Shown one piece after another: positions 1 through 64,000 of a stretch of 64,000 nt of DNA. The stretch covers positions 256,001 through 320,000 of the forward strand of contig CBDCYI010000004.1 of assembly GCA_965224085.1 (NCBI GenBank), read 5' to 3'. Numbering within the stretch: the first letter of the stretch is position 1; every line of letters begins with the position of its first letter. Made by a program: the position numbers and the translations under genes. This stretch comes from Candidatus Marinacidobacterales bacterium. Lineage in GTDB: Bacteria > Acidobacteriota > Vicinamibacteria > Marinacidobacterales > SMYC01. Below the pieces are notes generated by a model. The model did no database searches. It saw only the letters and a program-made list of their open reading frames with translations, and was not told where the DNA came from.

Positions 1-37
1 ACTTCAACCTTCCTGATCTGGACGCTGCCCAGCACAC
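1..37 (-). mobile_element. 5' end of a second, nested group II intron inserted in the left intron copy; continues beyond the window start
   Basis: Identity to the right intron copy stops at ...GATTCATAGT (pos 38). The minus strand then reads GTGTGCTGGGCAGCGTCCAGATCAGGAAGGTTGAAGT, a GUGYG 5' splice-site consensus resembling but distinct from the host intron start GTGCGCTGGGC...GGTGGAAGT. Only 37 nt are visible. Confidence 0.7.
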
Positions 38-433
38 ACTATGAATCGGTCCGACTTCCGGCCTCAGCTCAGCACCGCGCTTCGGTTTTCCCTTGCGCGA
101 CGCCCCCATCGGTGACCATTCCGATGGACCCGGCCGGACCTCCTGGGTCCCGAAAGGAACTCTTCGTACGTGATGTGGTCCACGACCCCGGCGGAGCGTA
201 ACCATCTCGCGATAGCGATGGCCCACATGCTGCCTTCATTGACGGGAATCAACTCGGCCTTCCGCGATATTCAGCATTTCGAGGCTACATTCACACACCC
301 TGCACGACCCCTGTCTACGCTTCGGACCCCGCGTTGCCACGACGCCCGCAAGACTCGGTCCCGACCTGTCCGCTACGACTTTTGGTCGGATTGGACTTCC
401 ACCCATAGGCTCCTTTCAGTTAGCCCAGCGCAC
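38..433 (-). mobile_element. Group II intron copy (5' 396 nt, domain I to start of domain III) inserted in the IS256 TIR downstream of the transposase
   Basis: Reverse complement of 1880-2275. Starts GTGCG at 433. Mirror ORFs 64..252(-) and 2061..2249(+) are identical. Confidence 0.93.
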
Positions 434-470
434 TCCCGTCGGATGTTGAATTTGGTCGGGTAGCGGCGGC
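434..470. repeat. IS256 terminal inverted repeat downstream of the transposase, inner part
   Basis: Reverse complement GCCGCCGCTACCCGACCAAATTCAACATCCGACGGGA matches 1846-1879 except for a 3-nt indel and one substitution. Confidence 0.88.
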
Positions 471-484
471 ACCTGTGAATACTC

Positions 485-1780
485 TTAGGCAGCAAACTCA
501 TCGCTGTCAAGAGATTTCTGTTTGCTTCTAAGCGCGTGAACGAGAGCGCCCATATGGCGATAGCCTTTGATACGCCGGAACTTCTTCTCCGCCGTGACGA
601 CGCCGAGAGCGGTCCATCGGCGAACCATCGAAGGACTCTTCCAACGCTTGACGTTTCTCGATACTCTTCGAATGGTTCCGTTGAGATTCTCAATGGCGTT
701 CGTCGTGGCAAGAGACTGGCGAAGTAACTCGGGCAGAGCGAGCTTCACGACCGTGAGCGTCTCTTCCATCCCTTCGCGAAGGCTTCCGGCAGCTTCATCG
801 TGGCTGTTTCGCTCGAGCCACGACACCAATGCCTGAAGTCGCTTGCGCGCCTTGTCGGCACTCTTGCACTTGTAGGCTTTCTTCATCGTCTGGAGCACGT
901 AGGCGTGACGAGACTTGGGAAGGTACGAGCGAAGATTTCGGAGTTTATGGATCTGGCACCTTTGGATGACCGCGAGATCCCCCAACACGTCGACGAGTGC
1001 CTTGCGGATACCTTTGCCTCCGTCCACTACACAGAGAATCGACTCATCGACGCGCAAGCCTCGCTCGAGAAGGTCCTGCAACATCGCGGTGCACACCCGA
1101 GAGTTTTCCGTCGAGCCCAGCCATATACCCAGGGGCACCTTCGTTCCATCTATTGTGATACCGAGAGTTACGACGACGGTCTGGCCGGCCACCTCAAGGC
1201 CATCCATCATCAGTGCCGCAAGTTCGTACTCCTCTAGCCGCCGAGACAGGTATTGCTCGAGCTTCTTCGTCGTCTGGCTTACGAGGTGACGGCTGGCGGC
1301 ACTCTTGCTCGTGCCACGAGACTTCAACTTGGCCGCGGGTTTGTCCAGACTCCGTTCGTAATTTCGGGTCGATACCCCCACCAAGATCTGATTCAACACT
1401 CGCTCTGGAAGCGGGTCTTCTTCGCGGAAGGCTTCGAAGTGTGGAAGCGACGCCTCCTCACCAGACTTCGAACGCACTCGAGGTCGCGACACTTGGATGC
1501 GACGACCACCGAAGCTCAGCTCTCCGTTCGTGCTCCCCCAGTGGTTATGAGTTCGCTTCTTCTCGTGCTTGCCCTTCGGTCCCGCGATCTCCTCGGCGTC
1601 CTCTCTGAGCAGTAGGTGCAGAGCTGTCAGTCCTTGCTCGTACACCCATTCCGTCAGGTCCGCCTTCGTGGCAGCGATCCCAGCTATCATCGGTAGCAGT
1701 ATCTGACCGACTTGGCCAACTACCTTGCCCGTAGGCGAGTGCGTTTGCTTTTTTACTGGCTTCTTTGATTTCCTAGGCAT
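485..1780 (-). CDS. IS256-family (mutator-type) DDE transposase
   Basis: 431 aa with GVSTR, MMDG, VVDGGKG, QRCQIHKLRN and TTNAIENLN motifs typical of IS256 transposases. AAGGAG RBS upstream. Confidence 0.95.
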   Translation of the reverse strand: MPRKSKKPVKKQTHSPTGKVVGQVGQILLPMIAGIAATKADLTEWVYEQGLTALHLLLREDAEEIAGPKGKHEKKRTHNHWGSTNGELSFGGRRIQVSRPRVRSKSGEEASLPHFEAFREEDPLPERVLNQILVGVSTRNYERSLDKPAAKLKSRGTSKSAASRHLVSQTTKKLEQYLSRRLEEYELAALMMDGLEVAGQTVVVTLGITIDGTKVPLGIWLGSTENSRVCTAMLQDLLERGLRVDESILCVVDGGKGIRKALVDVLGDLAVIQRCQIHKLRNLRSYLPKSRHAYVLQTMKKAYKCKSADKARKRLQALVSWLERNSHDEAAGSLREGMEETLTVVKLALPELLRQSLATTNAIENLNGTIRRVSRNVKRWKSPSMVRRWTALGVVTAEKKFRRIKGYRHMGALVHALRSKQKSLDSDEFAA

Positions 1781-1781
1781 T

Positions 1782-1851
1782 GGTGGCTCCTTGTCCCCCT
1801 CTGGAGACGGTTGTTTGGCAGACCTATTTTTAGGCCGGCCAAGGAGCCGCC
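1782..1851 (-). promoter_or_regulatory. Hairpin that could sequester the IS256 transposase RBS in read-through transcripts
   Basis: GGTGGCTCCTTG (1782-1793) and CAAGGAGCCGCC (1840-1851) form an 11/12 inverted repeat that includes the RBS. Confidence 0.5.
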
Positions 1852-1879
1852 GCTACCCCAAATTCAACATCCGGCGGGA
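1846..1879. repeat. IS256 terminal inverted repeat upstream of the transposase, inner part; also the intron 5' exon (IBS)
   Basis: GCCGCCGCTACCCCAAATTCAACATCCGGCGGGA lies directly before the intron GTGCG. Confidence 0.88.
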
Positions 1880-3772
1880 GTGCGCTGGGCTAACTGAAAG
1901 GAGCCTATGGGTGGAAGTCCAATCCGACCAAAAGTCGTAGCGGACAGGTCGGGACCGAGTCTTGCGGGCGTCGTGGCAACGCGGGGTCCGAAGCGTAGAC
2001 AGGGGTCGTGCAGGGTGTGTGAATGTAGCCTCGAAATGCTGAATATCGCGGAAGGCCGAGTTGATTCCCGTCAATGAAGGCAGCATGTGGGCCATCGCTA
2101 TCGCGAGATGGTTACGCTCCGCCGGGGTCGTGGACCACATCACGTACGAAGAGTTCCTTTCGGGACCCAGGAGGTCCGGCCGGGTCCATCGGAATGGTCA
2201 CCGATGGGGGCGTCGCGCAAGGGAAAACCGAAGCGCGGTGCTGAGCTGAGGCCGGAAGTCGGACCGATTCATAGTACTGAGGAAGCTATCGAAGGCAACG
2301 AGATGGTGGAGGGAAGGGATCGGCCTGGAGGGAACCCACGGGAGAGGGCTAAGGTCCGGACACAGCGCCGGGTCGCCTTACCGCCAAATCTCACGCGGGT
2401 GAACGAAGCAGCGAAGCGAGATAGAAAGGCTCGGTTCACTGCGTTGCTGCATCACGTGGATCACGAAGCGCTCTATCGAGCGTTTCGTCGGTTGAAGCGC
2501 AGCGCAAGCGCTGGTGTCGACGGAGAGACTGTCGCCGATTACGAGAAGAACTTCGTGAGCAACATCAAGGATCTTTGCTCGCGGGTACACGCCGGTCGCT
2601 ACCGACCACTACCGGTGCGGCGCGTGTACATTCCTAAGTCGGATGGCGGAAAGCGCCCTCTTGGCATCCCCGCACTGGAAGACAAGATTGTCCAAGGAGC
2701 GGTAGCCGAGGTTTTGAGCGCCGTCTACGAAGTCGATTTCATCGGGTTCTCGTACGGGTTTCGGCCCGGACGGAGCCCGCACCAAGCGTTGCACGCGCTC
2801 CACACCGCGCTCATGACGCAACGCGTGAACTGGGTTCTCGACGCGGACATCCGCAAGTTCTTCGACTCGGTGGACCACGAGTGGTTGATGCGGATGCTTT
2901 CGCACCGGGTCGCCGACAAACGCATCCTTCGACTCATCCGTCAGTGGTTGCGAGCCGGCGTACTGGAGAAAGGAGAGTGGAGCGAGACAACTGAAGGGAC
3001 ACCGCAAGGGGCAGGTGTGAGCCCGCTCTTGGCTAACGTCTTTCTGCACTACGTTCTAGATCTGTGGGTTCATCGATGGCGCCGGCTCGAAGCACAAGGC
3101 CGTATTTCCATCGTGCGATACGCTGACGACTTCGTCATGGGCTTCCAGCATCGGACCGATGCCAGCAGGATGATGAGAGCGCTCAAGGAGCGACTAGCCC
3201 GATTCGGGCTTGCGCTCCACGAGAACAAGACCCGTTTGCTCGAGTTCGGGAGATTACCTTCCTTGTCACGCGAGCAACGGGGCCTTCGGCGGTGTGCGAC
3301 GTTCGCTTTCCTGGGTTTCACTCATTATTGTGGGAGAACCCGCGATGGCCGTTTCGTCGTGAAGCGCAAAACGCAGAGCCAGCGGCTACGAGCCAAACTC
3401 AAGTCGCTACGGCTTCGCGCGAAGCAACGTATGCATGCTCCAGTCGCCGTCCAGCATCGCTGGCTTTGCCAGGTGCTGCGCGGTCACTACGCGTACTACG
3501 GACTTCCCAGCAACATCCGCTCTCTCCAATCCTTTTCTGAGGAGGTGACACGGTTGTGGTTTCGAAGCCTTCGTCGGCGGAGTCAGCGCCGAATGACCTG
3601 GCCTCGTTTTCACTTGTTGTTGGAGCGCTTTCCCCTACCAGTCCCTCACCTCACTCCGTCCCGACTACCTTGCCTTGTCTGATTTCGGGTATACCTTCAG
3701 GAGGAGCCGAGTGCGGGAAAGCCGCACGCTCGGATCTGTGAGGGCGAAAGCCGAATGGCTGAGCTACTCGAC
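1880..3772 (+). mobile_element. Complete group II intron (endonuclease-less IEP, resembles bacterial class E)
   Basis: 5' GTGCG at 1880. Domain V GAGCCGAGTGCGGGAAAGCCGCACGCTCGGATC at about 3704-3736. Domain VI ends CTACTCGAC at 3772 (AY end). Internal RT ORF. Confidence 0.93.
2303..3682 (+). CDS. ltrA: Group II intron reverse transcriptase/maturase (start uncertain)
   Basis: ASAGVDG, YIPKSDGGKRPLGIP, SYGFRPGRS, GTPQG, RYADD, FLGF and a domain X (LRGHYAYY). No C-terminal HNH domain. Confidence 0.95.
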   Translation: MVEGRDRPGGNPRERAKVRTQRRVALPPNLTRVNEAAKRDRKARFTALLHHVDHEALYRAFRRLKRSASAGVDGETVADYEKNFVSNIKDLCSRVHAGRYRPLPVRRVYIPKSDGGKRPLGIPALEDKIVQGAVAEVLSAVYEVDFIGFSYGFRPGRSPHQALHALHTALMTQRVNWVLDADIRKFFDSVDHEWLMRMLSHRVADKRILRLIRQWLRAGVLEKGEWSETTEGTPQGAGVSPLLANVFLHYVLDLWVHRWRRLEAQGRISIVRYADDFVMGFQHRTDASRMMRALKERLARFGLALHENKTRLLEFGRLPSLSREQRGLRRCATFAFLGFTHYCGRTRDGRFVVKRKTQSQRLRAKLKSLRLRAKQRMHAPVAVQHRWLCQVLRGHYAYYGLPSNIRSLQSFSEEVTRLWFRSLRRRSQRRMTWPRFHLLLERFPLPVPHLTPSRLPCLV

Positions 3773-3778
3773 CATCCC

Positions 3779-3880
3779 CCCCGGCAGGGCTTCGCTTCTG
3801 TCACGACCCTCGAACACGACTTGGCCGTTCACGAGGACGAGCTCGACCCCGCGAGCATATTGATGAGGCTGGCGGAATGT
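3779..3880 (-). pseudogene. C-terminal remnant of a D-aminoacylase-like amidohydrolase abutting the IS256 end
   Basis: Minus frame reads TFRQPHQYARGVELVLVNGQVVFEGRDRSEALPG. No upstream gene body. Confidence 0.5.
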
Positions 3881-3910
3881 CAGCCATCGCGAACGATGAG
3901 CGGGCTACTG

Positions 3911-3944
3911 CAATTATGATATTGAAATTGACTTTCACTTTCAG
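3911..3944. promoter_or_regulatory. Putative Fur-type iron-responsive operator upstream of bfd-bfr
   Basis: AT-rich island with palindrome TGAAA-TTGAC-TTTCA (3923-3937) just upstream of bfd. Confidence 0.5.
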
Positions 3945-3963
3945 AAGAGCTATATTGGGCTCG

Positions 3964-4170
3964 ATGATCGTTTGTCTCTGTAAAGGCGTGACTGACCGCA
4001 CCATCCGTACGCTCGTGCGCGAGGGCGCGTGCTCCATCCGGGACGTCGGACGCGCGTGCGACGCGGGCCGTACCTGCGGCGGCTGCCGACCGACGATCGA
4101 CCGGCTCGTTGCGACAGAGACGAGGCAGCGCAAGTCGCCTCGCGGTATGATGAAGGGTCATGAAAGGTGA
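3964..4170 (+). CDS. bfd: Bacterioferritin-associated [2Fe-2S] ferredoxin
   Basis: MIVCLCKGVTD...CGGC motif, upstream of bfr. Confidence 0.88.
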   Translation: MIVCLCKGVTDRTIRTLVREGACSIRDVGRACDAGRTCGGCRPTIDRLVATETRQRKSPRGMMKGHER

Positions 4171-4630
4171 TGCAAAGATCATCGAAGCCCTCAACGACGT
4201 CCTGACCGCCGAGCTCACCGCCATCAACCAGTATTTCGTGCATGCCAAGATGTGCGAGAACTGGGGCTATAAACGCCTCGCCAATAAAAAGCGCGACGAG
4301 TCCATCGAGGAGATGAAACACGCCGATAGCGTGATTCTCCGGATTCTCTTTCTCGACGGCATCCCGAATATGCAGCGCCTCAGCCCGGTGCGCGTCGGCG
4401 AGGAAGCGGTCGAGCAGCACAAGCTCGATTTGGAGCTCGAGCTCGACGCCATAACAAGGCTGAACGACACGATCGCGCTTTGTCGCGAGAAGGGCGATAA
4501 CGGCACGCGCGAGCTACTCGACAGCATCTTGAAAGAAGAAGAGGACAGCGTCGATTGGCTCGAGGCACAGCTCCATCTCGCCGAAGAAGTGGGCCGCGAG
4601 CGCTACCTCGCCGAGCAGATCAATTCTTAG
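4160..4630 (+). CDS. bfr: Bacterioferritin
   Basis: MKGDAKIIEALN..ELTAINQYF.H..ESIEEMKHAD, 156 aa. Confidence 0.96.
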   Translation: MKGDAKIIEALNDVLTAELTAINQYFVHAKMCENWGYKRLANKKRDESIEEMKHADSVILRILFLDGIPNMQRLSPVRVGEEAVEQHKLDLELELDAITRLNDTIALCREKGDNGTRELLDSILKEEEDSVDWLEAQLHLAEEVGRERYLAEQINS

Positions 4631-6329
4631 AGGTCTCGAAGATCTTGAAAACGGGTGGCGCTTCCGGAATCGCGGCGCCGTCATGCCTTGGCTCGGACGC
4701 GCCGAAATGCACGCCGTCGCCGTTCGACATCACCGCTTGACCGAAACCGAAGCGTCCCGTTCGCGGTGGGATGACCTCGATTTCGTGACCTAGCCCTTCG
4801 AGTTTCGTACGCACCGTCTCGGGAATGAGCGACTCCATCCGCACGTCACAGCCGTCGAAGCTTCCTTTGGTGAAACGTCCTGCTTCGAGGGATTGCTGGA
4901 TGTTCATGCCGTAATCAACGATGTTCGCGACGAACTGCGCGTGGGCCTGCGACTGGTTCCAGCCGCCCATGATCCCGAAGCCGATGCGCACATCGTCCTT
5001 CTCCATGAACGCGGGGATGATCGTATGGAGCGGCCGCTTTCGCGGCTCGAGCGTGTTTGGTTGGTCAGGCTCCATCGTAAACAGCGCCCCGCGATTGTGC
5101 AGCATGAAACCTGCGCCCGGTGGCACGAGCCCGGATCCGAAGCCGCCATAGTTGCTCTGAATGAGGGAAACGATGTTGCCGTCCCGATCGATTACCGACA
5201 GATAGATCGTGTCCCCGCCTTCGGCGTCGGTAACGGTGCGAAACTCCGAAGGCGTCACGACGCATGCCGCCTTTTGGGCATCAATGAGTTTGGCGCGCTC
5301 GGCCGCGTGCGCTTTGTCGAGCATGTCAGGTACCGGGATCTCGGAGAAGCGCGCATCCCCCACGTAGTGAAGCATGTCGGCATAAGCGAGCTTCTTGGCT
5401 TCGACCATCACGTGAAGCGCTTTCGCGCTGTGAAAACCGTACTCGCCGAGGGGATAGCGTTCCATCAAGTTAAGCATCATGAGCGCAGCGATGCCTTGAG
5501 TGTTGGGTCCGATCTCGCTCACGGTCCAACCGCGATAAGTCGTTTGGATCGGCGCCATCCATTCGGGCTCGTACTCGGCAAGATCCGCCGCTCGGAAGAC
5601 GCCGCCGGTTTCTTCCGAGATGGCAAGAATGGCTTTCGCAGTCGGGCCTTTGTAGTAACCGTCGCGGCCGTGCTCGGCCACCCGGCGCAGCGACGCTGCA
5701 AGGTCCGGGTTCTTGAAGACCTCCCCCGCTTTCGGCGCGCGGCCGTCAATCAAAAACGTCTTCTTGGAGTTCGGGTGGCTCGCAAGCATTTCTTCCGAGC
5801 GCTTCCAACCAGAAGCAATGACTTCGGAAAGTGGAAAGCCGTTCTCTGCGTAGTGGATCGCGGGGGCCAAAATTTCCGAGAGCGGCAGCTTGCCGAGCCG
5901 TCCGGCAAGAGCGTCCCATCCCGCAACGACCCCGGGCACCGTCACGCTGTAGATGCCGCGCCGGGGCATCGCCTCGATGTCCTTGGACGCGAGGTGCTCG
6001 ATGTCCAGCGCTTTCGGCGCCCAGCCGCTCGCGTTCAAACCGAGGAACTCACCTGTCTTCGCCATATAGATGATCGCGAAAAGATCGCCGCCTATCCCGT
6101 TGCCCGTCGGCTCCATGAGGCCGATGGTCGCATTGGCCGCGATGGCCGCGTCGATCGCGTTTCCGCCTCGTTCGAGAATTTGAACGCCGGCACGCGCGGC
6201 GAGGGGTTGGCTCGCGGCCACAATGCCATATTCGGTCGCCACCATAGAGCGGCCAACGACCGGATCTTCGGCCAACGATGTTGTCGCGATGGAAAGCATT
6301 AGCAGGCTCCAAAATGCGATCTTTTTCAT
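4620..6329 (-). CDS. ggt: Gamma-glutamyltransferase, exported
   Basis: Signal peptide, GGNAIDAAIA, GIGGDLF, catalytic Thr in DTIYLSVID, KRPLHTIIP, GIMGG. Confidence 0.93.
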   Translation of the reverse strand: MKKIAFWSLLMLSIATTSLAEDPVVGRSMVATEYGIVAASQPLAARAGVQILERGGNAIDAAIAANATIGLMEPTGNGIGGDLFAIIYMAKTGEFLGLNASGWAPKALDIEHLASKDIEAMPRRGIYSVTVPGVVAGWDALAGRLGKLPLSEILAPAIHYAENGFPLSEVIASGWKRSEEMLASHPNSKKTFLIDGRAPKAGEVFKNPDLAASLRRVAEHGRDGYYKGPTAKAILAISEETGGVFRAADLAEYEPEWMAPIQTTYRGWTVSEIGPNTQGIAALMMLNLMERYPLGEYGFHSAKALHVMVEAKKLAYADMLHYVGDARFSEIPVPDMLDKAHAAERAKLIDAQKAACVVTPSEFRTVTDAEGGDTIYLSVIDRDGNIVSLIQSNYGGFGSGLVPPGAGFMLHNRGALFTMEPDQPNTLEPRKRPLHTIIPAFMEKDDVRIGFGIMGGWNQSQAHAQFVANIVDYGMNIQQSLEAGRFTKGSFDGCDVRMESLIPETVRTKLEGLGHEIEVIPPRTGRFGFGQAVMSNGDGVHFGASEPRHDGAAIPEAPPVFKIFETSKN

Positions 6330-6363
6330 GACGCCACCTTTCGTATCCGTGAGTGCAAATATT

Positions 6364-7272
6364 CTACTCTCCGAGGGCCGGTAAAACCACGGCGAGCGCT
6401 TTGTCCTGCACGCGAATGTCGACCGGCGCCAAGCCGGACGGCTCACCATCGAGCTGCAGCGGGACGCGCGCACCTTCGTCAACGCTCACGCTCAGAGCAT
6501 CGGTCTTCAAGTGCTCGATGTCCGAGAACCTCAGATGGAAGTGCCCGAGGACGCCTAGAAGGTAGCGCAAGTAGTCGCGACGGTTCTTGCCCGTGAAGAT
6601 CACGACGTCGAGCATGGGCTCTTCGAGCTTCGCGTCGGGGGTAACGTAGTAGCGCGGTCCGTAGCGGCGGATATTTCCCGCGATGAGCCCCGTCCCCACG
6701 ATCTCTTTTCCACCCACGCGCACGCGCACAGGGCTCATGGGATAGCTCGCGAGTAAACGGAATCCGTCGAGCCAGAAGGCGAAGGCGCCAAGCGCGGCTT
6801 TAAAGCCCGACTTGAGCCTATACACGACCTCCCCATCAAGGCCAACCCCCGCCATGAGAAGGAAGGGGCGCTCGCCGGCAAAGCCCATCGGGATACGAAC
6901 GATCCGTCCGCCGACCAGGGTGTCGAGCGCTCCTGAGAGCGTCAACGAGATCCCGACCTCGCGGGCAAAGACATTGACCGTACCGCCAGGCAGGACACCC
7001 ATCGCGGTCGAGCGGCCGCAAAGCCCGCACGCGACTTCGTTCAGCGTGCCGTCACCGCCCCAAGCAATCGCCATCTCGAACCCGTCCTCAGCGACCTCGC
7101 GGGCGATGCGCGTCGCGTGGCCCATGCGCTCTGTCGGACGAGGCGAAACTTCCATGCCGGCATCCTGCAGGCGTGTGAGGACTTGCGACAAGAGCTCGTC
7201 CTTCGCTTGGCCGCGTCCCGAACGCGGGTTGTAGATGAGGGCCGCGCGCATCGGTCCTTTTGTGTCCGGCAT
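6364..7272 (-). CDS. Diacylglycerol kinase-family lipid kinase
   Basis: NPRSG, GGDGTLNEV, PGGTVN and QLDGE motifs. Confidence 0.92.
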   Translation of the reverse strand: MPDTKGPMRAALIYNPRSGRGQAKDELLSQVLTRLQDAGMEVSPRPTERMGHATRIAREVAEDGFEMAIAWGGDGTLNEVACGLCGRSTAMGVLPGGTVNVFAREVGISLTLSGALDTLVGGRIVRIPMGFAGERPFLLMAGVGLDGEVVYRLKSGFKAALGAFAFWLDGFRLLASYPMSPVRVRVGGKEIVGTGLIAGNIRRYGPRYYVTPDAKLEEPMLDVVIFTGKNRRDYLRYLLGVLGHFHLRFSDIEHLKTDALSVSVDEGARVPLQLDGEPSGLAPVDIRVQDKALAVVLPALGE

Positions 7273-7289
7273 GGCTCCGCTTGGCTTCG

Positions 7290-7880
7290 CTATCCGGGCG
7301 CCACGATGACTTCCAGTTCGTCGCGAAGCTCACCCCAGCCTCCGACATCGAGGGCGACATGAATCGTCCAGGCGATCTTGCCCTCCATCGAGCGATACGA
7401 GAACGGCGCCTGTTCGGAGACCGGCAGAGTCGCGTGGAAAGCTCGGGCCTCGCCCACCCCGAGTTTCAACTTTTCACCGAGGACGCTCTCTTCACTTTGG
7501 AGCACCGTCCGCTGCCGTCCTTTCTCCGACGTCTTCTGCAGCGTGCAACGAAGCTCGGCAGAGAGCCGCAGCAGTTCGGTGTTGCGCCGGGCTTCGCTGC
7601 GAAGCTCGATCTCGAAGGCACCTCCCGGCGCAACTTGGTCGCTCACGAGGCCCAAGTCGAGAAGGCTGAACGGATGGCGATCGAGACGATGAGCAAGCCC
7701 GAGCGCCGCATAGAGCCAATTCAACGTCACCGGCACCCATCCCACGACGAAGAACCAGCCGTAACCGCTCCCCTGGTAGAATCGCGAGAAATGCAGATAG
7801 ACGAGCGCCACAAGCGTCGCGAGAAAGAGCGACATCCAAAGCCGGCGTTTCGTCTGGGCGATGAGGGACGTCCAGATCAT
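7290..7880 (-). CDS. Hypothetical membrane protein (two TM segments plus a beta-rich domain)
   Basis: ORF with hydrophobic N-terminus, co-oriented with the lipid kinase. Confidence 0.65.
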   Translation of the reverse strand: MIWTSLIAQTKRRLWMSLFLATLVALVYLHFSRFYQGSGYGWFFVVGWVPVTLNWLYAALGLAHRLDRHPFSLLDLGLVSDQVAPGGAFEIELRSEARRNTELLRLSAELRCTLQKTSEKGRQRTVLQSEESVLGEKLKLGVGEARAFHATLPVSEQAPFSYRSMEGKIAWTIHVALDVGGWGELRDELEVIVAPG

Positions 7881-8726
7881 TCCCCTCAATCGTACCTTCT
7901 AGCGCCCGAAAGGCGCTACTCATCGGGCGCGCCGCTCGAGTTTCTCGCGGTCGGGCATGTCACCATCGACACGATCGAGGGTCACCGCAGGGTGGGTGGC
8001 GCGGCGGTCTACGCAGCGCTCACCGCCAGACGCCTCGGGCTAACGAGCGGGATCATCACCTCGGCCGGAACCGATTTCCCATTCTGGGACACGTTGTCAG
8101 GGATCGAAACGCATTCCATCACGGCAAAGGCCACCACGACATTCGACAACGACTACGCCGGGGGAACGCGTCGCCAGCGCGTGCGCGCCCTCGCGGCACC
8201 TATACGCGCCCACCATCTGCGCGGAATACATCTTGCGGCGGACGCCGCGGTTTTGTATTGCCCGGTGGTTCACGAGATCGAAGCGCCGCTGCTACGCCTC
8301 ACTCCCCACGGAATCTGCGGCGTGGCGCCGCAAGGGTTCTTTCGTCAATGGGACGACACCGGCACCGTATCGATCCGCGAGTGGGATGACGCCTCGACGG
8401 CTCTCTCGCAAGCGGATTTCGTTTGCATGAGCGAGGAGGATGCTTTCGTTCCCGAAGAGCTCGGCGCACGATTCGCCGGACGCGCTTTTGTCATCACGCG
8501 CGCTGAGAGAGGCTGTCGTGTCTACGCGGGTGCGGATATCTGCGACTTCCCTGCAGTTCCAGCCGAGCCCATCGTTCCCGTGGACCCCACGGGCGCCGGC
8601 GATGTGTTCGCCGCTGCTTTTCTCGTGGCGCTTAGAAACGCCAGCCCACTGCCGCACGCGACGGCGTTCGCAGCCGAGGCCGCCGCCAAAGCCGTCGCCT
8701 CCGAAGGCGTTTCGTGGCTCCTATGA
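7791..8726 (+). CDS. PfkB-family carbohydrate kinase (start uncertain; domain begins near 7935)
   Basis: VGHVTID, GGAAVYAA and DPTGAGDVF motifs. Confidence 0.85.
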   Translation: MQIDERHKRREKERHPKPAFRLGDEGRPDHSPQSYLLAPERRYSSGAPLEFLAVGHVTIDTIEGHRRVGGAAVYAALTARRLGLTSGIITSAGTDFPFWDTLSGIETHSITAKATTTFDNDYAGGTRRQRVRALAAPIRAHHLRGIHLAADAAVLYCPVVHEIEAPLLRLTPHGICGVAPQGFFRQWDDTGTVSIREWDDASTALSQADFVCMSEEDAFVPEELGARFAGRAFVITRAERGCRVYAGADICDFPAVPAEPIVPVDPTGAGDVFAAAFLVALRNASPLPHATAFAAEAAAKAVASEGVSWLL

Positions 8727-8995
8727 AGGACCCTGCTTTCGAAGATTATTGCGAGCAGATCGAGCGCGAGTTCTTTCGCTTCAAAGGCCACCCGGGGACG
8801 CTGTCGCCCGCCGATTTCACCCGCGCTCTCGAGTGGTTTCGTGCGGGCATCCCACTCGACGTCGTTCTCGAGGCCATCCCCGACACATTCCAGGCACAGA
8901 GCGCCGGCCGCGATGGCGGCGTCGAAGAGGTCAACAGCCTCGGCTACTGCGAGTCTTTCGTCGAACGCGCACTCGCGCGGCGCAACCGCTTCTAA
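8723..8995 (+). CDS. Hypothetical protein
   Basis: ATG overlaps the pfkB stop codon; 90 aa. Confidence 0.65.
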   Translation: MKDPAFEDYCEQIEREFFRFKGHPGTLSPADFTRALEWFRAGIPLDVVLEAIPDTFQAQSAGRDGGVEEVNSLGYCESFVERALARRNRF

Positions 8996-9018
8996 TACGC
9001 TACACTTCCTGACTGTTC

Positions 9019-10758
9019 ATGACCCTGGCCCACATCCTGACCGACGAGCAAGCCCGGATACTCGTCGAGGAACGACGAGCGCTTGCCGAGCTTCGACTCG
9101 CGCTCGAGCGTGTGAGCATGGACGAGGAGGACACCTCATCCTTCGATGCTTCGCTTCGCCAGCTCGACGAGCTCTTTCTTCTCGTCGTCGCGGGCGAGTT
9201 CAACGCGGGCAAGAGTGCTCTCATCAACGCGCTCATAGGCGAGCCGCTTCTCGAAGAGGGTGTCACGCCCACGACCCAACGGGTCACGCTCGTGAAACAC
9301 GGCGAGGGGAAGAGCCGGGAGACGCAAAGCGACGCCTTCGAGGTCGTCGAAGCACCCATCGAGATACTCGAGACCCTGAACATCGTCGACACGCCGGGAA
9401 CGAATGCGATCCATCGTGAGCACGAAGCAATCACCCGCGAGTTTCTACCGCGAGCCGACATGGTGCTCTTCGTGACCTCCGCAGACCGTCCTTTCACCGA
9501 GAGCGAACGTGCATTCCTCGAAGGGGTCCGCCATTGGGGTAAAAAGGTAGCCATCGTGATTAACAAAATCGACCTTCTCATGATCTCGGAAGACACCCAA
9601 AAGGTGATCGCTTTCGTGCGCGACAACGCGTCGAAACTTCTCGGGATGGAAGTGACGGTCTTCCCCGTCTCTGCCCGCCAAGCCGCGCAAGGAAAGTCCG
9701 AAGGCGACGACGCGCTCGTACGGGAGAGCCGATTCGAAGCGTTCGAGACGTTCGTCGTCCGGACTCTCGACGACGGCGAGCGCGTGCGCTTGAAGCTTCT
9801 CAACCCGCTCGGAGTTGGCAGCGCGCTGACGGAAAAATATACAGCGGTGGTGGCCGCGGAGCTCGACCTACTCAAAGACGACCTTCGGATGCTCGACGAC
9901 ATCGAATCCCATCTCGAGATCTACGAGAGCGATCAGCACCGCGACTTTGCCTACAGGCTCTCGGATATCGACAATGCGCTTCTCGACTTCGAGAGCCGCG
10001 GGGCCAACTTTTTCGAAGAGACGCTGAGGCTCGGCCGCATTTTCGATCTCGTCAACAAAGCCAAAATCAAGAGCGATTTCGAGAAGAAAGTCGTCGGGGA
10101 CCTTCCGCGGGTGGTCGCAAAACGCGTCGAGGCCGTGATCGACTGGATGGTGGAGAGCGAGCTCGAGCAGTGGAAGGCGGTGACGGCACATCTCGACGAA
10201 CGGCGAACGGCCCACGAGGCGCGCATCGTAGGAAAACTGCAAGCTACTTTCGTGCAGGATCGCAAGCGGCTGCTCGAGACCGTGGGCGCCGACGCGCGGC
10301 GCGCCATCGACGACTACGACCGCGAATCCGAATCGAGCCGACTCGCCGAATCCGTCCAGACGGCGGTCGCCAGCACCGCGCTTCTAGAAGTCGGTGCTGT
10401 CGGACTCGGCGCGCTCGTCGCCGCCATCGCCACGACGACCGCCGCCGACGTCACGGGCATACTCGCCGCGAGCGCCCTTTCGATCATGGGACTCCTCGTC
10501 CTGCCTGCGAAGCGTCGCAAGGCCAAAACCGAGCTCAACCTCAAAGTCGGTGAAGTGCGAGAAAAGCTCATGACGTCGCTCCGCAAACAGTTCGAAACGG
10601 AGACGAAGGCGAGCATCCTGCGCATCCAGGAGGCCGTGGCACCGTATACGCGCTTCGTCCGCGGAGAGCGTGACCGCCTAGAGACCGCCCGCTCTGCGCT
10701 CGAGGCCTCCCGTGCGGAGCTGACGCGCATCGAAGCTGCTATACATCGGGCGTCTTGA
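9019..10758 (+). CDS. Dynamin-like GTPase (BDLP/mitofusin-like)
   Basis: GEFNAGKS, DTPG and NKID motifs, helical stalk, hydrophobic paddle near the C-terminus. Confidence 0.9.
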   Translation: MTLAHILTDEQARILVEERRALAELRLALERVSMDEEDTSSFDASLRQLDELFLLVVAGEFNAGKSALINALIGEPLLEEGVTPTTQRVTLVKHGEGKSRETQSDAFEVVEAPIEILETLNIVDTPGTNAIHREHEAITREFLPRADMVLFVTSADRPFTESERAFLEGVRHWGKKVAIVINKIDLLMISEDTQKVIAFVRDNASKLLGMEVTVFPVSARQAAQGKSEGDDALVRESRFEAFETFVVRTLDDGERVRLKLLNPLGVGSALTEKYTAVVAAELDLLKDDLRMLDDIESHLEIYESDQHRDFAYRLSDIDNALLDFESRGANFFEETLRLGRIFDLVNKAKIKSDFEKKVVGDLPRVVAKRVEAVIDWMVESELEQWKAVTAHLDERRTAHEARIVGKLQATFVQDRKRLLETVGADARRAIDDYDRESESSRLAESVQTAVASTALLEVGAVGLGALVAAIATTTAADVTGILAASALSIMGLLVLPAKRRKAKTELNLKVGEVREKLMTSLRKQFETETKASILRIQEAVAPYTRFVRGERDRLETARSALEASRAELTRIEAAIHRAS

Positions 10759-10765
10759 CGACGAT

Positions 10766-11695
10766 TTAATCCGAATATTCGAGAAATGGACGGAAGCGGC
10801 GGTGGAACCAGCCGAACCAATGCTCGGGATCGGCCCGCACCCAGGCGCCGACAATCTCGTTGTGCCTTTCTTGTATCCTCGTCACGCGCGCGTCCCTGTC
10901 AAGCTTGTCGAGCCCGTCGAGCTCGAAATCCTCGAGAACGAGGACGACATCGTAGACATCGTCATCACCGAGCCGAGCATAGGCGCTCACGACATGGGGG
11001 TCCATGTGCTCCTGCAGCGCCGCAATCGCGCGGACCGTCGGAGCCGGTTTGCCTAGAAACGAAATGGTCGTCCCTTCGGCGCCCGGGTCTTGATCGATGA
11101 GCGCGGCGAGCACGCCGTTTTGCTTCAAAGTCGTGAACGCACGACGCGCGGCGTTCTTGTGCCCGATGATATGGACGCCCGTCGCGAGCCGCCGTTCGTC
11201 GAGCCAATTCTCGACATAAGGGTTATGCATCGGTTTCACGATGACGTGAACGTCATCAAACACTGTGCCGAAGGCGAGGGCAAGTAGCTCGAAATTACCG
11301 AAATGGGCGAGGATGGCGATGACACCGCGTTGCTCCCGCTTTTGGAAGAGCTCACGGCCGTGGATGCGGTACGGTGGCTCCTGCCGGCGCGCCCGCAACA
11401 AGTCCATGACATACGTCCCCATGTTGCCGTAGAGCGCGGGTAGGATATGCGCGATTTCCGCATCGGAGCCCATGCCGACGAAACGCAAGTTGGCAACAAC
11501 GACGGCGCGCCGGACACCGAGCTTTAGCGCCAGCCAACCGAACACCCGGCCGAGCGTGAGAGCCGCGGACCTCGGCAACAAGCCAACGAGCGCCTCGAAT
11601 CCGCGTAGTGCGGCATATTCGACTCGCCAACCGAGGCGCCGGCCCAGGCGTGGCTTCGTGGATGTGCCTTCGGGCGTGGCGTCGGAATCGGGCAT
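10766..11695 (-). CDS. Lipid A/lysophospholipid acyltransferase family (LpxL/HtrB-like)
   Basis: AHFGNFE, LIDQD and PEHWFGWFHRRF motifs. Confidence 0.88.
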   Translation of the reverse strand: MPDSDATPEGTSTKPRLGRRLGWRVEYAALRGFEALVGLLPRSAALTLGRVFGWLALKLGVRRAVVVANLRFVGMGSDAEIAHILPALYGNMGTYVMDLLRARRQEPPYRIHGRELFQKREQRGVIAILAHFGNFELLALAFGTVFDDVHVIVKPMHNPYVENWLDERRLATGVHIIGHKNAARRAFTTLKQNGVLAALIDQDPGAEGTTISFLGKPAPTVRAIAALQEHMDPHVVSAYARLGDDDVYDVVLVLEDFELDGLDKLDRDARVTRIQERHNEIVGAWVRADPEHWFGWFHRRFRPFLEYSD

Positions 11696-11750
11696 CGGTA
11701 CTTGGGCGCGCGGGCAGCGTAGCACAAAGCGCCCGGGCGCCTCGCCGTCG

Positions 11751-13244
11751 CTAATCGACGCCGCGCATCGCCGCGTCCAGGATCTGCTGAATGAAGCCGG
11801 GGTCAACGCCGAGGCCGTTACAAAGCCAAACGAGACACTCGATCTCATCCTCATCGACCGATCCGTCCGCATAGGAGATCACGACCATATTCTGGATCAG
11901 CTGAAGCTCTTGCGCACCGGTCAAGAGCGTCGACAAGTCCTTTGCGAGTGCATCAACCTCGTCACGTACCTCGGGGACGGGTCGCGAAAAAATCTCGCGC
12001 ATCTCCTCCGGGGACACACGCGGGCCGAGGATGGAGGCGAGTGCGTTCACCTCGGAGTGTTCGACGACGCCGTTCGCGGCCGCGACCAGAAATCCTGCGC
12101 TCAACAGGTAGTGCTGTGCTTTGTCTCCGGTGTCGGTCGAGTCCTGGAGGTAGGTCGGCTCCATGATGCCCATCAGCTCGGACACTTCTTCCGCGACTTT
12201 TTCTGCGGAGAGCCCGTCGCCCGGCTGGCCGATGAGCTCGAAATAGGGCTTCCCGCGGGTGAAGATTTAGAGCGCTTTCAGCCTCATCGGGTTGAAGGGG
12301 TGCGTGCTGAACCAATCCTGCGCATCGGTCTCTTGCTGCGCCACTTCGTGTCGAAGATCTTCGAGCTGCGCGAGATAGTCTTTGACGCTGAACTTGAACG
12401 CCGAGGACGTGATCCCCGAAGAGAGCTTGAAGAACGTATTCGCCGCGACGTCGAACTTGCGACAGCAGATCATCCCGACACGGTCGGCCGTGATCTCCGC
12501 GTTCCGGATCCACGCATAGAGCTTCATCGCATGGAGCGGCGAGAGGCTCCCGCCGTTATTCTCCAGAATGTAGTCCACCGGAAACCGCGTATGCTCGTAC
12601 AAATAGTGACCGAGCTCGTGGCCGATGACGAAAGCGAGCTCGTCCTGGGAGAATTTTTCCAGGAGGGAGCTCGTGACGACGAGCAGGACTTTTTCTTTGA
12701 CCGGCGGGTAGCATGCGGCGTTGAAACGGCTGTCTTGGTTGACGTAAATTTCGATGTCCACCTTCAGCTGGAGCGTCTTCGCGCAGCCGTCGGTCACTTG
12801 GTAGAGGCCCGGCATCATCCCGCGCGAGATCTTGAGCGCGCGCGTCAAGAGCTCCTTGCGCGCATTGTGAGGCTTGAGCTCGGCAAGTAGACGATTCACC
12901 GTGGACGAGAAGCTCGCATCCGCGAGAAGCTCCGCCAACGCTTTCCGGTCGCCGCGATAGACGAGCCGGTCCATGTCGATCCCGGCGAGCGAGTGGTCGT
13001 AAAGCGAATGATCCCGCTCGCTCCCGTTCTCGGACATTTTCTCCAGTCGGTCGCGGTAGCTGGTTTGGATCGATTCCACGAGTTGCCCGAGGCGCTGCCT
13101 CAGGCGGCTCGCCTCATCCGGATTGCGCGCGGACTTCGCACGCTCGTCGAACTGTTCGCTCACGCGGGCGACTTTGCTCTGAAGCTCTTCCCCGAGAGCC
13201 ACGAGATTCGTCGCTCGCCACTCGATTGCTGAGGCGGCAGTCAT
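11751..13244 (-). pseudogene. M48 metallopeptidase-TerB fusion split by one in-frame TAA (12267-12269)
   Basis: HELGH, EITADR and STHP motifs in 12267-13244. The frame continues past the TAA (IFTRGKPYF...) into the TerB-like ORF 11751-12185. Confidence 0.8.
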
Positions 13245-13312
13245 GCTGCACCTTTCGGTTTTTGGGATCTCTTCTATTGTAGGAAAGATGTTCGTCGGCG
13301 GCCAGTCTCGTT

Positions 13313-14731
13313 CTACAAGACATTCACGAGAGGCGGGCGACGGGCGCCGACGTCGGTGACGCGCTCAAACGCATGGCCAAGCTCGAAGACCGCGCGTTCC
13401 TGACGGTAGCGGCCCACGATTTGAAGGCCCACGGGGAGGCCTTCCGGCGTGAACCCTGCCGGGATGGACATCGCCGGAAGCGCCGTCAGCGTGATGTAGA
13501 AGCAGCTCCGCATCCAGTCGACGTAGGAATCCATCGCAATCCCGTCGATCGCCTGCACCCACTCCGTGTCGATGTCGAATGGAGAAACTTGGGTGACCGG
13601 GAGCAGGAGAAACTCGTAGCTCTCCATGAAGCGCCGCACGCGGTGATAGAGCTCGTCTCGACGCACTTGCGCGCGCGCGACCTCGTCGCCCGAGAGCGCG
13701 AGACCTTTCTCGATGTTCCACACGACCGTCTCCTTCATGAGGCTACGGTGGTTCTCGAGATCCTGGGCGTAGGCCATCGCGAAGCCATGCGCTCTCAAGA
13801 CCTGAAAAATCTCGTTGGCGCCTGCGAAGTCCGGCTGCGCCCGATCGACCGTACATCCCATCGCCGCAAATTGGTCGACGGCCCGCTCGAAGACGTCACG
13901 AACATCTTTTTCCACCGGGAAGCTAGAAAGGTCGGGACTCACCGCGAGCCGCACGCCGCGAACGTCGCGCTCGAGCGGGTCGCAGAAAATCTCTCCCGGC
14001 TCCTGGAGCGTCATTGGATCACGTGCGTCGGGGCCCGCCATTACCGAGAGAAGAAGCGCGGCGTCTTCGACGTTGCGCGCAATCGGGCCGAGGACCGCGA
14101 GCGAGCTCCACGGGTCCAGGTTTGGCCATCGGGGCACGCGTCCTGGCGAAGGCCGGAGCCCGACGACGTTACAAAAACTCGGGGGGTTGCGCACCGAACC
14201 GCCGAGATCGCTGCCGTCAGCGAAAGGCAACATCCCGCAGGCTACCGCCACGGCGGCGCCACCACTGCTCCCGCCGCAAGTCTTCGTCAAGTCGTAAGGG
14301 TTTTTCGTCCGCCCGAAGATCGGGTTGAAGGTTTGCGAGCCCGCCCCGAGCTCAGACGTATTGGTCTTGCCGATGACGACGGCGCCCGCAGCCTCGAGGC
14401 GATCCACGAAGAGCGCGCTCGTCTCGGGCACATGATCTTTGTAGATCGGAGAGCCGAAGGTCGTGCGGATCCCTTTGGTGAGCTCGAGGTCTTTGATCGC
14501 GATTGGCAACCCGTGTAGCGGGCCCAACGCCTCGCCACGCTCGGCCGCCGCGTCCAATTTCTTCGCCCGGGCGCGTGCGGAGTCCTCGACGAGCGTGCAG
14601 ATCGCATTTACCTCGGGATTGACGTGCGCAATCTGTGCGAGATGCGCTTCGAGGAGCTCGGTAGCCGAGAGCTCACGGGCGCGGAGACGACGTGCGAGCT
14701 CTGTGGCTCGCTCGAAGTTGAGCTCGGTCAC
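13313..14731 (-). CDS. Amidase signature-family amidase
   Basis: GPLHGLPIAIKD, GKTN, GGSSGG and GSDLGGSVRNP motifs. Confidence 0.95.
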   Translation of the reverse strand: MTELNFERATELARRLRARELSATELLEAHLAQIAHVNPEVNAICTLVEDSARARAKKLDAAAERGEALGPLHGLPIAIKDLELTKGIRTTFGSPIYKDHVPETSALFVDRLEAAGAVVIGKTNTSELGAGSQTFNPIFGRTKNPYDLTKTCGGSSGGAAVAVACGMLPFADGSDLGGSVRNPPSFCNVVGLRPSPGRVPRWPNLDPWSSLAVLGPIARNVEDAALLLSVMAGPDARDPMTLQEPGEIFCDPLERDVRGVRLAVSPDLSSFPVEKDVRDVFERAVDQFAAMGCTVDRAQPDFAGANEIFQVLRAHGFAMAYAQDLENHRSLMKETVVWNIEKGLALSGDEVARAQVRRDELYHRVRRFMESYEFLLLPVTQVSPFDIDTEWVQAIDGIAMDSYVDWMRSCFYITLTALPAMSIPAGFTPEGLPVGLQIVGRYRQERAVFELGHAFERVTDVGARRPPLVNVL

Positions 14732-14764
14732 ACGACAACCGTAGTTCAATTGGGTATTCCGTTA

Positions 14765-14839
14765 CCAGTCGTCCTTCGGCCAGTCGTCCTTCGGCCAGTC
14801 GTCCTTCGGCCAGTCGTCCTTCGGCCAGTCGTCCTTCGG
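14765..14839. repeat. Perfect tandem repeat, 5 x 15 bp CCAGTCGTCCTTCGG
   Basis: Copies start at 14765, 14780, 14795, 14810 and 14825. Confidence 0.97.
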
Positions 14840-14864
14840 GAAGCTTCGTGCTAACGTTTGGGGC

Positions 14865-15248
14865 ATGAAGCTGTTTTTCACGTTGGTGTTGGTCCTGTTG
14901 CAGACGGGGCAAGCCGACGAGCTCTCGAAGCTTCGCGAGCGAGCGGAGGCCATCATCGAGGACAGTTCTTCGCTCGAGATCGACATGGTCGAGGCGCGCC
15001 GGAAAGTCCAGCTCCTATTGAAAGATTTGAAGAAGTGGAGCGAGACCTACGATTACGAGCTCCAAGCGCGCACCCGCACCTATAGCAACCCGGCGAAGCA
15101 GATCGACGAGCTCCTTACGGCAGAGCGTTGCCCACTCTTCTTCGAGAAGGACCTCGAGGAGCTCTGCCCGCTCGATATGGCGCGCTCCGAAGTCTGGGGA
15201 GGCAAGGTCGTTTTCTGCCGCTATCTCTGCCCGAATAGCGGAGGTTGA
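14865..15248 (+). CDS. Hypothetical exported protein with four Cys
   Basis: Signal-peptide-like N-terminus; stop overlaps the trmL start. Confidence 0.7.
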   Translation: MKLFFTLVLVLLQTGQADELSKLRERAEAIIEDSSSLEIDMVEARRKVQLLLKDLKKWSETYDYELQARTRTYSNPAKQIDELLTAERCPLFFEKDLEELCPLDMARSEVWGGKVVFCRYLCPNSGG

Positions 15249-15715
15249 TGGCCGAAGCGAGCCTTCACGTCGTGCTCGTCGAGCCGGAGATCCATTGGAA
15301 CACCGGCAATACCGGGCGCACGTGCCTCGGCGCGGGCGCGAGCCTGCACCTCGTCGAGCCGCTCGGTTTTTCCCTCGATGCCAAGCAAGTACGGCGTGCC
15401 GGGCTCGATTATTGGTCCCGTGTTCCTGTCGAGACGTGGCCCGATTGGGAAACGCTCGAAGCCACCTTGCCGGCGATGGGTGAGCCGTTTTTCATTTCTC
15501 CCGAATCGGAGCGCACGATTTGGGACGTGAGCTACCCGGCGCGCACGGTGCTCGTCTTCGGACGCGAGACCGCGGGCCTCCCGGAAGGGCTTCGCGAACG
15601 CTACCCGGAGCAGCTCGTCTCGATCCCGATGCACGACGAGGGGCTTCGCTCGTTGAACTTGTCGACCGCCGTGGGGATCACGCTCTACGAAGTTCTGCGC
15701 CAGAGACGATTTTGA
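15248..15715 (+). CDS. trmL: tRNA (cytidine/uridine-34 2'-O)-methyltransferase
   Basis: [26 protein letters not shown] and RSLNLS motifs. Confidence 0.93.
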
Positions 15716-15737
15716 GACGCTTTTGTTAAGATGCGCC

Positions 15738-17327
15738 ATGCATGAGGAGCGCGATGCCTACTTCCGTACGAGCTCCGGGAAGCCTCTAGACAACGAGTAT
15801 ACTGCGGACGACCTCGCCGATTGGAACGTGGACGAAAAGCTCGGCCACGCCGGCGAGGCCCCTTTCACCCGCGGCAACCACGCGTCCGGCTACAAAGGCC
15901 GGTTATGGACGATGCGGCAATATGCTGGCTATGCGACGGCCGCCGAGTCCAACCGCCGCTACCGGCACTTGCTCGAGCAAGGCCAGAGCGGGCTCTCCGT
16001 CGCTTTCGATCTTCCGACCCAAATCGGCTACGACTCGGACCATATGATGGCCCAAGGCGAAGTCGGCCGTGTCGGCGTCGCCATCGACTCGCTCGACGAT
16101 ATGGAAACGCTCTTTACGTCCATCCCGCTCGATCGTGTCTCGACCTCGATGACCATCAACGCGACCGCGAGCACATTGCTAGCACTCTATATCGCGGTTG
16201 GCCGTCGCCAAGGCGTTTCCGACGAGAAGCTCTCTGGCACCGTCCAAAACGACATACTCAAAGAGTACATCGCGCGCGGGACCTACATTTATCCCCCGGG
16301 CCCGTCCATGCGACTGGCCACGGACATCATCGCGTTTTGCGTCGACAAGCTTCCCGGCTTCAATCCCATCAGCATCAGCGGGTACCACATCCGCGAAGCG
16401 GGCTCGACCGCGGCGCAAGAGCTCGCGTTCACACTCGCCAACGGTCTCGCCTACGTCGAAGCGGCCACTGCGAGAGGTCTCGACGTGGACGACTTCGGCC
16501 GGTGCCTGTCGTTCTTCTTCAACGCCCATCGAAACTTCCTCGAGGAGATCGCGAAGTTCCGCGCCGCCCGCCGACTCTGGGGCGCGCTGCTGCGCTCCCG
16601 CTACGACTCCAAGAATCCGCGGGCGCAGATGCTGCGCTTCCACACACAGACTGCGGGCTCGACGCTCACCGCGCAGCAGCCCAACGTCAATGTCGTGCGC
16701 ACGACGCTTCAAGGACTGGCCGCCGTTCTCGGCGGCACACAGTCCCTTCACTGCAACGCGCTCGACGAAGCACTCGGCCTTCCCACAGAAGAAACCGCGG
16801 AGCTCGCGCTGCGAACGCAGCAAGTTTTGGCCTATGAGAGTGGCGTCCCGGGCACCATCGATCCTTTCGGTGGTTCCTATGCGATGGAGTCGATGACGGA
16901 CGCAATTCAAGAAGAAGCGGAGGCCATCATCGCGGAGCTGGATCGCCGAGGGGGTGCTCTCGCCGCGATCGAAGCGTCCTGGCCACAACAGCAGATCCAA
17001 GAAGCGGCCTACCGCTTTCAAAAAGAGACGGAGTCCAAAGACGTGCTCGTCGTCGGGGTCAACGTGTTCGAAAAAGACGAGAAAGTTCCCGTGGAAGTCT
17101 TCAGCGTCGACGTCGACGTCGAAAGGGACCAAGTCGAGCGCGTGAAAGCCGTCCGCGCGCGCCGCGACGCGGCGTGCGCGAAGAAAAACCTCGATGAGGT
17201 CGAGCGTGCCGCGAAGCAAGACGCCAACTTGATGCCCCCGATACTAGCTGCCGTCGAAGCTTATGCAACGCTCGGCGAGATTGCCGATCGGCTCCGGGGC
17301 GTTTTTGGAGAGCACCGAGCGAGCTGA
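15738..17327 (+). CDS. Methylmalonyl-CoA mutase, substrate-binding subunit (no B12 domain)
   Basis: [27 protein letters not shown] and SGYHIREAG motifs; no DxHxxG domain. Confidence 0.92.
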
Positions 17328-17331
17328 TCCG

Positions 17332-18360
17332 ATGCCCGCCCCGACGAACGCCAAGCTGCTCGAGATTCAGGGGCTCACGACGTCCCTCGAGACGGATACC
17401 GGGCTCATCCGCCCCGTGAACGACGTATCGCTCTCGCTCGAAGCCGGCGAGACGCTGGCGCTCGTGGGCGAGTCCGGCTCCGGGAAATCGATGCTCGCCT
17501 TCTCTGTCATGCGGCTCTTGCCGAGCGCCGGCCGCTTCGAGAGCGGCCGCATCCTGTGGAAAGGGCGCGATATCTTGACGATCGGCCGTGAAGAGCTCCG
17601 ACGGATTCGAGGCAAAGAGATCGCACTCGTGTTTCAAGAAGCGGGCTCGGCGCTCAACCCCGTGCGTACGATTGGAAGCCAGCTTGCGGAGCCGCTCAGG
17701 ACGCATCTCGGCATGACGCGAAACGACGCGCGCGATCGCGCTGTCGAGCTTCTCCGTGAAGTCAGAATCCCCGACGCCGGGCGCCGGGTCCGCGATTACG
17801 CGCATCAGATGAGCGGCGGGATGAAGCAGCGGGTTTTGATCGCGATGGCCATTGCCTGCGACCCCGAGCTCGTGATTGCCGACGAGCCCACGACCGCGCT
17901 CGACGCAACGCTCCAAGCGCACATCCTCGAGCTCCTGCGCGAGCTCAAGGAAGAGCGGAGCTTGTCGCTTCTTCTCATCACCCACGACCTCGGCCTCGTC
18001 AAAGAAAACGCCGATAGGGTCGCAGTGATGTATGCCGGCCGGCTCGTCGAGGAGGGTCGGGTCGAGAGAGTTCTTGCCCACGCGGGCCATCCCTACACGG
18101 ACGGGCTCTGGCAGTCTCTTCCCAAAGCGCGCGGCGGCGAGCCGGGAAAGGCCGCGCTCAAAGCGATGGAAGGCACGGTGCCGCATCTCGCCACGCTCCC
18201 GCCCGGCTGCGCCTTCGGCCCGCGTTGCCCGGTCTTGTTCGAGCCGTGCGACCAAGAAGTACCTACGCTTCAGCGGGTCGGTAGCAAGAAGCATCACCGC
18301 ACGGCGTGCTACAAGAACGACGCCGTGCGAGAGGCAATGACGACGAGTGTCACTCGATGA
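17332..18360 (+). CDS. Peptide ABC transporter ATPase (OppD/DppD-like)
   Basis: [24 protein letters not shown] and a C-terminal GC.F.PRC motif. Confidence 0.93.
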
Positions 18361-19160
18361 CGGATGCCGCGCCGAAGCCACCTCCCGTTCTCGTCTCGGC
18401 GCGCGACATCGTAAAGCTTTTTCCCATCCAGCATGGCCTCCTGAGGCGGCATAGCGGCGACGTGCGGGCGGTCGACGGCGTGAGCCTCGAAATATACACA
18501 GGCGAGACCCTTGCGCTCGTCGGTGAGTCCGGCTCAGGGAAGAGCACGCTCGGAAGGATCCTGCTGCGGCTGATCAACCCGACGCGCGGCAGCCTCGAGT
18601 TCGACGGCGTCGATCTCCTGACACTCGAGCGGGAGCCGCTTCGAAAGATGCGGCGCCGGATGCAAATCATCTTTCAAGATCCCTATTCCTCGCTCAACCC
18701 GACGATGACGGTGCGAACGATCGTGCGCGAACCGCTGACGATCCACCGCCTCGGCACGAAAGCGGAGCGCAACGAGCGAACGATGGAGCTTCTGGCGCTC
18801 GTCGGGCTGAAGTCGGAGCTTGCGGGCCGCTGCCCACACGAGCTCAGCGGCGGCGAGCGCCAGCGCGTCGGCATCGCGCGGGCTCTCGCGCTCGAGCCCG
18901 ATTTTCTCGTGGCCGACGAGCCGGTGACCGCGCTCGACGTCTCGATACAAGCGCAGATCCTCAACCTGCTGCTCGGGCTTCAGGAAAAATTGCAGCTGAC
19001 TTATCTGTTTATCGCTCACGATCTGCGCGTCGTCGAGCACGTCGCCGATCGAGTCGCAGTGATGCATCGGGGAAAGCTCGTCGAGCTCCAGTCCCGCGTG
19101 GAGCTTTTCGAACATCCAGAGCACGAGCACACGAAAGAGTTACTGGCGTCTATCCCGTAG
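18357..19160 (+). CDS. Peptide ABC transporter ATPase (OppF/DppF-like)
   Basis: [20 protein letters not shown] and LSGGERQR motifs. Confidence 0.92.
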
Positions 19161-19187
19161 CAGGCCCTTAGCTATATACTCCCGCGC

Positions 19188-19835
19188 ATGCAGTTCGACC
19201 TTTTCGACGCTGGCGCCAATACCATTCTCGGGGCCGAAACCTACGTAGAATTCAAGGAAAAGCTGCGCGACAGTGGGTGTGATAAATGTGCTCTGCACGC
19301 GGGGCGGACGAACATCGTCGTCGACCGAGGCAACCCATCCGCTTATATCATGACGATTGGTGAGGGGCCTGGCGATAACGAAGACAAGCAAGCCCTCGCG
19401 TTCGTCGGTCGAGCGGGGCAACTTTTCGACAAGATCATGGACGCCGTGGGCATCGACACCAATCGCGACATGCTCGTCGCCAACGTCGTCAAGTGCCGGC
19501 CGCCGGAGAACCGCAACCCGCGCGCGGAGGAAGCGGCGGAATGTATTGCTTATTTGCAGCGTCAGATCGAGCTCGTCAAGCCGAAAGTCGTGCTACTGCT
19601 CGGAGCGACGGCGCTCAAGCACATGGACAAGTCGAAGCCGAGCTTTCAGATGAGCGACGAAGCGGGAAAGTTTTTTACGCTGCCCGACTATCCGGGGATC
19701 CAGTTCATGGTGCTCTACCACCCCGCCGCGCTTCTTTATAACGCGAAGCTCAAGCCTGCAATGTGGCAGCACGTGAAGCATCTGCGGCGGTATCTGGAGG
19801 AAAACGGGCTTTATAAGAAGGCGCGCGCGAGTTAG
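19188..19835 (+). CDS. Uracil-DNA glycosylase family 4
   Basis: CxxC, GEGPG, FVGRAG, NVVKCRPP and YHPAA motifs. Confidence 0.93.
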   Translation: MQFDLFDAGANTILGAETYVEFKEKLRDSGCDKCALHAGRTNIVVDRGNPSAYIMTIGEGPGDNEDKQALAFVGRAGQLFDKIMDAVGIDTNRDMLVANVVKCRPPENRNPRAEEAAECIAYLQRQIELVKPKVVLLLGATALKHMDKSKPSFQMSDEAGKFFTLPDYPGIQFMVLYHPAALLYNAKLKPAMWQHVKHLRRYLEENGLYKKARAS

Positions 19836-19905
19836 CGCTCGGTGGGGACGAAGCGCTCAAGCTCCTCGAACCCAGTTCTGAACGAGGATGAGCTCCACGG
19901 CGCCA
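19832..19905 (-). pseudogene. C-terminal remnant of a Ser/Thr kinase-beta-propeller protein
   Basis: Minus strand reads ELILVQNW(frameshift)FEELERFVPTER*, the typical NWFEELKRLVP-type tail. Confidence 0.5.
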
Positions 19906-19936
19906 GCACCAGTCTTTTTGCGTCCATAGAGGCGTC

Positions 19937-20203
19937 CTAACGTCCATCGATCACGCGGAGCTGGGAACGCCGTGGGATCGCGAGAACGCGTATGCCGCAG
20001 GTGCGATAAAGCTCCTCTCTTATGGGCGCATCGACCAAAAGCTCGCGACCGCGCTTCCAGCTCTGACGTGCACCGGCTTTTCCGAAAAGGCCGACGCCTA
20101 GGCCTTTGAAGGAGGGATCGTGACGGAGTTGGTAGCGCACCCCGTCTAACCCTACTTTCCTCAAAGCAGCGGCCCATGATCCGCGGACGAGCTCATCGAT
20201 CAC
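19937..20203 (-). pseudogene. RES-domain protein fragment (C-terminal half)
   Basis: WAAALRKVGLDGVRYQLRHDPS...GLFG resembles RES domain C-termini. Confidence 0.5.
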
Positions 20204-20277
20204 AATCCACGGAAGGACTCAGCTTGCGCTCAATTGGCAGAGCTTGGGTGGCGACGCGCGAAAAGCTGCACGTCTGC

Positions 20278-22104
20278 CTAAGGCCAGCGGGAAAGCTGAA
20301 CTTTGACTTCCAAGATTTGATTGTTGCGCCGGACTTTCGCGTTGACGGTCTCTCCCGGCCGTTTTTGCCGGAGAAGCGCTGTAGCCCGCCTACCCGTCGA
20401 CACGACGCGCCCATCGAGCTCCAGCAGCACGTCGCCCGCTTGCAGTCCGGCACGCGCGGCCGGCCCGCCATGCTCCACGTAAGAGAAGCGTACGCCGTCG
20501 CCGGTGAAGTTGTTGTCGACGCCGATACCGAAGTAGGCGGCCTCGTCCTCGGCCCGACGCCGGGAAACGATGTCGCCACCGCGCGACACACGGAGCACGG
20601 GTCGCTCGTCGGTACGCAGCAGAAAGTCGGCGACGTTATAGCTGAAACGGAGAACCCGCTCCACTCCCTCATAGTTGACGAACTGGGAATCGTCGGTGGG
20701 TTTGTGGTAGTCGCCGTGAAGTCCCGTAAACAGGAATAATGCCGGCACACCGGCACGGACGAACGACGCGTGATCGCTCGCGCCTGCGGCCGAGAAGCGG
20801 CCCGAATAGGTCAAGCCTTCGTCCTCGCTCAGCTCTGCCACAGCTTCTACGAGGCTCGGAACGAGCTCGACACCTCCAATGAAGATGCGGCTGTGGCGGA
20901 GCCGACCAATCATGTCGAGGTTCACCATCGCAATCGTGTCCTCGAGACGGCGCGTCGGGCTCTCCGTGTAGTGATAGGAGCCGCGAAGGCCGAGCTCTTC
21001 ACCCGCGAACGCCGCGAAGAGAATGCCGCGGGGACGATGCTCCATCTCGGAAAAGAGGCGGGCGAGCTCGAGCATGCCGGCGACGCCGGACGCGTTGTCG
21101 TCGGCGCCGTTATGGATCTGGCCCGTCGCCGTCCGCTCACGACTCCCCTTTTGCCCGAGCCCAAGATGATCGTAGTGCGCTCCGATCACGATGTGCTCGC
21201 GCGTCCTTCCGTAGGTGGGCGGCAAGTAGCCGAGCACGTTCGACACTTCCACAATCGTTCGCCGGAAGTCGATCGAAAGCTTGATCGAGACGCCTTCGAG
21301 CTCGACGGACCTCGGGACGAGTCGCTCATCGATACGGTGCTGGAGGTCGCGCAGGTTCAAGCCTTGCGCCCCGAGGATCTCCTCGGCATGTGCCCGGCCG
21401 AGATGCATGACGGGCACGGGAAGTCCCTCGGCACCGTCGTTCACTCCAAATGGCACGAGAGGATCCTCGCGATGATGCAGCGGGCCATTCACGATTATGA
21501 TCGCTGCGGCGCCATGGCTAATGGCGTTCTCGGCCTTGCGAACGAAAGTAGCGTGCCACCCGTTCTTATCGAAAGGTCCTCGCTCTAGCGCCTGCCCCGG
21601 AACATAGCGGAGCGCCATCACGATCTTTCCCTCGACGTCGATCCCGCTGTAATCGTCGTAATCGTGCTCGGGTGCGGTCACACCGTAGCCGACGAACACG
21701 ACGGAGGCCGAGACTTCGCCGGCAGAGCTGAACGTCATCGGGACGAAATCGGACGGATATTCCAGGGGTCGCTCACGCTCCGAGAATCGAAGCGCGACTT
21801 CTGTGTGACGCCCGATCTCTTTGTCGAGCTCTATACGGAACGTCTGGTAGAAACGGTCCTGCTCGCCCGCGGGGTCGAGTCCGATCTCTTCGAATTGCTT
21901 CGCGAGATAGGCCGCCGCTAAGCGAAGGCCTTTGTCGCCATTTCCCCGGCCGGCAAGCTCGTCCGAGGCAAGATATTGGATGTGCTCTTCGAGAAGCTTA
22001 CGCTCGATCTTGGGTTTTTCGATCGCGTGTAGTGTCGCGGCGATGGTAAGTGCCAGGCCGCCGACAGCGGCCACTTCGAGAGCTCGTCTTGCGACGGTTG
22101 TCAT
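20278..22104 (-). CDS. M28 peptidase with PA and PDZ domains
   Basis: GAHYDHLG, GADDNASG, GEELG, NLDMIG, SDH and YHKPTD motifs; C-terminal PDZ. Confidence 0.93.
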   Translation of the reverse strand: MTTVARRALEVAAVGGLALTIAATLHAIEKPKIERKLLEEHIQYLASDELAGRGNGDKGLRLAAAYLAKQFEEIGLDPAGEQDRFYQTFRIELDKEIGRHTEVALRFSERERPLEYPSDFVPMTFSSAGEVSASVVFVGYGVTAPEHDYDDYSGIDVEGKIVMALRYVPGQALERGPFDKNGWHATFVRKAENAISHGAAAIIIVNGPLHHREDPLVPFGVNDGAEGLPVPVMHLGRAHAEEILGAQGLNLRDLQHRIDERLVPRSVELEGVSIKLSIDFRRTIVEVSNVLGYLPPTYGRTREHIVIGAHYDHLGLGQKGSRERTATGQIHNGADDNASGVAGMLELARLFSEMEHRPRGILFAAFAGEELGLRGSYHYTESPTRRLEDTIAMVNLDMIGRLRHSRIFIGGVELVPSLVEAVAELSEDEGLTYSGRFSAAGASDHASFVRAGVPALFLFTGLHGDYHKPTDDSQFVNYEGVERVLRFSYNVADFLLRTDERPVLRVSRGGDIVSRRRAEDEAAYFGIGVDNNFTGDGVRFSYVEHGGPAARAGLQAGDVLLELDGRVVSTGRRATALLRQKRPGETVNAKVRRNNQILEVKVQLSRWP

Positions 22105-22227
22105 TACTTAAGTGAACCTACGGCCGAGGGTCTCGTCGAAGGGCAGCGACGCTCGGTGATTTCTAGATGTGAACTCCGGCTCCCAACGACCAGTATAGGC
22201 CGCGGCCGCCGCACATCCAAAAGCGAT

Positions 22228-22914
22228 TCATGCCGATCCGTGACCGCCCGGAAAGAGCGGAAGCGGCCTCGGCTCGAGCTCCTCCAGAACTTTCCATCCC
22301 CAGCTACGGCGCGTCTCATCGGGTAAACGCTGGTATCGCGCGTGATAGCGCCGCAAGAACACCGCGGTGGCGGCATTGACGTAGCCGCCGCCGCGGATGG
22401 GTCCGAACTCCGCGTCGTAGCGCGCGGCAATATCACCGAAAAGAGCGTCCCGACGCACTTTGGCGATAATCGACGCGGCGGCGACGGCGACGTGGTGCTG
22501 CTCGCCGAAATTGAACGCCCGCAGATGGGCGTAGCGCTGTCGCAGGAGCCCGAAGACTTTCTCGCCATCGGCGATGATGCGCTTGACGGCGACGGTTCGG
22601 TCGATGATGTTCGTGGCGGCGATGCGCTCAAGCGCGTTGAGAAGCCCGTGGTCGCAATAGCGGTCGACTTCTTCGTGGTCGCATACCACCACTTGCACGT
22701 CTTCGGCGAGGCGCCGGATATGCTTCGCTAGCTCCCCACGTTGCTCGCGCGCTTCCTCCCCTGCCCCGAACTCCTTCGAGTCGATGACCCCGCGCCGGGT
22801 CAGCGCCGAAGCGGCTTGAGGCTTGAGGACGACACCCGCCACCACCATCGGACCGAGAACCGGTCCGCGCCCTGCCTCGTCGATGCCGAGAATCACGGCC
22901 CTATGCTTTCTCAT
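22228..22914 (-). CDS. rnhB: Ribonuclease HII
   Basis: GIDEAGRGPVLGP, DSK, ADG and AAASIIAKV motifs. Confidence 0.9.
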   Translation of the reverse strand: MRKHRAVILGIDEAGRGPVLGPMVVAGVVLKPQAASALTRRGVIDSKEFGAGEEAREQRGELAKHIRRLAEDVQVVVCDHEEVDRYCDHGLLNALERIAATNIIDRTVAVKRIIADGEKVFGLLRQRYAHLRAFNFGEQHHVAVAAASIIAKVRRDALFGDIAARYDAEFGPIRGGGYVNAATAVFLRRYHARYQRLPDETRRSWGWKVLEELEPRPLPLFPGGHGSA

Positions 22915-23007
22915 CGAAGGCACCGGTTGCAACGATAAACGCAACCGGCTAAAAGTATGAGCCAAGTCACAGGGGTTCCAACGAGAATTGAAGGAGACTC
23001 TGAACAT

Positions 23008-24465
23008 ATGAGTCCAACGGAGACAAAAGGAGAGGGCGTCTACAACGTCGTCGCGATTGGTGCCGGTACAGCAGGTCTCGTCACATCGGCGGGGACGGTC
23101 GGGCTCGGTGGACGCGCCGCGCTCATCGAGGCCAAGAAGATGGGAGGCGATTGCCTGAACTACGGATGCGTTCCGTCCAAGGCGTTGATCTCCTCTGCGA
23201 AGCTCGTCGAGCGCATCCGCCATGCCAGGAAAATGGGTCTCGCGGAGATGGAGCCCTCCTTCCGGTTCGAAGACGTCTTTGCCCGCATGCGAGAGCGCCG
23301 CGCCAAGATCGAGCCGAACGACTCCGTCGAGCGATTCGAAGGCCTGGGTGTCGACGTCTTTCAAGCGCGTGCAAAGTTCGTCTCACCTCATGAAGTGGAG
23401 CTCGATGACGGCACGCGGCTAAAAGCCCGCAATTTCGTTATCGCGACCGGGACCACGGCACTCGTGCTACCCATCCCGGGGCTCGACACCGTGCCCTATT
23501 ACACGAATGAGACGATCTTCGACGAGATGCCGAAGGCCCCTTCCTCGATGATCATTCTCGGTGGAGGGCCGATTGGCTGCGAGTTCGCACAAGTCATGCG
23601 TCGGCTCGGCGTTCGCGTCAAGCTCGTGGAGCTTCTCCCCCGGCTTCTTCCTCGAGACGACGCCGATGCGAGCGGGCTCATAACCCAGCGATTCGCCGAC
23701 GAAGGCATCGAAGTCTTGACGGTCACGAAAGCCACGAGCTTCGAGCACAAAAACGGCGTCACCGTCGCGACCGTTGAGAACGAGAGCGGCGAGCGCAAGC
23801 TCGAAGCCGAAGCCTTGCTCGTCGCCACGGGCCGGAAGGCGAATGTCGAGAACCTCGGTCTCGAGGAAGCGGGCGTGGCCTACGATCGCCGCGGCGTCAC
23901 CGTCGACGAGACGCTCACAACGTCGCAGCCTCACATCTTCGCCTGCGGGGACGTCGCCGGGCCCTACCAGTTCACGCACACGGCGGACTACCAGGCGCGC
24001 GTCGTCGTACGAAACATTCTTATGCCCTGGTTCAAGTCGAAAGCCAATTACACATGGGTGCCTTGGGTGACCTATACCGACCCTGAAGTCGCGCAGTGCG
24101 GTCTCACGGACGAGGAAGCGAAGAAGAAAAACGTCGGCTATGACGTCTTCCGCTCCGACTGGGAGGACTTGGACCGCGCCATCACCGACAGCGAAACGAC
24201 GGGGTTCGTCAAAGTGCTCACCAAGAAAGGCACGGACCAAATCCTCGGAGCAACGGTCGTCGGCGTTCATGGTGGCGAAGTCATGCACGAGCTTCTCGTG
24301 GCAGCTAAACACGGCATCGGCCTCTCGAAGCTTTCCGGAACGATCCACGCCTATCCGACACTGTCGGCTTCCGTGCAGCGCGTCGCCGATGCGTACCAGA
24401 AGACGAAGCTGACGCCGACGGTCGCGAACATCTTCAAATGGCTCTACAAGCGGAGGCGCGCCTGA
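23008..24465 (+). CDS. Class-I flavoprotein disulfide oxidoreductase (Lpd/MerA-like, lacks the MerA C-terminal Cys pair)
   Basis: GAGTAG, GGDCLNYGCVPSK, GGGPIG and HAYPT motifs. Confidence 0.9.
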   Translation: MSPTETKGEGVYNVVAIGAGTAGLVTSAGTVGLGGRAALIEAKKMGGDCLNYGCVPSKALISSAKLVERIRHARKMGLAEMEPSFRFEDVFARMRERRAKIEPNDSVERFEGLGVDVFQARAKFVSPHEVELDDGTRLKARNFVIATGTTALVLPIPGLDTVPYYTNETIFDEMPKAPSSMIILGGGPIGCEFAQVMRRLGVRVKLVELLPRLLPRDDADASGLITQRFADEGIEVLTVTKATSFEHKNGVTVATVENESGERKLEAEALLVATGRKANVENLGLEEAGVAYDRRGVTVDETLTTSQPHIFACGDVAGPYQFTHTADYQARVVVRNILMPWFKSKANYTWVPWVTYTDPEVAQCGLTDEEAKKKNVGYDVFRSDWEDLDRAITDSETTGFVKVLTKKGTDQILGATVVGVHGGEVMHELLVAAKHGIGLSKLSGTIHAYPTLSASVQRVADAYQKTKLTPTVANIFKWLYKRRRA

Positions 24466-25157
24466 TGGCGGCAAGGAAATATCTCAAGGCCGCAATCGTA
24501 GTGTTGGCGATTGCCGCGATCGTTGTCGCCGCGCGACAGCTCCCGATCGAGAGCTGGCTCCAATCTCTCAATGTCTGGGTCGCGGATCTAGGTGTTTTTG
24601 GCATGGTCATCTTCGCGCTCGTTTATGCAGGAGCGACCGTGCTGATGATCCCGGGCTCGCTTCTTACGCTCGCCGCCGGCGCGGTGTTCGGACTCGTTCC
24701 CGGTTTCGTCACGGTCTGGAACGGCGCGACTCTCGGCGCCGCGCTCGCCTTTCTCGTCTCGCGCTTTCTCGCACGCAAACGGGTCGAGGCGTGGATTCAG
24801 GAGAAGCCGTCATTCAGCCTCATCGACAAAGCCGTCGCCAAAGAAGGCTGGAAGATCGTCTTTCTCACACGGCTATCGCCCGTCTTTCCATTCAACTTTC
24901 AAAACTTCGCTTACGGTCTGACGAGCGTTTCTTTCTGGCACTACGTGCTTGCCTCGTGGACGGGCATGATCCCCGGCTCGTTTCTCTATGTGTATTTCGG
25001 AACCCTCGGGCGCAGCGGGCTCGAAGCCGCGTCGGGCGCAGCCAGCGAGCAGACGTTGAAGCTCGCGCTGCAAGTCGTCGGCCTTCTCGCGACCCTCGCG
25101 GTGACGGTGCTCATTACCCGCACGGCGAAAAAAGCGCTGAACGAAGCCGGCGTTTAG
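24465..25157 (+). CDS. TVP38/TMEM64 (DedA-superfamily) membrane protein
   Basis: LTRLSPVFPFN motif; start overlaps the reductase stop. Confidence 0.9.
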   Translation: MAARKYLKAAIVVLAIAAIVVAARQLPIESWLQSLNVWVADLGVFGMVIFALVYAGATVLMIPGSLLTLAAGAVFGLVPGFVTVWNGATLGAALAFLVSRFLARKRVEAWIQEKPSFSLIDKAVAKEGWKIVFLTRLSPVFPFNFQNFAYGLTSVSFWHYVLASWTGMIPGSFLYVYFGTLGRSGLEAASGAASEQTLKLALQVVGLLATLAVTVLITRTAKKALNEAGV

Positions 25158-25996
25158 TTACCGCCCATATGCTCGGCATGGAGCTCGGGATTGAGCCTCT
25201 TCATGCGCTTTCGTGCCTCGCGCAGCAAACGCTCGTTCCCGGATCTCCCGAGCGCGACACTCAGGCACTTCCAAAACGCCAGGGCGCGTTCGTCGTCCTC
25301 TACCGGCTCGACTGGATCCCCCTCGAAAGCGTCGAGCTCCTGGGGTAGCGGCCAGAGCCGGCGTATCGCACCGAGACACGCGAGCCACCGGGGAGCCAGA
25401 TCTTCTGCGAGTAGGTCCGATACAGCTTCGTCCTCCAGGTCCAATGGACGAATATCGTGCCCAAGGATCAACGCGTCCCGAACCGCGTTTCGACCTTCCA
25501 TGGCGTCATCGAGCGCATAAAGAGAGTTGGCGATCGACACGACGTATTCTGGATCCCGTCGGATGAGCTCGGCGGGGCTCTCGAGCACAAAGAGCCGCTC
25601 AAAGAAAGCGTTGCGCGCCCTCCGGAAACGCTGGCCGCCACCATCGAGCTCGCGGGCGATTGTCTTGAAGCCCGAGAGTCTCTCGCCCGGCTCGACCGGG
25701 CGCTCCCAGAAATCGGCGCCTAGCCGTTCGAGATAGCCAAGCCCAGGAGGAACAGCGCCGGCTCCGTAGATCTCCTGGAGCCTGTTTTTGATCTCGAGCG
25801 CCTTGCGGTAATCCGCGCAGCTGAGGGCTTGTTCAAGCTCCCCGATCATGAGGACTCGGTCTTGGAAAAGAAACATTTGTTGTGAGAAATCTTCGTCCGG
25901 AGATGGCGGCGGGGGCCGGGGTGTTCTCTCGACGCGAAGTACGCGGACTTCGACGGGATCGAATAGCGGCTTTTGACGGGAGCGGGGACGATTCAT
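25154..25996 (-). CDS. Hypothetical alpha-helical protein
   Basis: 280-aa ORF with no recognised motif. Confidence 0.65.
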   Translation of the reverse strand: MNRPRSRQKPLFDPVEVRVLRVERTPRPPPPSPDEDFSQQMFLFQDRVLMIGELEQALSCADYRKALEIKNRLQEIYGAGAVPPGLGYLERLGADFWERPVEPGERLSGFKTIARELDGGGQRFRRARNAFFERLFVLESPAELIRRDPEYVVSIANSLYALDDAMEGRNAVRDALILGHDIRPLDLEDEAVSDLLAEDLAPRWLACLGAIRRLWPLPQELDAFEGDPVEPVEDDERALAFWKCLSVALGRSGNERLLREARKRMKRLNPELHAEHMGGN

Positions 25997-26048
25997 CGCA
26001 GCACGACGCAACCGGAGGAGAGTTTATCAGCTCTGCCGTATATCGAAC

Positions 26049-26374
26049 CTACGGCGAACGAGGGGCCTTGTGTTTTAGCTCCTCCGCCCAACCTAAGATC
26101 ACGGTGAGTTCGGTAGCGACGGAGTCGGCGCGCTTTATCATGAGGAAGCGTTTTCCATCGGCAGACACGTCGTAGTTGATGAGACGGCTTTGGCCTCGCG
26201 CTCGAAGCGCTGCTTTCGCTCGGGGCTCTCGGCGAAGTGGTCAAGAAGAACTTTTACCGCGACGGTCCGGTCTAAGCGAGTGCCCCTGGCCGTATAGACC
26301 TCACCTATGCCTCCGGCTCCGATCTGAGCGAGGATCTCGTAGGGACCCAGGCGAGTCCCCGAGCTTAGGGCCAT
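26049..26374 (-). pseudogene. Ser/Thr kinase-beta-propeller gene reduced by internal deletion
   Basis: N-terminal MALSSGTRLGPYEIL...FEREAKAVSS is joined out of frame to C-terminal NYDVSADGKRFLMIK...GWAEELK...*. Confidence 0.8.
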
Positions 26375-26586
26375 GGGATACGTCTCGATCGCAACTTAGC
26401 GGATCGATAGCTGGGATTCAACCTGCCTGTGTCTGGGAACGGCGACTACAGTCCGAGTCAGCCTTCAAGGCAGGAAGGGCAGTGCCTCTTCGAGTGGCAC
26501 TGCGAAAAGACGCTGCTACACGCCATCCCCGTCTGCTACGATTCAGCCAACAGGCCAACAGGCCATCAGGTCGAGGACGTATGCCG

Positions 26587-26931
26587 ATGGAGATCACGTC
26601 GGTCAAGTTATGCTCATGGCCCAGGACATGGCGCGCGACCCGCTTTTATCGCGATGTCATCGGACTCGAAGTGAAGTTCGAATCGCCTGAGTGGACCGAG
26701 CTCGCTTACGGAAACGCCATCGTCGCCCTTCACGGAGGCGGCAAAGGAGAGTTTCGCACCACCGGTTTGGGCATCCAAGTGAAAGACATCCGCGCCGCCT
26801 GCCGCGCTGTGGAAGCCGGAGGCGGGAAAATCGCTTCGCCGCCGAGGGAGCGTCCGGGCGAGCCCATCATCCTCGCCGATATCGTCGACACCGAAGGCAA
26901 CCAGTTTTCGCTCACCGAATACAGCGCGTAG
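26587..26931 (+). CDS. VOC/glyoxalase-family protein with a locally frameshifted N-terminus
   Basis: FYRDVIGL and DTEGNQFSL motifs; the expected MLMAQDMAR lies in another frame at about 26610-26636. Confidence 0.75.
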   Translation: MEITSVKLCSWPRTWRATRFYRDVIGLEVKFESPEWTELAYGNAIVALHGGGKGEFRTTGLGIQVKDIRAACRAVEAGGGKIASPPRERPGEPIILADIVDTEGNQFSLTEYSA

Positions 26932-27006
26932 CTGCCTGTCAAGTCCGACCTGAATACCTCACTCCGTTGAACGGGATTCGATATCGGAACAAGTCGACTT
27001 AACGAA

Positions 27007-27042
27007 CGCGTGATTATAGACCCCCGCGTGATTATAGACCCC
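27007..27042. repeat. 18-bp tandem duplication CGCGTGATTATAGACCCC x2
   Basis: Copies at 27007-27024 and 27025-27042. Confidence 0.9.
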
Positions 27043-27227
27043 TAGAAGGGTCGACTGTGACGGTCGAGGCGAACGGTCTCTCGTTCGTCGAGTCTTCGTT
27101 GAGTCCTAGGTGACACGATTCTAGTGATGATGGAGTTGAAGCTCGCATCAGGACCTGAATCATGTGACAATTCCGCAAATCGAGCTGCACCGAGCGCTCG
27201 ACACATACCGACACCAGGCGGACTAGT

Positions 27228-27806
27228 ATGCGTAATCTAGTCTTTGCCACATTTCTGCTGGCGGCACCCGTCGGTCTCACTCAAGATGCGGAAAGAGAAT
27301 CCTTCCGAGCGTTCGCTGTCGTCATGGGAATCCACGCCGCGGGTCAGACCAACACGTTTCAAGTCACCATCGACCGCTGGAGCACGAACGACGAGCGCCA
27401 AGAGCTCTTTGTCGCGCTGGCGGAGACCGATCAGGACGGCCTCATCAAAGCACTCCAGATCCAGGAGGAGTGTGGTTTTCTTAGTATGACGGGGACCCGA
27501 GGCCCGGTCATGCGCCGCGGCTCGTTCCCAAGTCAGAGGATCAAGTACGCCCGCGACTTCCGCATGGACGGCAAACGGCGTATCGTCCTCGACCTCGACC
27601 GGCCCATTCCCTACTGGGAGACCGTGAATCGACCTCGGACCTACGACTCGAGCATCATCGTCCTCGACCTCGACGAAGAGGACGAGGGTCAGGGCATCAT
27701 GGCGATCGGCGTCAGGATCAACCTCGATACTGAAGCGAAGCAGCTCGAAATCGAGAACTATTCGTCCGAGCCCGTGCGTCTGACCGTCGTCAGCAAGTCC
27801 TCCTGA
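27228..27806 (+). CDS. Hypothetical exported protein
   Basis: Signal-peptide-like N-terminus; 192 aa. Confidence 0.75.
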   Translation: MRNLVFATFLLAAPVGLTQDAERESFRAFAVVMGIHAAGQTNTFQVTIDRWSTNDERQELFVALAETDQDGLIKALQIQEECGFLSMTGTRGPVMRRGSFPSQRIKYARDFRMDGKRRIVLDLDRPIPYWETVNRPRTYDSSIIVLDLDEEDEGQGIMAIGVRINLDTEAKQLEIENYSSEPVRLTVVSKSS

Positions 27807-27828
27807 CGGTTGGGGTCGATAACTTTAG

Positions 27829-29518
27829 CTAGTTCCTGTCCAGAAACACCATAACTTGTGGTGTACGAGAGGCCTATCGAAGGTGTGGGTATTATACGTT
27901 TTCAGTCGGCACCTCGTAGGCTCGGAAGCGAATGAAAATCTTGGACGAAACGAGAGGCGAATCGTCAGCAATCCATGGCTATAAACGCAGTAAGAGTAAT
28001 CATTATTATCGTAATAGGTGCCTTGCCATTACCAACAGGTTGCAGGTGATGATGGAACTCCATACGTAGGATTTGAAAGAAGGCAATGAGCGCCATGTGC
28101 ATCGGTCGAGACCAAAGACTCGTTTCAAGAACGAAATGACGCCTTCGATTCCGCAGCGAAATCGCCGTAGGCGTTGATAGACCCAGGAACTCTTGACCAT
28201 ATCGGTCACCGCGAAGTGAGCCTTGGTAAAGGCAACATCTTCAACTCCCTTGCCTTTGATGGCTTCCAAGTTTGCCTTTGAAGAAAACGCGCCATCGTAG
28301 GCAACCTGGCGCGGGGCCCGTTCGTAGAGTTCGACTTGACGGTCGATCATGGTTTCCGCGAGAGTTGAATCGGACGGATTCCCATCCAAGATCACGCAAT
28401 CCAAAATCATCGAGGACGAGCCACCAGTCAAACACACCTTGTGACCGTAGAGAGTCTCGCGCCGGTCTTTGCGAATAATGTCGGTGTGTTCTTCGAAGAT
28501 CGAAACGACCTTTTCCTCCGCAGGCACACGCTCTTCATCAATCACTCTACGCCGAGTTTGGTTGATGACTTTTTCGGTGAGGACGAGAAAGTGCTTAAAA
28601 TCCGCGGCGATCTTCTCCGCACTCGCTCGCTTCACCGGCTCGGTCAAGCCGGACTCGTCCAACTGGTCTGCAACGCGTTGAGCGGAGCGATAGGTTTCTT
28701 CCGACACCTTCAGTAGATCTCGATAGACGCGACGCCTTTGTTCCTTATCCTTCGCGTTTAGAACTCCCAGTCGACGTCTCTTCGCTCGACGCGTTCGATT
28801 GCCGAAGACCACTACTGTACCCAGCAGTTCGCGAGTTCGGCACATGAGGCGAGTGAGAACTCGGACGCAGTCATAAAGAAGCTCGGAGTCCGTAGGAGAA
28901 TGAATATTCGACTCCACTACCGTGCAGTCCACTCGTACTTTTCTTCCTTTTTCGATCGCGGTCTTCTCGGCAACACTCACCAACTCTCGGTTGATTTTCT
29001 CCAGCGTTTCGAACTTCACGGCTTTGATGTTTGCTGCTAGGGTCGACTTCGACGGGCTCGGCTCTATGATGCCGAGCTGGCAAAACGTCCGATAGCTTCG
29101 AGAGTCTGCCAAGTGAAACGCCAGCTCCCGATAGGTGAACTGATTCAGCTGCTTGACCAACAACGCCCGGAGAACCTGCTCCGCGCTCATTCCCCCACGA
29201 CCAACATCGCTCCCTGCCGATGGGGTGACCGACCTCAGGTCTTGCAGTACCAGCTCATTGAGCTTAGGATGGGCATCGAGCACCGACGAGATCGCTTCGA
29301 GTTCGCGTGCGTGCTCCAGCTCCAGCCAGGGCTCGCATAGGCTTGGTTGTGGAATGATTGTTTTTCGCATTTAGGGCTGGTCTCCTTTGGAGTTAAGTCG
29401 TTTAGACTCTTGTTTTTGACGACTTCGATTCTAAGCGACAACCCCTCAGAAGACTAGCCCTAAATTTGCGATTACTCCCTTTTTCTCAACCTCTTACGTC
29501 CGCCAGGACGGGTACTAG
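27829..29518 (-). mobile_element. ISNCY-type insertion sequence, copy 1
   Basis: Ends CTAGTTCCTGTCC and GGACGGGTACTAG; flanked by TTAG; 1690-bp unit. Confidence 0.88.
28006..29370 (-). CDS. ISNCY-type DDE transposase
   Basis: RVDCTVVE, PTDSELL, YGHK, AYDG and FRCGIEGVISFLKR motifs. Confidence 0.92.
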   Translation of the reverse strand: MRKTIIPQPSLCEPWLELEHARELEAISSVLDAHPKLNELVLQDLRSVTPSAGSDVGRGGMSAEQVLRALLVKQLNQFTYRELAFHLADSRSYRTFCQLGIIEPSPSKSTLAANIKAVKFETLEKINRELVSVAEKTAIEKGRKVRVDCTVVESNIHSPTDSELLYDCVRVLTRLMCRTRELLGTVVVFGNRTRRAKRRRLGVLNAKDKEQRRRVYRDLLKVSEETYRSAQRVADQLDESGLTEPVKRASAEKIAADFKHFLVLTEKVINQTRRRVIDEERVPAEEKVVSIFEEHTDIIRKDRRETLYGHKVCLTGGSSSMILDCVILDGNPSDSTLAETMIDRQVELYERAPRQVAYDGAFSSKANLEAIKGKGVEDVAFTKAHFAVTDMVKSSWVYQRLRRFRCGIEGVISFLKRVFGLDRCTWRSLPSFKSYVWSSIITCNLLVMARHLLR

Positions 29519-31208
29519 TTAGTTCCTGTCCAGAAACACCATAACTTGTGGTGTACGAGAGGCCTATCGAAGATGTGGGTATTATACGTTTTCAGTCGGC
29601 ACCTCGTAGGCTCGGAAGCGAATGAAAATCTTGGACGAAACGAGAGGCGAATCGTCAGCAATCCATGGCTATAAACGCAGTAAGAGTAATCATTATTATC
29701 GTAATAGGTGCCTTGCCATTACCAACAGGTTGCAGGTGATGATGGAACTCCATACGTAGGATTTGAAAGAAGGCAATGAGCGCCATGTGCATCGGTCGAG
29801 ACCAAAGACTCGTTTCAAGAACGAAATGACGCCTTCGATTCCGCAGCGAAATCGCCGTAGGCGTTGATAGACCCAGGAACTCTTGACCATATCGGTCACC
29901 GCGAAGTGAGCCTTGGTAAAGGCAACATCTTCAACTCCCTTGCCTTTGATGGCTTCCAAGTTTGCCTTTGAAGAAAACGCGCCATCGTAGGCAACCTGGC
30001 GCGGGGCCCGTTCGTAGAGTTCGACTTGACGGTCGATCATGGTTTCCGCGAGAGTTGAATCGGACGAATTCCCATCCAAGATCACGCAATCCAAAATCAT
30101 CGAGGACGAGCCACCAGTCAAACACACCTTGTGACCGTAGAGAGTCTCGCGCCGGTCTTTGCGAATAATGTCGGTGTGTTCTTCGAAGATCGAAACGACC
30201 TTTTCCTCCGCAGGCACACGCTCTTCATCAATCACTCTACGCCGAGTTTGGTTGATGACTTTTTCGGTGAGGACGAGAAAGTGCTTAAAATCCGCGGCGA
30301 TCTTCTCCGCACTCGCTCGCTTCACCGGCTCGGTCAAGCCGGACTCGTCCAACTGGTCTGCAACGCGTTGAGCGGAGCGATAGGTTTCTTCCGACACCTT
30401 CAGTAGATCTCGATAGACGCGACGCCTTTGTTCCTTATCCTTCGCGTTTAGAACTCCCAGTCGACGTCTCTTCGCTCGACGCGTTCGATTGCCGAAGACC
30501 ACTACTGTACCCAGCAGTTCGCGAGTTCGGCACATGAGGCGAGTGAGAACTCGGACGCAGTCATAAAGAAGCTCGGAGTCCGTAGGAGAATGAATATTCG
30601 ACTCCACTACCGTGCAGTCCACTCGTACTTTTCTTCCTTTTTCGATCGCGGTCTTCTCGGCAACACTCACCAACTCTCGGTTGATTTTCTCCAGCGTTTC
30701 GAACTTCACGGCTTTGATGTTTGCTGCTAGGGTCGACTTCGACGGGCTCGGCTCTATGATGCCGAGCTGGCAAAACGTCCGATAGCTTCGAGAGTCTGCC
30801 AAGTGAAACGCCAACTCCCGATAGGTGAACTGATTCAGCTGCTTGACCAACAACGCCCGGAGAACCTGCTCCGCGCTCATTCCCCCACGACCAACATCGC
30901 TCCCTGCCGATGGGGTGACCGACCTCAGGTCTTGCAGTACCAGCTCATTGAGCTTAGGATGGGCATCGAGCAGCGATGATATCGTTTCGAGTTCGCGTGC
31001 GTGCTCCAGCTCCAGCCAGGGCTCGCGAAGGCTTGGTTGTGGGTTGATCGTTTTTCGCATTTAGGGCTGGTCTCCTTTGGAGTTAAGTCGTTTAGAATCT
31101 GCGTTTTTGTCGACTCGATACTAAACGACACTCCCTCAGAAGGCTAGCCCTAAATTTGCGATTAACCCTTTTTTCTCAACCTCTTACACCTGTCAGGACG
31201 GGTACTAG
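29519..31208 (-). mobile_element. ISNCY-type insertion sequence, copy 2 (direct tandem with copy 1)
   Basis: Offset exactly 1690 bp from copy 1, same ends, followed by TTAG. Confidence 0.88.
29696..31060 (-). CDS. ISNCY-type DDE transposase
   Basis: 454 aa, near-identical to 28006-29370. Confidence 0.92.
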   Translation of the reverse strand: MRKTINPQPSLREPWLELEHARELETISSLLDAHPKLNELVLQDLRSVTPSAGSDVGRGGMSAEQVLRALLVKQLNQFTYRELAFHLADSRSYRTFCQLGIIEPSPSKSTLAANIKAVKFETLEKINRELVSVAEKTAIEKGRKVRVDCTVVESNIHSPTDSELLYDCVRVLTRLMCRTRELLGTVVVFGNRTRRAKRRRLGVLNAKDKEQRRRVYRDLLKVSEETYRSAQRVADQLDESGLTEPVKRASAEKIAADFKHFLVLTEKVINQTRRRVIDEERVPAEEKVVSIFEEHTDIIRKDRRETLYGHKVCLTGGSSSMILDCVILDGNSSDSTLAETMIDRQVELYERAPRQVAYDGAFSSKANLEAIKGKGVEDVAFTKAHFAVTDMVKSSWVYQRLRRFRCGIEGVISFLKRVFGLDRCTWRSLPSFKSYVWSSIITCNLLVMARHLLR

Positions 31209-31263
31209 TTAGCGAGCTCAAAAGCCCAGCCGGATTGCTGCACGCGAAAGTTGGTTGAGAACG

Positions 31264-32165
31264 TGCCATGGTGCACAACTCGCGATCTCGGTCCACAATT
31301 GTAAGGAGGAGGAAACCGGGCCGTCAACGCAAGTACTCGAACCACGCCATCGAGACGGCTGTCACCCTGGGCATGGTGTTTCATCTGTCGTCTAGGCAGA
31401 GCGAGGGATTGCTGCGATCGTTGTTCGCTCTGATGAAGCTAGACAATGATGTGCCCGATCACACCACGATCTCGAGGCGCAAGGCGAAGCTGGGTAAGGT
31501 CCCCTTCTACCAAGACAAGCAGAAGACGCCGTTGCACATCTTGATCGACAGCAGCGGTCTCGCTGTCCACGCCGGCCAGCTGCGCAGAGCACCAAATAGC
31601 AGGGACTATCGCAAGCTCCATCTGTGTGTCGACGAGCAGACTGGCGAAGTCGTCGCCTGCGAGCTGACGAGCAAAAGAGCCCGCGATTCATCGCGGGTTG
31701 CATCGCTTGTCGGACAGAGCGACAGTCCCATCTCATCGGCCAGAGCTGACACCGCATACGACGCCAGCGGCGTCTATGAGGCAATCGAGAATCACAGCGC
31801 TCATCGCTCGCCGAGGGTGCTGATACCGCCGCGCAAGGGCGCCCTGCTCGCATCGGGGCCGGCGAGCAGCCGACAGCGCAATCGCAACATTGCAGCACAA
31901 GCTCGGCTCGGCAAACGAAAGTGGCACACAGAATCGGGCTACAGCAAACGGAGCAAAGTCGAGACAACGTTCCATCGCTACAAGGCTATCGTGGGCTCAG
32001 CGATGCGAGCGAGAGGGTTGGCGGCACAGAGAGTCGAGGCAAGGATCGGGTGCAAGATTCTCAACACCATGACGGCGCTCGGGATGCCTGATAGCGAGAT
32101 GATCGGATGATGGGAGTCGGGGCCAAGCGAGCTCTCGGCCTCTATCGGAGTTGTGCACCAAGGCA
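31264..32165 (+). mobile_element. IS5-family (IS903-group) element, internally deleted at its 5' end
   Basis: TIRs TGCCATGGTGCACAACTC (31264-31281) and GAGTTGTGCACCAAGGCA (32148-32165) match 17/18. No matching flanking duplication. Confidence 0.85.
31268..32110 (+). pseudogene. IS5/IS903-group transposase lacking its normal N-terminus
   Basis: PDHTTISRR, IDSSG, RKLHL, ADTAYD and GYSKRSKVET motifs; the only ATG start lies inside the TIR. Confidence 0.8.
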
Positions 32166-32907
32166 GGCTTTCGCCCGTCAGGTCGACGCCTTAGGTGGCC
32201 GATATCTCACCGCGGAGGACGTGGGAGTCGGCATCGCGGATGTCGAGGTGATGGCGCGCGTTTCGAAACACGTGTTCGGTCTTCCTTCGACGGGAGACCC
32301 TTCTCCCTTCACAGCACGCGGTGCTTTCCACGGTATCCGGGCCGCCGTGCGCTGCAAGCTCGGGCGCGAGGAGCTCGCCGGATTGAGCGTTGCCGTTCAG
32401 GGTGTCGGCCGTGTCGGCTTCGAGCTTGCTAGGCTGATACACGACGCGGGCGCTAAGCTTACCGTGACCGATACCGACGCCGCCTCTCTCGAGCGGAGTG
32501 TGTCGAGCTTCGGCGCCATCCCCGTCGGCGTCGATGCCATCTATGGGCAAGAGGTGGACGTCTTCGCGCCGTGCGCTCTCGGTGGTGTGCTGAACGACAA
32601 CACCATCTCGAAGCTGCAAGCTCCGATCGTCGCCGGCGTCGCGAACAACCAGCTCGCGGCAGATCACCACGGCCAAATCCTGCACGAAAAGGGTGTTCTC
32701 TACGCACCCGACTATGTCGTCAACGCCGGCGGTATGCTAAATGGGAGCGGCGATATCTTTGGCCCTTACGACGTGAGCAAAGTCCTGCCGCGCATCGACA
32801 AGATCTACGACACGACCCTCACGATACTCGAGCGCTCGCTAGCCGAGGACCGGCCACCGCATCTCATCGCCGACGAGCTCGCGCGGCAAAAAATCGCAAG
32901 GGGATGA
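32166..32907 (+). pseudogene. 5'-truncated Leu/Phe/Val dehydrogenase
   Basis: YLTAEDVG, GDPSPFTARG, QGVGRVG, PCALGG, ANNQL and PDYVVNAGG motifs; begins exactly at the IS end. Confidence 0.85.
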
Positions 32908-32939
32908 CGAAGGCAACCTATTCCCCCATCATTCCCCCA

Positions 32940-33035
32940 TCGTTCCCAACGAAGCGCTTCGGTAGGTGCCACGCTCGAGGCCCGGCGGGCGGGCACGTAG
33001 CACACGAGGAGCGCGACCCCAGCCAGAACGACGGA
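32940..33035 (-). pseudogene. C-terminal remnant of an ADOP/MacB-type ABC permease
   Basis: Minus frame reads VVLAGVALLVCYVPARRASSVAPTEALRWE. Confidence 0.6.
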
Positions 33036-33046
33036 GTCCTATGTTT

Positions 33047-34321
33047 TTAGCGGGTGTTGCGAAAGAGCGTTTTCGCGATGAAACCGCCCCACAGGAGTCC
33101 CGGCAGCAAGATTAACGAGCTCATTAGGCGCAGAAGGTCGGGGATGGCCGTCGTCGCCTGGTCGAGCGCCCACCCGGAGAGCCCAGCGCTCGTCGCCATC
33201 GCGAGGGTCAGAAAGGCATATTCCGTGGAGAACACCCGTCCGCGGATCTGTTCGGGCAGCTTTCGGAGCAAAAGCTGAGTCGAGAAGATCCAAAGGGTGC
33301 CGCCACCCATCGCCCGGATGAGCGTGCCGATGAGTACCGCGCCGAAGCTCGCGAGCGTCGAGATGATGACGAGCCCTACGCCCATTGCGACGTAGGAGAT
33401 GAAAATCGCGATTTGGAGTGAACTCTCGCGATCGCCGGTGAAATAGCGCGCGGCGATCGGGCCGACGCCGGAGCCCACCCCGATCACGGCATAAAGGATG
33501 CCGAGGCTGATGCCACCGCCTTCGCCGATGACGAAGAAATCCCGCGCGAGTGTCACCTGAATGACCTCGAAAGCCCCCACAACGAAGAGCGTGAGGCTCG
33601 CTTTGTGAAGCGCCACCGCGAGCGTTTCGAGGTTGTGCGCCAAATAACGCAGCCCCTCGACATAGTCGCGGAGAGCGACGCGCAGGCTCTTGTCGTGAGC
33701 GTCTCGGAGCTCCGGCTCATAGCGGATCCGCGTGATGAAATAGGCGGAGAGAAGAAAAGTGGCCGAGTCGATGATGAAGGCCGGATAGACGCCCCATCCG
33801 CCCGCGACGAGGCCGCCCGCCGCCGCGCCCATTGCGAGCATGACCGACCACGTCGTACCAGTGATGGCATTCGCCGTGCCGAGCTCTCGAGAGGACACTA
33901 GATCCGGCAAGATGGCGTTGCGTGTGGGGTAGAAGACACCATGCATGGCGAGCTGGATGGCGGTAAGCGAGTACAAAAGCCACAGAAGCTCCGACGAGCG
34001 TACGAGGAGAAAGCCGAGAACGACGACGGCCCGCACGACGTCCGTGAGAATGAGCAGCTTCTTGCGGTTGTAGCGGTCGGCCGCAACGCCGGCAAGCGGG
34101 CTTATGAGAAACGGCGCTAGCATACGCACGACGAAGAGACCGCCGACGGCCAGGCCCGAGCCGGTGAGCGAAGCGACGAGTGAAGCGGAGGCGATCAGGT
34201 TGAACCAATCGCCGAAGAGGCTGACGATCTGGCCATACCAGAGGTACTTGAAATTGCGGTTTCCGCGGACGAGCGCCAAATATCCGCTGCTATCTTGGCG
34301 CTCGCGGCTTCTCGGGTCCAA
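33047..34321 (-). CDS. MFS transporter
   Basis: Multiple TM segments; motif A GVAADRYNRKK. Confidence 0.92.
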   Translation of the reverse strand: MDPRSRERQDSSGYLALVRGNRNFKYLWYGQIVSLFGDWFNLIASASLVASLTGSGLAVGGLFVVRMLAPFLISPLAGVAADRYNRKKLLILTDVVRAVVVLGFLLVRSSELLWLLYSLTAIQLAMHGVFYPTRNAILPDLVSSRELGTANAITGTTWSVMLAMGAAAGGLVAGGWGVYPAFIIDSATFLLSAYFITRIRYEPELRDAHDKSLRVALRDYVEGLRYLAHNLETLAVALHKASLTLFVVGAFEVIQVTLARDFFVIGEGGGISLGILYAVIGVGSGVGPIAARYFTGDRESSLQIAIFISYVAMGVGLVIISTLASFGAVLIGTLIRAMGGGTLWIFSTQLLLRKLPEQIRGRVFSTEYAFLTLAMATSAGLSGWALDQATTAIPDLLRLMSSLILLPGLLWGGFIAKTLFRNTR

Positions 34322-34352
34322 GCGCGCGATCTTACCAGCTATTGGCCGCTAG

Positions 34353-35670
34353 CCCATGTTTCCCTTTTAGGTCTCTAAGTCATCATAAACAAAGGACTGA
34401 GATCCGCGGTTTGTCTCTACGCTGACAGCACCTCCTCGGAGAAGGCTGGCGGGTCGCGTTCAACGATTCCGAGTGCAGTCAGGATCGAGTTGGCGCGAGC
34501 GGTGCCGCGCGTGACGACGCGCTTGGTCCGCCCAGAACCCAGCTGTAAGTCGACGAGCCGGACCGAGCGTAGCGCTTGTAGTGCCTCGGTTGCGGACAGG
34601 TCGAGTTCGGCGACCTTGAGCTTTTTCTCAAGAGCCCGATGCACAAGGAAGGCCAGCGTAGCTACGAAAAGATGTGCCTCCACACGCTCATCGGTCTGGT
34701 GGTAAACGGGACGCATCTCAATGACATCCTTAAGGCATGAGAAGGCTCGCTCGACCTCGTTTAGGTCCTTGTAAAGGCGCACGGCGTCGACCGGAGAGAG
34801 GTTTTGCTCCTCGGTTTGAATAACGTACTTACCCTCGTAGGCTTGCTCGCGCTTGAGGTTGACCGGGTGCTCGAAGAAGCGGAAGCGAGCGTTTTTGTAC
34901 TCCCAGTCGTAGTAACGGTGACCGTGGTGGCGTGCCTGTATGCGCGCGGCGGCGGCACCGATTTTCTCGGGGGCTTTCAATCGTCCCTCGCGCACGCGGC
35001 GCTCAAGGGCCTCGAATGCCGCACGGGCACGTCCCATGGCCCGCAGCCTCTGCCCGCGCTCGTAGGCGAGCCTTTCGTCGCTGTGAACGACGAAGATGCG
35101 CACGCCAGACTGCTCGGAGCGGACTTCTTGCACACGAGTCTTAGGTGGCTCGGCTTTTTCGCTCACCGTGATGCCACCAGGGCAGTCGATCCACTCTCCG
35201 CTGGCGCGCTCGATGTAACGATAGACCTCCTCGCGCCGTCGTCTTTGCAGCCCGACGAGATAGCCCTGCTTGCGCGAGCGCACCACCGCCAGGCTGTCGC
35301 TCGTTACCATCCCTCGGTCGCCGACAAAAACCACGCGGTGCAAACCGAATCGTTCGTTGAGATCGTTGAGCACCTGCGGCACCGTTTTCGCGTCACGCCA
35401 GTTGCCGGCGAAAACATGGTGGGCGATCGGCCAACCGTCCACCATCACCAGACCGACAAGCACTTGCCGGTTACGCGGTCTGCGGTCGCGACTGTAGCCG
35501 TGGGCGCCGAGCCCCGGAGGGCCTTGACCTTCGAAGTACGTCGACGTCAGGTCGTAAAACACCATGTCAACCTCAAGCGAAAACAGATCCCGCAAGCGCA
35601 AAAACAGCTCTTTCTCGATCTGTTCTTTGCGGGCATGCAGCTGGTCGAGCGTTCGGTACCATTGCTTGGG
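34353..35670 (-). mobile_element. IS1634-family element, 5'-truncated (transposase remnant 34417 to about 35666)
   Basis: YRTLD, FYDLTSTYFEG, GYSRD, VGDRGM, VERAF and RPVYH motifs; CCCATGTTT end at 34353. Confidence 0.85.
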
Positions 35671-35721
35671 GAATTATAAGTAAACCTTGACAAGGCCTGC
35701 CCATTAGAATACCCTTCCCAC

Positions 35722-35837
35722 CGTCACACGAACGCGTGCGGCTCAACTATCGGGTCACTCGCTGAATACAATACCCTCCCCATAGGGAAATAGGCGAGAT
35801 CCTGCATGCTACCGCATGCGTTTCGTGTGACGACTAG
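35722..35837. mobile_element. Short inverted-repeat element or IS end at a CTAG site
   Basis: CGTCACACGAACGCGTGCGG (35722-35741) and CCGCATGCGTTTCGTGTGACG (35812-35832) are inverted repeats, followed by ACTAG. Confidence 0.5.
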
Positions 35838-37118
35838 CCACTGAGCCAGAAGCCGGTGATAGCTGCCGTTTGTAGGCTCTAGCTGTACCGCTCGGGTTAA
35901 TGCTCCGATGGCGTCGAAGTAGTCTCCGCCGTTGTGGAGCCGTTTCGCTTCAAGGAACACGATCTCCGCTTCATCGGCATCGGTACCAGATTTGACGGCG
36001 ACCGGTTGGGAACGGGGATCCAACGTGAGAGCGGCGATCGTCTCGCTGCCCGTGAACCCAACAGCCAGACCCTCGGGTCGACGATCGTAGAGTCGGCGCG
36101 ATTCAGGCACGCTGAGCACTTCATAGGCCTCGCGCACCTTTAGCCGCACCTTCGAAAGGCGCTCTTTCACGTTGCCCAGATAGGCGCTGAAATGTGCTTC
36201 AGGCTCGAGCGATGCCATGACCTCATCATAGGCCTCTCGCACTCTCTTGCCCGACGCACCGAAATCGACGCCGAGGCGATCGTAGAAATCACCGAGCTCG
36301 AGCGCGGAGTGGCGCGCTGCGAGCGAATCGCGGAAGCGGCGTTCTTCATCGGTCATGTCACGCGTTTCGTCGGCTTCGGTCGACGGGCGGCGCTCCCTCT
36401 CTCCGAGCTCTTCGATATCCAAAACGCCAGCGAGCACGAGCGCGTAGATCCGTCGAAGCGACTCTTCTTCGCCGAGAGGTGACGTGGACACGACGTCGCC
36501 AATCGAAGTGCACTCTTTCACACGCGACAAGATGAAGCCATCCTCTCGAGTAACGGGTATGCTCAACCGTTGTCCGTCGGCGAGCTTCAAGCCGTTGCCT
36601 AAAGACCCGATGCCGGCACGAATCGCCGCTATGTTGATGACCCGGCAAGCACCTTCATAGATCACTTCCGCTGTGTGAAGCTCGAGGATGAGCTCGGCTG
36701 GTACGGGGTCGTCGACGGCTTCGAATCGGTAGTCGCCTTCGTTCCAAGTGAAAACCGAATAAATAATGTCCTTGATTTGGGTGGCGACGTAGCGCTGCAT
36801 CTCCATAGGACTCACCCAACCCATTTCGACGATCGTCTTGCCGAAGCGTTCGTCCGAGCGCTCCATGACACGAAACGACAGTTCGAGGACGGAGCGGTCG
36901 ATCTTTCCGGCCTGTACGAGCCGCTCGCCGAGCTTTTCTTTTTCCACGTTGGTGCCGGCGAAGACGATGTGGCCGTCTTTGAAAACGAGACGCTTCGTGG
37001 CGTCGCGGTTCCACAAATGAAGGTTGCCAGTCGCTTTCGCACGCCAAAGATCGCGCACGATGCGGGGGAGTGATGCGATCTCTAGACGTCCTTGATTCGA
37101 GATGTGCTCGGTTTCCAT
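35724..37118 (-). CDS. DUF4388/PatA-N plus J-like plus TPR protein, C-terminally truncated near 35835
   Basis: TGNLHL..FKDGHI, LGERLV and W.EG.Y.F motifs, FYDRLGV J-like segment, TPR broken at AQWLV|VTRNACG. Confidence 0.75.
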   Translation of the reverse strand: METEHISNQGRLEIASLPRIVRDLWRAKATGNLHLWNRDATKRLVFKDGHIVFAGTNVEKEKLGERLVQAGKIDRSVLELSFRVMERSDERFGKTIVEMGWVSPMEMQRYVATQIKDIIYSVFTWNEGDYRFEAVDDPVPAELILELHTAEVIYEGACRVINIAAIRAGIGSLGNGLKLADGQRLSIPVTREDGFILSRVKECTSIGDVVSTSPLGEEESLRRIYALVLAGVLDIEELGERERRPSTEADETRDMTDEERRFRDSLAARHSALELGDFYDRLGVDFGASGKRVREAYDEVMASLEPEAHFSAYLGNVKERLSKVRLKVREAYEVLSVPESRRLYDRRPEGLAVGFTGSETIAALTLDPRSQPVAVKSGTDADEAEIVFLEAKRLHNGGDYFDAIGALTRAVQLEPTNGSYHRLLAQWLVVTRNACGSMQDLAYFPMGRVLYSASDPIVEPHAFV

Positions 37119-37213
37119 CGCAGGGCAGTTGCCTGCAAGGAGAACGCCAAACTCTAACTATAGCAAATGAATCAGTTGCGGTTCCAGGGGAACGCGCGAT
37201 CGTAGGGGAATCC

Positions 37214-38689
37214 CTACGCGTCACCTCGTTCAGCGTCGACCACGCGGCCGTCCGGCTCGAGTCGGCCGGGAAGATCGAGCCCTTTTCTGAGCTTCGCAAA
37301 CCCGTCATAGAGCTCGGCACGTTCGCGTCGCAATAGCTCGAGTGCGGCTTTGCGGCGATACCGCGTGAGACGCACGCGAATCGAGCGCACCGTGTGCCGC
37401 GCGAGGCGCTGATAGTTGAGCACGACATAGGCGCCCGCCGCGCTCGAGAAAAAAGCAGCGACTCCCGTCAAAAGGGGCGAGCCCGGTATCGCCGGATAGA
37501 TGGGTTCGAGGAGTCGATTGCCGAGAGCCACGAGCAAGGCGACCACGAACCATGTGACGGGAAAAGCAATTGCACCGGCGACGAGCTTGATCGAAGCTTC
37601 ATCTTTTTGTTTGCGCGCGGCTTTTTTCGACATGAGCCACACGGCGAGCGCGGCGGGCATGTTCGCGATATAGCCGAGGATCAGGATTGGGGGGAGCAGC
37701 AGATAGACGAGCATGACTTGCAGTACGACGAAGGCACCGAGCCAGGGCGAGGCGAGTCGCGGTGAGCTGTCGAGCTCGTGATCGTGAAGCCCGAGCTCCC
37801 GCATGTCCTCGTCATAGTCTCGAACGCGCGCAAATAGCTGCTCGACTTCCTTGGGGTGTGTGCCTATGCGCGTGTTGTAGCCCGTCCACATTCGCGAGAA
37901 AGCGAGGACGCGCTCCTTCATGTCGGGACGCGGGGGCGAAGCGCCGGCGCGATGGGCTCTCTCAGCGCGTAGCAACTTTCGCGCGCGATGCATCGCATGG
38001 TGATGCTGCCAGCTCTCGGTGGCGTGGACGACCTGATGGAGCACCCGTTCGAGCTCTCCGGTCAGCCGTCGATACTGCTCGCGTCTCGATTCTTTCTCAG
38101 CAGGCGGGGCCGATAGTGTCTCGTCGAGCTCGAGCGGCGGGTGGATGGCGACGAGCACGCTCGAGCCCAGAAGACGTTTCTCGTCGTAGTGCAGGCCGAT
38201 GGGGATGATGACGGGAGGCGGGGCATTCTCAGGCGTGAGCTCGCGAGCACGGTAGTAGAGCCTCGCGGCGCCCGTTTTAAGCTCCTGCGGGAAAGGCTCG
38301 TCGTGGCTGTCTCCTTCCGGGAAGAGTGCTGCGAACCTACCCTCCGCGATCGCCACGGCGAGCGCGTCGAGACTCTTCCGGTTGGCTGCGCGCCGCAGCT
38401 CTTCGTCAGAACCGACAAAATCCTGACGCCGATAGACGGGCACAATCCCGAGTGTCCGCATGAGCTGGCCGAGGACCGGCCACGCGAAAAGCCCGTGACG
38501 GGCGCCGAGAACGATCTGCCGCGGAAAATGAACAAGGACGAGCCCGCCATCGATGATCGCATTGGGATGCCACGAGACGACGAGCCCGCCACCGTCTTCG
38601 GGAACGTTCTCGAGGCCGGTGACCTCGATGCGATGAAAGAAGATTCGGAGCAACCCACGCACGATGGAGACCGCGAAACGATAGAGCAT
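37214..38689 (-). CDS. Glycerol-3-phosphate/lysophospholipid acyltransferase (PlsC-like)
   Basis: HPNAIID, PVYRRQD, FPEG and LKTGAAR motifs; C-terminal TM segments. Confidence 0.9.
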   Translation of the reverse strand: MLYRFAVSIVRGLLRIFFHRIEVTGLENVPEDGGGLVVSWHPNAIIDGGLVLVHFPRQIVLGARHGLFAWPVLGQLMRTLGIVPVYRRQDFVGSDEELRRAANRKSLDALAVAIAEGRFAALFPEGDSHDEPFPQELKTGAARLYYRARELTPENAPPPVIIPIGLHYDEKRLLGSSVLVAIHPPLELDETLSAPPAEKESRREQYRRLTGELERVLHQVVHATESWQHHHAMHRARKLLRAERAHRAGASPPRPDMKERVLAFSRMWTGYNTRIGTHPKEVEQLFARVRDYDEDMRELGLHDHELDSSPRLASPWLGAFVVLQVMLVYLLLPPILILGYIANMPAALAVWLMSKKAARKQKDEASIKLVAGAIAFPVTWFVVALLVALGNRLLEPIYPAIPGSPLLTGVAAFFSSAAGAYVVLNYQRLARHTVRSIRVRLTRYRRKAALELLRRERAELYDGFAKLRKGLDLPGRLEPDGRVVDAERGDA

Positions 38690-38791
38690 GCGAAATCGTA
38701 ATGAGAGATGGCGCCGATGTCGACCTTTCCGGAGGGTGGAAACGACGCTCTCTTGGACTATGATGCTCCCTCATCCGAAAGGAGACCTACG

Positions 38792-40309
38792 ATGTCCGGT
38801 CCGAGCGAGCCCGAAGAGCCCGAGGAAAACGACGAGAACGCCCCTACGGAGGAAGAGGAAGAAGACTTTGCCGCTATGCTCGAGGCGTCTCTACAGCCGT
38901 CATCGTTGCAAGAAGGTGATGCGGTCGAAGGGACGATTGTTGCCCTCGGCTCCGATGTGGCTTTCGTGGACGTGGGCAGCAAAGGCGAGGCGACGATCGA
39001 TCTCGTAGAGCTCACCGAGCCTGGTGAGCCCGGTGAGCTTGGTGAACAAGACTCGGTGAAAGTTGGCGACAAAGTCAAAGCTGTCGTCGTTTCCACTTCC
39101 GGCGGCATCAAGCTTTCGCACAAGCTCGCACGGCAAGCCGCGACGCGCGACGCTCTGGAAGACGCGTATCGGTCGGGGCTCCCGGTCGAAGGGCGCGTCG
39201 AGAAAGCCATCAAAGGTGGTTTCGAAGTTCGTTTTCAAAGCCAGCGCGCGTTCTGCCCCATCTCTCAAATCGATACGCGCTTCACCGAAGATCCTTCGGT
39301 TCACGAGGGCAAGGTCTACACTTTCCGCATCGTCGAGATAAAGCGTGACGGCAAGGACGTCGTCGTGTCGCGTCGATCGCTCCTCGAAGAGGAGCAGCGG
39401 GAGCGCGCCGAGGAGGTCCGCGAACTCATCGTTCCCAACGCCGTTCTTCCGGGCCACGTCGTATCGGTGCGCGAGTACGGCGCCTTCGTCGACCTCGGTG
39501 GAGGCGTCCAAGGATTGCTTCATGTCTCGGAGATGAGCTGGTCGCGTGTGACCGATCCCTCGACCGTCGTCCAGCCGGGCGACGAGATCACGGTGCAAGT
39601 CCTGCGCGTCGACGAGGAGCAAGGGAGGATCTCGCTCGGCTTGAAGCAGCTTCAAGCCGACCCGTGGCTGACGGTGTCGACGACCTATCGCGTCGGTCAA
39701 GTGATGAGCGGCAGCGTCGTGCGCCTCGCCGATTTCGGAGCGTTCATCGAGATCGTGACGGGTATCGAAGCTTTGGCACATGTCTCCACGTTCCCGCCGA
39801 CGGGCAAGGCCGATGGATGGAAAGCGAGCGTTTTGCCGGGTACCGAGGTCGCGGTCGAGATCCTGACGATCGACTCGGAGCGCAAGCGCATGGGGGTGGC
39901 CATCGTCGATGAAGGCTCTGTCCGTGCCGAGAGCGCGCACGCGCAAGCTTCGAAAAAGGTCGAGCTCGGCGCTCGGCTCGTCGGTAAAGTCGAGCGCCAC
40001 GAGAATTATGGCGTCTTCGTATTTCTGAAGCCCGGGACCACGGGTTTGCTTCCGGTCGAAGAGACCGGCCTCGACCATGACGAGGATCTTCGAAGGGCTT
40101 TTCCCGTCGGAAGTGACGTGGAGGTGATCGTGCTTGAAATCGATGCCGAGCGCGGGCGGATCCGCCTGAGTGCGAAAGCCGTCACTGAAGGCCGAGAAAA
40201 GAGCGAAGCGCGCGACTTTGCCGAGCGTCAGGACCGTGCGCAGAGCGAAAGCTTTGGCTCTCTCGCCCAGACGCTCCGCGACGCGTTGAAAGGCGGCGAC
40301 AAGAAGTAG
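38792..40309 (+). CDS. Multi-S1-domain RNA-binding protein (ribosomal protein S1-like paralog)
   Basis: Repeated S1 motifs (YGAFVDLGG..GLLHVSEMSW; FGAFIE; YGVFV); AGGAGA RBS. Confidence 0.9.
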   Translation: MSGPSEPEEPEENDENAPTEEEEEDFAAMLEASLQPSSLQEGDAVEGTIVALGSDVAFVDVGSKGEATIDLVELTEPGEPGELGEQDSVKVGDKVKAVVVSTSGGIKLSHKLARQAATRDALEDAYRSGLPVEGRVEKAIKGGFEVRFQSQRAFCPISQIDTRFTEDPSVHEGKVYTFRIVEIKRDGKDVVVSRRSLLEEEQRERAEEVRELIVPNAVLPGHVVSVREYGAFVDLGGGVQGLLHVSEMSWSRVTDPSTVVQPGDEITVQVLRVDEEQGRISLGLKQLQADPWLTVSTTYRVGQVMSGSVVRLADFGAFIEIVTGIEALAHVSTFPPTGKADGWKASVLPGTEVAVEILTIDSERKRMGVAIVDEGSVRAESAHAQASKKVELGARLVGKVERHENYGVFVFLKPGTTGLLPVEETGLDHDEDLRRAFPVGSDVEVIVLEIDAERGRIRLSAKAVTEGREKSEARDFAERQDRAQSESFGSLAQTLRDALKGGDKK

Positions 40310-40315
40310 ATCGCG

Positions 40316-40600
40316 CTAGGCGCTAGTAGAGAAAGCTCGCCACATCTCGTCGACACCTTGGCGCTCCCGCCGGTATTCGACCGGAGGCGTATCGAAAGCC
40401 CGCTTGAATACCCTAGCAAAGCCCGCCGGTGACATACCCAGGAGCACTGGCGATGTCTGACAATCGCGCGACGCTGTGTAGCGCGCCCCTCGTCCCGAGT
40501 TGTGCTCCGCGACTCGGCGCTCGAAGTCGGTAGTAATACCGGTATAGAAAATTCCGTCCGCGCAGCGCAGAAGGTAGCAGTAGTAGAGTCGTGCGTCGAT
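40316..40600 (-). pseudogene. Chimeric relic: GIY-YIG nuclease N-half joined to an AraC-type C-terminal HTH
   Basis: YYCYLLRCADGIFYTGITTDFERRVAEHNSGRGARYT followed by SPAGFARVFKRAFDTPPVEYRR; no ATG start. Confidence 0.65.
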
Positions 40601-40667
40601 GGCCGAGCGTAACAGGGATCGGGCGCCCGAGAGTGGTCCGAGAATAGAATGATAAGCTTTTCTTGAT

Positions 40668-42098
40668 ATGGAAGGACCGAGAACGTTCGAATTGGACGCG
40701 CGTGATGTGTTGAGCGCTGATGCTTTAAGACGCTTTGCCCACGACGCGGTGGATTGGATGATCGACTACATGAGCGAGCCCGGCGGCGACGGGCCGATTC
40801 TTTCTCCCGAGCTCACGAAGGACGTCTTCGAGCTCTTTTGCGAAGAGCTACCGACCGAAGGTAGTGCACCCGCCGCCGTGTTCGAGGAGTTTCGCGAGAA
40901 AATCGTGCCCGATGCGACGCACCTTCAGAGCCCAGGGAACTTTGCCTACATCCCGAACTCGACGGGCGTTGTCGGCGTCGTCGCCGACATCTTGGCGGCC
41001 ACGATGAATCAGAACGTCAGTCTCGTTCGAGGAGGACCTACAGCCGCCGCCGTCGAGGCTCAGGTCGTCGGCTGGATACAGTCTCTGCTTGCTTATCCCA
41101 AAAGTGGCGGCGGTGTTCTCACGAGCGGTGGCTCGCTGGCGAACTTGATGGGGCTAGCCCTTGCCCGCCATCGGGCCGGCGCCGGAGACAATCTCACGTT
41201 CTATTTTTCGGAAGAGACGCACAGCTCTATGGACCGAGCGTTGCGATTTCTCGGGCTTCCACCCGAGGCACTCCGAAGGCTTGAGACCGACGACAAGTTC
41301 CGCATGAGCCCCGCGGCCCTGGAGCAGGCTGTCAAAGAAGATCGCGCTCGCGGCAAACGACCCGCCGCCGTCGCCGCGACTGCAGGGACGATTGGCAGCG
41401 GCGCGGTCGATCCGCTCGAGGAGCTCGCAGGCGTCTGCGAGCGCTATGGCCTCTGGCTCCACGTCGATGGCGCCTACGGGGCTTTGGCGGCGGCTGCCGA
41501 AAGCGGCGCATGGATGCGTTCGGGGCTCGCGCTTTGTGACTCCCTCTCCATCGATCCGCACAAATGGCTCTTCGTTCCCGTCGGCACGAGCTGCCTGCTC
41601 GTGCGCGATGTCGACTTTATGCGGCGCTTCTTCACGGTGGTGCCGGAATATCTGAAAGTGAGCGCCTCCGAAGGCCAGATCCGCCAACCCATGGAGCACA
41701 CGATGGAGCTTTCGCGCCGCTTCCGCGCGCTTCGGCTGTGGATGTCGCTCAAAGTCTATGGAGCGCGCGCCGTACGAGAGAAAATCGAAGATCACTTGCG
41801 ATGGACGCAACTTTTTGCGTCTTGGGTTGAGGCGGCCCCGGGTTTCGAGCTCTCCGCGCCGGTGATGACGAGCACTGTGTGCTTTCGTTACGTGCCTTCC
41901 GGGGTCGAGAGCGCGGAGGCGCTCGACCGGTTGAACGAAGAGCTCATGGAGCGAGTAAATCTTGAGCCTGGACTCTTCGTCTCGCGCAATCGGCTGCGTG
42001 ATCGCTTCACGCAGAGAGTGTGCATCACACACCTCCGGACGACGGAAGAGGACATCCGTCGTTTGTGGGAGGCTTATCAGAAGCTGGCGGTGACGTGA
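40668..42098 (+). CDS. Group II PLP-dependent amino-acid decarboxylase
   Basis: TSGGSLAN, HSS, WLHVDGAYG and DPHKWLF motifs. Confidence 0.93.
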   Translation: MEGPRTFELDARDVLSADALRRFAHDAVDWMIDYMSEPGGDGPILSPELTKDVFELFCEELPTEGSAPAAVFEEFREKIVPDATHLQSPGNFAYIPNSTGVVGVVADILAATMNQNVSLVRGGPTAAAVEAQVVGWIQSLLAYPKSGGGVLTSGGSLANLMGLALARHRAGAGDNLTFYFSEETHSSMDRALRFLGLPPEALRRLETDDKFRMSPAALEQAVKEDRARGKRPAAVAATAGTIGSGAVDPLEELAGVCERYGLWLHVDGAYGALAAAAESGAWMRSGLALCDSLSIDPHKWLFVPVGTSCLLVRDVDFMRRFFTVVPEYLKVSASEGQIRQPMEHTMELSRRFRALRLWMSLKVYGARAVREKIEDHLRWTQLFASWVEAAPGFELSAPVMTSTVCFRYVPSGVESAEALDRLNEELMERVNLEPGLFVSRNRLRDRFTQRVCITHLRTTEEDIRRLWEAYQKLAVT

Positions 42099-42139
42099 GC
42101 AGGCCGATGACACACGCGCGACCTTCCTAGTTTGCCGTC

Positions 42140-42310
42140 GATGATGGTCCATTCAGAGGACGGGACTGCGTTGCTTCGCCTCATCGATCTCGAAATCCAC
42201 GTTACCCTCCAAGGTCATCTCGTGCGTACCGAATAATGTGATGACCTATGAGAACGATCTCGACCGCGAGCTTCGTGCGGAGTTCACGTTCCCGCTTTCC
42301 GGGGTCAGAT
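42140..42310 (+). pseudogene. VIT-domain fragment
   Basis: LEIHVTLQGHLVRTE*...MTYENDLDRELRAEFTFPL resembles a VIT N-terminus; disrupted. Confidence 0.45.
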
Positions 42311-42371
42311 GTCGGCCTTTACTTCCGCAACCGTTTGCGGCGGGATGCACCAAACGTCACAAGTGCGACCT

Positions 42372-43490
42372 TCAAGTGCATGAGACGATCGCTTGGACGA
42401 GGCGCGCGACCTCTTCCTCGGTGTTGAAGAAATGACAAGCGACCCGGAGGAATCGGTCGTCTTTGACGCTCGCGAGAATCTTGCGGTCTTCCAAACACGC
42501 TTGGATCTCGGACGCACCTCTCATCTCGAAGCTTACGATGCCGGCGCGTTCCTCCCATAGGTCGGGGGTTGCGGCCACGAGGCCCGCGACTCGCGCGCTT
42601 TCGATTAGCTCCGTCGTGAGCTTTTTGACGCGTGCCTCGATATTCTCGAGCCCGAGCTCTCTCAAGAACTCCGAGGAGCGCTTCAGCACCGCGAGGCCGA
42701 GATAGTTCGGGTTGCCATATTCGAAACGGTGCGCATCCGCGGCGAGCTCGAGCGTCTCATCCCATTTATTGGGCGACGCGAAGCTGAACTTCGCGGCATA
42801 GGGCGGCTCCACCCGCGGGATGACCTCTTCGCGCACGTAGAGAAATCCAGCCCCCGCGAGACCGAGAAGGCCTTTGTGGCCGCCGCAAGCAATAGCGTCC
42901 GCCTCGAGGGCGACGAGCGGCGTCGCCAGCACACCCACTCCCTGGATCCCGTCGACGACTAGCAACACGTCGCGCTCGCGGCACGCCCGGCCGAGCGCCG
43001 GCAGATCGAAGCGATATCCCACCCCGTAGGTGACCCAAGAGACCGCGACGACGCGGGTGCGCGCGCTGAGCTTTTGGATCAAGTGGTGTGCTCCGCCGGG
43101 CGCGATCGTGATCGTGACGCCGCGGCCTGCGAGACGCCGCCAAGGCAGCAAGTTGGCCTCGTGCTCGAGATCGCTGACGATCACTTCGTCTCCTTCGCTG
43201 AGGCCGAGGCCGGAGGCGAGGATGTTGATTCCCTCCGAAGTATTCTTGACGAAGGCGAGCATGTGCGCGGGTGCGCCGACGAGCGCCGCCAGCGACGCGC
43301 GGGTTTCTTCGCACCGCTCCATGTCGAAAGCGTTCTTCCCGGCGTTATCATGGAAGTCGCGCAGAAAGCCGGCGATCGCGTCTTCAGCGCAACGCGGCAA
43401 GGGCGCTTTGTGCGCTAGCGCGAAATGAGCCCAGTTCTCGAGCAGCGGGAACTCGCTGCGGATTTCTGCGATCTCGGCGTCAATAAGCAT
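42372..43490 (-). CDS. Class V PLP-dependent aminotransferase/desulfurase-like enzyme
   Basis: NTSEG, EHEAN, VDGIQ, GGHKGL and HFFNT motifs. Confidence 0.9.
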   Translation of the reverse strand: MLIDAEIAEIRSEFPLLENWAHFALAHKAPLPRCAEDAIAGFLRDFHDNAGKNAFDMERCEETRASLAALVGAPAHMLAFVKNTSEGINILASGLGLSEGDEVIVSDLEHEANLLPWRRLAGRGVTITIAPGGAHHLIQKLSARTRVVAVSWVTYGVGYRFDLPALGRACRERDVLLVVDGIQGVGVLATPLVALEADAIACGGHKGLLGLAGAGFLYVREEVIPRVEPPYAAKFSFASPNKWDETLELAADAHRFEYGNPNYLGLAVLKRSSEFLRELGLENIEARVKKLTTELIESARVAGLVAATPDLWEERAGIVSFEMRGASEIQACLEDRKILASVKDDRFLRVACHFFNTEEEVARLVQAIVSCT

Positions 43491-44010
43491 CGATAGCATC
43501 CGGAAAACGCGCTTTGTCGGACTGCTCCGGCACGGGCTCGGTCAAACGATACCCCGTCGCCATGACGCTTCCGTCGCCGCCCGGCGCCCACCACGCCCAA
43601 ACCGCGCGCGCGACGTTGTCACCGAGATTCACCATGCGGTGCATCGTGTTGGGAGGCGTGTAGAGCGCGGTACCGGGTTCGGCGATGAAGGTCTCGTCGC
43701 CGACCGTCCACTCGACCCGACCCTCGAGCACGTAATACATCTCTGGCGCCGGGTGAAGGTGGCCGGGATAGATGGCCCGGGGCGCGAGCTCGAGCTCGCC
43801 AAAGGAAAAATCTTGCTGTGGGATGGTGTTGGTTCCGACGAGCGTCTTCCACCGGACCACTTCCTTCATAACATCCGGTAGGTTGGGTTGAGGATCCCAA
43901 GTAACTTGAGACGCGTTCACATGCGTCGAGCTGTCTTGAACCGACGACGTGGCGGACGTAACCGCCAGCACAGCCATTGTCAATGTCGTGATCACTGCGA
44001 TCTTTCTCAT
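43480..44010 (-). CDS. Exported cupin protein (DddK/DddW-like motif)
   Basis: Signal peptide; RWKTLV..GELELAP..YPGHLHPAPEMYYVLEG..PPNTMH. Confidence 0.8.
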   Translation of the reverse strand: MRKIAVITTLTMAVLAVTSATSSVQDSSTHVNASQVTWDPQPNLPDVMKEVVRWKTLVGTNTIPQQDFSFGELELAPRAIYPGHLHPAPEMYYVLEGRVEWTVGDETFIAEPGTALYTPPNTMHRMVNLGDNVARAVWAWWAPGGDGSVMATGYRLTEPVPEQSDKARFPDAIDAY

Positions 44011-44900
44011 AAGCGCTCCTGTCGAGGCCCGCGTCTCGGGGCCGTGACACCGTGCATCCACACAAGACGTATCACACGAAAGCGGTGTCCGCGATAAGGT
44101 TCGAGGAGCTCGACCATGCGCTCTTCGGAAGCCCGCTCTTCGCCCGCCAACAAATAAGCGATCGTGTCAGGGAGATTGTAGTCCCCGAGGAGCACCGCGT
44201 CGGGTGCGCCGAGCGCCGTACCCCGCACATAAGCGATCGTCCAGGGCCCGATGCCGCGTATCGCGGTCAGAACTTGAGAGAAAGTTTCGCCGCTCATTGA
44301 AGTTGACGCGGCCTCTTCGATGCGCGACGCGTATTTGGCGACGCGTCGGATCGTGCGGGCCTGTTTGGGGCGCACGCCAAGTGCTATGAGCACGTAGTCG
44401 GGGGTCGAGGCGAGCGTTCCCGGATCGGGTGGAAGACGGAGCTCGACTGGTCCGGGCGCGGGCACGCCGAGCTTTCGTACGAGCTTGCCCCAGGAGCTTA
44501 CGGCCTCTTGCCAAGTGATGAGCTGGAGCAACGTCACTTGGACGACGCGGTAGACGATGCGCGGGAACGATGGCAAGTGGATCCCCGGATATTGCCGCCA
44601 TAGCTTTCGGACGACGCCGCCGTCCGGCTCGAACGTTTTCGGGTTGTCCTCGAGGCCGAGAAGCTTCGCGGCGTGCGGCATGAGCCAGGAGGCGCCGTCC
44701 CCGAAACCGTGAACGGTGAGCCTCCGGCCTCGTTGCTCTACCACGAGACTCGCTGGCCCTTCGGGCGTTCCGAGTGCGAGGGCCATGGCACCGTCTTCGA
44801 GGCGCAACGTGGGATCGTATTTTCCCATGCGCGAGGCCGCCATCGTTCGTCTCAAGTCGTAGGCTTCGGGTGCTTCGAGCTCGACGGTAATATCGGCCAA
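44007..44900 (-). CDS. AlkA-like HhH-GPD DNA glycosylase
   Basis: LTAIRGIGPWT HhH motif, GAPDAV.LGD and PYRGHR. Confidence 0.88.
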   Translation of the reverse strand: MADITVELEAPEAYDLRRTMAASRMGKYDPTLRLEDGAMALALGTPEGPASLVVEQRGRRLTVHGFGDGASWLMPHAAKLLGLEDNPKTFEPDGGVVRKLWRQYPGIHLPSFPRIVYRVVQVTLLQLITWQEAVSSWGKLVRKLGVPAPGPVELRLPPDPGTLASTPDYVLIALGVRPKQARTIRRVAKYASRIEEAASTSMSGETFSQVLTAIRGIGPWTIAYVRGTALGAPDAVLLGDYNLPDTIAYLLAGEERASEERMVELLEPYRGHRFRVIRLVWMHGVTAPRRGPRQERL

Positions 44901-44912
44901 TGTGGAATCCTG

Positions 44913-45251
44913 TCAAAGCACGTCGCGGCGAAGATCGGGGAACACGTGAGATACCTCATTAATAAGGTAGTCTCCGTAGCTCCCCTCGAAGGCATGAACG
45001 CTCGAGCCGTCCCATCGCTCAGCGGCGTTGTCTTCGGCAACACGGCCGGTATCGATGTTGTGGAGAGCACCGATTTCCGCATCTACGAGCCGAGAAAAAA
45101 AATGCAACTCGAGCCCGAGGCTGAGCGCCATGGTTTCCATCACGCGCCGGCCAAGCGCGGTCATGGCATCCATATAGATCTGCATAGGAGCGCTTACGGC
45201 TTGAATGTCGATGACGGGCAGGAAAGTCGTCGGGGTCACATGGGCGATCAT
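44913..45251 (-). pseudogene. IPNS-family 2OG-Fe(II) oxygenase reduced by two in-frame deletions
   Basis: Keeps LPVIDI, YMDAMTALGRR..ALSLGL and RWDGSSVHAFEGSYGDYL..VFPDL, but lacks the HxD core. Confidence 0.7.
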
Positions 45252-45476
45252 GAGGCTCTTCGGGCGGTGGCGCAAATCACCGGGTTGAGCTTTGACACAC
45301 GGTCTGGACCGCGGTAGAGTTTTCTTTGTAGAGTGTAGTTTTTCTCTACCTGTACCAGCAGTGGACCGCAGGGAGAAAAGACTTAGCCCTGTGGTTTTTT
45401 TTGTTGCCAGTGCGAGGTCTACACAATACCCCGGCTTCGGCCGGGTCAAATTTTGAGGAAAGGAGGTAGACCCGCA

Positions 45477-45677
45477 ATGGCAGAAGGCACCGTGAAGTGG
45501 TTCAACGATAGCAAGGGTTTCGGATTCATTCAGCGTGAAGACGGACCTGACGTTTTCGTTCACCACTCGGCTATCGTCGGCACAGGTTTCAAATCGCTCC
45601 AAGAAGGTGAGCGAGTCGAGTTCGAGATCACCCAGGGACCCAAGGGACCCCAGGCCGCGAACGTGAAACCCGTCTAG
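45477..45677 (+). CDS. csp: Cold-shock protein
   Basis: GTVKWFN.KGFGFI and DVFVH motifs; AGGAGG RBS. Confidence 0.96.
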
Positions 45678-45698
45678 TCGACCTGTATCAAAGTTATT

Positions 45699-45732
45699 AG
45701 CCCCGTCGCCTTTTGGCGGCGGGGCTTTATTC
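45699..45732 (+). terminator. Rho-independent terminator between convergent genes
   Basis: AGCCCCGTCGCC-TTTT-GGCGGCGGGGCT hairpin followed by a T-rich run. Confidence 0.85.
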
Positions 45733-46077
45733 TTTCAGGGTGGGCCGCTCGGCCTTCGTGATCACTTCACGCAAGAGAATGGCTTCTGGCTCGAGACATT
45801 CTCCGACGCTCGCGCCGGCTTGCTCCGCGGCTTTTTTCTCGGCGAGGATCTCGAGGAAGTGATAAGCGCGCTTCGCGGCCTCGAGGAGCTCGGGCGCCGC
45901 GGCAATCAGAAGGCCGTTGTGCTCATCGAGCACCCCATATTTCAATCCTTCATGGCTTCCGCCGGCGACGACGACCTCTTCGTCTTCGCCGATGATGAAG
46001 CCGCCGTCCTCGTCATCCATCCAGGCGGTACCGTCTTCGAAGCCGATGCGCCACGGCCCCGGTGTGTATTGAGGCAT
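45727..46077 (-). CDS. Phage-like hypothetical protein (TPGPW...LIAAAPELL family)
   Basis: MPQYTPGPW and NGLLIAAAPELLEAA motifs; GGAGG RBS. Confidence 0.75.
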   Translation of the reverse strand: MPQYTPGPWRIGFEDGTAWMDDEDGGFIIGEDEEVVVAGGSHEGLKYGVLDEHNGLLIAAAPELLEAAKRAYHFLEILAEKKAAEQAGASVGECLEPEAILLREVITKAERPTLKE

Positions 46078-46321
46078 TGCCCTCCCCTTTCGTCCGTCTA
46101 TCCTTCACGCTAGCAAATTCCGGCGCCTTTTCGCTATGCTGCTCTCACCATGCGAGTACTTCTCTTGATGCTCCTGGCCGCCGTGCAAAATGAACGCTGC
46201 GTGATCTGCGAGCTGAAGGACGGTAAGTTCGTCCCGCTAACCGACTGGCTGGAGCCATAGACCGACGACGGCGACGGGCTGCGACACGGTGTGAATAGCG
46301 CGCGTTCGTTCGCGCTTGGAT

Positions 46322-46732
46322 TTATGCAGGCAACGGTTCTTCCCAATCCTCCCAGCTCAATCCGACGATCCTCGAAAACTCGTCCACGTTGCGCGTCACG
46401 AGCGTTAGTTCGTGTGTCACGGCAATCGAAGCGATCATCAAGTCGTTCGCCCCGATGCGTTGCCCAATGCGCTCGAGCTCTGCGCGAATGATGCCGTAGT
46501 TGTTCGTGCAATCGTCATCGAAAGGAATGGCGACGAGTGGGGCGAAAAACGTATGGAGGACGCGAAGGTTTTCCGCGGGCCGCGCGCTTTTGCGTGCGCC
46601 GTAGACGAGCTCGGCCTTCACCACGGAACAGAGCTGTATCTCGGATGGCGGCTTCGATTGGAATCTCTCGATGAGCTCGGTCGATGAGTCATTCAGAATC
46701 TTGATGCACGCGTTTGTGTCCAGAAGATACAT
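46322..46732 (-). CDS. vapC: PIN-domain toxin
   Basis: YLLDTN, AELVYG, IGANDLMIA and LVTRN motifs. Confidence 0.94.
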   Translation of the reverse strand: MYLLDTNACIKILNDSSTELIERFQSKPPSEIQLCSVVKAELVYGARKSARPAENLRVLHTFFAPLVAIPFDDDCTNNYGIIRAELERIGQRIGANDLMIASIAVTHELTLVTRNVDEFSRIVGLSWEDWEEPLPA

Positions 46733-46955
46733 CGAGCTCCTCGCGCTCTTCGAGATTCAACGGCTGTGGCCTTACTAGCGGTTCACCTTTGAAGCCTCCG
46801 ACCACCGTCGCGAAATATCCGTCCGGCCAGTCATCGGCCACCTGGCTTCGCACGAGCGCCGCGAGAAAGGCTGAAACACTGAGCCCGCGACGAGCGGCCC
46901 GTCTGCGGACCTCTCGTTCAAGTTCTTCCGGCAGATAGAGATGCAATTGGGCCAT
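46689..46955 (-). CDS. vapB: Ribbon-helix-helix antitoxin
   Basis: MAQLHLYLPEEL..RRAARRGLSVS; overlaps vapC. Confidence 0.8.
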   Translation of the reverse strand: MAQLHLYLPEELEREVRRRAARRGLSVSAFLAALVRSQVADDWPDGYFATVVGGFKGEPLVRPQPLNLEEREELDVSSGHKRVHQDSE

Positions 46956-46989
46956 AGCAAATATATTCTAGCACATATAACAGGAGGAA

Positions 46990-47258
46990 AAGAGGCCTTT
47001 GAAGAGATGGAAGGGGGTTTGGTACGCGGGCTGAATCATTGCCAGACCGGCAAGCTCCAGATCTTCAAGTTGCTGGCGGATCGCAAGATGCAGCTCAAGG
47101 AGGATTTCGATCTGAAGCACTTCCACGACCAAATCATCACCCTGGGATCGGTTCCATTGTCCCTCCTCCGGTGGCAAATCACCTGCCTAGACGACGAAAT
47201 GGACAAGTTTTGGAACCCGGTAAGACTCTCCTCCATCTTGGAGCCGGTCTCGAACTGA
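46990..47258 (+). pseudogene. C-terminal remnant of a DUF885-like protein
   Basis: GKLQIFKLLADRKMQL..FDLKHFHDQ..GSVPLSLLRW is homologous to the C-termini of 50535-52328 and 63357-64000. Confidence 0.75.
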
Positions 47259-47366
47259 GCTCCGCGTGCGAGCCGTGTTCTTCGCTAGCGCCGCCGTTCG
47301 TCCGTAGACTCTGCCATGATGAAGACCATCGTCGGAGCGGTTCATTGGGACCGTTTGCGAGTACGG

Positions 47367-49106
47367 CTACCTCGCTTCATCCCCGGCAAGCTCTCGAGCC
47401 CGGGTGCGCAGCAGTTCGAGAGAGGGATCGAGCGCGAACGCCGACTCGTACATGGCGGCCGCCTGCTCACCATCTCCCCGGACCTCGAAGATAAGGCCTA
47501 GGTTCGCGTAGGCGGCTGCGAGAGAAGCGTCACGGGCCACCGCCTCCTCCAGCACCGGCTCGGCCTCCAAGTACCGTTGCTGGCGAACGAGCGCCATTCC
47601 CAGATTGACCAGGGCGGGAGCGTAGCTGGGCGCGTCCCGCACCGCTTTTCGAAACTCTTGCTCGGCAGCGGACAAGTCATTACGGGCAAGGAGGATGGTT
47701 CCCAGAAGGTTGTGTGCCTCGGGGTAGGCGGGTGCGATCTGGACCGCTCGCAAAAGAAGCCGTTCCGCCTCGAGGTCCTCACTCCTTTCCAAAAGGAGCG
47801 ACGCGTAGTTGAAATGAGCCTTGGCGCTCGCGGGCGACGTCCGAACGGTGGCGGCGAACAAGGTTTCGTCGCTTTGCCAGTCTCTGTTTCTCAACACCGC
47901 GACCCAGAGATTCGCCACCAGAACAAACACCACCAGTACCAGAGTCGCTGCCCTCCACGGGAGGGCGCGGCTCATGCCTTCTGAAATGGCACATCCGGCA
48001 AGAAGGCAGAGCCCCACCGAGGGGAGGTAGAGCACGCGCTCGGCCATGATCGTCCCGATGGTGAACAACACGTTGGAAACCGGCGCCAGCAAGAGAGAGA
48101 AAGCGATGAGGGCCAGTGCTGCCAAGGGGGCTCGACGCCAAAGCGCCACCACGAGCACGGCGCACGAAGCGGCGATGAGGAGGGCGAGGAGCCGTGGATC
48201 CGTCCAGGACTGAATGAGAGGTATCTGGCGGTAGGAGTAATCCGCCGAAAGAGGATAGGGTACGAGGAAGAGAAGGACGTACTTCGCCGCCACCCACAGC
48301 GTCGTCGCCACCCCCTGGAGGGGAGCGGCTTCCACCAGAGGATTCTCGATGTATCGGGTGACGGCTCCGGAAGCACGGACGCCGCCCACCGCCGCGAAGC
48401 GCAGCAAGGTGTAGCCGGTGAGGGCGAGGCCGAGCGCGACATAGAGGCCGCGCCTCTGGTTCAGAAGATGACCTGGCCGAGAGGAGAAGGATTGCTGTGG
48501 AGCGTTGGCTCTGAGAAGGTCACTCACCACGATAACCGCTAACAAGGCGACGGCGCTTTCCTTGGCGAGAAGGCCGGCCACGAAGAGAAGCGCAATCGTA
48601 AGGGAGCGCCGTAGCGGTAAAGAGGGGCCTTCGAGCGAAAGGCACCACCCGGCCAGCACGAAGAACGCGGACAACAGATCGGCGCGTCCGAAGACGGGAG
48701 TCACCGCTTCGGTGTGGACGGCATGCACGGCGAACAGGGCCGCGCTCGTCACCGTTACCACAGCCGAACAGGAGAGCCGCCAAACGAGAGCCGCCACCAG
48801 GAGGCTGTTGGCGGCGTGAAGGACGATGTTGGTGACATGGTACAGGAAAGGACGGAGTCCGCCGAGGGCGTAGTTCAACGCGAACGAGTAGATGGTGAGC
48901 GGCCGGTACCATTCCACCTGTCCGTGAGTGACCGAGCCCTGACTCAACGAGGGCAAGGGGCTCAACGAGCGCACGAGGTCGTTGCGCACCACCTGGGCGT
49001 AATCGTCGTAAACGAACTCGTTCGAGGTGGTGTTCAAGTAAGGAAGGGTGGCCAGCACCGCGACCCCCGCCGCCATCGCAGCGCCGCGTCGGTTCGGTTT
49101 CGGCAT
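47367..49106 (-). CDS. TMTC-like GT-C glycosyltransferase with C-terminal TPRs
   Basis: FVYDD, YRPLT, HTEAV..GRADLL, KE, LSADYS and AERVLYLPS motifs, then TPR repeats. Confidence 0.85.
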   Translation of the reverse strand: MPKPNRRGAAMAAGVAVLATLPYLNTTSNEFVYDDYAQVVRNDLVRSLSPLPSLSQGSVTHGQVEWYRPLTIYSFALNYALGGLRPFLYHVTNIVLHAANSLLVAALVWRLSCSAVVTVTSAALFAVHAVHTEAVTPVFGRADLLSAFFVLAGWCLSLEGPSLPLRRSLTIALLFVAGLLAKESAVALLAVIVVSDLLRANAPQQSFSSRPGHLLNQRRGLYVALGLALTGYTLLRFAAVGGVRASGAVTRYIENPLVEAAPLQGVATTLWVAAKYVLLFLVPYPLSADYSYRQIPLIQSWTDPRLLALLIAASCAVLVVALWRRAPLAALALIAFSLLLAPVSNVLFTIGTIMAERVLYLPSVGLCLLAGCAISEGMSRALPWRAATLVLVVFVLVANLWVAVLRNRDWQSDETLFAATVRTSPASAKAHFNYASLLLERSEDLEAERLLLRAVQIAPAYPEAHNLLGTILLARNDLSAAEQEFRKAVRDAPSYAPALVNLGMALVRQQRYLEAEPVLEEAVARDASLAAAYANLGLIFEVRGDGEQAAAMYESAFALDPSLELLRTRARELAGDEAR

Positions 49107-49207
49107 TAGAAACCCGAGATGGCCATCTCAGTTTATCACGGTGAGGAGGTAGGGACGGCGTCGTCGGGCCGTTCGACAAAGCCTGTTGCGGCCGATCGCG
49201 TGCCCTT

Positions 49208-50521
49208 TTATTGAAGGACCTCGAGGGCCAGCTCGGCGTAGAGACGGGCCTGCTGGGCGAGTGAGTCGATATCGACCCACTCGTCCGGGGCGTGAGAGTT
49301 GCCGCCCCTGGTGACGCCAAACGAGACCCACTTGGACCCGAGATTCCAAATGTCGGGCCGGCCACCGCCGGCGGACATCCTCCACTCGGGCTTCCGACCG
49401 GTGTAGGAGGGAGCGATCTCGAAAATGGCGGCAATCAAAGGGTCTTTTTCGTTCAGCAGCTCCCAGTAGTGGTCGGGAACCTTCTGTGTTCCGATCGTCT
49501 CGATCTCGACGTGAAGGTCCGGGTCCTCCCGGTTCATCTGCTCCATCAGATTCCCCAGCTCCTTGAGGACACGCTGGGGATCCTGATTAGGGAACAAACG
49601 GATATCGATGTCCGCTTCGGCGTGGTCCGGTACCATGTTGACCTCATAGCCGCCGACCACCTTGTTGACTTCGACGAACGGCTTTCCTTCTCCTTCGCTG
49701 GACACGTAGTTGGCGAAGAGAGGGTCCGCCTCCCACCTCATCCAGCGATCGACGTCCAGTACGACGGGAATGATCTTGGCAAGCTTGTGAATGGCGTTCA
49801 CCGGCGCCCTTCCCTCTTCAACGGTGGCACCGGGATGGGCCATGTGTCCCTTCACGATCAGTTTCAGCCAGATGTGACCACCGGCCCGCTTCACGATGTT
49901 GCCGCTGCCGCCCCCGGCCAGATACCAATCGGCCTGGATGAGCTCGGGACGCTTCTCCACCACCCAGGGTAGGCAGAACTCGGTGCCTCCCTCGCCGGGA
50001 ATGAAGAGCAGGATGAGGTCTCCCTTCAGAGCGACTCCGGACTCCTTGAGAACACGTGCGCTCTCGATCATTGCGGCGACCGAGCCTTTGGAGTTCGTCG
50101 CGCCCCGCCCCCAGATGCGGCCGTCCTTAATCTCCGCACCCAGCGGATCGACCGACCAGAGCGATCGTTTCCCGATGTAGACGGTGTTGTAGAGCTGGGT
50201 CATGCCGAGCGCCGGCTTTCCCTCCGAGCCCTTCAAACGGCCGGTCACCGCCGGGAAGTCCGACTCGGCAGGGCGCACCACTTCGAGCTGAAGCCCAATC
50301 TTGCGGATCTCCTCCGCGATAAACTGGGCGATCTCCTCGTGATTGTGGGTCACGTTGCGTTCGTACTCGCTGTTGATGCGGACCATCTTCTGGGTCATCG
50401 CCACGATCCGGTCTCGATCCACCAGATCCATGGGAGAAGACGTTTGCCCGAGGCACGGCAACGAGGCCAGTGCCAGGATCAGCGTCGAGAACGCGAGACT
50501 CATAGGGAAAAGTCTTGGCAT
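49208..50521 (-). CDS. Exported M20/ArgE-DapE-fold protein with degenerate metal site
   Basis: W.VDP..DGRIWGRG..KG, dimerisation domain and HAPDE; most ligands substituted. Confidence 0.85.
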   Translation of the reverse strand: MPRLFPMSLAFSTLILALASLPCLGQTSSPMDLVDRDRIVAMTQKMVRINSEYERNVTHNHEEIAQFIAEEIRKIGLQLEVVRPAESDFPAVTGRLKGSEGKPALGMTQLYNTVYIGKRSLWSVDPLGAEIKDGRIWGRGATNSKGSVAAMIESARVLKESGVALKGDLILLFIPGEGGTEFCLPWVVEKRPELIQADWYLAGGGSGNIVKRAGGHIWLKLIVKGHMAHPGATVEEGRAPVNAIHKLAKIIPVVLDVDRWMRWEADPLFANYVSSEGEGKPFVEVNKVVGGYEVNMVPDHAEADIDIRLFPNQDPQRVLKELGNLMEQMNREDPDLHVEIETIGTQKVPDHYWELLNEKDPLIAAIFEIAPSYTGRKPEWRMSAGGGRPDIWNLGSKWVSFGVTRGGNSHAPDEWVDIDSLAQQARLYAELALEVLQ

Positions 50522-50534
50522 GGGGCGTCTCCTT

Positions 50535-52328
50535 TTACGGCTCGTTGCCAGGAGGGTCCGGCAGGGGAAGTGACGCCGCCTGCCAGAGTTTTTCCATCTC
50601 GTCGTCGAGGCCGGTCATCTCCCAACGGGAGAGTGCGATCGGAATCGAGCCTAGCGCCAGGAACTGATCGTGGAACTCCCGGAAATCGAACCGGTCGGCC
50701 AACTGCATCCTCCTGTCGGCGAGCAATCGATAGATCTGGGTCAGACCGAGCATGCAGGTGTCCGTTGTACCCCGCTCGATGACCGGATAGGTCTCCTCGA
50801 AAGCCTCCTCCGGCCGAGCGCCCAGGCTGGGTCCCAGATTCGGAGGCAGTCGATCGGTCAACCACTCGAGCGCCTCCTTCACGGTTAGCTGTCCGTCGAG
50901 GAGGCGGATACCCTGGAGCACGCGCAACGACCGCTGGTACATGTTGACGTAGACCTGCTCTCGAGCTCGCGGACCTCGCACGTACGGGAAATCCAGCATG
51001 AGCGGCATCTCTTCGTTGTAGAAGCACCATCCCTGACTGTGCACCGGGTCCCGATGCCCCCGGCGTACCGGGCAGGGATTGCGCCGGTGAAGCTCACGCT
51101 CAAGGTAGTGCCCCGGATAGTACTCGTGCATGTGAAGCACTCCGGGTGCCGTCCGAAAGCCCATGTTCGAATACTGCCACTTCCAGTGGTCCACGGGGTA
51201 GATGATGATCCGCCTCGCGGGCTCCTCCGGAGTTCCTCCCTGCGCGTCTTCTTGACGCTCCGGGAAGTACATCTCGCCAAAGGGGGGCTGAAAGAGGCCC
51301 ACCGACGACTTCACCGGAAGCGCGTAATCCGGCTCGGTGAGAAGGTCCTTGTAGAAGCGCCGGATGCGAAGCGAGGTCTCGTCGTCCCAGGCCAGGTACT
51401 TCTCCGCGGTCTCGGCCGGTCCAATCTGGGGCAGGTAGCGGTTCTTGAACTGCTCGAACTGGAAGAAGGAGAGAGCGCGAGCGCGCTCCATCGCCGCCAT
51501 AGCGAGAAGCTCATCGGCGCCGTGAGGAACGAGCCGCACGCGGCGAAGATGCCACGTATAGGTGTCCTTACCCAGGACGTAGGAGCCGCTCATCTGCGCT
51601 CGGCTCTCCTCCAGCCACTCGCCGAAAGCGGACAGGGCTTTGGCCGCCCGCGCCGCGGCCGGGCCAAGCTCGCTCGCCTCCGGCTCCGGAAAATGAGGCT
51701 TCATCAACTGGACCCAGTCGGCGTAGTCCCGCTCGATGTCCTTGAGACCGCGCGATTGGTTGAAGTCGATGAGGTAGCCGCCGCCGGGATGGCGGAGGGC
51801 CATGTCGGCGAGCTCGGGAACCGCCTCGGTGAGATTCGCGGGCGCCTGGTTCAGAATCGCTTCGGTTTCGGCCAGAGCCTTCAAAATTGCCTGGACACGC
51901 TCTCTCGGATAGGGAACGGTGCCGGGGCGCACGCGCCGGCCGGCAATCAAATGACGGCGCACGTTTCCGATCGCCGTTTGCGTGTAGAAGACAGGGCTCC
52001 GGCTCCAGGGACGAAGAACGTGCAGGCGAAACACTTCCGCATCCATCTGGGAGCGGAGCAGCAGGTAGTCCACCTGGGCGTGAACCGAGAAGCTCCGGAC
52101 GTCGGGCAGCCGAGACAAACGCTCCTGGAACTCCCGGAGCTCCGCGACCTGTCGGGCGGCGCGATCGGCGTAGTCAGCTATGCCGTCGGGTGGCGCTCGC
52201 CATTCCTGAAAATCCCGGGCGAGCTTCAGAAGTTCGGCCGGGTGCTCGAGCTGGGCCGTCTGCCCGCCGAAGAGCACCGTGACCGGAAGCAGCACCAGAA
52301 GCGCCAGTGGGGTAACGGTCTCTCTCAT
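50535..52328 (-). CDS. Exported DUF885-family protein
   Basis: HEYYPGH, QGWCFYNEE and FREFHDQFL..GSIP motifs; signal peptide. Confidence 0.85.
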   Translation of the reverse strand: MRETVTPLALLVLLPVTVLFGGQTAQLEHPAELLKLARDFQEWRAPPDGIADYADRAARQVAELREFQERLSRLPDVRSFSVHAQVDYLLLRSQMDAEVFRLHVLRPWSRSPVFYTQTAIGNVRRHLIAGRRVRPGTVPYPRERVQAILKALAETEAILNQAPANLTEAVPELADMALRHPGGGYLIDFNQSRGLKDIERDYADWVQLMKPHFPEPEASELGPAAARAAKALSAFGEWLEESRAQMSGSYVLGKDTYTWHLRRVRLVPHGADELLAMAAMERARALSFFQFEQFKNRYLPQIGPAETAEKYLAWDDETSLRIRRFYKDLLTEPDYALPVKSSVGLFQPPFGEMYFPERQEDAQGGTPEEPARRIIIYPVDHWKWQYSNMGFRTAPGVLHMHEYYPGHYLERELHRRNPCPVRRGHRDPVHSQGWCFYNEEMPLMLDFPYVRGPRAREQVYVNMYQRSLRVLQGIRLLDGQLTVKEALEWLTDRLPPNLGPSLGARPEEAFEETYPVIERGTTDTCMLGLTQIYRLLADRRMQLADRFDFREFHDQFLALGSIPIALSRWEMTGLDDEMEKLWQAASLPLPDPPGNEP

Positions 52329-52389
52329 TCTCGGCACCCTCTCTTACCGCTTGGCCAAAGGGAGACAAAGCAAACCGGTCATGAGCGCT

Positions 52390-55300
52390 CTAGAACAGGA
52401 GTCGAACGCCAAACCGCGCCCGGCGCGGCGGAACGATCGCCTCGGGCTCCAGGAAGTTCGTCAGCCCGAACCGTTGCTCCTGGACGTGGGTCACCGCCCC
52501 CGAGTTGAGAACGTTCAGCACGTCGAGGGTGACACCGATACGCACACCCCGGTCGAACTCGAAGAACTTCTCCACTCTCAAATTGAGGAGGTTCTGGAAG
52601 TCGACGCGGTGAGTTCCGCGAGGCTCGACCGCGACGTCGACCCGAGATTCCCGGTACCTGACTCCGTCGGCGTTGTTTTCCGGAAAGTGGATACCGCGCC
52701 GGAACTGGAAGAACGTCGCCCCCGGCAAACGCGAGCCGAGGAGCAGGTTGGCGGGGAACCCCGTTTGCCCGAGATATTGAGCGGCGAGGTTGATTTCGTA
52801 GGGAGCGACCCAAGAGAAGCTCAGCTTGAGGAGGTGCCGCGCATCGAGGGAGAGAGGACCGTCGCGGTTGATCAGATCGTTCGGGTTCCTCACGTTGAGC
52901 GAGAAACTGTCGTTGAAGTGGGTTCCGAGATTCCCGGTGCTGTCGCCCAGCGTGTAAGAGCCGAACAACTGCCAGCCATCGCGAAATCGCCGCCGGGCGA
53001 CGAACTCGACGCCCTTGTACCGCCGCTCGGCCAGATCCGAGTTCGAGCGAAAGCTGCCCGACGCGGTGAAGTCCGGCCTCACGAGGAAGATGTTCATGGG
53101 CTGGTTGTCCACCGGGTTCACCACCGATACCTCATCATACGCCTGGTCAAAGGGCCGGAGCGGATCGGTGGTCGCATACAGATCGCCGGCTTCCTTGTAC
53201 ATGCCGGTAACGCTGAAGGAGAAGTCGGCTCCCACGCCGAACTCGAATCCCACATTGACGGAATCGACGTACGGCTGTTGGAGATTGGGGTCGTGGGTGA
53301 CGGTGCCAGCAAACTCTTCCGGACTGACGACGCTATTGGAGATGAGGCGTCCCTCTTCGCCAGCCACGAAAAACAAGTCGCCATTCATCTGATCGAGAGG
53401 AAGACCCTGGCAGGAAATGGGGTTTCCGGCCGCGTCCCGGCAATCGTTCCAGTCGAATCGGGTCAAACGAGAGCTGTTGGGATTTCCGCTGCCCGCGCCC
53501 CCGATCCTGTCGTGCCAACGGCCGAAACTTCCCTTGACGATGAACTTGCCCTCGCCGGTGACATCCCAGTTGACCCCGATACGCGGAGCGATCGTGTTCC
53601 AGTTGATGATGTCGCGTCGTTCCGGCCAGAGGAAGTTGGGATGGTAGCAGTCTCTCGGGAAGTCCACGGTGTTGCCGTCATAGTCGGGACTGAAACCGCC
53701 CGGCACCACGTCACATCCGCCACGCTGCTCGGGCGTCCAGCCGTTGGAGTGCTCGAACCGGAGTCCCAGATTCAGAGTCACGTCGCCGGGAAGGCTCCAG
53801 CTGTCCTGAGCATAAAGCGCGATGATCCGATGCTCGTCCTGCGTGTCGGTTGGCTGCTGGTAGATACGGATCTGGTCCGGCACCGCGCAGTCGAGTGAAA
53901 AGCAGTCCGAGGCGCTGTCCAGATACTGTCGCATTCCGTCCGGGATCACCCGCCATCGTTGGCTCCAGAACTTCTGATGGTGGAAACCGAATTTGAAGTC
54001 ATGGTCGCCGGCCAAGTCCTTCTTGAAGTAGCTGAAGGCGCTGCGGATATCCCAGTGGTCCCGCCCATCGAAGCGGCCGCGAAGCTGATTCCACGTCCCG
54101 TAGGCGATCCCACTTCCGCGGTCTTCGTAGCCGCGCACTTCCGCGGGATCGTAGGAGCCGAACGGGAACGTGTTGTCCTCGTTGACTTTGAGCCAACCCC
54201 ACTGGGCATCGAAGATCATGCTGTCGCCGATAACAGAGCTCCATTGGGCGCTGTGGGTTTTCGGCTTCCAGAACTGTTTTCGCCAGGCGCGCTCATCGAA
54301 CCGGAACTTGGATCCGGGGTTGGACGGACGCATCCAGCGATCTTGATTGTTATAGGTGTAGCTAAATCGGCTGTTGGGAAGCGGCTGCCAAGTCCCCTTG
54401 ACCAAGAAAAGCTTCTTTCTCTCATGGATGTTGGCCTCGCTACCCAAACGGTCACGGGTTGATAAGGCGGGATAGTTGGCTTGTGCCAACTCGTTGGTGT
54501 TACGGTTGAAGTCGAAGAAGAACCAGAGCTTTTGTTTGATGACCGGGCCACCGATATTGCCTCCGAAGTTCTGGTCGCGAACGATGGCGTTCTGCTCTTG
54601 GGCGAGTCCCGAGGTGTTATTTGAAGAGACCCCCTCATCGACGATGTAGTAGTAGGTGCTCCCCGCGAAGTCGTCCCCGCCCGACTTGGTGATGAAGGTG
54701 AAAACGCCGCCGCTCGCCATGCCGTACTCCGCGGTAACGCCACTCGTCGACGCCTGCGTCAGCTCCAGCGCCTCGATAGAAAACTCGGTGCCGGAGTAGC
54801 CCGAGGGGTGCTTGGTGCTTTGACCGTCGATTATGTAGTCGTTGTCACGAACGCTGCTCCCGTGCACCGCCTGTGTGAGGGAGTAGGTATAGCGGCTCCC
54901 AGTGGTGACGCCGGGCAAGGTAGTGAGGACATCGGCGTAAGAGCGCTCGATGGGGACGTCCCTGATGAGGTCCTGATCGACAGTGTACGTTGTCACCGAG
55001 CTGCGCACATCGATCACGGGCGTCTCGCTGGTCACCGTCACAGTCTCTTCCACCGTCGTGATCGTGAGGGTTATGGGTACAGCGAATGAAACACCCGAGT
55101 CCATCGTGATCCGCTCCACCGTCAATGTCTGGAACCCCGACAAGCTCGCCTGGACCGCGTACGTGCCCGGTAGTAATCTAGGTACTCTCCACTGGCCGCG
55201 GTCATCGGTCACCGCTGTCCTCGAACCGCCGATGAGTTGAGGGCTGCTGACCGCAAGGGTCACACCAGGCAACACGCCCCCAGTAGAATCTTTCACCGTT

Positions 55301-55428
55301 CCGTAGAGCTCCGCCGTAGTTTCTTGAGCCCCGGCAGTTATCGCGTGGCACATGAATGCCAGAACCGCGGCTGCAGCCACGCCGGTACGGGGACTCCACC
55401 CTGCGGAACGAGTGTTCTCGAACACCAT
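52390..55428 (-). CDS. TonB-dependent receptor (Oar-like, N-terminal carboxypeptidase-regulatory-like domain)
   Basis: GTVKDSTGGVLPGV, AEYG..SGG..TKSG and APRIG motifs; C-terminal aromatic residue (RFGVRLLF). Confidence 0.92.
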   Translation of the reverse strand: MVFENTRSAGWSPRTGVAAAAVLAFMCHAITAGAQETTAELYGTVKDSTGGVLPGVTLAVSSPQLIGGSRTAVTDDRGQWRVPRLLPGTYAVQASLSGFQTLTVERITMDSGVSFAVPITLTITTVEETVTVTSETPVIDVRSSVTTYTVDQDLIRDVPIERSYADVLTTLPGVTTGSRYTYSLTQAVHGSSVRDNDYIIDGQSTKHPSGYSGTEFSIEALELTQASTSGVTAEYGMASGGVFTFITKSGGDDFAGSTYYYIVDEGVSSNNTSGLAQEQNAIVRDQNFGGNIGGPVIKQKLWFFFDFNRNTNELAQANYPALSTRDRLGSEANIHERKKLFLVKGTWQPLPNSRFSYTYNNQDRWMRPSNPGSKFRFDERAWRKQFWKPKTHSAQWSSVIGDSMIFDAQWGWLKVNEDNTFPFGSYDPAEVRGYEDRGSGIAYGTWNQLRGRFDGRDHWDIRSAFSYFKKDLAGDHDFKFGFHHQKFWSQRWRVIPDGMRQYLDSASDCFSLDCAVPDQIRIYQQPTDTQDEHRIIALYAQDSWSLPGDVTLNLGLRFEHSNGWTPEQRGGCDVVPGGFSPDYDGNTVDFPRDCYHPNFLWPERRDIINWNTIAPRIGVNWDVTGEGKFIVKGSFGRWHDRIGGAGSGNPNSSRLTRFDWNDCRDAAGNPISCQGLPLDQMNGDLFFVAGEEGRLISNSVVSPEEFAGTVTHDPNLQQPYVDSVNVGFEFGVGADFSFSVTGMYKEAGDLYATTDPLRPFDQAYDEVSVVNPVDNQPMNIFLVRPDFTASGSFRSNSDLAERRYKGVEFVARRRFRDGWQLFGSYTLGDSTGNLGTHFNDSFSLNVRNPNDLINRDGPLSLDARHLLKLSFSWVAPYEINLAAQYLGQTGFPANLLLGSRLPGATFFQFRRGIHFPENNADGVRYRESRVDVAVEPRGTHRVDFQNLLNLRVEKFFEFDRGVRIGVTLDVLNVLNSGAVTHVQEQRFGLTNFLEPEAIVPPRRARFGVRLLF

Positions 55429-55834
55429 AAGTACCTCCCTCTTAAACCCCACCGAAACCCGGCGAAGTAGACTAAGACAATGAATTAAAACTCCTGGGCA
55501 AGCACATGCAAGTTGTATTCCACTGCCAGCCACGAAAAATAACACAAAAGTCCATAGAAATAAACGTGTTAGATGGTCGTACCCCTGCCCGATACCCTTT
55601 CGTGTTCAAAAATTTGGATTTCATCCGACCGCCCAGACGGTAAGTCCGGACCCTCGATCAGATTAATCTTCTATCTGAGAATAGCTTGGAGGGACTAGCG
55701 ACTGCGAAATCCGTCGTTCAGAACGTTGGATCGGCGCCTTCGGGGGATTGGATATTGACCCAAATAGTCGGAATTCATTCCTCTTCCAGGTGAGACAGTT
55801 TCGTACCGATTCGCGCTTCTGTCGCTTCCGCCCC

Positions 55835-56865
55835 GAATCTCGCCGCCATCCTCCGAGACATCTAGCGAATCCAGCAAGTTGTGCACGCGGTTCTCATTAG
55901 TGGGGTCCACCGCCACCCGCGCGAAGTAGAACGGCCGCCAGGCGATCGGTCGCCGGGCACCTGTGTCATTCACGACTTCCCACGTATCGCCGCGGTCGTC
56001 AGAGCGCAGCATCACGCTGCGTGTGGCCTCGACCACCGCATAAACCACCTTGGGATTCCCCTTCGCGAAGTCGAGCCCCATGCGACCGAGCTCGCCCTCG
56101 GGAAGACCTTCTTCGGGGCTCAGTTGCTTCCAGTTCTCTCCGCCGTCATACGGCACGTGGAGCCCGCTCCCCGGTCCACCCGAGCGGAAAACCCACGGCC
56201 AGCGACGATGGTCCCACATGGCCGCAATGAGGTGATTCGGGCTCGCGGGATCCATCACGAGGTCGCCGGCACCGGTGGTCTCGTTCACGTAGAGCACCTT
56301 GTCCCAGCTCTTGCCCCCGTCGGTGGTCTTGTACACCCCCCGCTCTGGGTTCTCCGCCCAGGTGTTGCCGAGAGCACCGACATTAGGCAAGCTCCGGATT
56401 GCTCGGGTGGAGCACGACCGAGTCGATCGCGCCGGTCGACTCGAGTCCCACGTGTTGCCAGTTCTTGCCCCCATCCAAAGACTTGTATACCCCGGTGCCA
56501 ACCCCCGCCGAGTTGCGGCGACCCCCTTCGCCAGTACCGATCCAGACGAGATCTGGTACCGCCTGGTTGATGGCAATGGCCCCGATCGAGGTGGCAGGCA
56601 GGCTGTCGGTAAGTGGCGTCCAGGCCACGCCGCCGGAGGTGGACTTCCATAGACCCCCGGTGGCCGACCCCACGTAGATAATGTTGGGGTCCGCGTTCAC
56701 GGCATCAATCGCACTGATACGGCCGCTCATGCCGGAGGGGCCAATGCTCCGCGCTTTCAAACCGGCGAGCCCGGTGATGTCCGTCTGGGACCGCGCCGTT
56801 GACGCCGCGGCAAGGATGGTCACGAGGAAAATCGCCAAAAGGCGGGGGGAAAGATCCGCGTGCAT
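55835..56865 (-). pseudogene. VPS10/BNR-repeat protein, frameshifted near 56384 and 3'-truncated
   Basis: RSIGP..MSGRI and S.DGG..W repeats. GCC TA(A)T GTC breaks the expected ELAYVGALG. Homology ends at DVSEDGG. Confidence 0.85.
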
Positions 56866-57046
56866 CGTGGCTGACTCCCTGTATTGAATTTTGGTAAATT
56901 TCGTGCGTCCCCCCGGGCGTTGCCGCACGGAATACTACACCATCACCGCGAGGTCACATCACCTTGCTTGTGGCGATCAAAAAAATCGCCGGTTAAATGT
57001 CGCCGTTAACCAGGCTTTACCCCCCTAATCGGGCGGCGTTTGCACG

Positions 57047-60007
57047 TTATCGGGCATCGGGCTGGACGCGCAGCGGACGCGAAAGCTCCTGCCCGTCGAC
57101 CCAGAGCGTGACCTCGTACTCGCCGAGACCCACCAGTGGACCCGGCCGCCCCTGCTGGCTGCCCCGGGTGAGGCGCCGGGAATCGTTGCTGCCCACCCGC
57201 TGCCAAGGCGGGGGGGGAGAGCGCGAAGGTTTCCTCAAGTCCCACACCAACCTGTTGAGACCCTCCCGGGAGGACCCGGAGAGCTCGCGTACCAGCCTCC
57301 CTTCGGCATCTTGAATGGTAATCGTCACCGGTGCCGCCCGCGTCTCGCGGAGAAAGTAGTAGATCGTGGCCCCCGGGGGAGCCAGCTCGCTCCGATCGGT
57401 TTCCGACACCAGCTCGCTGTAGGGGTTTTTAGCGGCGAAACGCCGCGCGCCGCTCGCGCCCTTGTTCCTGGTGATGTCGACGTCGAGGAGCGTCGCGGGC
57501 TCCACCGCGAAGAGATGCGCCGGGCTTTCGAGCACCTCGCGGGTGAGCGCTCGAAGAGGCGCGATGTTCATGATGTAGATGCTTCGACCGTGCGTTCCGG
57601 CGACCAGATCGGCTTCCCGCGGGTGAATCACCATGTCCCTCACCGGGACCGTCGGGAGACCGTTGCGCAGAGCGAGCCAGTGCTCGCCAGCGTCGATGGA
57701 GACGAACGCCCCGTTCTCGGTTCCGACGAACAAGAGGTCCCGGTTGACTCGATCCTCTCTGATGACTCTGACCGGTACCCCGGCAGGAAGACTTCCACCG
57801 ATGGGTTCCCAGGTTCCGCCGTAGTCCCGCGTGCGAAAAAGATAAACGCCGAAATCGTCGTTCCGGTGATCATCGAAGGCCGCATAGACGGTGGCGACAT
57901 CGAAATGAGATGCCTCCAGGGAGCTGACCCACGCACGCGGCGATCCCCCGGTGTCCGCGGGAAGTCCGGCAATCCGTGCGGCTACGTTCGTCCAGGAGCT
58001 GCCGCCGTCACGGCTGATGTGCAGGTTCCCGTCGTCCGTGCCCGCCCAGAGCACGGCGGGCCCGAGGGGCGATGCGGCAATGGCGGTGATCGTGGCTCCC
58101 TCGCCGGTGTCGCGACTGGGCCGGCCCTTGGACAGATCGGGGCTGACCGCCGTCCAGCTCTCGCCTCGGTCGTCCGTCTTCAGGAGCATCTGAGCGCCGA
58201 GGTAAAGCGTCGAGGAATCGTGCGCGGACATGACGAAAGGGGTGTTGAAATTGAATCGGAGTTTTTTATCACCGGCGCGGGGACGGATAGATGTCCTCAC
58301 ACCTTTTTTCATGTCGAGCCGGTGGATGTTGGCGTACTGGGACTCGATGTAGATCGTCGCCGGATCGCCCGGGTCGACCTGGACGTAACCACCGTCGGCG
58401 GTGCCGAGCTTGAACCAGTCCCTGTCGGCGATTCCACTCCGATGGCGGGTTGCGCTCGGCCCGCCCCAGCTGCCGTTGTCTTGAAGTCCGCCATAGACCC
58501 AGTAGGGTTGCTGCATGTCGACCGCTATTCCGACGAACTGTCCGACGGGCATGGGATGATTCTCCCAATGGTCCCCACCGTCGTAGCTGGTGAAGAGCCC
58601 GCCGTCGCTGCCCACGATCAGGTGGTCCGAGTTCTCCGGGTCGATCCACATGGCGTGGAAGTCGCCGTGGATGAAATCGCTGGTCAGCCAGGACGAGAAG
58701 GCCCAGCCCTTTTGTTGCAACCGACGCCCACCGTCCGTGGACTCCCAGGTTCGGACCCAAAGCACATAGACGTGGTCCGCGTCGGCGGGGTCCACCCGGA
58801 TCTGGGAGTAATAGCCTTCCCTTTCGTTCAGCTTGTTGACGCGTCTCCAACTTTCCCCCTTGTCGTCCGATCGAAACAGCCCGCCGCCGGTGTCCAGCTC
58901 ATCGAGGTCCAGAAGAACACGCATCTGCGCCTGCTGGCGGCGGCCCAATCCGGCCACGATGCTGCCCGACAAATCTCCCGGTGGTGCCGCCCCCATCATA
59001 AGCTCGATCCGAGCGAGCTCGGACTGGTCCGGTCTCTCATCCTGCCGCAGGAGCTCGCGTAGCCGGTCGACGCTCGCCTCCGGCGGGTGGATCCAACGCG
59101 GCGCGACCTCCACGATCGCATAGACGATGTCGGGGTTGGCGGGCGCGACAGCGATGCCGATGCGCCCCACGCGCTCGCTCGGCAAACCCGCACGGAGCGG
59201 GCTCCACGTCTCGCCGCCGTCGGTGGTCTTGTAGAGACCGCCGCCGTCGAGCACGTAGATGCCGACGCTGTCGAAGTCATCGAAGCGGTCGCTGCGGCGG
59301 GCGTAGGCGGCGGCATACAGCGTGTTCCGATCCGCGGGATCCATGGCCACGTCGACGAAACCCACGTCTTCGCCGATGAACATGGCCTTGCGCCACGTCT
59401 CGCCGCCGTCCGTCGTCTTGTAGAGGCCTCTTTCCGCGTTGGGACCCCAGAGATGCCCCAAGGCCGCGACGTACACGATGTCGGGATCGACGGGGTCGAT
59501 CACGATCCGGCCGATGTGGTGCGTGTCGGCGAGTCCCATGCGCTTCCAGGTGCTCCCGCCGTCCCCCGACTTGTACACCCCGTCACCCCATGAGCTGTAA
59601 CTGCTCGCGTTCGCTTCTCCGGTTCCCACCCACACCACGTTCGGGTCGGAGTCGGAAACGGCGATGGCTCCGATGGAGCTCGATCCTTGTTCGTCAAAGA
59701 TTGGCAGCCAGGTGGTCCCGTTGTTGATCGTCTTCCACACACCGCCGGTAGCGGTGGCACAGTAGACGGTATAGCTCTCCTTCCTGGGAACGGCGATGTC
59801 GGTCACGCGGCCGCTCATATGAGCGGGCCCGATCAAGCGCCAACGCAAGGGCGTGAGCTCCGCCTCTGTCACGCCGAGCGACTCGGCCCAGCCGAGCAAG
59901 GGGACGGTAAGGGTGGCTGCCAAGGCGCCGGCCAGCCCGAAACGAGATCGGAATGTCGTCCGTCGCGACGAGCGCCGTCCCCTCGAAGAGCGTCCGAACG
60001 CACTCAT
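57047..60007 (-). CDS. VPS10/BNR (Asp-box) repeat beta-propeller protein (start uncertain)
   Basis: WRLIGPAHMSGRV, many S/T-x-D-G-G-x-T/S-W repeats, GGLQDNG and THGRS. Confidence 0.9.
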   Translation of the reverse strand: MSAFGRSSRGRRSSRRTTFRSRFGLAGALAATLTVPLLGWAESLGVTEAELTPLRWRLIGPAHMSGRVTDIAVPRKESYTVYCATATGGVWKTINNGTTWLPIFDEQGSSSIGAIAVSDSDPNVVWVGTGEANASSYSSWGDGVYKSGDGGSTWKRMGLADTHHIGRIVIDPVDPDIVYVAALGHLWGPNAERGLYKTTDGGETWRKAMFIGEDVGFVDVAMDPADRNTLYAAAYARRSDRFDDFDSVGIYVLDGGGLYKTTDGGETWSPLRAGLPSERVGRIGIAVAPANPDIVYAIVEVAPRWIHPPEASVDRLRELLRQDERPDQSELARIELMMGAAPPGDLSGSIVAGLGRRQQAQMRVLLDLDELDTGGGLFRSDDKGESWRRVNKLNEREGYYSQIRVDPADADHVYVLWVRTWESTDGGRRLQQKGWAFSSWLTSDFIHGDFHAMWIDPENSDHLIVGSDGGLFTSYDGGDHWENHPMPVGQFVGIAVDMQQPYWVYGGLQDNGSWGGPSATRHRSGIADRDWFKLGTADGGYVQVDPGDPATIYIESQYANIHRLDMKKGVRTSIRPRAGDKKLRFNFNTPFVMSAHDSSTLYLGAQMLLKTDDRGESWTAVSPDLSKGRPSRDTGEGATITAIAASPLGPAVLWAGTDDGNLHISRDGGSSWTNVAARIAGLPADTGGSPRAWVSSLEASHFDVATVYAAFDDHRNDDFGVYLFRTRDYGGTWEPIGGSLPAGVPVRVIREDRVNRDLLFVGTENGAFVSIDAGEHWLALRNGLPTVPVRDMVIHPREADLVAGTHGRSIYIMNIAPLRALTREVLESPAHLFAVEPATLLDVDITRNKGASGARRFAAKNPYSELVSETDRSELAPPGATIYYFLRETRAAPVTITIQDAEGRLVRELSGSSREGLNRLVWDLRKPSRSPPPPWQRVGSNDSRRLTRGSQQGRPGPLVGLGEYEVTLWVDGQELSRPLRVQPDAR

Positions 60008-60412
60008 GCCCCACAGCCTATCCACATGGGCTGGGCACTCCCGGGGAACGGACATCCGAAAAACTCCGTAACGGCGAAATGTTAGACCAAGGGCGACGCA
60101 ATGGGATAGAGACAGAAGCGGCCTCGCCAGGGAAACTGTCTCCCGGGAATGCCCGACAAGACAGATTTGGTAGCACTCTGCTTCTGTCCCCCTCCTTTTG
60201 ATGCCCATTGTCGTATGATTGATGTTGTGGTCCGCAAGAGCGGACTCGAGAAGCTTTCAGGTCCGGCAAAGCGCCTGCGAGCTTCGAGCCCAGCGGCACC
60301 CCAGTACTGGCCGCGGGAGAGTTCGCCTCTTGGAGCGACGCGGGGCCATCGCGAGAGTGTCTGTATCGGCGGCTGGTAAGCTCGTCGACGCTGGCTCGGG
60401 GAGGGTCATATC

Positions 60413-61585
60413 ATGAATCGGAACTCGGCTACAGCGATAAAAGCCCCTCGGTCCGAAGGGGCTAAGCAAGTTACATCCATGGAGGCGCGGACGGTTTCCA
60501 TCCCCTTGCGCAAACCTCTAGCCTTCGCAACCCGGAGGGTAGATCAGCGCCAGTACACGCTGGCACGTGTCGGTACAGCGGATGGCCTCCAAGGATACGG
60601 CTTCTGCTACTCCGGTAACCGGGCCGGCAGTCTCGTGACCGCGTTTGTCCGAGAGTTCTTTCGGGACCACGTTTTGGGGGCGGACCCTGTGGCCTTCGAG
60701 ACGACCTGGGCCAATATGTACGGCGACGCGGTTCTCCTCGGACGCCGGGGCGCCGCGGTGCGGGCGATGAGCGCCATCGATATCGCGCTCTGGGATCTCA
60801 TCGGCAAGGCCACTGCCCAGCCGGTGCATCGCCTTCTCGGCGGACCCAAAGCGAGCCGCGTGCCTTGCTATGCCAGCGGTGGCTACTACTGGGAGGACTC
60901 GGACCCGGAGGAGTACGTCTACCAGGAGCTGAAGGGCTACGTGGAGGCCGGCTTCACGGCCGTCAAGATCAAGGTGGGCCGCTTGCCTCTCGAGCAAGAG
61001 CTCCGTCGGGTCCGCAAGGCGCGAGAGGCCATCGGCCCCGACACCATTCTGATGATGGACGCCAACAACGCCTGGCGCGATGCTGCCGCGGCGATCCCGG
61101 CGATCCGCGCCCTCGCCGAGGTCAACCCGTTCTGGGTCGAAGAGCCCCTCATGCCGGACGACATCCGCGGCCACGCCGCCATCCGGGAAAAGGTGAGCGT
61201 TCCCATTGCCACCGGCGAGATCGAGGCTACCCGTTGGGGCTTCGCTGAGCTGCTCGAACAGGGCTCGGCCGACATGCTTCAGCCGGATGCGACCGTACTG
61301 GGAGGCATCACCGAGTTTCGCAAGGTCGCCGGAATGGCGGCGGGGAGAAACGTTCCCCTTTATCCCCACTGGATGCATCACCTCCACGCGTCGATCGTGG
61401 CCTCTCTTCCCAGCGCGGTCATGGTGGAGTACTTTCCCGACCTCAGCGTGCTGAACCTCGGCGAGGTGCTCGTGGACCCCATCGAGGCGAAAGACGGCAC
61501 TCTGGCAGTGTCGCAAGAGCCCGGGACGGGTGTCGCCTTTGACGAGAGGGCGGTCGATCGGTTTGCGGTGGATTCGTGGAAGTGA
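60413..61585 (+). CDS. Mandelate racemase/muconate lactonizing enzyme family (enolase superfamily)
   Basis: AIDIALWD, KIK, DAN, EEP, ATGE and PH motifs. Confidence 0.92.
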   Translation: MNRNSATAIKAPRSEGAKQVTSMEARTVSIPLRKPLAFATRRVDQRQYTLARVGTADGLQGYGFCYSGNRAGSLVTAFVREFFRDHVLGADPVAFETTWANMYGDAVLLGRRGAAVRAMSAIDIALWDLIGKATAQPVHRLLGGPKASRVPCYASGGYYWEDSDPEEYVYQELKGYVEAGFTAVKIKVGRLPLEQELRRVRKAREAIGPDTILMMDANNAWRDAAAAIPAIRALAEVNPFWVEEPLMPDDIRGHAAIREKVSVPIATGEIEATRWGFAELLEQGSADMLQPDATVLGGITEFRKVAGMAAGRNVPLYPHWMHHLHASIVASLPSAVMVEYFPDLSVLNLGEVLVDPIEAKDGTLAVSQEPGTGVAFDERAVDRFAVDSWK

Positions 61586-61654
61586 GAGGCCGACGCCGTC
61601 TTTTTCCCCCAGAACGTTCCGCTTCCGTCAAGGGAGCGAAGGAGCGGTCAGATC

Positions 61655-63337
61655 ATGCGCGGTAGCGAATGTGTGGTCAGAATGTTGCAAGGCCTCGGCG
61701 TGGACGTGGTTTTCGGTCTGTGCGGAGACACCAGCCTGCCGCTCTACGAGGCTCTCTACGATCTCGATCACGGGATACGGCACGTGCTGACGCGAGATGA
61801 GCGCTCCGCCTCCTACATGGCGGATGCCTATTCACGCTTGAGCGGGAAGGTCGGCGTTTGCGAAGGCCCCAGCGGCGGGGGCGCGACCTATATCTTGCCG
61901 GGCGTGGCGGAGGCAAACGGCTCCTCGGTGCCCCTGGTGTGCCTCACCAGCGATATCAGTACCGGCGATGTCGGTCGGGCTGCGCTCACCGAGCTAGACC
62001 AAAGGGGCCTGTTCGCGCCGGTGACGAGGTTCACCGCCGTTGCTGGTCATGCGAGTGAGCTCCCACGAGCGCTGCGACGCGCCTTTCGCACCGCCACAAC
62101 TTCCGAGCTCGGGGCGGCGCACGTGGGACTCCCTTTCGACGTCCAGACGGGAGACGTCGATCCCGAGGACGTGTACATCGATTCGCGTTTCAACTCCTAT
62201 CCGGCGCACCGATCCGCTCCGGAGCCCAAGGTGATCAGGGAGGCTGCCGATCTTCTCGCCCGATCACGTCGTCCGCTGGTGGTTGCCGGTGCCGGCGTGC
62301 TGCGCTCCGCTGCCTGGGACGAGCTCACCTCACTGTCGCGGCTCCTGGGCGCACCGGTGGCGACTTCGGTAAGCGGGAAAGGAAGCATTGCAGAGACCGA
62401 TCCGCTGTCGCTGGGCGTGATTGGTAGCAATGGGGGGTTACCGTACCGACACGAGATCCTGCGGGAGTCCGACGTCATCCTCTACGTTGGCTGCCGCCAG
62501 GGATCCGTTACCACGGAGAAATGGACCCTTCCGGCAAACGGCGAGAAAACGCTCATTCAAATGGACGTCGAGCCGGATCGCATCGGCTCCAACTACGATA
62601 CCGCGGTTGGGATCGTCGCCGACGCCAAGCTGGGGCTCGCGGCACTGGGCCAGGAGCTGGACGAGCGTTTTTCCGGTCGTTCGGCGGAAAAAGTCGATAC
62701 GGAGGACATCGGAAAGCGGAGGGAGGCTTGCTTGTCTCGGATCGACGCTTTCTCCTCCGACGAAGAGCCCATCCGCCCCGAACGGTTTCTGTCCGAGCTG
62801 CTGCCGCTATTGCCAGACAACGCCGTGGTCTGTGCCGATCCCGGAACACCTTGCCCGTATTTCTCCGCCTACTACCGGCTGCCCAAGGCGGGACGTTGGT
62901 TCGTGACCCCGCGGGCCCACGGCGCCTTGGGGTACGCTCTGCCCGCGGTCTGCGGCGCCTATTTTGCGCGGCCCGATGCCGGGCGTATCGTCGGTGTCAT
63001 GGGAGACGGTAGCTTCGGCCTCTCGGTGGGCGAGCTGGAGACGCTGGCGCGGCTCGATCTCCCGGTAACCCTCATCGTTCTCAACAACGCGAATTACGGA
63101 TGGATCAAGGCCGGTCAGAAGGCTCACGGTGGAAAGTACTACAGCGTCGACTTCTCCGATTCCAACCACGCCCGCATCGCGAAAGCATACGGGATTCGGG
63201 GACGCAGGGTGGAAAGCCCCTCGGAGCTTCACGAAGCTTTGCGCGAGGCCCTAATCGGAGAGGGGCCCGCCCTCCTGGATGTTGTCGTCCAGCAACTCCA
63301 GGAAGCGCAGGCACCGGTGTCGAAGTGGGTGGCCTAG
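61655..63337 (+). CDS. Thiamine-diphosphate-dependent enzyme (acetolactate synthase-like)
   Basis: RDERSA..MAD.Y and GDGSFG...NN motifs. Confidence 0.92.
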   Translation: MRGSECVVRMLQGLGVDVVFGLCGDTSLPLYEALYDLDHGIRHVLTRDERSASYMADAYSRLSGKVGVCEGPSGGGATYILPGVAEANGSSVPLVCLTSDISTGDVGRAALTELDQRGLFAPVTRFTAVAGHASELPRALRRAFRTATTSELGAAHVGLPFDVQTGDVDPEDVYIDSRFNSYPAHRSAPEPKVIREAADLLARSRRPLVVAGAGVLRSAAWDELTSLSRLLGAPVATSVSGKGSIAETDPLSLGVIGSNGGLPYRHEILRESDVILYVGCRQGSVTTEKWTLPANGEKTLIQMDVEPDRIGSNYDTAVGIVADAKLGLAALGQELDERFSGRSAEKVDTEDIGKRREACLSRIDAFSSDEEPIRPERFLSELLPLLPDNAVVCADPGTPCPYFSAYYRLPKAGRWFVTPRAHGALGYALPAVCGAYFARPDAGRIVGVMGDGSFGLSVGELETLARLDLPVTLIVLNNANYGWIKAGQKAHGGKYYSVDFSDSNHARIAKAYGIRGRRVESPSELHEALREALIGEGPALLDVVVQQLQEAQAPVSKWVA

Positions 63338-63356
63338 CCTAGCGATCGTCCTCCCT

Positions 63357-64000
63357 TCAGTTTTGACCCGAGGCTGCTCCCGCCGGGATGGGTCGGTTCT
63401 CCCACAAATGTTTGACGTCGTCATCGATGCCGGCCATCTCCCACCGAGCGAGAGCGATGGGTATCTGGCCGGTGGCGAGAAGCTCGTCGTGAAACTCTCG
63501 CAGACTGAAATCATCGCCCCGCTGGCGCATTCGGTCGCGGAGGAGCTTGTAGACCTCAAACTTGAAGACTTGATAGTTCAAAACCGACACCGGACGAACG
63601 AACTTCCTCCAAACTTCGTGCTTCTCTGCCACGTGGGGCTCCATCCAAGGGACGGTCTCCATCATGTGCTTCCCTACCTCTTCGGTGGTCATCGAGCCGT
63701 CGGCCATCTTGACCGCGATGTGCACCCGCTCGGCGCGCATGATGGCCAAGCCATACATCCACTCCCGCACCCGGGGGCCTCTAACGAACGGGTAGTCGAG
63801 CTGTAGCTGTGCCTCCTCCATGTAGTAGGTCCACGCGTCTCCGCGCGTGCGGTGGCCCCGCCTCAGGTCGCAGGTCGTTCTTCGGCTGACGGCGCCCTCG
63901 AAAGTGTGACCCGGATAGTCCGAGTGCGCGTGGTTGGTGCCCGGGTCCAGACGATGGCCGATTTCCCAGTAGATCTGAGAGAACCCGTGATCGGGACCAA
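63357..64000 (-). CDS. DUF885-family protein, 3' part (continues beyond the window)
   Basis: Frame open to the window edge; HSDYPGH, DAWTYYMEE and LREFHD..GQIPIALARW motifs. Confidence 0.8.
   Translation of the reverse strand, partial: GPDHGFSQIYWEIGHRLDPGTNHAHSDYPGHTFEGAVSRRTTCDLRRGHRTRGDAWTYYMEEAQLQLDYPFVRGPRVREWMYGLAIMRAERVHIAVKMADGSMTTEEVGKHMMETVPWMEPHVAEKHEVWRKFVRPVSVLNYQVFKFEVYKLLRDRMRQRGDDFSLREFHDELLATGQIPIALARWEMAGIDDDVKHLWENRPIPAGAASGQN

Follow-up and report, generated by a model that had tools for sequence, protein, structure and literature searches.

Bacterial twintrons are already known, and group II introns are also known to home into other introns or IS elements. Twintrons in bacteria have been described as rare, and the known examples occupy regions of the host intron that tolerate an insertion (domain IV, ORF). 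In Thermosynechococcus elongatus, the inner copies of the TeI3/TeI4 twintrons are identical, which was taken as a sign of recent independent insertions, and the consequences for the cell were described as negligible (Mohr et al., 2010, PMC2882425). The inner intron of that system has no ORF, uses the protein of the outer intron and is located in domain IV, between two start codons (ATGs) of the outer ORF (PMC2882425). The nested arrays of Methanosarcina acetivorans, as portrayed in a review, involve repeated site-specific homing into further group II introns that are not surrounded by coding exons, and are presented there as a perpetual homing site (PMC4424553). The twintron of Trichodesmium erythraeum is located in a protein-coding gene, with the inner intron near the theta-theta' region of the host intron, and its sequential, inner-first splicing has been shown experimentally (Pfreundt and Hess, 2015, PMC4649490). 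Furthermore, organellar twintrons have been reported from Euglena chloroplasts (PMC4424553) and from lycophyte mitochondria, in the latter with insertion sites in domains IV and I (PMC7049729). According to the same review, the inner intron of a twintron often has to leave first (PMC4424553).

Here we describe a locus at which an IS256-family element carries a group II intron, termed A, in both of its terminal repeats, and at which the left copy of A carries a second group II intron, termed B, in its domain III. All three levels of the nest that an earlier note on this DNA had proposed (IS, intron A, intron B) were found at the locus, and we assign a probability of about 0.9 to the overall reading, in which B is also a member of a domain III-homing lineage. 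As in T. elongatus, in the terms in which that system has been set out, the inner copies are identical and the consequences for the host cell would be negligible; unlike its counterpart there, B encodes its own RT, is located in the internal loop of domain III and has relatives at the same site in unrelated bacteria. With M. acetivorans, as the review portrays it, the locus shares the repeated site-specific homing of group II introns into group II introns. In that archaeon, Dai and Zimmerly reportedly described in 2003 that introns home into ORFs of related introns, whereas B is directed at a ribozyme domain, in a nest whose outermost layer is formed by an IS terminal repeat. Like the Trichodesmium case, A/B is a bacterial group II twintron, and the inner-first splicing of the former is the model expected for the latter; unlike the single locus presented in that study, B constitutes a family of copies and a lineage with a fixed site. 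Organellar twintrons resemble A/B in being introns within introns, the inner one often being removed before the outer one folds; their inner introns, unlike B, are mostly degenerate and immobile, and the accounts of them given in the two sources report no lineage dedicated to one ribozyme motif (PMC4424553, PMC7049729). What sets the present case apart is an autonomous inner intron aimed at a conserved loop of the ribozyme core, a target that is kept across phyla and host-intron classes. Our literature searches yielded no report of a lineage homing into domain III, though an earlier description may exist.

The window, that is, the whole stretch of 64,000 nt that was analysed, corresponds to G000:C4:256001-320000. 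The left part of the nest crosses its border and is given in positions of the stretch L001 (C4:246001-262000); subtracting 10000 from an L001 position gives the window position. The features of the locus within the window are as follows:

1-37, minus strand: first 37 nt of intron B (B nt 1 is window 37), placed by the GTGTG start, the BLAST gap and the 7 identical copies
38-45, minus strand: IBS1 for B, UUCAUAGU, which pairs with B nt 324-331
38-433, minus strand: left copy of intron A, nt 1-396, from domain I through domain II and J2/3 to the 5' half of domain III; RF02005, 140.9 bits, on window 176-399
434-446, minus strand: terminal inverted repeat at the left IS end, inner part, which is the 5' exon of A (IBS1 GACGGGA, IBS2 ACAUCC)
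434-1879, no strand assigned: IS256-family body between the two insertion points of A; four full-length copies in the genome
485-1780, minus strand: IS256-family transposase gene, 431 codons; NF033543, 225.2 bits (cut-off 150), and PF00872, 143.6 bits
1880-3772, plus strand: right copy of intron A, uninterrupted, 1893 nt; RF02005 on 1914-2137 and RF00029 on 3702-3772, bounds from the empty IS ends
2264-2323, plus strand: domain III of right A, basal stem 2264-2270 with 2317-2323
2399-3682, plus strand: RT/maturase gene of A; TIGR04416, 365 bits (cut-off 300)
3702-3772, plus strand: domains V and VI of right A; RF00029, 53.2 bits
3773-3779, plus strand: outer 7-bp tip of the right IS repeat, CATCCCC, which is the 3' exon of A; contiguous with the repeat at empty ends
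3780-3787, plus strand: target-site duplication of the IS, 8 bp, CCCGGCAG; the matching copy lies beyond the window border, at L001:6493-6500

The earlier note had claimed that the left copy of A departs from the right copy after CATAGT and passes into a new GUGYG start, and on this point the letters and the alignment agree. On the minus strand, CATAGT at window 38-43 is followed by GTGTG at window 37-33; in the right copy, on the plus strand, CATAGT runs directly into ACTGAGG (CATAGTACTGAGG, window 2270-2282). Aligning the right copy to the left locus with BLAST gives a first block of 437 aligned positions (98.9%; 2 mismatches, 1 gap), which ends exactly at CATAGT, and a second block of 1505/1505 identical positions, which restarts 2033 nt further on at ACTGAGG. 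Two blocks on either side of 2033 nt indicate a clean insertion with no target duplication, and they exclude drift or chance. Once B is taken out, the outer intron is continuous and complete by comparison with the uninterrupted right copy, the left A resuming at L001:8004 and ending at L001:6508. The proposed twintron, with a second group II intron in domain III of the left copy, is thus borne out by a complete intron B after which A goes on without a single difference. Since repeated identical elements can mislead assemblers, an assembly or recombination artefact joining two unrelated introns has to be considered. Such an error is, however, hardly credible, given that A resumes to the base after B, that the same A/B junction occurs at six loci of the genome with differing unique flanks on four contigs, that the same type of junction appears in the assemblies of other organisms, and that 93-96% of sampled words of the stretch are present in public runs of several studies.

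Intron B is 2033 nt long and extends upstream of the window to G000:C4:254005 (L001:8005). It starts with GTGTG at B nt 1-5, and its 3' end reads ...CCCGAC. The match to domain V/VI (RF00029; L001 8087-8005, minus strand), which at 41.3 bits is barely over the cut-off of 40, stops exactly where A resumes and places an adenosine, the candidate bulged branch point of domain VI, at -7 from the 3' end of B in the alignment; it is one of three RF00029 domain V/VI matches at the locus, the other two being located in the two copies of A. No match to B was obtained with the Rfam D1-D4 families. Between the GTGTG start and domain V/VI, B contains an RT/maturase ORF of 458 codons, intron-encoded in domain IV, which matches TIGR04416 (393 bits, cut-off 300), RVT_1 (146.6 bits) and GIIM (57.5 bits) and in which YADD is present; domain profile searches detected no endonuclease domain in this protein. 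The identity between the RTs of B and A is 34% over a local alignment of 311 residues, which makes B an intron distinct from A rather than a second copy of it. These are the elements that had been predicted for the DNA preceding the window, namely a different RT and a domain V/VI ending in AY (here ...CCGAC), followed on the minus strand by the continuation of A, which reads ACTGAGGAAGCTATCG after the end of B. An upstream sequence devoid of intron domains, or an outer intron that never resumes, had been named as evidence against the nest; domains V/VI of B are present and A does resume.

The position of B within A is given by covariation among 11 introns of the RF02005 class, namely A and 10 introns found in other genomes within the phylum. 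The locus L008 belongs to an unpublished genome and was kept out of this alignment, and the unpublished genome G049 was counted only in the RF02005-class and phylum junction tallies. For the 11 introns, RNAalifold yields a 7-bp stem, the 5' strand of which lies directly before AUAGUA and the 3' strand after GGAGGGAAG. Changes on both sides were found in 12 of the 14 pairs of the domain, and its paired cells amount to 86.1% as compared to 62.2% in shuffles, with 0/500 shuffles as high; when the partners are slid by 1-3 columns, 32-47% of the cells are paired. The hairpin is preceded by domain I, by a domain II that is large and branched, and by a GGA linker, and it comes before the ORF-enclosing stem (hand pairing), which identifies it as domain III. 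The insertion point of B, marked here by a slash, is AUAGU/A in the 5' strand of the internal loop of this domain, a loop that is almost without variation among the 11 introns of A's class. The right copy of A contains the vacant target between window 2275 and 2276, at A nt 396/397. Of the earlier assignment of the AGTCGGA site to a J2/3-domain III region, domain III stands, and J2/3 has to be given up in favor of the 5' strand of the internal loop, where covariation places the site.

For domain IV of A, nt 445-452 pair with nt 1815-1822, by hand pairing only; a first hand model, with domain IV at nt 398-403, was discarded, as covariation puts that stretch inside domain III. In the RT of A, the Pfam search at the default threshold detected RVT_1 alone, and hence no endonuclease domain. 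As the start of this gene we guess the GTG at 2399: the frame is open from an ATG at 2303, but 2303-2323 lies within domain III, which is why the GTG was chosen. Two further, more divergent introns of the RF02005 class are located elsewhere in the genome (G000:C11:1238965-1239221, 77.2 bits; G000:C5:971188-971443, 66.6 bits).

Target recognition by B can be read from its exon-binding sequence. The EBS1 resembling ACUAUG that had been anticipated for B is found as ACTATG at B nt 324-329. In full, EBS1 ACUAUGGA (B nt 324-331) forms 6 Watson-Crick and 2 G-U pairs with UUCAUAGU, and this IBS1 covers the final 3 nt of the basal stem of A's domain III plus the first 5 nt of the internal loop. A consistent EBS2/IBS2 pairing was not found among the lineage members compared. 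The candidate GGUCGG at B nt 291-296 gives 4 Watson-Crick and 2 G-U pairs, and it finds no support in the comparison, as its loop is invariant while the host sequence at -12 to -7 varies; AAUCG at B nt 262-266, which is nearly invariant while the host sequence varies, likewise finds none. Recognition of the conserved AGUCGGA by the protein of B is possible.

IS256-family elements possess terminal inverted repeats and produce target duplications of 8-9 bp. In the element described here the repeats measure ~40 bp, both ending ...CGGGACATCCCC. A second complete composite (G000:C11:1214110-1223407) carries the A+B twintron in both of its IS ends and is flanked by an 8-bp duplication of its own, CTCACGGA. 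Two intron-free IS ends in the genome read ...CCGGGA/CATCCCC, which fixes the boundaries of A and shows that 7 bp separate it from the tip of the terminal inverted repeat; all 12 A 3' ends of the genome are followed by CATCCCC, and beyond these 7 nt the flanks differ. On the other side, EBS1 of A (nt 187-193, UCCCGUC) pairs with G(A/G)CGGGA of the IS repeat and EBS2 (nt 134-139, GGGUGU) pairs with its ACAUCC. The genome contains 14 IS-end motifs, 11 of them with A, one with a 4-nt remnant of A and two empty. Compared with the full-length IS copy in the window, the three others show 99.2-99.3% identity, and the copies of A and B are 99.9-100% identical. The IS copies, being the more diverged, are older than the spread of the introns. 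From these sequence comparisons, the IS copies would have been in place first, would then have been entered by A, and A in turn by B. With its repeat split 7 bp from the tip, the IS is probably immobilised.

At G000:C4:1360219-1360377, a decayed nest consists of an IS end with only GTGC of A, followed by unrelated sequence; in a second one, at G000:C11:484183-487611, A, a fragment of the IS and a fragment of A form a rearranged block. An uninterrupted copy of A is located in the stretch L004 (G000:C11:190001-199000) at L004 3429-5324, minus strand, ~40 nt past the 5S rRNA gene. The site of this copy has only 17 nt (TTCAACATCCGGCGGGA) and CATCCCC in common with the IS end, and it represents either an IS end, solo or partial, or an ectopic target. 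In the 23S rRNA gene, two Rfam group I intron matches (RF00028) are found at L004 774-1021 and 1106-1374, with 55.1 and 70.7 bits.

The copies of B within the genome already indicate that its homing does not depend on A. B is present in 7 copies, all 100% identical, 6 of which lie in A at one site; of the 11 domain III sites of A in the genome, 6 are occupied by B and 5 are empty. The seventh copy (C9:853583-855615) is located inside a third, degenerate intron and not in A. This third intron is recognizable by an RF02003 match of 120 bits upstream of B, and by a truncated RT frame and a domain V/VI match of 29 bits, below the cut-off, downstream of it. The junction there is GGUAGU/A, reading GGGUCGGUAGU/AGCG..., within a hairpin of like design whose stem, GGGUC/GGCCC, was drawn by hand. 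B therefore homes independently, to the equivalent domain III position of another intron class.

The same site is used by relatives of B in other organisms. With the RT of B as query, 11 loci with 60-80% protein identity were found in named genomes, comprising a Planctomycetota MAG, two Singulisphaera strains (4 loci), a Myxococcales MAG, two gammaproteobacterial MAGs, Caballeronia, Paraburkholderia and an Acetobacteraceae MAG. All visible 5' junctions (9/9) come after RTAGT (ATAGT in 8, GTAGT in 1), with the AGUCRG motif preceding, and at all visible 3' junctions (9/9) the next base is A. Host-intron RNA or a second, host RT flanks 8 of the 11 loci, the signs being RF02005 (3) or RF01998 (1) upstream, and domain V/VI (5) or a host RT (6) downstream; no host-intron RNA or second RT was seen at L035, L043 and L045, with L035 and L043 having no downstream host domain V or RT.

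A metagenome scan with the first 15 nt of B, which is independent of the upstream sequence, matched 119 stretches, of which 80 were listed. Among these 80 matches, 11 are B-like by BLAST. Directly upstream, all 11 have RTAGT (10) or ATACT (1), and the GTCRG motif is located at the right distance in 10 of them; by comparison, 0/69 of the chance matches among the 80 listed end in TAGT. In the ATACT case (L101), the EBS1 loop is CAGUAUGG in place of CACUAUGG, a compensating change, and CACUAUGG is the loop of 16 of the 18 lineage members, with a covarying stem. Across 401 sampled genomes of the phylum, the strict junction pattern is truly present in this genome only and in none of the 400 others, the 2 other matches being chance, a number that the reversed control pattern likewise gave. 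The arrangement is not common.

The presence of its relatives at the same domain III site of host introns places B in a lineage with other group II introns as its homing targets. By the sequence record, the conserved domain III loop of other group II introns appears to be the normal homing site of this lineage, which would make B the parasite of a parasite; the relatives examined are all close, at 60-80%. A broader proposal, to which we give somewhat less than even odds, is that of a widespread, autonomous, RT-encoding lineage of obligate hyperparasites (Planctomycetota, several classes of Proteobacteria, Myxococcota) for which the domain III loop would be the natural, and perhaps the only, site. 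This loop would then act as a universal landing pad, permitting the switching of host classes and the gating of host activity by the splicing of B itself. Self-immunity of B by a -6 mismatch in its own domain III was considered and rejected, as at least 2 of the 18 members (L036, L106) carry a perfect CAUAGUA there. With a perfect target of their own in domain III, B-in-B nests should be possible; none was seen among the lineage members compared.

The distribution of copies also bears on whether the twintron moves as a unit. On this account, A+B would be transcribed and spliced at the ends of A, and the composite would retrohome into new IS ends, making a separate invasion of each copy of A by B unnecessary. 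The six A+B copies are indeed identical throughout; B lies in a loop, its ends would be brought together by its own fold, the RT gene of A is uninterrupted downstream of it, and both routes were deemed possible for the T. elongatus twintrons in the pertinent part of that study (PMC2882425). We nevertheless consider spread as a unit unlikely. B occurs alone, at 100% identity, in a different, degenerate intron, and its relatives occur in several Rfam host classes, so that B clearly homes independently; moreover, a 2-kb insert in the nearly invariant loop likely disables A, and five copies of A have an empty site.

Under the favored reading, a nest of three levels with B as a domain III-homing intron, the locus departs from twintrons in tolerant regions of the host intron: B targets a conserved, structured ribozyme core, and so does every relative examined, in unrelated hosts. 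If true, group II introns themselves would constitute a conserved and horizontally portable homing site, and the locus would offer a natural system in which the activity of one ribozyme depends on the excision of another. The reading would also account for the growth of intron-rich 'junkyards' in IS ends at no cost to the cell, and it would imply that annotation pipelines discarding multi-intron loci miss such nests. The target is short and well defined (EBS1 against UUCAUAGU), which makes the system amenable to a plasmid mobility assay.

The assembly of the nest can be pictured as a series of steps. An IS256-family element would have landed at the locus, making the 8-bp duplication. Intron A, having no endonuclease domain, would have recognised the inner IS repeat via EBS1/EBS2 and retrohomed into both repeats, 7 bp from the tips; the two copies of A point outward because the IS repeats are inverted. 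Subsequently B, with its own RT/maturase and equally no endonuclease domain, would have retrohomed into the DNA of the left A. It would reverse-splice into the DNA strand with UUCAUAGU/A, guided mainly by EBS1 ACUAUGGA, and insert at AUAGU/A. For introns without an endonuclease domain, the use of replication-fork primers for retrohoming has been described (review PMC4424553). In the RNA, B presumably leaves first, which would reunite the two parts of domain III and make A a working ribozyme again. The position of B in the conserved, covarying domain III suggests this inner-first order, and by analogy with known twintrons A would splice only after the removal of B.

Another possibility is a 'zombie' twintron, in which B is no longer spliced and the six copies of A bearing it are inactivated relics. 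Unspliced inner introns have been described in plant mitochondria (PMC7049729), and the RNA contigs discussed below show no direct sign of the excision of B. Set against this are seven copies of B at 100% identity, with an intact 458-codon RT with YADD, intact domains V/VI and a perfect EBS1/IBS1 pairing at the A sites; such identical and intact copies point to a recently active element rather than a decayed one, and we regard the loss of splicing as improbable.

RNA-library contigs from four sponge metatranscriptome runs cover A and B at low depth (L001:6400-10500), and none of the contigs listed for these runs extends across the A/B junction. A B-less joint, L001 8004 to 10038, is present in the contigs of 2 of the 4 runs; uninterrupted A DNA or unspliced RNA gives the identical sequence, and with five uninterrupted copies of A in the genome this joint counts neither for nor against splicing. 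At L001 9631-9794 (B nt ~244-407), RNA contigs of three sponge runs reach a depth of 20-68 with 3-4 variant letters, the rest of A/B being covered at 1-5. This pile-up probably stems from other organisms with related introns, or else from an RNA fragment that is stable.

Follow-up and report, generated by a model that had tools for sequence, protein, structure and literature searches.

A group II intron occupying both terminal inverted repeats of an IS256-family element, with a second intron nested inside it, in a Marinacidobacterales genome

The window analysed here is a stretch of 64,000 nucleotides from a Candidatus Marinacidobacterales bacterium (contig CBDCYI010000004.1, C4 in the coordinates below). 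Near its start lies an IS256-family element whose two terminal inverted repeats (TIRs) are each interrupted by a copy of the same group II intron, intron A, the left copy of which carries a further group II intron, intron B. The features are as follows, in window positions unless prefixed C4:

1..37 (-): nt 1-37 (GTGTGCTGGG...), the 5' end of group II intron B, which is nested in intron A and lies mostly upstream of the window
C4:254005-256037: intron B as a whole, 2,033 nt
38..433 (-): nt 1-396 of the left intron A copy, 100% identical to 1880-2275
C4:254004-252508: left copy of intron A, nt 397-1893, outside the window and beyond intron B
434..474: inner part of the left TIR of the IS, from inverted repeats and the junction table
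485..1780 (-): IS256-family transposase ORF, 431 aa, intact (NF033543 225.2 bits, PF00872 143.6 bits)
1842..1879: inner part of the right TIR of the IS, serving as 5' exon for intron A, with ...TTCAACATCCGGCGGGA at its end
1880..3772 (+): complete right-hand intron A, 1,893 nt (GTGCG...CTACTCGAC; RF02005, RF00029)
2065..2072 (+): EBS1 hairpin loop of intron A (UUCCCGUC), from the Rfam alignment and covariation with the exon
2275..2276 (+): empty intron B homing site in the right intron A copy; the IEP start codon follows 27 nt downstream
2303..3682 (+): reverse transcriptase/maturase (IEP) of intron A, 459 aa (TIGR04416 365.4 bits, RVT_1 134.8 bits)
3702..3772 (+): domains V-VI of intron A (RF00029 53.2 bits)
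3773..3779: IS tip CATCCCC, the outermost 7 bp of the right TIR and 3' exon of intron A
3780..3787: 8-bp target-site duplication CCCGGCAG, with its partner at C4:252493-252500

Both copies of intron A begin with GTGCG, at 1880 (+) and 433 (-), each directly after ...TTCAACATCCG(G/A)CGGGA in its TIR, and they are identical over the 396 nt, as the first-pass annotation of this stretch had described. That annotation ended the intron at 3778 and left about 6 bp of IS tip outside it; the right copy in fact ends ...CGAC at 3772, and the tip comprises 7 nt. The group II core of domains I to IV (RF02005, cut-off 49 bits) was detected twice, at 1914-2137 (+) and 176-399 (-), with 140.9 bits, and domains V and VI (RF00029, cut-off 40 bits) at 3702-3772 (+), so that intron A has the 5' GUGYG, domains I-IV, domain V/VI and 3' AY of a ribozyme core. 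The ORF of its IEP, which scores above the TIGR04416 cut-off of 300 bits, is located in domain IV and encodes YADD at residue 273; domain profiles and a motif check recovered no endonuclease domain in this protein. The right copy differs from the three other full copies in the genome by 0-2 nt.

The class D C-terminal motif LX3AX3PXLF[V/A]HW was absent from both IEPs (459 aa in intron A, 458 aa in intron B), and we rejected ORF class D (the RmInt1/RmInt2 type) for intron A on the missing motif and on IEP length, 459 aa against about 419 aa; it may belong to ORF class E. Group IIC introns insert after terminator or attC stem-loops. Like them, intron A is a bacterial, endonuclease-less intron whose target is a structural DNA motif that recurs outside genes. 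Unlike them, it has no stable 5'-exon hairpin, an IBS1 pairing of 5-7 nt, and a conserved sequence as its target. Group IIC was also rejected for intron A, since at four sites we found no stable IIC-type stem-loop in the 5' exon and folding was no better than in shuffled sequences (z-scores 0.71, 0.96, -0.36, and 0.28).

The left and right arms form an inverted repeat of 418 nt (38-455 and 1858-2275) with a single mismatch, the G/A within the TIR. The match between the intron copies ends at position 38 because intron B sits at nt 396/397 of the left intron A copy, and not on account of the window edge. Intron B starts GTGTG... on the minus strand, reaches 41.3 bits with RF00029, and encodes its own IEP of 458 aa (TIGR04416, 393 bits). 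Seven identical copies of it were found in the genome; in six cases the insertion site is intron A nt 396/397. Intron B is also present in a third, unrelated intron of the RF02003 type. The twintron formed by introns A and B has pushed the outer 7 bp of the left TIR 3.9 kb away. There, on the minus strand upstream of the window, we found the predicted ...CTCGAC/CATCCCC (slash, junction) followed by the predicted duplication, so that CCCGGCAG at C4:252493-252500 and window 3780-3787 brackets the whole intron-IS-intron unit. A second unit, at C11, is surrounded in the same way by the 8-bp duplication CTCACGGA. Three IS elements have both ends invaded (C4, C11, and C5), and the arm that holds intron B varies among them.

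Members of the IS256 family are about 1.3-1.5 kb long, with terminal inverted repeats and an 8-9 bp target duplication (ISfinder). The host IS fits the family in length (1,460 bp), TIRs and 8-bp duplication, and its transposase is of the Mutator-type DDE kind by both profiles (225.2 bits with NF033543, whose cut-off is 150 bits, and 143.6 bits with PF00872). Intron-free copies in congeners run GGGGATG...CATCCCC, and 8-bp duplications flank five of the six sampled congener copies with free ends. All four full IS copies in the studied genome retain an intact transposase ORF, and the copies differ from one another at 2-17 of 1,446 nt.

The idea that the TIR serves as the homing site, with two targets per IS, held when every junction in the genome was inspected. 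All 11 intron A 5' junctions follow the TIR, CATCCCC stands directly after all 12 intron A 3' ends with unrelated DNA beyond, and the two intron-free IS ends read CGGGA/CATCCCC, exactly as had been anticipated. In congeners the tip reads CATCYCC at 86 free ends. Invaded and free ends numbered 11 and 2 in the studied genome (G000), 0 and 4 in G001, 0 and 49 in G002, 0 and 31 in G003, and 0 and 2 in G004, which for the four congeners combined gives no invaded end among 86. Invasion thus affects 11 of 13 IS ends in a genome with only four full IS copies, while two complete congeners are intron-free: one has 49 free ends and at least about 20 full IS copies, the other 31 free ends and at least about 8. 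This contrast in copy number compares a single lineage with four kin, and genome size is a confounder in it.

Relatives of intron A, with IEP identities of 62-77%, were found in many phyla, and most are inserted in IS256-type ends at the position seen here. All counts in this paragraph come from the best-scoring 80 of 476 confirmed loci, and many of these 80 belong to a few genera (Bradyrhizobium, Mesorhizobium). The 5' exon core T-17, C-15, C-12, G-2, A-1 was present in 46 of 56 unique exons, in line with a TIR homing site. On the 3' side, C occupies +1 in 57 and +7 in 51 of 61 exons, and from +8 to +12 the top base reaches at most 25 of 61, so that conservation ends at +7/+8. Among the 52 junctions with 1 kb or more of sequence upstream, 34 have an IS256-family transposase within 500 nt; it is missing at the other 18, most of which keep the motif and may be remnants. 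The mate TIR was found about 1.42 kb away in 21 of 43 cases, and at 10 of those 21 loci a perfect 8-bp duplication has its boundary at +7/+8. At least five relatives occupy unrelated sites (L030, L084, L092, L102, and L103).

The insertion point is the same in Alphaproteobacteria, Acidobacteriota, Gemmatimonadota, Planctomycetota, and others, and in one proteobacterial MAG (L035/L037) an IS is likewise invaded at both ends. The recurrence of the insertion point suggests a long co-diversification of the intron clade with a transposon cis-site, and in the literature we searched neither such co-diversification nor the cross-phylum recurrence was found reported.

The EBS1 loop UUCCCGUC, which forms a hairpin in the Rfam alignment, pairs with the IBS1 (G/A)CGGGA at the end of the 5' exon. 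Exon and loop have changed together in relatives (GCGA/UCGC, GACGCA/UGCGUC, ACCGGG/CCCGGU, and TTTGGC/GCCAAA), and standard pairs occur at -1 to -4 in 61, 60, 62, and 54 of 63 distinct sequences; position -4 is mismatched in 9 of 63, and in some relatives the pairing is limited to about three IBS1 positions. A covariation search over exon positions -8 to -20 found no EBS2 partner. The intron A RNA would recognise its site through pairing of the EBS1 loop with IBS1 (...CGGGA) and probably, via EBS3, through the C at +1; the conserved distal motif at -10 to -18 (TTCAACATC here) may be read by the IEP or by an undetected EBS2.

We consider it very probable that intron A, lacking an endonuclease, retrohomes through an RNA-guided site in the TIR 7 bp from the IS tip, and that intron B nested in it later. 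The mobile intron would be directed to a site of about 25 nt in the outer TIR and would insert exactly 7 bp inside the tip. As the site occurs in both TIRs on opposite strands, each IS offers two targets, and here both are filled. The window's IS is the most divergent copy in the genome, yet its intron A is identical to other copies, and on these sequence comparisons we favour independent intron arrivals. Copying between IS elements by homologous recombination seems implausible, since only 7 bp of common sequence lie 3' of the site, and we infer that retrohoming proceeds through RNA. Near-identical intron copies at 11 sites, and 11 invaded against 2 free targets, are indirect evidence of splicing and retrohoming. 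Intron A would then have arrived after the IS copies diverged and brought its targets close to saturation. By analogy with endonuclease-less RmInt1, priming would occur at replication forks. Intron B would have homed later into domain IV of intron A, at a point 27 nt short of the IEP start codon, to build a nest of three levels, with intron B inside intron A inside the IS. The invaded IS is presumably unable to transpose, because the tip at which cleavage occurs lies 1.9-3.9 kb from the inner TIR and a DNA cis-site cannot be repaired by RNA splicing. The four intact transposase ORFs are at odds with long-term immobilisation and compatible with a recent invasion.

A doubly interrupted IS might instead be a composite that the transposase still moves through its displaced 7-bp tips, with the introns as cargo. 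The 8-bp duplications around the entire intron-IS-intron unit at two loci, those around IS-plus-one-intron units at 10 of 21 related loci (best 80 of 476), and the four intact transposase ORFs (4/4) would all suit such movement, but insertion of the IS before the introns predicts the same duplications equally well. The introns differ by 0-2 of 1,893 nt against up to 17 of 1,446 nt for their IS hosts, the intron B arm differs among the three double units, one IS is invaded at one end and free at the other, and congeners hold 86 free ends and zero composites. Additionally, a contig from run X4 passes from the left flank (to L001 2502) through a single CCCGGCAG into right-flank sequence; we read it as the empty C4 site without the whole unit, and we regard the composite as very improbable. 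The same contig bears on the suspicion that the left copy is an assembly fold-back or a collapsed repeat, which the 418-nt inverted repeat near the window edge and the repeat-rich genome might invite. The left copy runs via its nested intron into its own unique flank and a matching target duplication, and the same architecture recurs at C11, at C5, and in an unrelated MAG. Contigs from three DNA runs cover parts of the stretch, none spanning it entirely, and we give an artefact almost no credence.

The homing site could be the one we propose and the primer a different one, namely the 3'-OH left by the IS256 transposase at the IS end during copy-out transposition. The transposase would replace the endonuclease missing from the IEP, which would account for the fixed 7-bp distance. 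The geometry is similar to that of endonuclease cleavage at +9/+10 in group II introns. The distance of 7 nt from the tip is constant over divergent TIRs and phyla, conservation stops at +7/+8, and both IS ends are filled whatever the direction of replication (three loci here and one MAG). Against this, TIR homology may alone explain the fixed distance, and clade members in non-IS sites (L030, L084, L092, L102, and L103) and in truncated TIR remnants indicate that an IS is not always required. Endonuclease-less introns of the RmInt1 type use replication forks, according to PMC4615759. We consider transposase priming unlikely, and hold similarly little expectation that the large cross-phylum clade is an obligate hyperparasite of IS256-family elements, with the transposase replacing the missing endonuclease. 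In that case the intron would reverse-splice 7 nt inside the tip, and the 3'-OH that copy-out transposition leaves on the flanking strand would prime the cDNA. If it were such a hyperparasite, each transposition attempt would risk invasion and lasting disablement of the IS, and the +7 position, the filling of both ends, and the near-saturation (11/2 versus 0/86) would all be expected.

Retrohoming into the TIR, the reading we prefer, has a parallel in ISRm17 of Sinorhizobium meliloti, which we take to be a member of the ISDol1 group (ISfinder; spelled differently in PMC10194956). The first-pass annotation supposed the double-TIR architecture to be undescribed, and here it was mistaken, since Martinez-Rodriguez et al. 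2014 (PMC4615759) and Toro et al. 2018 (PMC5894124) report that RmInt2, a class D intron of strain GR4, homes into both inverted repeats of ISRm17. They also make the argument that of two targets per IS one is always on the lagging-strand template, and propose that such introns restrain IS spread. With the principle already published, what is new in intron A is the lineage and the family of its IS. RmInt2 shares with intron A a pair of targets in each IS, one on either strand, and a tolerance of partial target mismatches. It differs in its 419-aa IEP with LX3AX3PXLF[V/A]HW (459 aa without the motif in intron A), in an IBS3 of A rather than C, and in being reported from one strain, with seven copies, whereas the intron A lineage recurs across phyla. 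The hosts also differ, the ISRm17 transposase having been assigned to the ISNCY family (PMC10194956) and that of intron A belonging to IS256. RmInt1, in ISRm2011-2 (IS630 family) of S. meliloti, likewise lacks an endonuclease and has its homing site in a multicopy IS, and its insertion is thought to block that IS; the passages describing it place the target inside the IS, one site per element, with no mention of repeats, and it belongs to another intron class.

The locus shows genomic parasitism in layers (IS, intron, intron) in a clean, natural form, with a built-in congener comparison. Relatives of IS256 drive genome rearrangement in many bacteria, and if invasion truly blocks transposition, the intron clade would be a natural and widespread curb on an IS family that ranks among the commonest. 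The site of about 25 nt, partly read by RNA, could also serve to tag or disable IS256-type elements.

The nesting of intron B resembles that in the Thermosynechococcus elongatus twintrons, in which, according to Mohr et al. 2010 (PMC2882425), the inner intron likewise lies at one fixed site by the start of the outer IEP ORF; the identical inner copies are interpreted there as recent independent insertions, and nested introns of Methanosarcina acetivorans are cited as a comparable case. The TeI3 introns are ORF-less, whereas intron B encodes its own IEP, and in the present case the outer intron is itself located in an IS repeat. Intron B further differs from the inner introns described there in lying 27 nt upstream of the start codon and in occurring also in the RF02003-type intron.

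The window, C4:256001-320000 of genome G000, holds an IS256-family insertion sequence (IS) of 1,460 bp with a group II intron, intron A, in each of its two terminal inverted repeats (TIRs). The first-pass annotation had proposed this double structure, and Rfam, BLAST and the junctions bear it out with corrected coordinates. The main features are:

485-1780, minus strand: IS transposase ORF, 431 aa (IS256 transposase model NF033543, 225 bits, and Pfam Transposase_mut)
1880-3772, plus strand: right intron A, 1,893 nt, beginning GTGCG and ending ...CTACTCGAC
2303-3682, plus strand: intron A RT/maturase, 459 aa (TIGR04416, 365 bits; YADD present)

Rfam placed a group II intron D1-D4 core (RF02005) at 1914-2137 on the plus strand (140.9 bits) and a second at 176-399 on the minus strand, with domain V/VI (RF00029, 53.2 bits) at 3702-3772 on the plus strand. 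A 418-nt inverted repeat has its arms at 38-455 and 1858-2275, and the G/A difference noted earlier in the TIR proved to be the sole mismatch between them. Domain and motif searches of the 459-aa RT/maturase found neither an HNH domain nor a class D motif. Just downstream of the unit, within window 3964-4630, two ORFs were recognized by eye: one is small, Cys-rich and similar to Bfd-type 2Fe-2S proteins, and the other is bacterioferritin-like (4160-4630).

A whole-genome BLAST search with the intron revealed that the left copy passes beyond the window edge: nt 1-396 occupy window 433-38, followed by a 2,033-nt insert and then nt 397-1893 at C4:254004-252508, on the contig of the window. This insert, intron B, is likewise a group II intron: it starts GTGTG, ends ...CCCGAC, matches RF00029 (41.3 bits) and encodes its own RT/maturase (458 aa; TIGR04416, 393 bits; GIIM domain). 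Since the left copy runs through nested B to its own duplication-bearing flank, we rejected an assembly fold-back.

In the source genome, each of the 11 intron A 5' junctions is preceded by ...TTCAACA(T/G)C(C/G)G(A/C/G)CGGGA, and all 12 3' ends run into CATCCCC, the outer 7 bp of the IS, and then into unrelated DNA. Intron-free ends had been predicted to read through this point, and those at C7:319 and C4:895340 do so (...CGGGA↓CATCCCC, the arrow marking the insertion point) before diverging. The predicted target duplication was likewise found, as an 8-bp direct repeat, CCCGGCAG, flanking the whole C4 unit (C4:252493-252500 and window 3780-3787); a second unit, C11:1214104-1223413, with B in both introns, is flanked by CTCACGGA. 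Four public sequencing runs were compared as contigs, no single one of which covers the whole stretch. A contig of DNA run X4 follows the left flank to position 2502 of stretch L001 and continues with right-flank sequence CTTCGCTTCTG..., retaining a single CCCGGCAG; we read it as the putative empty site of the C4 unit. Contigs of run X3 pass from the IS end into CATCCCC and then into various other flanks, and flank-to-intron unitigs of X1 and X3 pass the junction by only 28 nt, against a bridging threshold of 31. In three DNA runs, contigs directly join the two sides of B; the skipped segment is precisely its 2,033 nt and has ends GT..AC. Thin partial coverage of both introns in RNA run X14 is no proof of transcription or splicing, because spliced forms also occur as DNA.

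The IS is present in all four other genomes of the genus at 91-95% identity. Both ends were uninterrupted in 6/6 sampled full copies, reading CGGGA↓CATC(C/T)CC, and 8-bp duplications around five of the six define an element of 1,460 bp. Invaded ends were counted in the source genome only, and reversed-pattern controls gave 0 in every genome:

IS ends per genome, by exact-pattern count
G000 (source genome): 11 invaded, 2 free
G001 (congener): 0 invaded, 4 free
G002 (congener): 0 invaded, 49 free
G003 (congener): 0 invaded, 31 free
G004 (congener): 0 invaded, 2 free

In the DNA search, near-identical full copies of intron A were confined to the source genome among the matches listed (7 candidates scored per genome), and G002 holds one 540-nt fragment 100% identical to the intron A 3' end (C1:852315-852854). 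The IS itself is far commoner in intron-free G002 (at least about 20 full copies) and G003 (at least about 8) than in the source genome (4), with 40 candidates scored per genome.

The four full IS copies of the source genome differ at 2-17 of 1,446 positions, the window copy being the most divergent, whereas the four full intron A copies show 0-2 differences per 1,893 positions; the arm that carries B varies among the three double-invaded ISs. Because the ISs are diverged, A is near-identical and the B arm varies, the pattern is consistent with A having arrived recently and then homed, each time independently, into IS copies that had already diverged. Duplication of ready-made composites does not fit this combination, and on the same grounds we consider it highly improbable that IS and introns still transpose together as a composite. 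Spread of A by homologous recombination between IS copies would also be implausible, because the copies share only 7 bp 3' of the site. We therefore favor homing, in which A would enter the TIR and invade each IS copy separately; the junctions and free ends lend good support to the TIR as the homing site, as the first-pass annotation had suggested. An invaded IS may, as a reasonable inference, be immobilized. The transposase ORF is intact in 4/4 full IS copies. Set against replication direction, with a weak GC skew of about 0.01, one of five single insertions lay as expected, two to three did not, and one was near zero, a split that is uninformative on strand bias.

Target choice appears in part to be read by base pairing. 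UUCCCGU (window 2065-2071) lies in a hairpin loop in the Rfam alignment, the expected place of the intron pairing site EBS1, and pairs with (G/A)CGGGA. An alignment of 65 related introns over their first 400 nt shows that this loop changes together with the 5' exon:

Examples of matching 5' exons and EBS1 loops
Exon GCGA: loop UCGC
Exon GACGCA: loop UGCGUC
Exon ACCGGG: loop CCCGGU
Exon TTTGGC: loop GCCAAA
Exon TGCGGG: loop CCCGCA

Standard exon-loop pairs occur at -1, -2, -3 and -4 in 61, 60, 62 and 54 of 63 distinct sequences, with several pair types at each position. Column-wise and per-sequence scans of exon -8 to -20 yielded no covarying EBS2 partner for the conserved distal motif. One candidate near intron nt 112, GTGTAG, would pair with CTACAC targets, but in intron A it reads GCGTAG while the target differs, and it was rejected as EBS2. 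An apparent GUUGA/UCAAC match beside EBS1 was also discarded, since these bases make up the hairpin stem below the EBS1 loop. IIC-type hairpin recognition is unsupported, as the 5' exons fold no better than shuffles.

The intron-encoded protein has at least 8,000 relatives at E<=0.001, the top 120 being 68-97% identical. A scan of species-representative genomes confirmed 476/499 candidate stretches, of which we kept the best 80, locating junctions by nhmmer; these loci are top scorers, many from few genera, and are therefore not independent. They lie in Alphaproteobacteria, Acidobacteriota, Gemmatimonadota, Planctomycetota, Chloroflexota and others. T-17, C-15, C-12, G-2 and A-1 occur in 46/56 unique 5' exons, with -5 to -9 variable. 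The 3' exon has C at +1 in 57/61 and C at +7 in 51/61, and from +8 onward no base exceeds 25/61. An IS256-family transposase ORF lies within 500 nt of 34/52 junctions with at least 1 kb of upstream DNA (20 on the opposite strand, 14 on the same); most of the other 18 still carry the motif, and at least five (L030, L084, L092, L102 and L103) sit in other sequence. A mate site, taken as a match to the rebuilt site in reverse complement with at most 11 mismatches in 30, accompanies 21 of the 43 introns for which both junctions and sufficient upstream DNA were available, about 1.42 kb away in most; that of L102 is probably spurious. Perfect 8-bp duplications with the boundary at +7/+8 flank 10 of these 21, and two further loci have apparent 9-bp duplications by eye. 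As in the window, a single IS on one MAG contig (L035/L037) has an intron in each of its ends. Relatives at 60-80% identity also occur in 49/4,299 matching plasmid records (Sinorhizobium, Bradyrhizobium and Rhizobium); the gene tables of two plasmid regions list no transposase near the intron, which is uninformative either way as they omit pseudogenes.

The double-TIR architecture had been thought undescribed, which was wrong in principle: Toro's group reported that in S. meliloti GR4 every copy of the class D intron RmInt2 lies in the inverted repeats of ISRm17, and argued that this location doubles the targets and places one on the lagging-strand template (PMC4615759, PMC5894124). The ISRm17 transposase was named as ISNCY-family (PMC10194956). 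Intron A differs in lacking the class D motif, and so in intron class, in targeting IS256 rather than ISNCY elements, in a lineage that spans phyla, in near-saturation of its targets in the source genome, and in a third layer, B nested in A. Our full-text search found no link between this lineage and IS256 ends, and an earlier mention is possible. The finding should be of moderate to high interest to mobile-DNA specialists, mainly because the +7 insertion point is conserved across the lineage and because intron-free congeners offer a natural contrast.

Intron B has seven identical copies in the source genome, six of them at nt 396/397 of A, a site that precedes the start codon of A's RT/maturase by 27 nt; B occupies 6/11 intron A copies that keep this site. 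The seventh lies inside a third intron of different type (RF02003) at C9:853583, with an empty allele at C4:1591262/1591263, so B appears to specialize in other introns as targets. The closest parallel is the T. elongatus twintrons (PMC2882425). The RF02003 type (120 bits) has several diverged copies, such as L109 2355-2491 (C4:1590855-1590991) and L110 2177-2313 (C9). The L109 copy showed no D5/D6 match and no long ORF for an intron-encoded protein, and may thus be degraded or ORF-less.

A seemingly solo intron A beside a 5S rRNA gene (C11:193429-195321) keeps 17 + 7 nt of TIR, and this 24-nt remnant adjoins a MITE-like 246-bp repeat of about nine copies (C11:195342-195587). The neighboring rRNA operon has two group I intron matches within its 23S rRNA gene:

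L004 774-1021 and 1106-1374 (C11:190774-191374): RF00028, 55.1 and 70.7 bits

Beyond the IS end at C4:1360216, intron A is reduced to GTGC before another multicopy element begins. The 389-bp end of that element (C4:1359823-1360211; C5:684453-684712; at least 20 copies in the source genome) interrupts one copy of intron A after nt 4 and a different one after nt 653; introns here are therefore themselves IS targets. A rearranged locus, C11:484177-487617 (L007), combines a full minus-strand intron A, IS nt 979-1446 only, and plus-strand intron A nt 826-1899, and looks like the product of recombination between inverted intron copies.

Follow-up and report, generated by a model that had tools for sequence, protein, structure and literature searches.

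Copies of an endonuclease-less group II intron in both terminal inverted repeats of an IS256-family element, with EBS1 and EBS2 as probable guides to at least part of the target

The group II intron RmInt1 has a single site inside the transposase gene of its insertion sequence (IS). Its specificity depends on the EBS1, EBS2 and EBS3 pairings and on distal exon bases read by the protein, with a lagging-strand bias (PMC4615759, PMC5894124). RmInt2 from Sinorhizobium meliloti GR4 (bacterial class D, structural class IIB) targets both inverted repeats of ISRm17, and selection experiments have shown that its EBS2-IBS2 pairing matters for homing (PMC4615759). The targeting of IS ends by the guide sequences of group II introns is already documented, and RmInt2/ISRm17 is the published case for both terminal inverted repeats (TIRs). 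In the literature outside subscription journals (on introns in IS256 TIRs, and on class E introns, Bradyrhizobium and IS), RmInt2 is the sole report of TIR targeting by a group II intron that was found, and no paper on the intron lineage described here was found. In introns of groups IIE and IIF, EBS2-IBS2 is dispensable for self-splicing in vitro, and the authors suggest a role for this pairing in retrohoming (Nagy et al. 2013, PMC3753933).

In the window (the whole stretch of DNA that was analysed, 64,000 nucleotides), both TIRs of an IS256-family element harbour a group II intron, as the original prediction had proposed from the sequence and as the junctions, the intron-less sites and the transposase profiles support. 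The position of this intron in two TIRs is unlike the single site of RmInt1 in a transposase gene. RmInt1 (ISRm2011-2) resembles it by an endonuclease-less protein and a natural homing site within an IS (PMC4615759, PMC5894124). RmInt2 likewise has a protein without endonuclease domain; its EBS2 is also short (5 nt), its IBS1 and IBS2 are separated by 2 nt, and one IBS2 position is unpaired in its natural targets (same sources). RmInt2 differs by the position of its IBS2 (-14 to -10, against 4 nt at -12 to -9 in the window intron) and by the length of its protein (419 against 459 amino acids). The groups IIE and IIF are also similar by their description: they are compact and IIB-like, domain Id holds EBS1 and EBS2, and IBS1 and IBS2 are found just 5' of the splice site (PMC3753933). 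The explanation that we consider likely, from sequence comparison, is that an active-looking endonuclease-less intron has retrohomed into both IS256 TIRs, EBS1 and EBS2 together guiding at least part of the target choice.

The complete intron, copy B, comprises 1,893 nt on the plus strand (1880..3772), from GUGCG at position 1880 to ...CGAC at position 3772, in agreement with the consensus ends GUGYG and AY. Its boundaries were set by two intron-less IS ends located elsewhere in the genome (...CCGGGA|CATCCCC), in both of which the joined exons read ...GCGGCCGGGA|CATCCCC. The Rfam model RF02005 (group-II-D1D4-6), which carries neither a class name nor a target, is matched at 1914-2137 over its full length (1-225) with 140.9 bits (gathering score 49), which gives the expected architecture of domain I. 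Domains V and VI (3702..3772, plus strand) were detected with RF00029 (53.2 bits, gathering score 40) up to the last base of the intron. Domain IV encodes a reverse transcriptase/maturase of 459 amino acids (2303..3682, plus strand) recognized by RVT_1 (E 4.2e-39) and by TIGR04416 (365.4 bits, cut-off 300), the latter match stopping at residue 426. No endonuclease or HNH domain was found after the maturase domain, RVT_1 being the sole Pfam match at E values up to 0.001. The identity among the four full-length copies is 99.9-100% over 1,896 nt, and each partial copy is 99.8-100% identical across its retained part; the near-identity of the full-length copies points to recent spread, the sole indirect sign of splicing and retrohoming activity.

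Between the two intron copies, the IS encodes a transposase of 431 amino acids (488..1780, minus strand) of the Mutator/IS256 DDE type (PF00872, E 1e-41; NF033543, 225.2 bits, cut-off 150). Copy B is inserted in the right TIR, 7 bp from its tip. The inner part of this TIR (1846..1879, plus strand), delimited by comparison with other IS ends, is the 5' exon, whereas the outermost 7 bp, CATCCCC (3773..3779, plus strand), form the start of the 3' exon and are split from the remaining TIR by the intron. CATCCCC is common to all 12 intron 3' junctions, which diverge beyond it. The 8-bp target-site duplication of the IS, CCCGGCAG, follows at 3780..3787 (plus strand), and its partner is found beyond copy A, outside the window; at a second locus, on contig C11, the 8-bp duplication is CTCACGGA. 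Target-site duplications of 8-9 bp are typical of the IS256 family. With the 7-bp tips restored, the TIRs measure about 41-44 bp. Copy A (38..433, minus strand; RF02005 at 399-176, 140.9 bits, and blastn) corresponds to nt 1-396 of the intron and lies in the left TIR, inverted with respect to copy B and at an identical position. Its 5' exon is the inner left TIR (434..470, minus strand, from the sequence and comparison with other IS ends), and an inverted repeat, 38-455 / 1858-2275 (418 nt within the window), relates the two copies. The two TIRs are inverted copies of one sequence, so that each strand of an IS holds one target site. Among the 13 IS ends found in the genome, 10 are occupied, one retains a 4-nt intron remnant and two are empty.

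The structure of RF02005 places positions 2064-2071 in the terminal hairpin loop of domain Id, closed by the stem 2060-2063 / 2072-2075; the variable hairpin loop of this model is the exact place of EBS1. The original prediction had drawn this hairpin from TTGA (2061-2064), TTCCCG (2065-2070) and TCAA (2071-2074), with UCCCGU as EBS1 (2066..2071, plus strand). These motifs are all present, and the segment falls inside the loop. The exon ends given as its partners are also correct, namely GCGGGA for the right TIR (1874..1879, plus strand), which is IBS1 of copy B at exon positions -6 to -1 according to the junction comparison and the covariation with EBS1, and ACGGGA for the left TIR (reverse complement of 434-439), which is IBS1 of copy A. 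In copy A, EBS1 is located at 242-247 on the minus strand.

An alignment of 25 related intron sequences, 24 of them distinct (alignment A2), reveals that EBS1 and the last six exon bases vary together. Over the 24 distinct introns, 78.5% of the cells are paired against 63.4% after shuffling, and the covariation score is 0.364 against 0.127 (0 of 500 shuffles reached it), the slid registers never exceeding 0.114. Two-sided changes were observed at all six pairs of this alignment, with EBS1/IBS1 combinations such as UCCCAU/AUGGGA, UCGCGA/UCGCGA, GCCAAA/UUUGGC, CAUAUG/CAUAUG and CCCGCA/UGCGGG. The anchored EBS1 helix has a mean length of 5.36 bp when the exon is cognate, as against 2.49 bp across exon classes. 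UCCCGU is thus confirmed, at the level of sequence and covariation, as EBS1 in its expected loop, and the intron RNA appears to encode at least part of the target choice. The predicted pairing holds with the exception of its outermost pair: exon position -6 is G in 6, C in 4 and A in 1 of the 11 intron 5' junctions of the genome, and the pair between U2071 and -6 would be dispensable since the four junctions with C have a U.C mismatch. Two observations in relatives count against: EBS1 pairs poorly in L043 (just 2 bp anchored), and one copy of L111 lies at an exon without match.

EBS2 falls within an internal loop of domain Id that spans 14 nt (2034..2047, plus strand) and is unpaired in the Rfam consensus and also in the minimum free energy fold; the variable internal loop of RF02005 is the exact place of EBS2. 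With z = -0.71, the fold of intron nt 1-423 is uninformative by itself, and the Rfam structure was used instead. A set of 35 sites that differ in both loop and exon was assembled by adding metagenome relatives and collapsing redundancy. In this set the loop positions 1-4 are paired with exon positions -9 to -12 in 72.9% of cases, against 37.4% for cross combinations (0 of 2000 permutations), and none of the other registers from -6 to -16 stands out. Pairs are formed at 28 (-9), 23 (-10), 24 (-11) and 27 (-12) of the 35 sites, against 35-42% in non-cognate combinations. A compensatory change is seen at -10, where L058 and L185 have G in the loop and C in the exon, and L060 has C in the loop and G in the exon. 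The fixed columns of alignment A2, taken alone, give no significant value for this register (53.3% against 49.9%, 80 of 500), and a block of near-identical Bradyrhizobium and Mesorhizobium introns fits one base outward (65.9% for the -1 slide in the same alignment); the signal became clear only once metagenome relatives were added and redundant sites were collapsed. A test on the longest helix between loop and exon (4.10 against 3.18) was too noisy, since 4-bp helices are common when G-U pairs are permitted.

These comparisons support, in this register, an EBS2-IBS2 pairing of the IIA/IIB type in which the core GCUG (2038..2041, plus strand; 272-275 on the minus strand in copy A) would pair with exon positions -12 to -9. 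In the genome, position -10 is G in 5 TIR copies, whose CAGC pairs with GCUG at 4 of 4 positions, and T in 6 copies, including both of the window, whose CAUC pairs at 3 of 4. In copy B this IBS2 is located at 1868..1871 (plus strand), with a C.U mismatch at -10, and in copy A at 442-445 (minus strand). The mismatch in the helix of both window copies, where an alternative register reaches 8 of 9 pairs, counts against the 4-bp register.

This alternative is the duplex of the original prediction, in which AUGCUGAAU (2036-2044) would pair with AUUCAACAU at exon positions -18 to -10. It implies a long EBS2, one internal C.A mismatch (C2039 opposite -13) and a 3-nt linker to IBS1. Both segments, ATGCTGAAT at 2036-2044 and ATTCAACAT at 1862-1870, are present as given, the internal loop was correctly chosen, and the complementarity at 8 of 9 positions is real: it is found on both TIRs of the window, falls to 7 of 9 where -10 is G, and is unusual, only 11 of 752 non-cognate combinations of loop and exon reaching 8 of 9. 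Moreover, L038 and L043, with TIRs of the TTTCCAC type, can form 7 contiguous pairs at -12 to -18, and the comparison of the window intron with L038 reveals two-sided changes at -14 (exon A/C, loop U/G) and also at -18. However, the expected covariation of AUGCUGAAU with ATTCAACAT did not appear in alignment A2 (49.8% paired against 48.5% after shuffling, 141 of 500), and the register was no better on the 35 collapsed sites (35.0% against 34.3% for cross combinations, 928 of 2000 permutations). A flexible test gave 530 of 5000 and 958 of 5000, and the diagonal excess is 3.4 points for this register against 23.3 for that starting at -9. By eye, most aligned relatives have GAA, which makes three of the pairs, at this place in the loop, even without UUC in the exon, so that part of the apparent match reflects a motif that recurs whatever the exon. 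Finally, GUUG, which would complement CAAC perfectly, is absent from all three lineages with TIRs of the TTCAAC type; one mismatch occurs there in each lineage, and each has a tetranucleotide that fits perfectly a known TIR variant at -12 to -9. It is therefore unlikely that the longer duplex operates in this intron. The original claim that TIR targeting is encoded in the RNA holds at least in part through EBS1, but not through the EBS2 duplex in its initial form.

We consider still less probable that the RNA reads only EBS1-IBS1 and the base at +1, EBS2 having no role in homing and the other TIR bases being read by the protein or conserved by homology. The dispensability of EBS2-IBS2 for in vitro self-splicing of IIE and IIF introns (PMC3753933) would agree with such a limited role, as would the occupation of the window copies despite the IBS2 mismatch, the length of just 4 bp of the EBS2 core and the conservation in the clade of TIR positions -13 to -18, which have no partner in the RNA. 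On the other hand, the covariation of EBS2 with IBS2 concerns 35 independent sites, of which many do not lie in an IS, and is hard to explain without selection on the pairing; the suggestion of the IIE/IIF authors (PMC3753933) and the selection experiments on RmInt2 (PMC4615759) also favour a role of EBS2 in retrohoming. That the complementarity is incidental and the locus the product of DNA rearrangement (an IS jumping between intron copies, or a palindromic duplication) can be practically dismissed: rearrangement can yield large near-perfect inverted repeats such as that of the window, and the genome contains several truncated or rearranged fragments of intron and IS, but the intron-less TIRs have the exact joined exon sequence, at two loci the 7-bp tips and the 8-bp duplications are external to the introns, one IS is occupied at a single end (C4:893894, the end at C4:895330 being empty), and close relatives in several other phyla occupy the same TIR position beside IS256-family transposase genes on either strand.

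Under the preferred explanation, retrohoming guided by EBS1 and EBS2, each insertion would take place 7 bp inside the tip of the IS, between A at -1 and C at +1. EBS1 UCCCGU would pair with the final 5-6 bases of the inner TIR, (A/G/C)CGGGA, and EBS2 GCUG with CA(G/U)C at -12 to -9, leaving a short unpaired linker (-8 to -6 or -7). Both pairings would act during reverse splicing into DNA, and priming may come from the DNA of the replication fork, by analogy with other introns whose protein has no endonuclease. The conserved TIR bases -13 to -18 may be read by the protein or may simply be inherited with the TIR. The insertion would probably disable the IS end because it parts the tip from the remaining TIR.

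Among the matches listed, the maturase is 69% identical to a protein from Bradyrhizobium, 53% to those of Klebsiella plasmid introns and 39% (over 66% of the protein) to a protein from an S. meliloti plasmid, possibly that of RmInt1 or RmInt2; RmInt2 appears to belong to a different lineage. The TIR variants of the clade have GGGA or GCGA at -1 to -4 and CAGC, CUAC or CCAC at about -12 to -9. We tentatively propose, as a possibility somewhat short of even, a clade of endonuclease-less introns spread across phyla (with proteins at least about 65% identical to that of the window intron) and specialised on IS256 TIRs at 7 bp from the tip, with EBS1 and EBS2 tracking the TIR variants. Such a lineage would be a hyperparasite that diversifies together with one IS family. 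The apparent use of one IS256-type TIR position throughout the clade would extend the single published case of RmInt2/ISRm17. It suggests that a major IS family may be a regular host of parasitic introns, which perhaps disable it. The known mechanism is unchanged by these findings. They provide a clean natural case of a homing site defined by two short guide sequences of an intron, with empty sites, occupied sites and natural target variants together in a single genome. The covariation in relatives suffices to place EBS1 and EBS2 for the lineage, which is the information needed for retargeting. Among the 21 relatives whose 3' end was located, 17 have C at +1 and 4 have A; a search for EBS3 by covariation with this base gave no single site, five alignment columns being tied at 18 of 21.

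Copy A is interrupted by a nested group II intron of 2,033 nt, inserted between its nt 396 and 397, of which the first 37 nt lie in the window (1..37, minus strand) and the rest outside. This nested intron begins with GTGTG, ends with a match of RF00029 to domains V and VI and encodes its own reverse transcriptase/maturase (TIGR04416, 393 bits). The outer intron is broken at nt 396/397 in six copies.

The start of the window is the interior of a composite mobile locus. Group II intron domain I was detected with Rfam (RF02005, 140.9 bits) on the plus strand at 1914-2137, with a mirror match on the minus strand at 399-176, and domains V/VI (RF00029, 53.2 bits) are located at 3702-3772. Between both copies of domain I sits a gene encoding an IS256-family transposase of 431 aa (488-1780, minus strand; NF033543, 225.2 bits; PF00872, E-value 1e-41). 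The intron ORF (2303-3679) encodes a group II reverse transcriptase/maturase of 459 aa (TIGR04416, 365.4 bits) where no endonuclease domain was detected with Pfam, RVT_1 being the sole match. Together with 22 nt of adjoining terminal inverted repeat (TIR), the intron arms constitute an inverted repeat of 418 nt (38-455 and 1858-2275). Directly 3' of the IS, the region 3960-4630 contains a small ORF with a CxxC-rich motif, presumably resembling bacterioferritin-associated ferredoxin, and an ORF of 156 aa which we take to resemble bacterioferritin.

A BLASTN search of the window's genome (G000) gave 21 intron matches, yielding 11 5' junctions and 12 3' junctions. Two intron-less IS ends (C4:895330 and C7:309) show ...AATTCAACAGCGGCCGGGA|CATCCCC directly before unrelated sequence. 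They delimit the intron unambiguously as window 1880-3772, from GUGCG to CGAC. The CATCCCC motif is common to all 12 3' junctions and the sequences diverge beyond it. The 8-bp direct repeat CCCGGCAG is present on both outer flanks of the window locus, and a second locus on contig C11 carries the 8-bp direct repeat CTCACGGA; the insertion of the IS was thus accompanied by a target duplication of the ordinary kind, 8 bp long. Its TIRs measure about 41-44 bp, and the intron is seated 7 bp inside each IS tip, reading outward. Among the 13 IS ends found, 10 are occupied by the intron, two are empty and one retains a 4-nt intron remnant. In this last case (L031, C4:1360216-1360377), the IS end adjoins just the four initial intron nucleotides (GTGC), after which the sequence is unrelated; the site is what a deletion has left of an occupied TIR. 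The eleventh 5' junction (C11:195321) belongs to a site that retains only positions -17 to +7 of the TIR (numbered from the intron insertion point). At this locus (L002, C11:193426-195321), a full intron copy is bordered by 17 nt of inner TIR on one side and by the 7-bp tip on the other (GTTCAACATCCGGCGGGA|intron|CATCCCC), and the flanks carry the similar short repeats TATAATTCCCGG and TATATTCCCGG. The site, possibly an ectopic one or what is left of an IS, delimits a minimal retained target of about -17 to +7.

The sequence strings on which the original prediction was built are all found at the coordinates it gave. UCCCGU (2066-2071), proposed as EBS1, is included in a terminal hairpin loop of the Rfam consensus structure (loop 2064-2071, AUUCCCGU; 2060-2063 paired with 2072-2075), and it covaries with the last exon bases across relatives, which upholds the assignment. 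Sampling a single genome for each species gave 79 loci encoding relatives of the intron protein (53-77% identity); intron 5' ends were placed with nhmmer and the 25 closest relatives were aligned (24 distinct sequences). The loop and the terminal exon bases vary together: UCCCGU/GCGGGA in the window, then UCCCAU/AUGGGA, UCGCGA/UCGCGA, GCCAAA/UUUGGC, CAUAUG/CAUAUG, CUCGCAU/AUGCGGG, GCUGGU/ACCGGC and CCCGCA/UGCGGG. The helix anchored at -1 has a mean length of 5.36 bp with the cognate exon versus 2.49 bp with exons of other classes. In the alignment, 78.5% of cells pair between 2066-2071 and -1 to -6 (63.4% after shuffling), with a covariation score of 0.364 against 0.127 in shuffled data, a value that none of the 500 shuffles attained; sliding the register gave 0.114 at most. 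Changes on both sides are seen at all six pairs. The outer two pairs are unpaired in about half of the aligned sequences, partly through loop-length differences in the alignment, and a further exception is L043, with only 2 bp anchored. In the window's genome, positions -1 to -5 (CGGGA) are invariant over 11 sites while -6 is G (6 sites), A (1) or C (4). The wobble predicted between U2071 and -6 is therefore real but not required, C occupying -6 in 4/11 sites.

Concerning EBS2, the stem of the EBS1 hairpin also contains an internal loop, whose 5' strand (2034-2047, AAAUGCUGAAUAUC) is unpaired in the Rfam structure and in the MFE fold alike. Eighty metagenome loci were added, of which 36 gave usable junctions, and pairing was computed for all combinations of loop and exon positions on 35 collapsed sites whose loops and exons are all distinct. 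Between loop positions 1-4 (window 2038-2041) and exon positions -9 to -12, pairing amounts to 72.9% versus 37.4% in non-cognate combinations (0 of 2000 permutations reach the observed value), all other registers from -6 to -16 being at background. Paired sites number 28, 23, 24 and 27 of 35 at -9, -10, -11 and -12, respectively; the neighbouring positions -8 (21/35, cross 54%) and -13 (9/35, cross 24%) are at background. Compensatory change is seen in L058 and L185, where a loop G faces C at -10, and in L060, where a loop C faces G. Because this register stands out on the 35 sites and shows compensatory change, comparative sequence evidence identifies GCUG (2038-2041) as the predicted EBS2 and the tetranucleotide at -12 to -9 as IBS2. 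The larger, collapsed set is the basis of this conclusion; on the fixed columns of the alignment of closest relatives alone, this register is not significant either.

The original prediction paired 2036-2044 with -18 to -10 instead. This duplex does form 8 of 9 pairs on both window TIRs, and L038 and L043 are able to form 7-bp helices at -12 to -18, but it fails across relatives: 35.0% versus 34.3% on the 35 collapsed sites (928 of 2000 permutations), and 49.8% paired versus 48.5% shuffled in the alignment (141 of 500). The pairing excess is 3.4 points, and a permutation test gives 530 of 5000 for 29 sites and, for 20 distinct loops, 958 of 5000. Judged by eye in the alignment, most relatives have GAA at the same place in the loop regardless of the exon, which explains part of the apparent match. 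For this one intron, we retain the register as an improbable, minor alternative to GCUG. The conserved bases at -13 to -18 may be read by the protein or be simply inherited TIR sequence.

With the GCUG assignment, five occupied and two empty TIRs of this genome carry the IBS2 CAGC (4/4 match), and six occupied sites, including both window copies, carry CAUC (3/4 match, with C.U at -10). RmInt2 offers a direct precedent, one IBS2 mismatch being tolerated (PMC4615759). IS copies that are 99% identical (that of the window and others on C5, C9 and C11) differ mainly at TIR positions -6 to -10 (window 1870-1874 and 439-443), where -10 to -1 reads TCCGGCGGGA, GCCGGCGGGA, GCCGCCGGGA, TCCGACGGGA or GCGGCCGGGA, and both ends of one copy are more alike than the same end across other copies. 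This variable stretch corresponds to the IBS1-IBS2 linker plus the -10 pair; a possible cause is that the long inverted arms of the intron exchange sequence by gene conversion.

The use of one TIR position throughout the clade is the most interesting lead. The 5' exons of close relatives are TIR-like, with TTCAACAGC, TTCCACAGC or CTACACCAC, a few variable bases, then GGGA or GCGA. At 10 loci (L038, L039, L042, L043, L045, L046, L048, L049, L051 and L053), the intron is immediately preceded on its 5' side by an IS256-type ORF (Transposase_mut), which may be on either strand; TBLASTN with the window transposase supports nine of these loci, missing L053 and adding L055. In L048 (Mesorhizobium), the 8-bp duplication CTTAGCCC is present, one TIR contains the intron 7 bp from its tip and the second TIR is empty. 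No transposase was found in the two longest upstream ORFs of each of the TIR-like-exon loci L040, L047, L056 and L067, and the upstream sequence was too short at four others. Relatives at 53-64% protein identity are seated in ordinary genes or other elements. The locus titles span Binatia, Armatimonadetes, Gemmatimonadota and Alphaproteobacteria. A large Bradyrhizobium/Mesorhizobium subgroup (within L038-L056 and L118-L144) has the intron start GUACG, the usual start being GUGYG. Distant relatives including L111, L080 and L110 carry an additional RT ORF immediately upstream of the intron and may be nested or tandem introns; of the two intron copies in L111, one has a 5' exon that mismatches its EBS1.

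The excised intron RNA and its protein would recognise the TIR through 5-6 bp of EBS1-IBS1 and 4 bp of EBS2-IBS2, and reverse splicing would occur between -1 and +1. Since the endonuclease domain is absent, priming would probably come from replication-fork DNA, by analogy with RmInt1 and RmInt2, for which it has been shown (PMC4615759, PMC5894124). The RmInt2 authors argue there that, when both TIRs carry the target, one of the two sites is always on the favoured strand; by analogy, this intron would also gain one favoured-strand site. The targeting mechanism is a textbook one, and RmInt2 is already published as targeting both inverted repeats of ISRm17. The window intron is of a different lineage from RmInt2: among the listed matches, its protein is 39% identical to that of an S. 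meliloti plasmid intron, 53% to those of Klebsiella plasmid introns and 69% to Bradyrhizobium. In the literature covered, which takes in few subscription journals, no paper was found that describes this lineage or an intron targeting IS256 TIRs.

The outer intron is itself a twintron: another group II intron, 2,033 nt long (L195; window 1-37, minus strand, and G000:C4:254005-256037), with a GUGUG start and a DV/DVI match at its 3' end, is inserted between outer-intron nt 396/397, just upstream of the outer ORF. It encodes its own RT/maturase of 458 aa, 34% identical to the outer one. The outer intron is split at 396/397 in six copies and uninterrupted in four. Other copies are 5'-truncated, starting at intron nt 649, 780 or 826 (C11:484180-487614, C5:1938339-1939455, C5:2297164-2298280 and C4:1823514-1824760), and are signs of recombination among repeated elements. 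Two of them are part of a larger duplication, because their downstream flanks are identical, and one truncated copy is joined head-on to a truncated IS.
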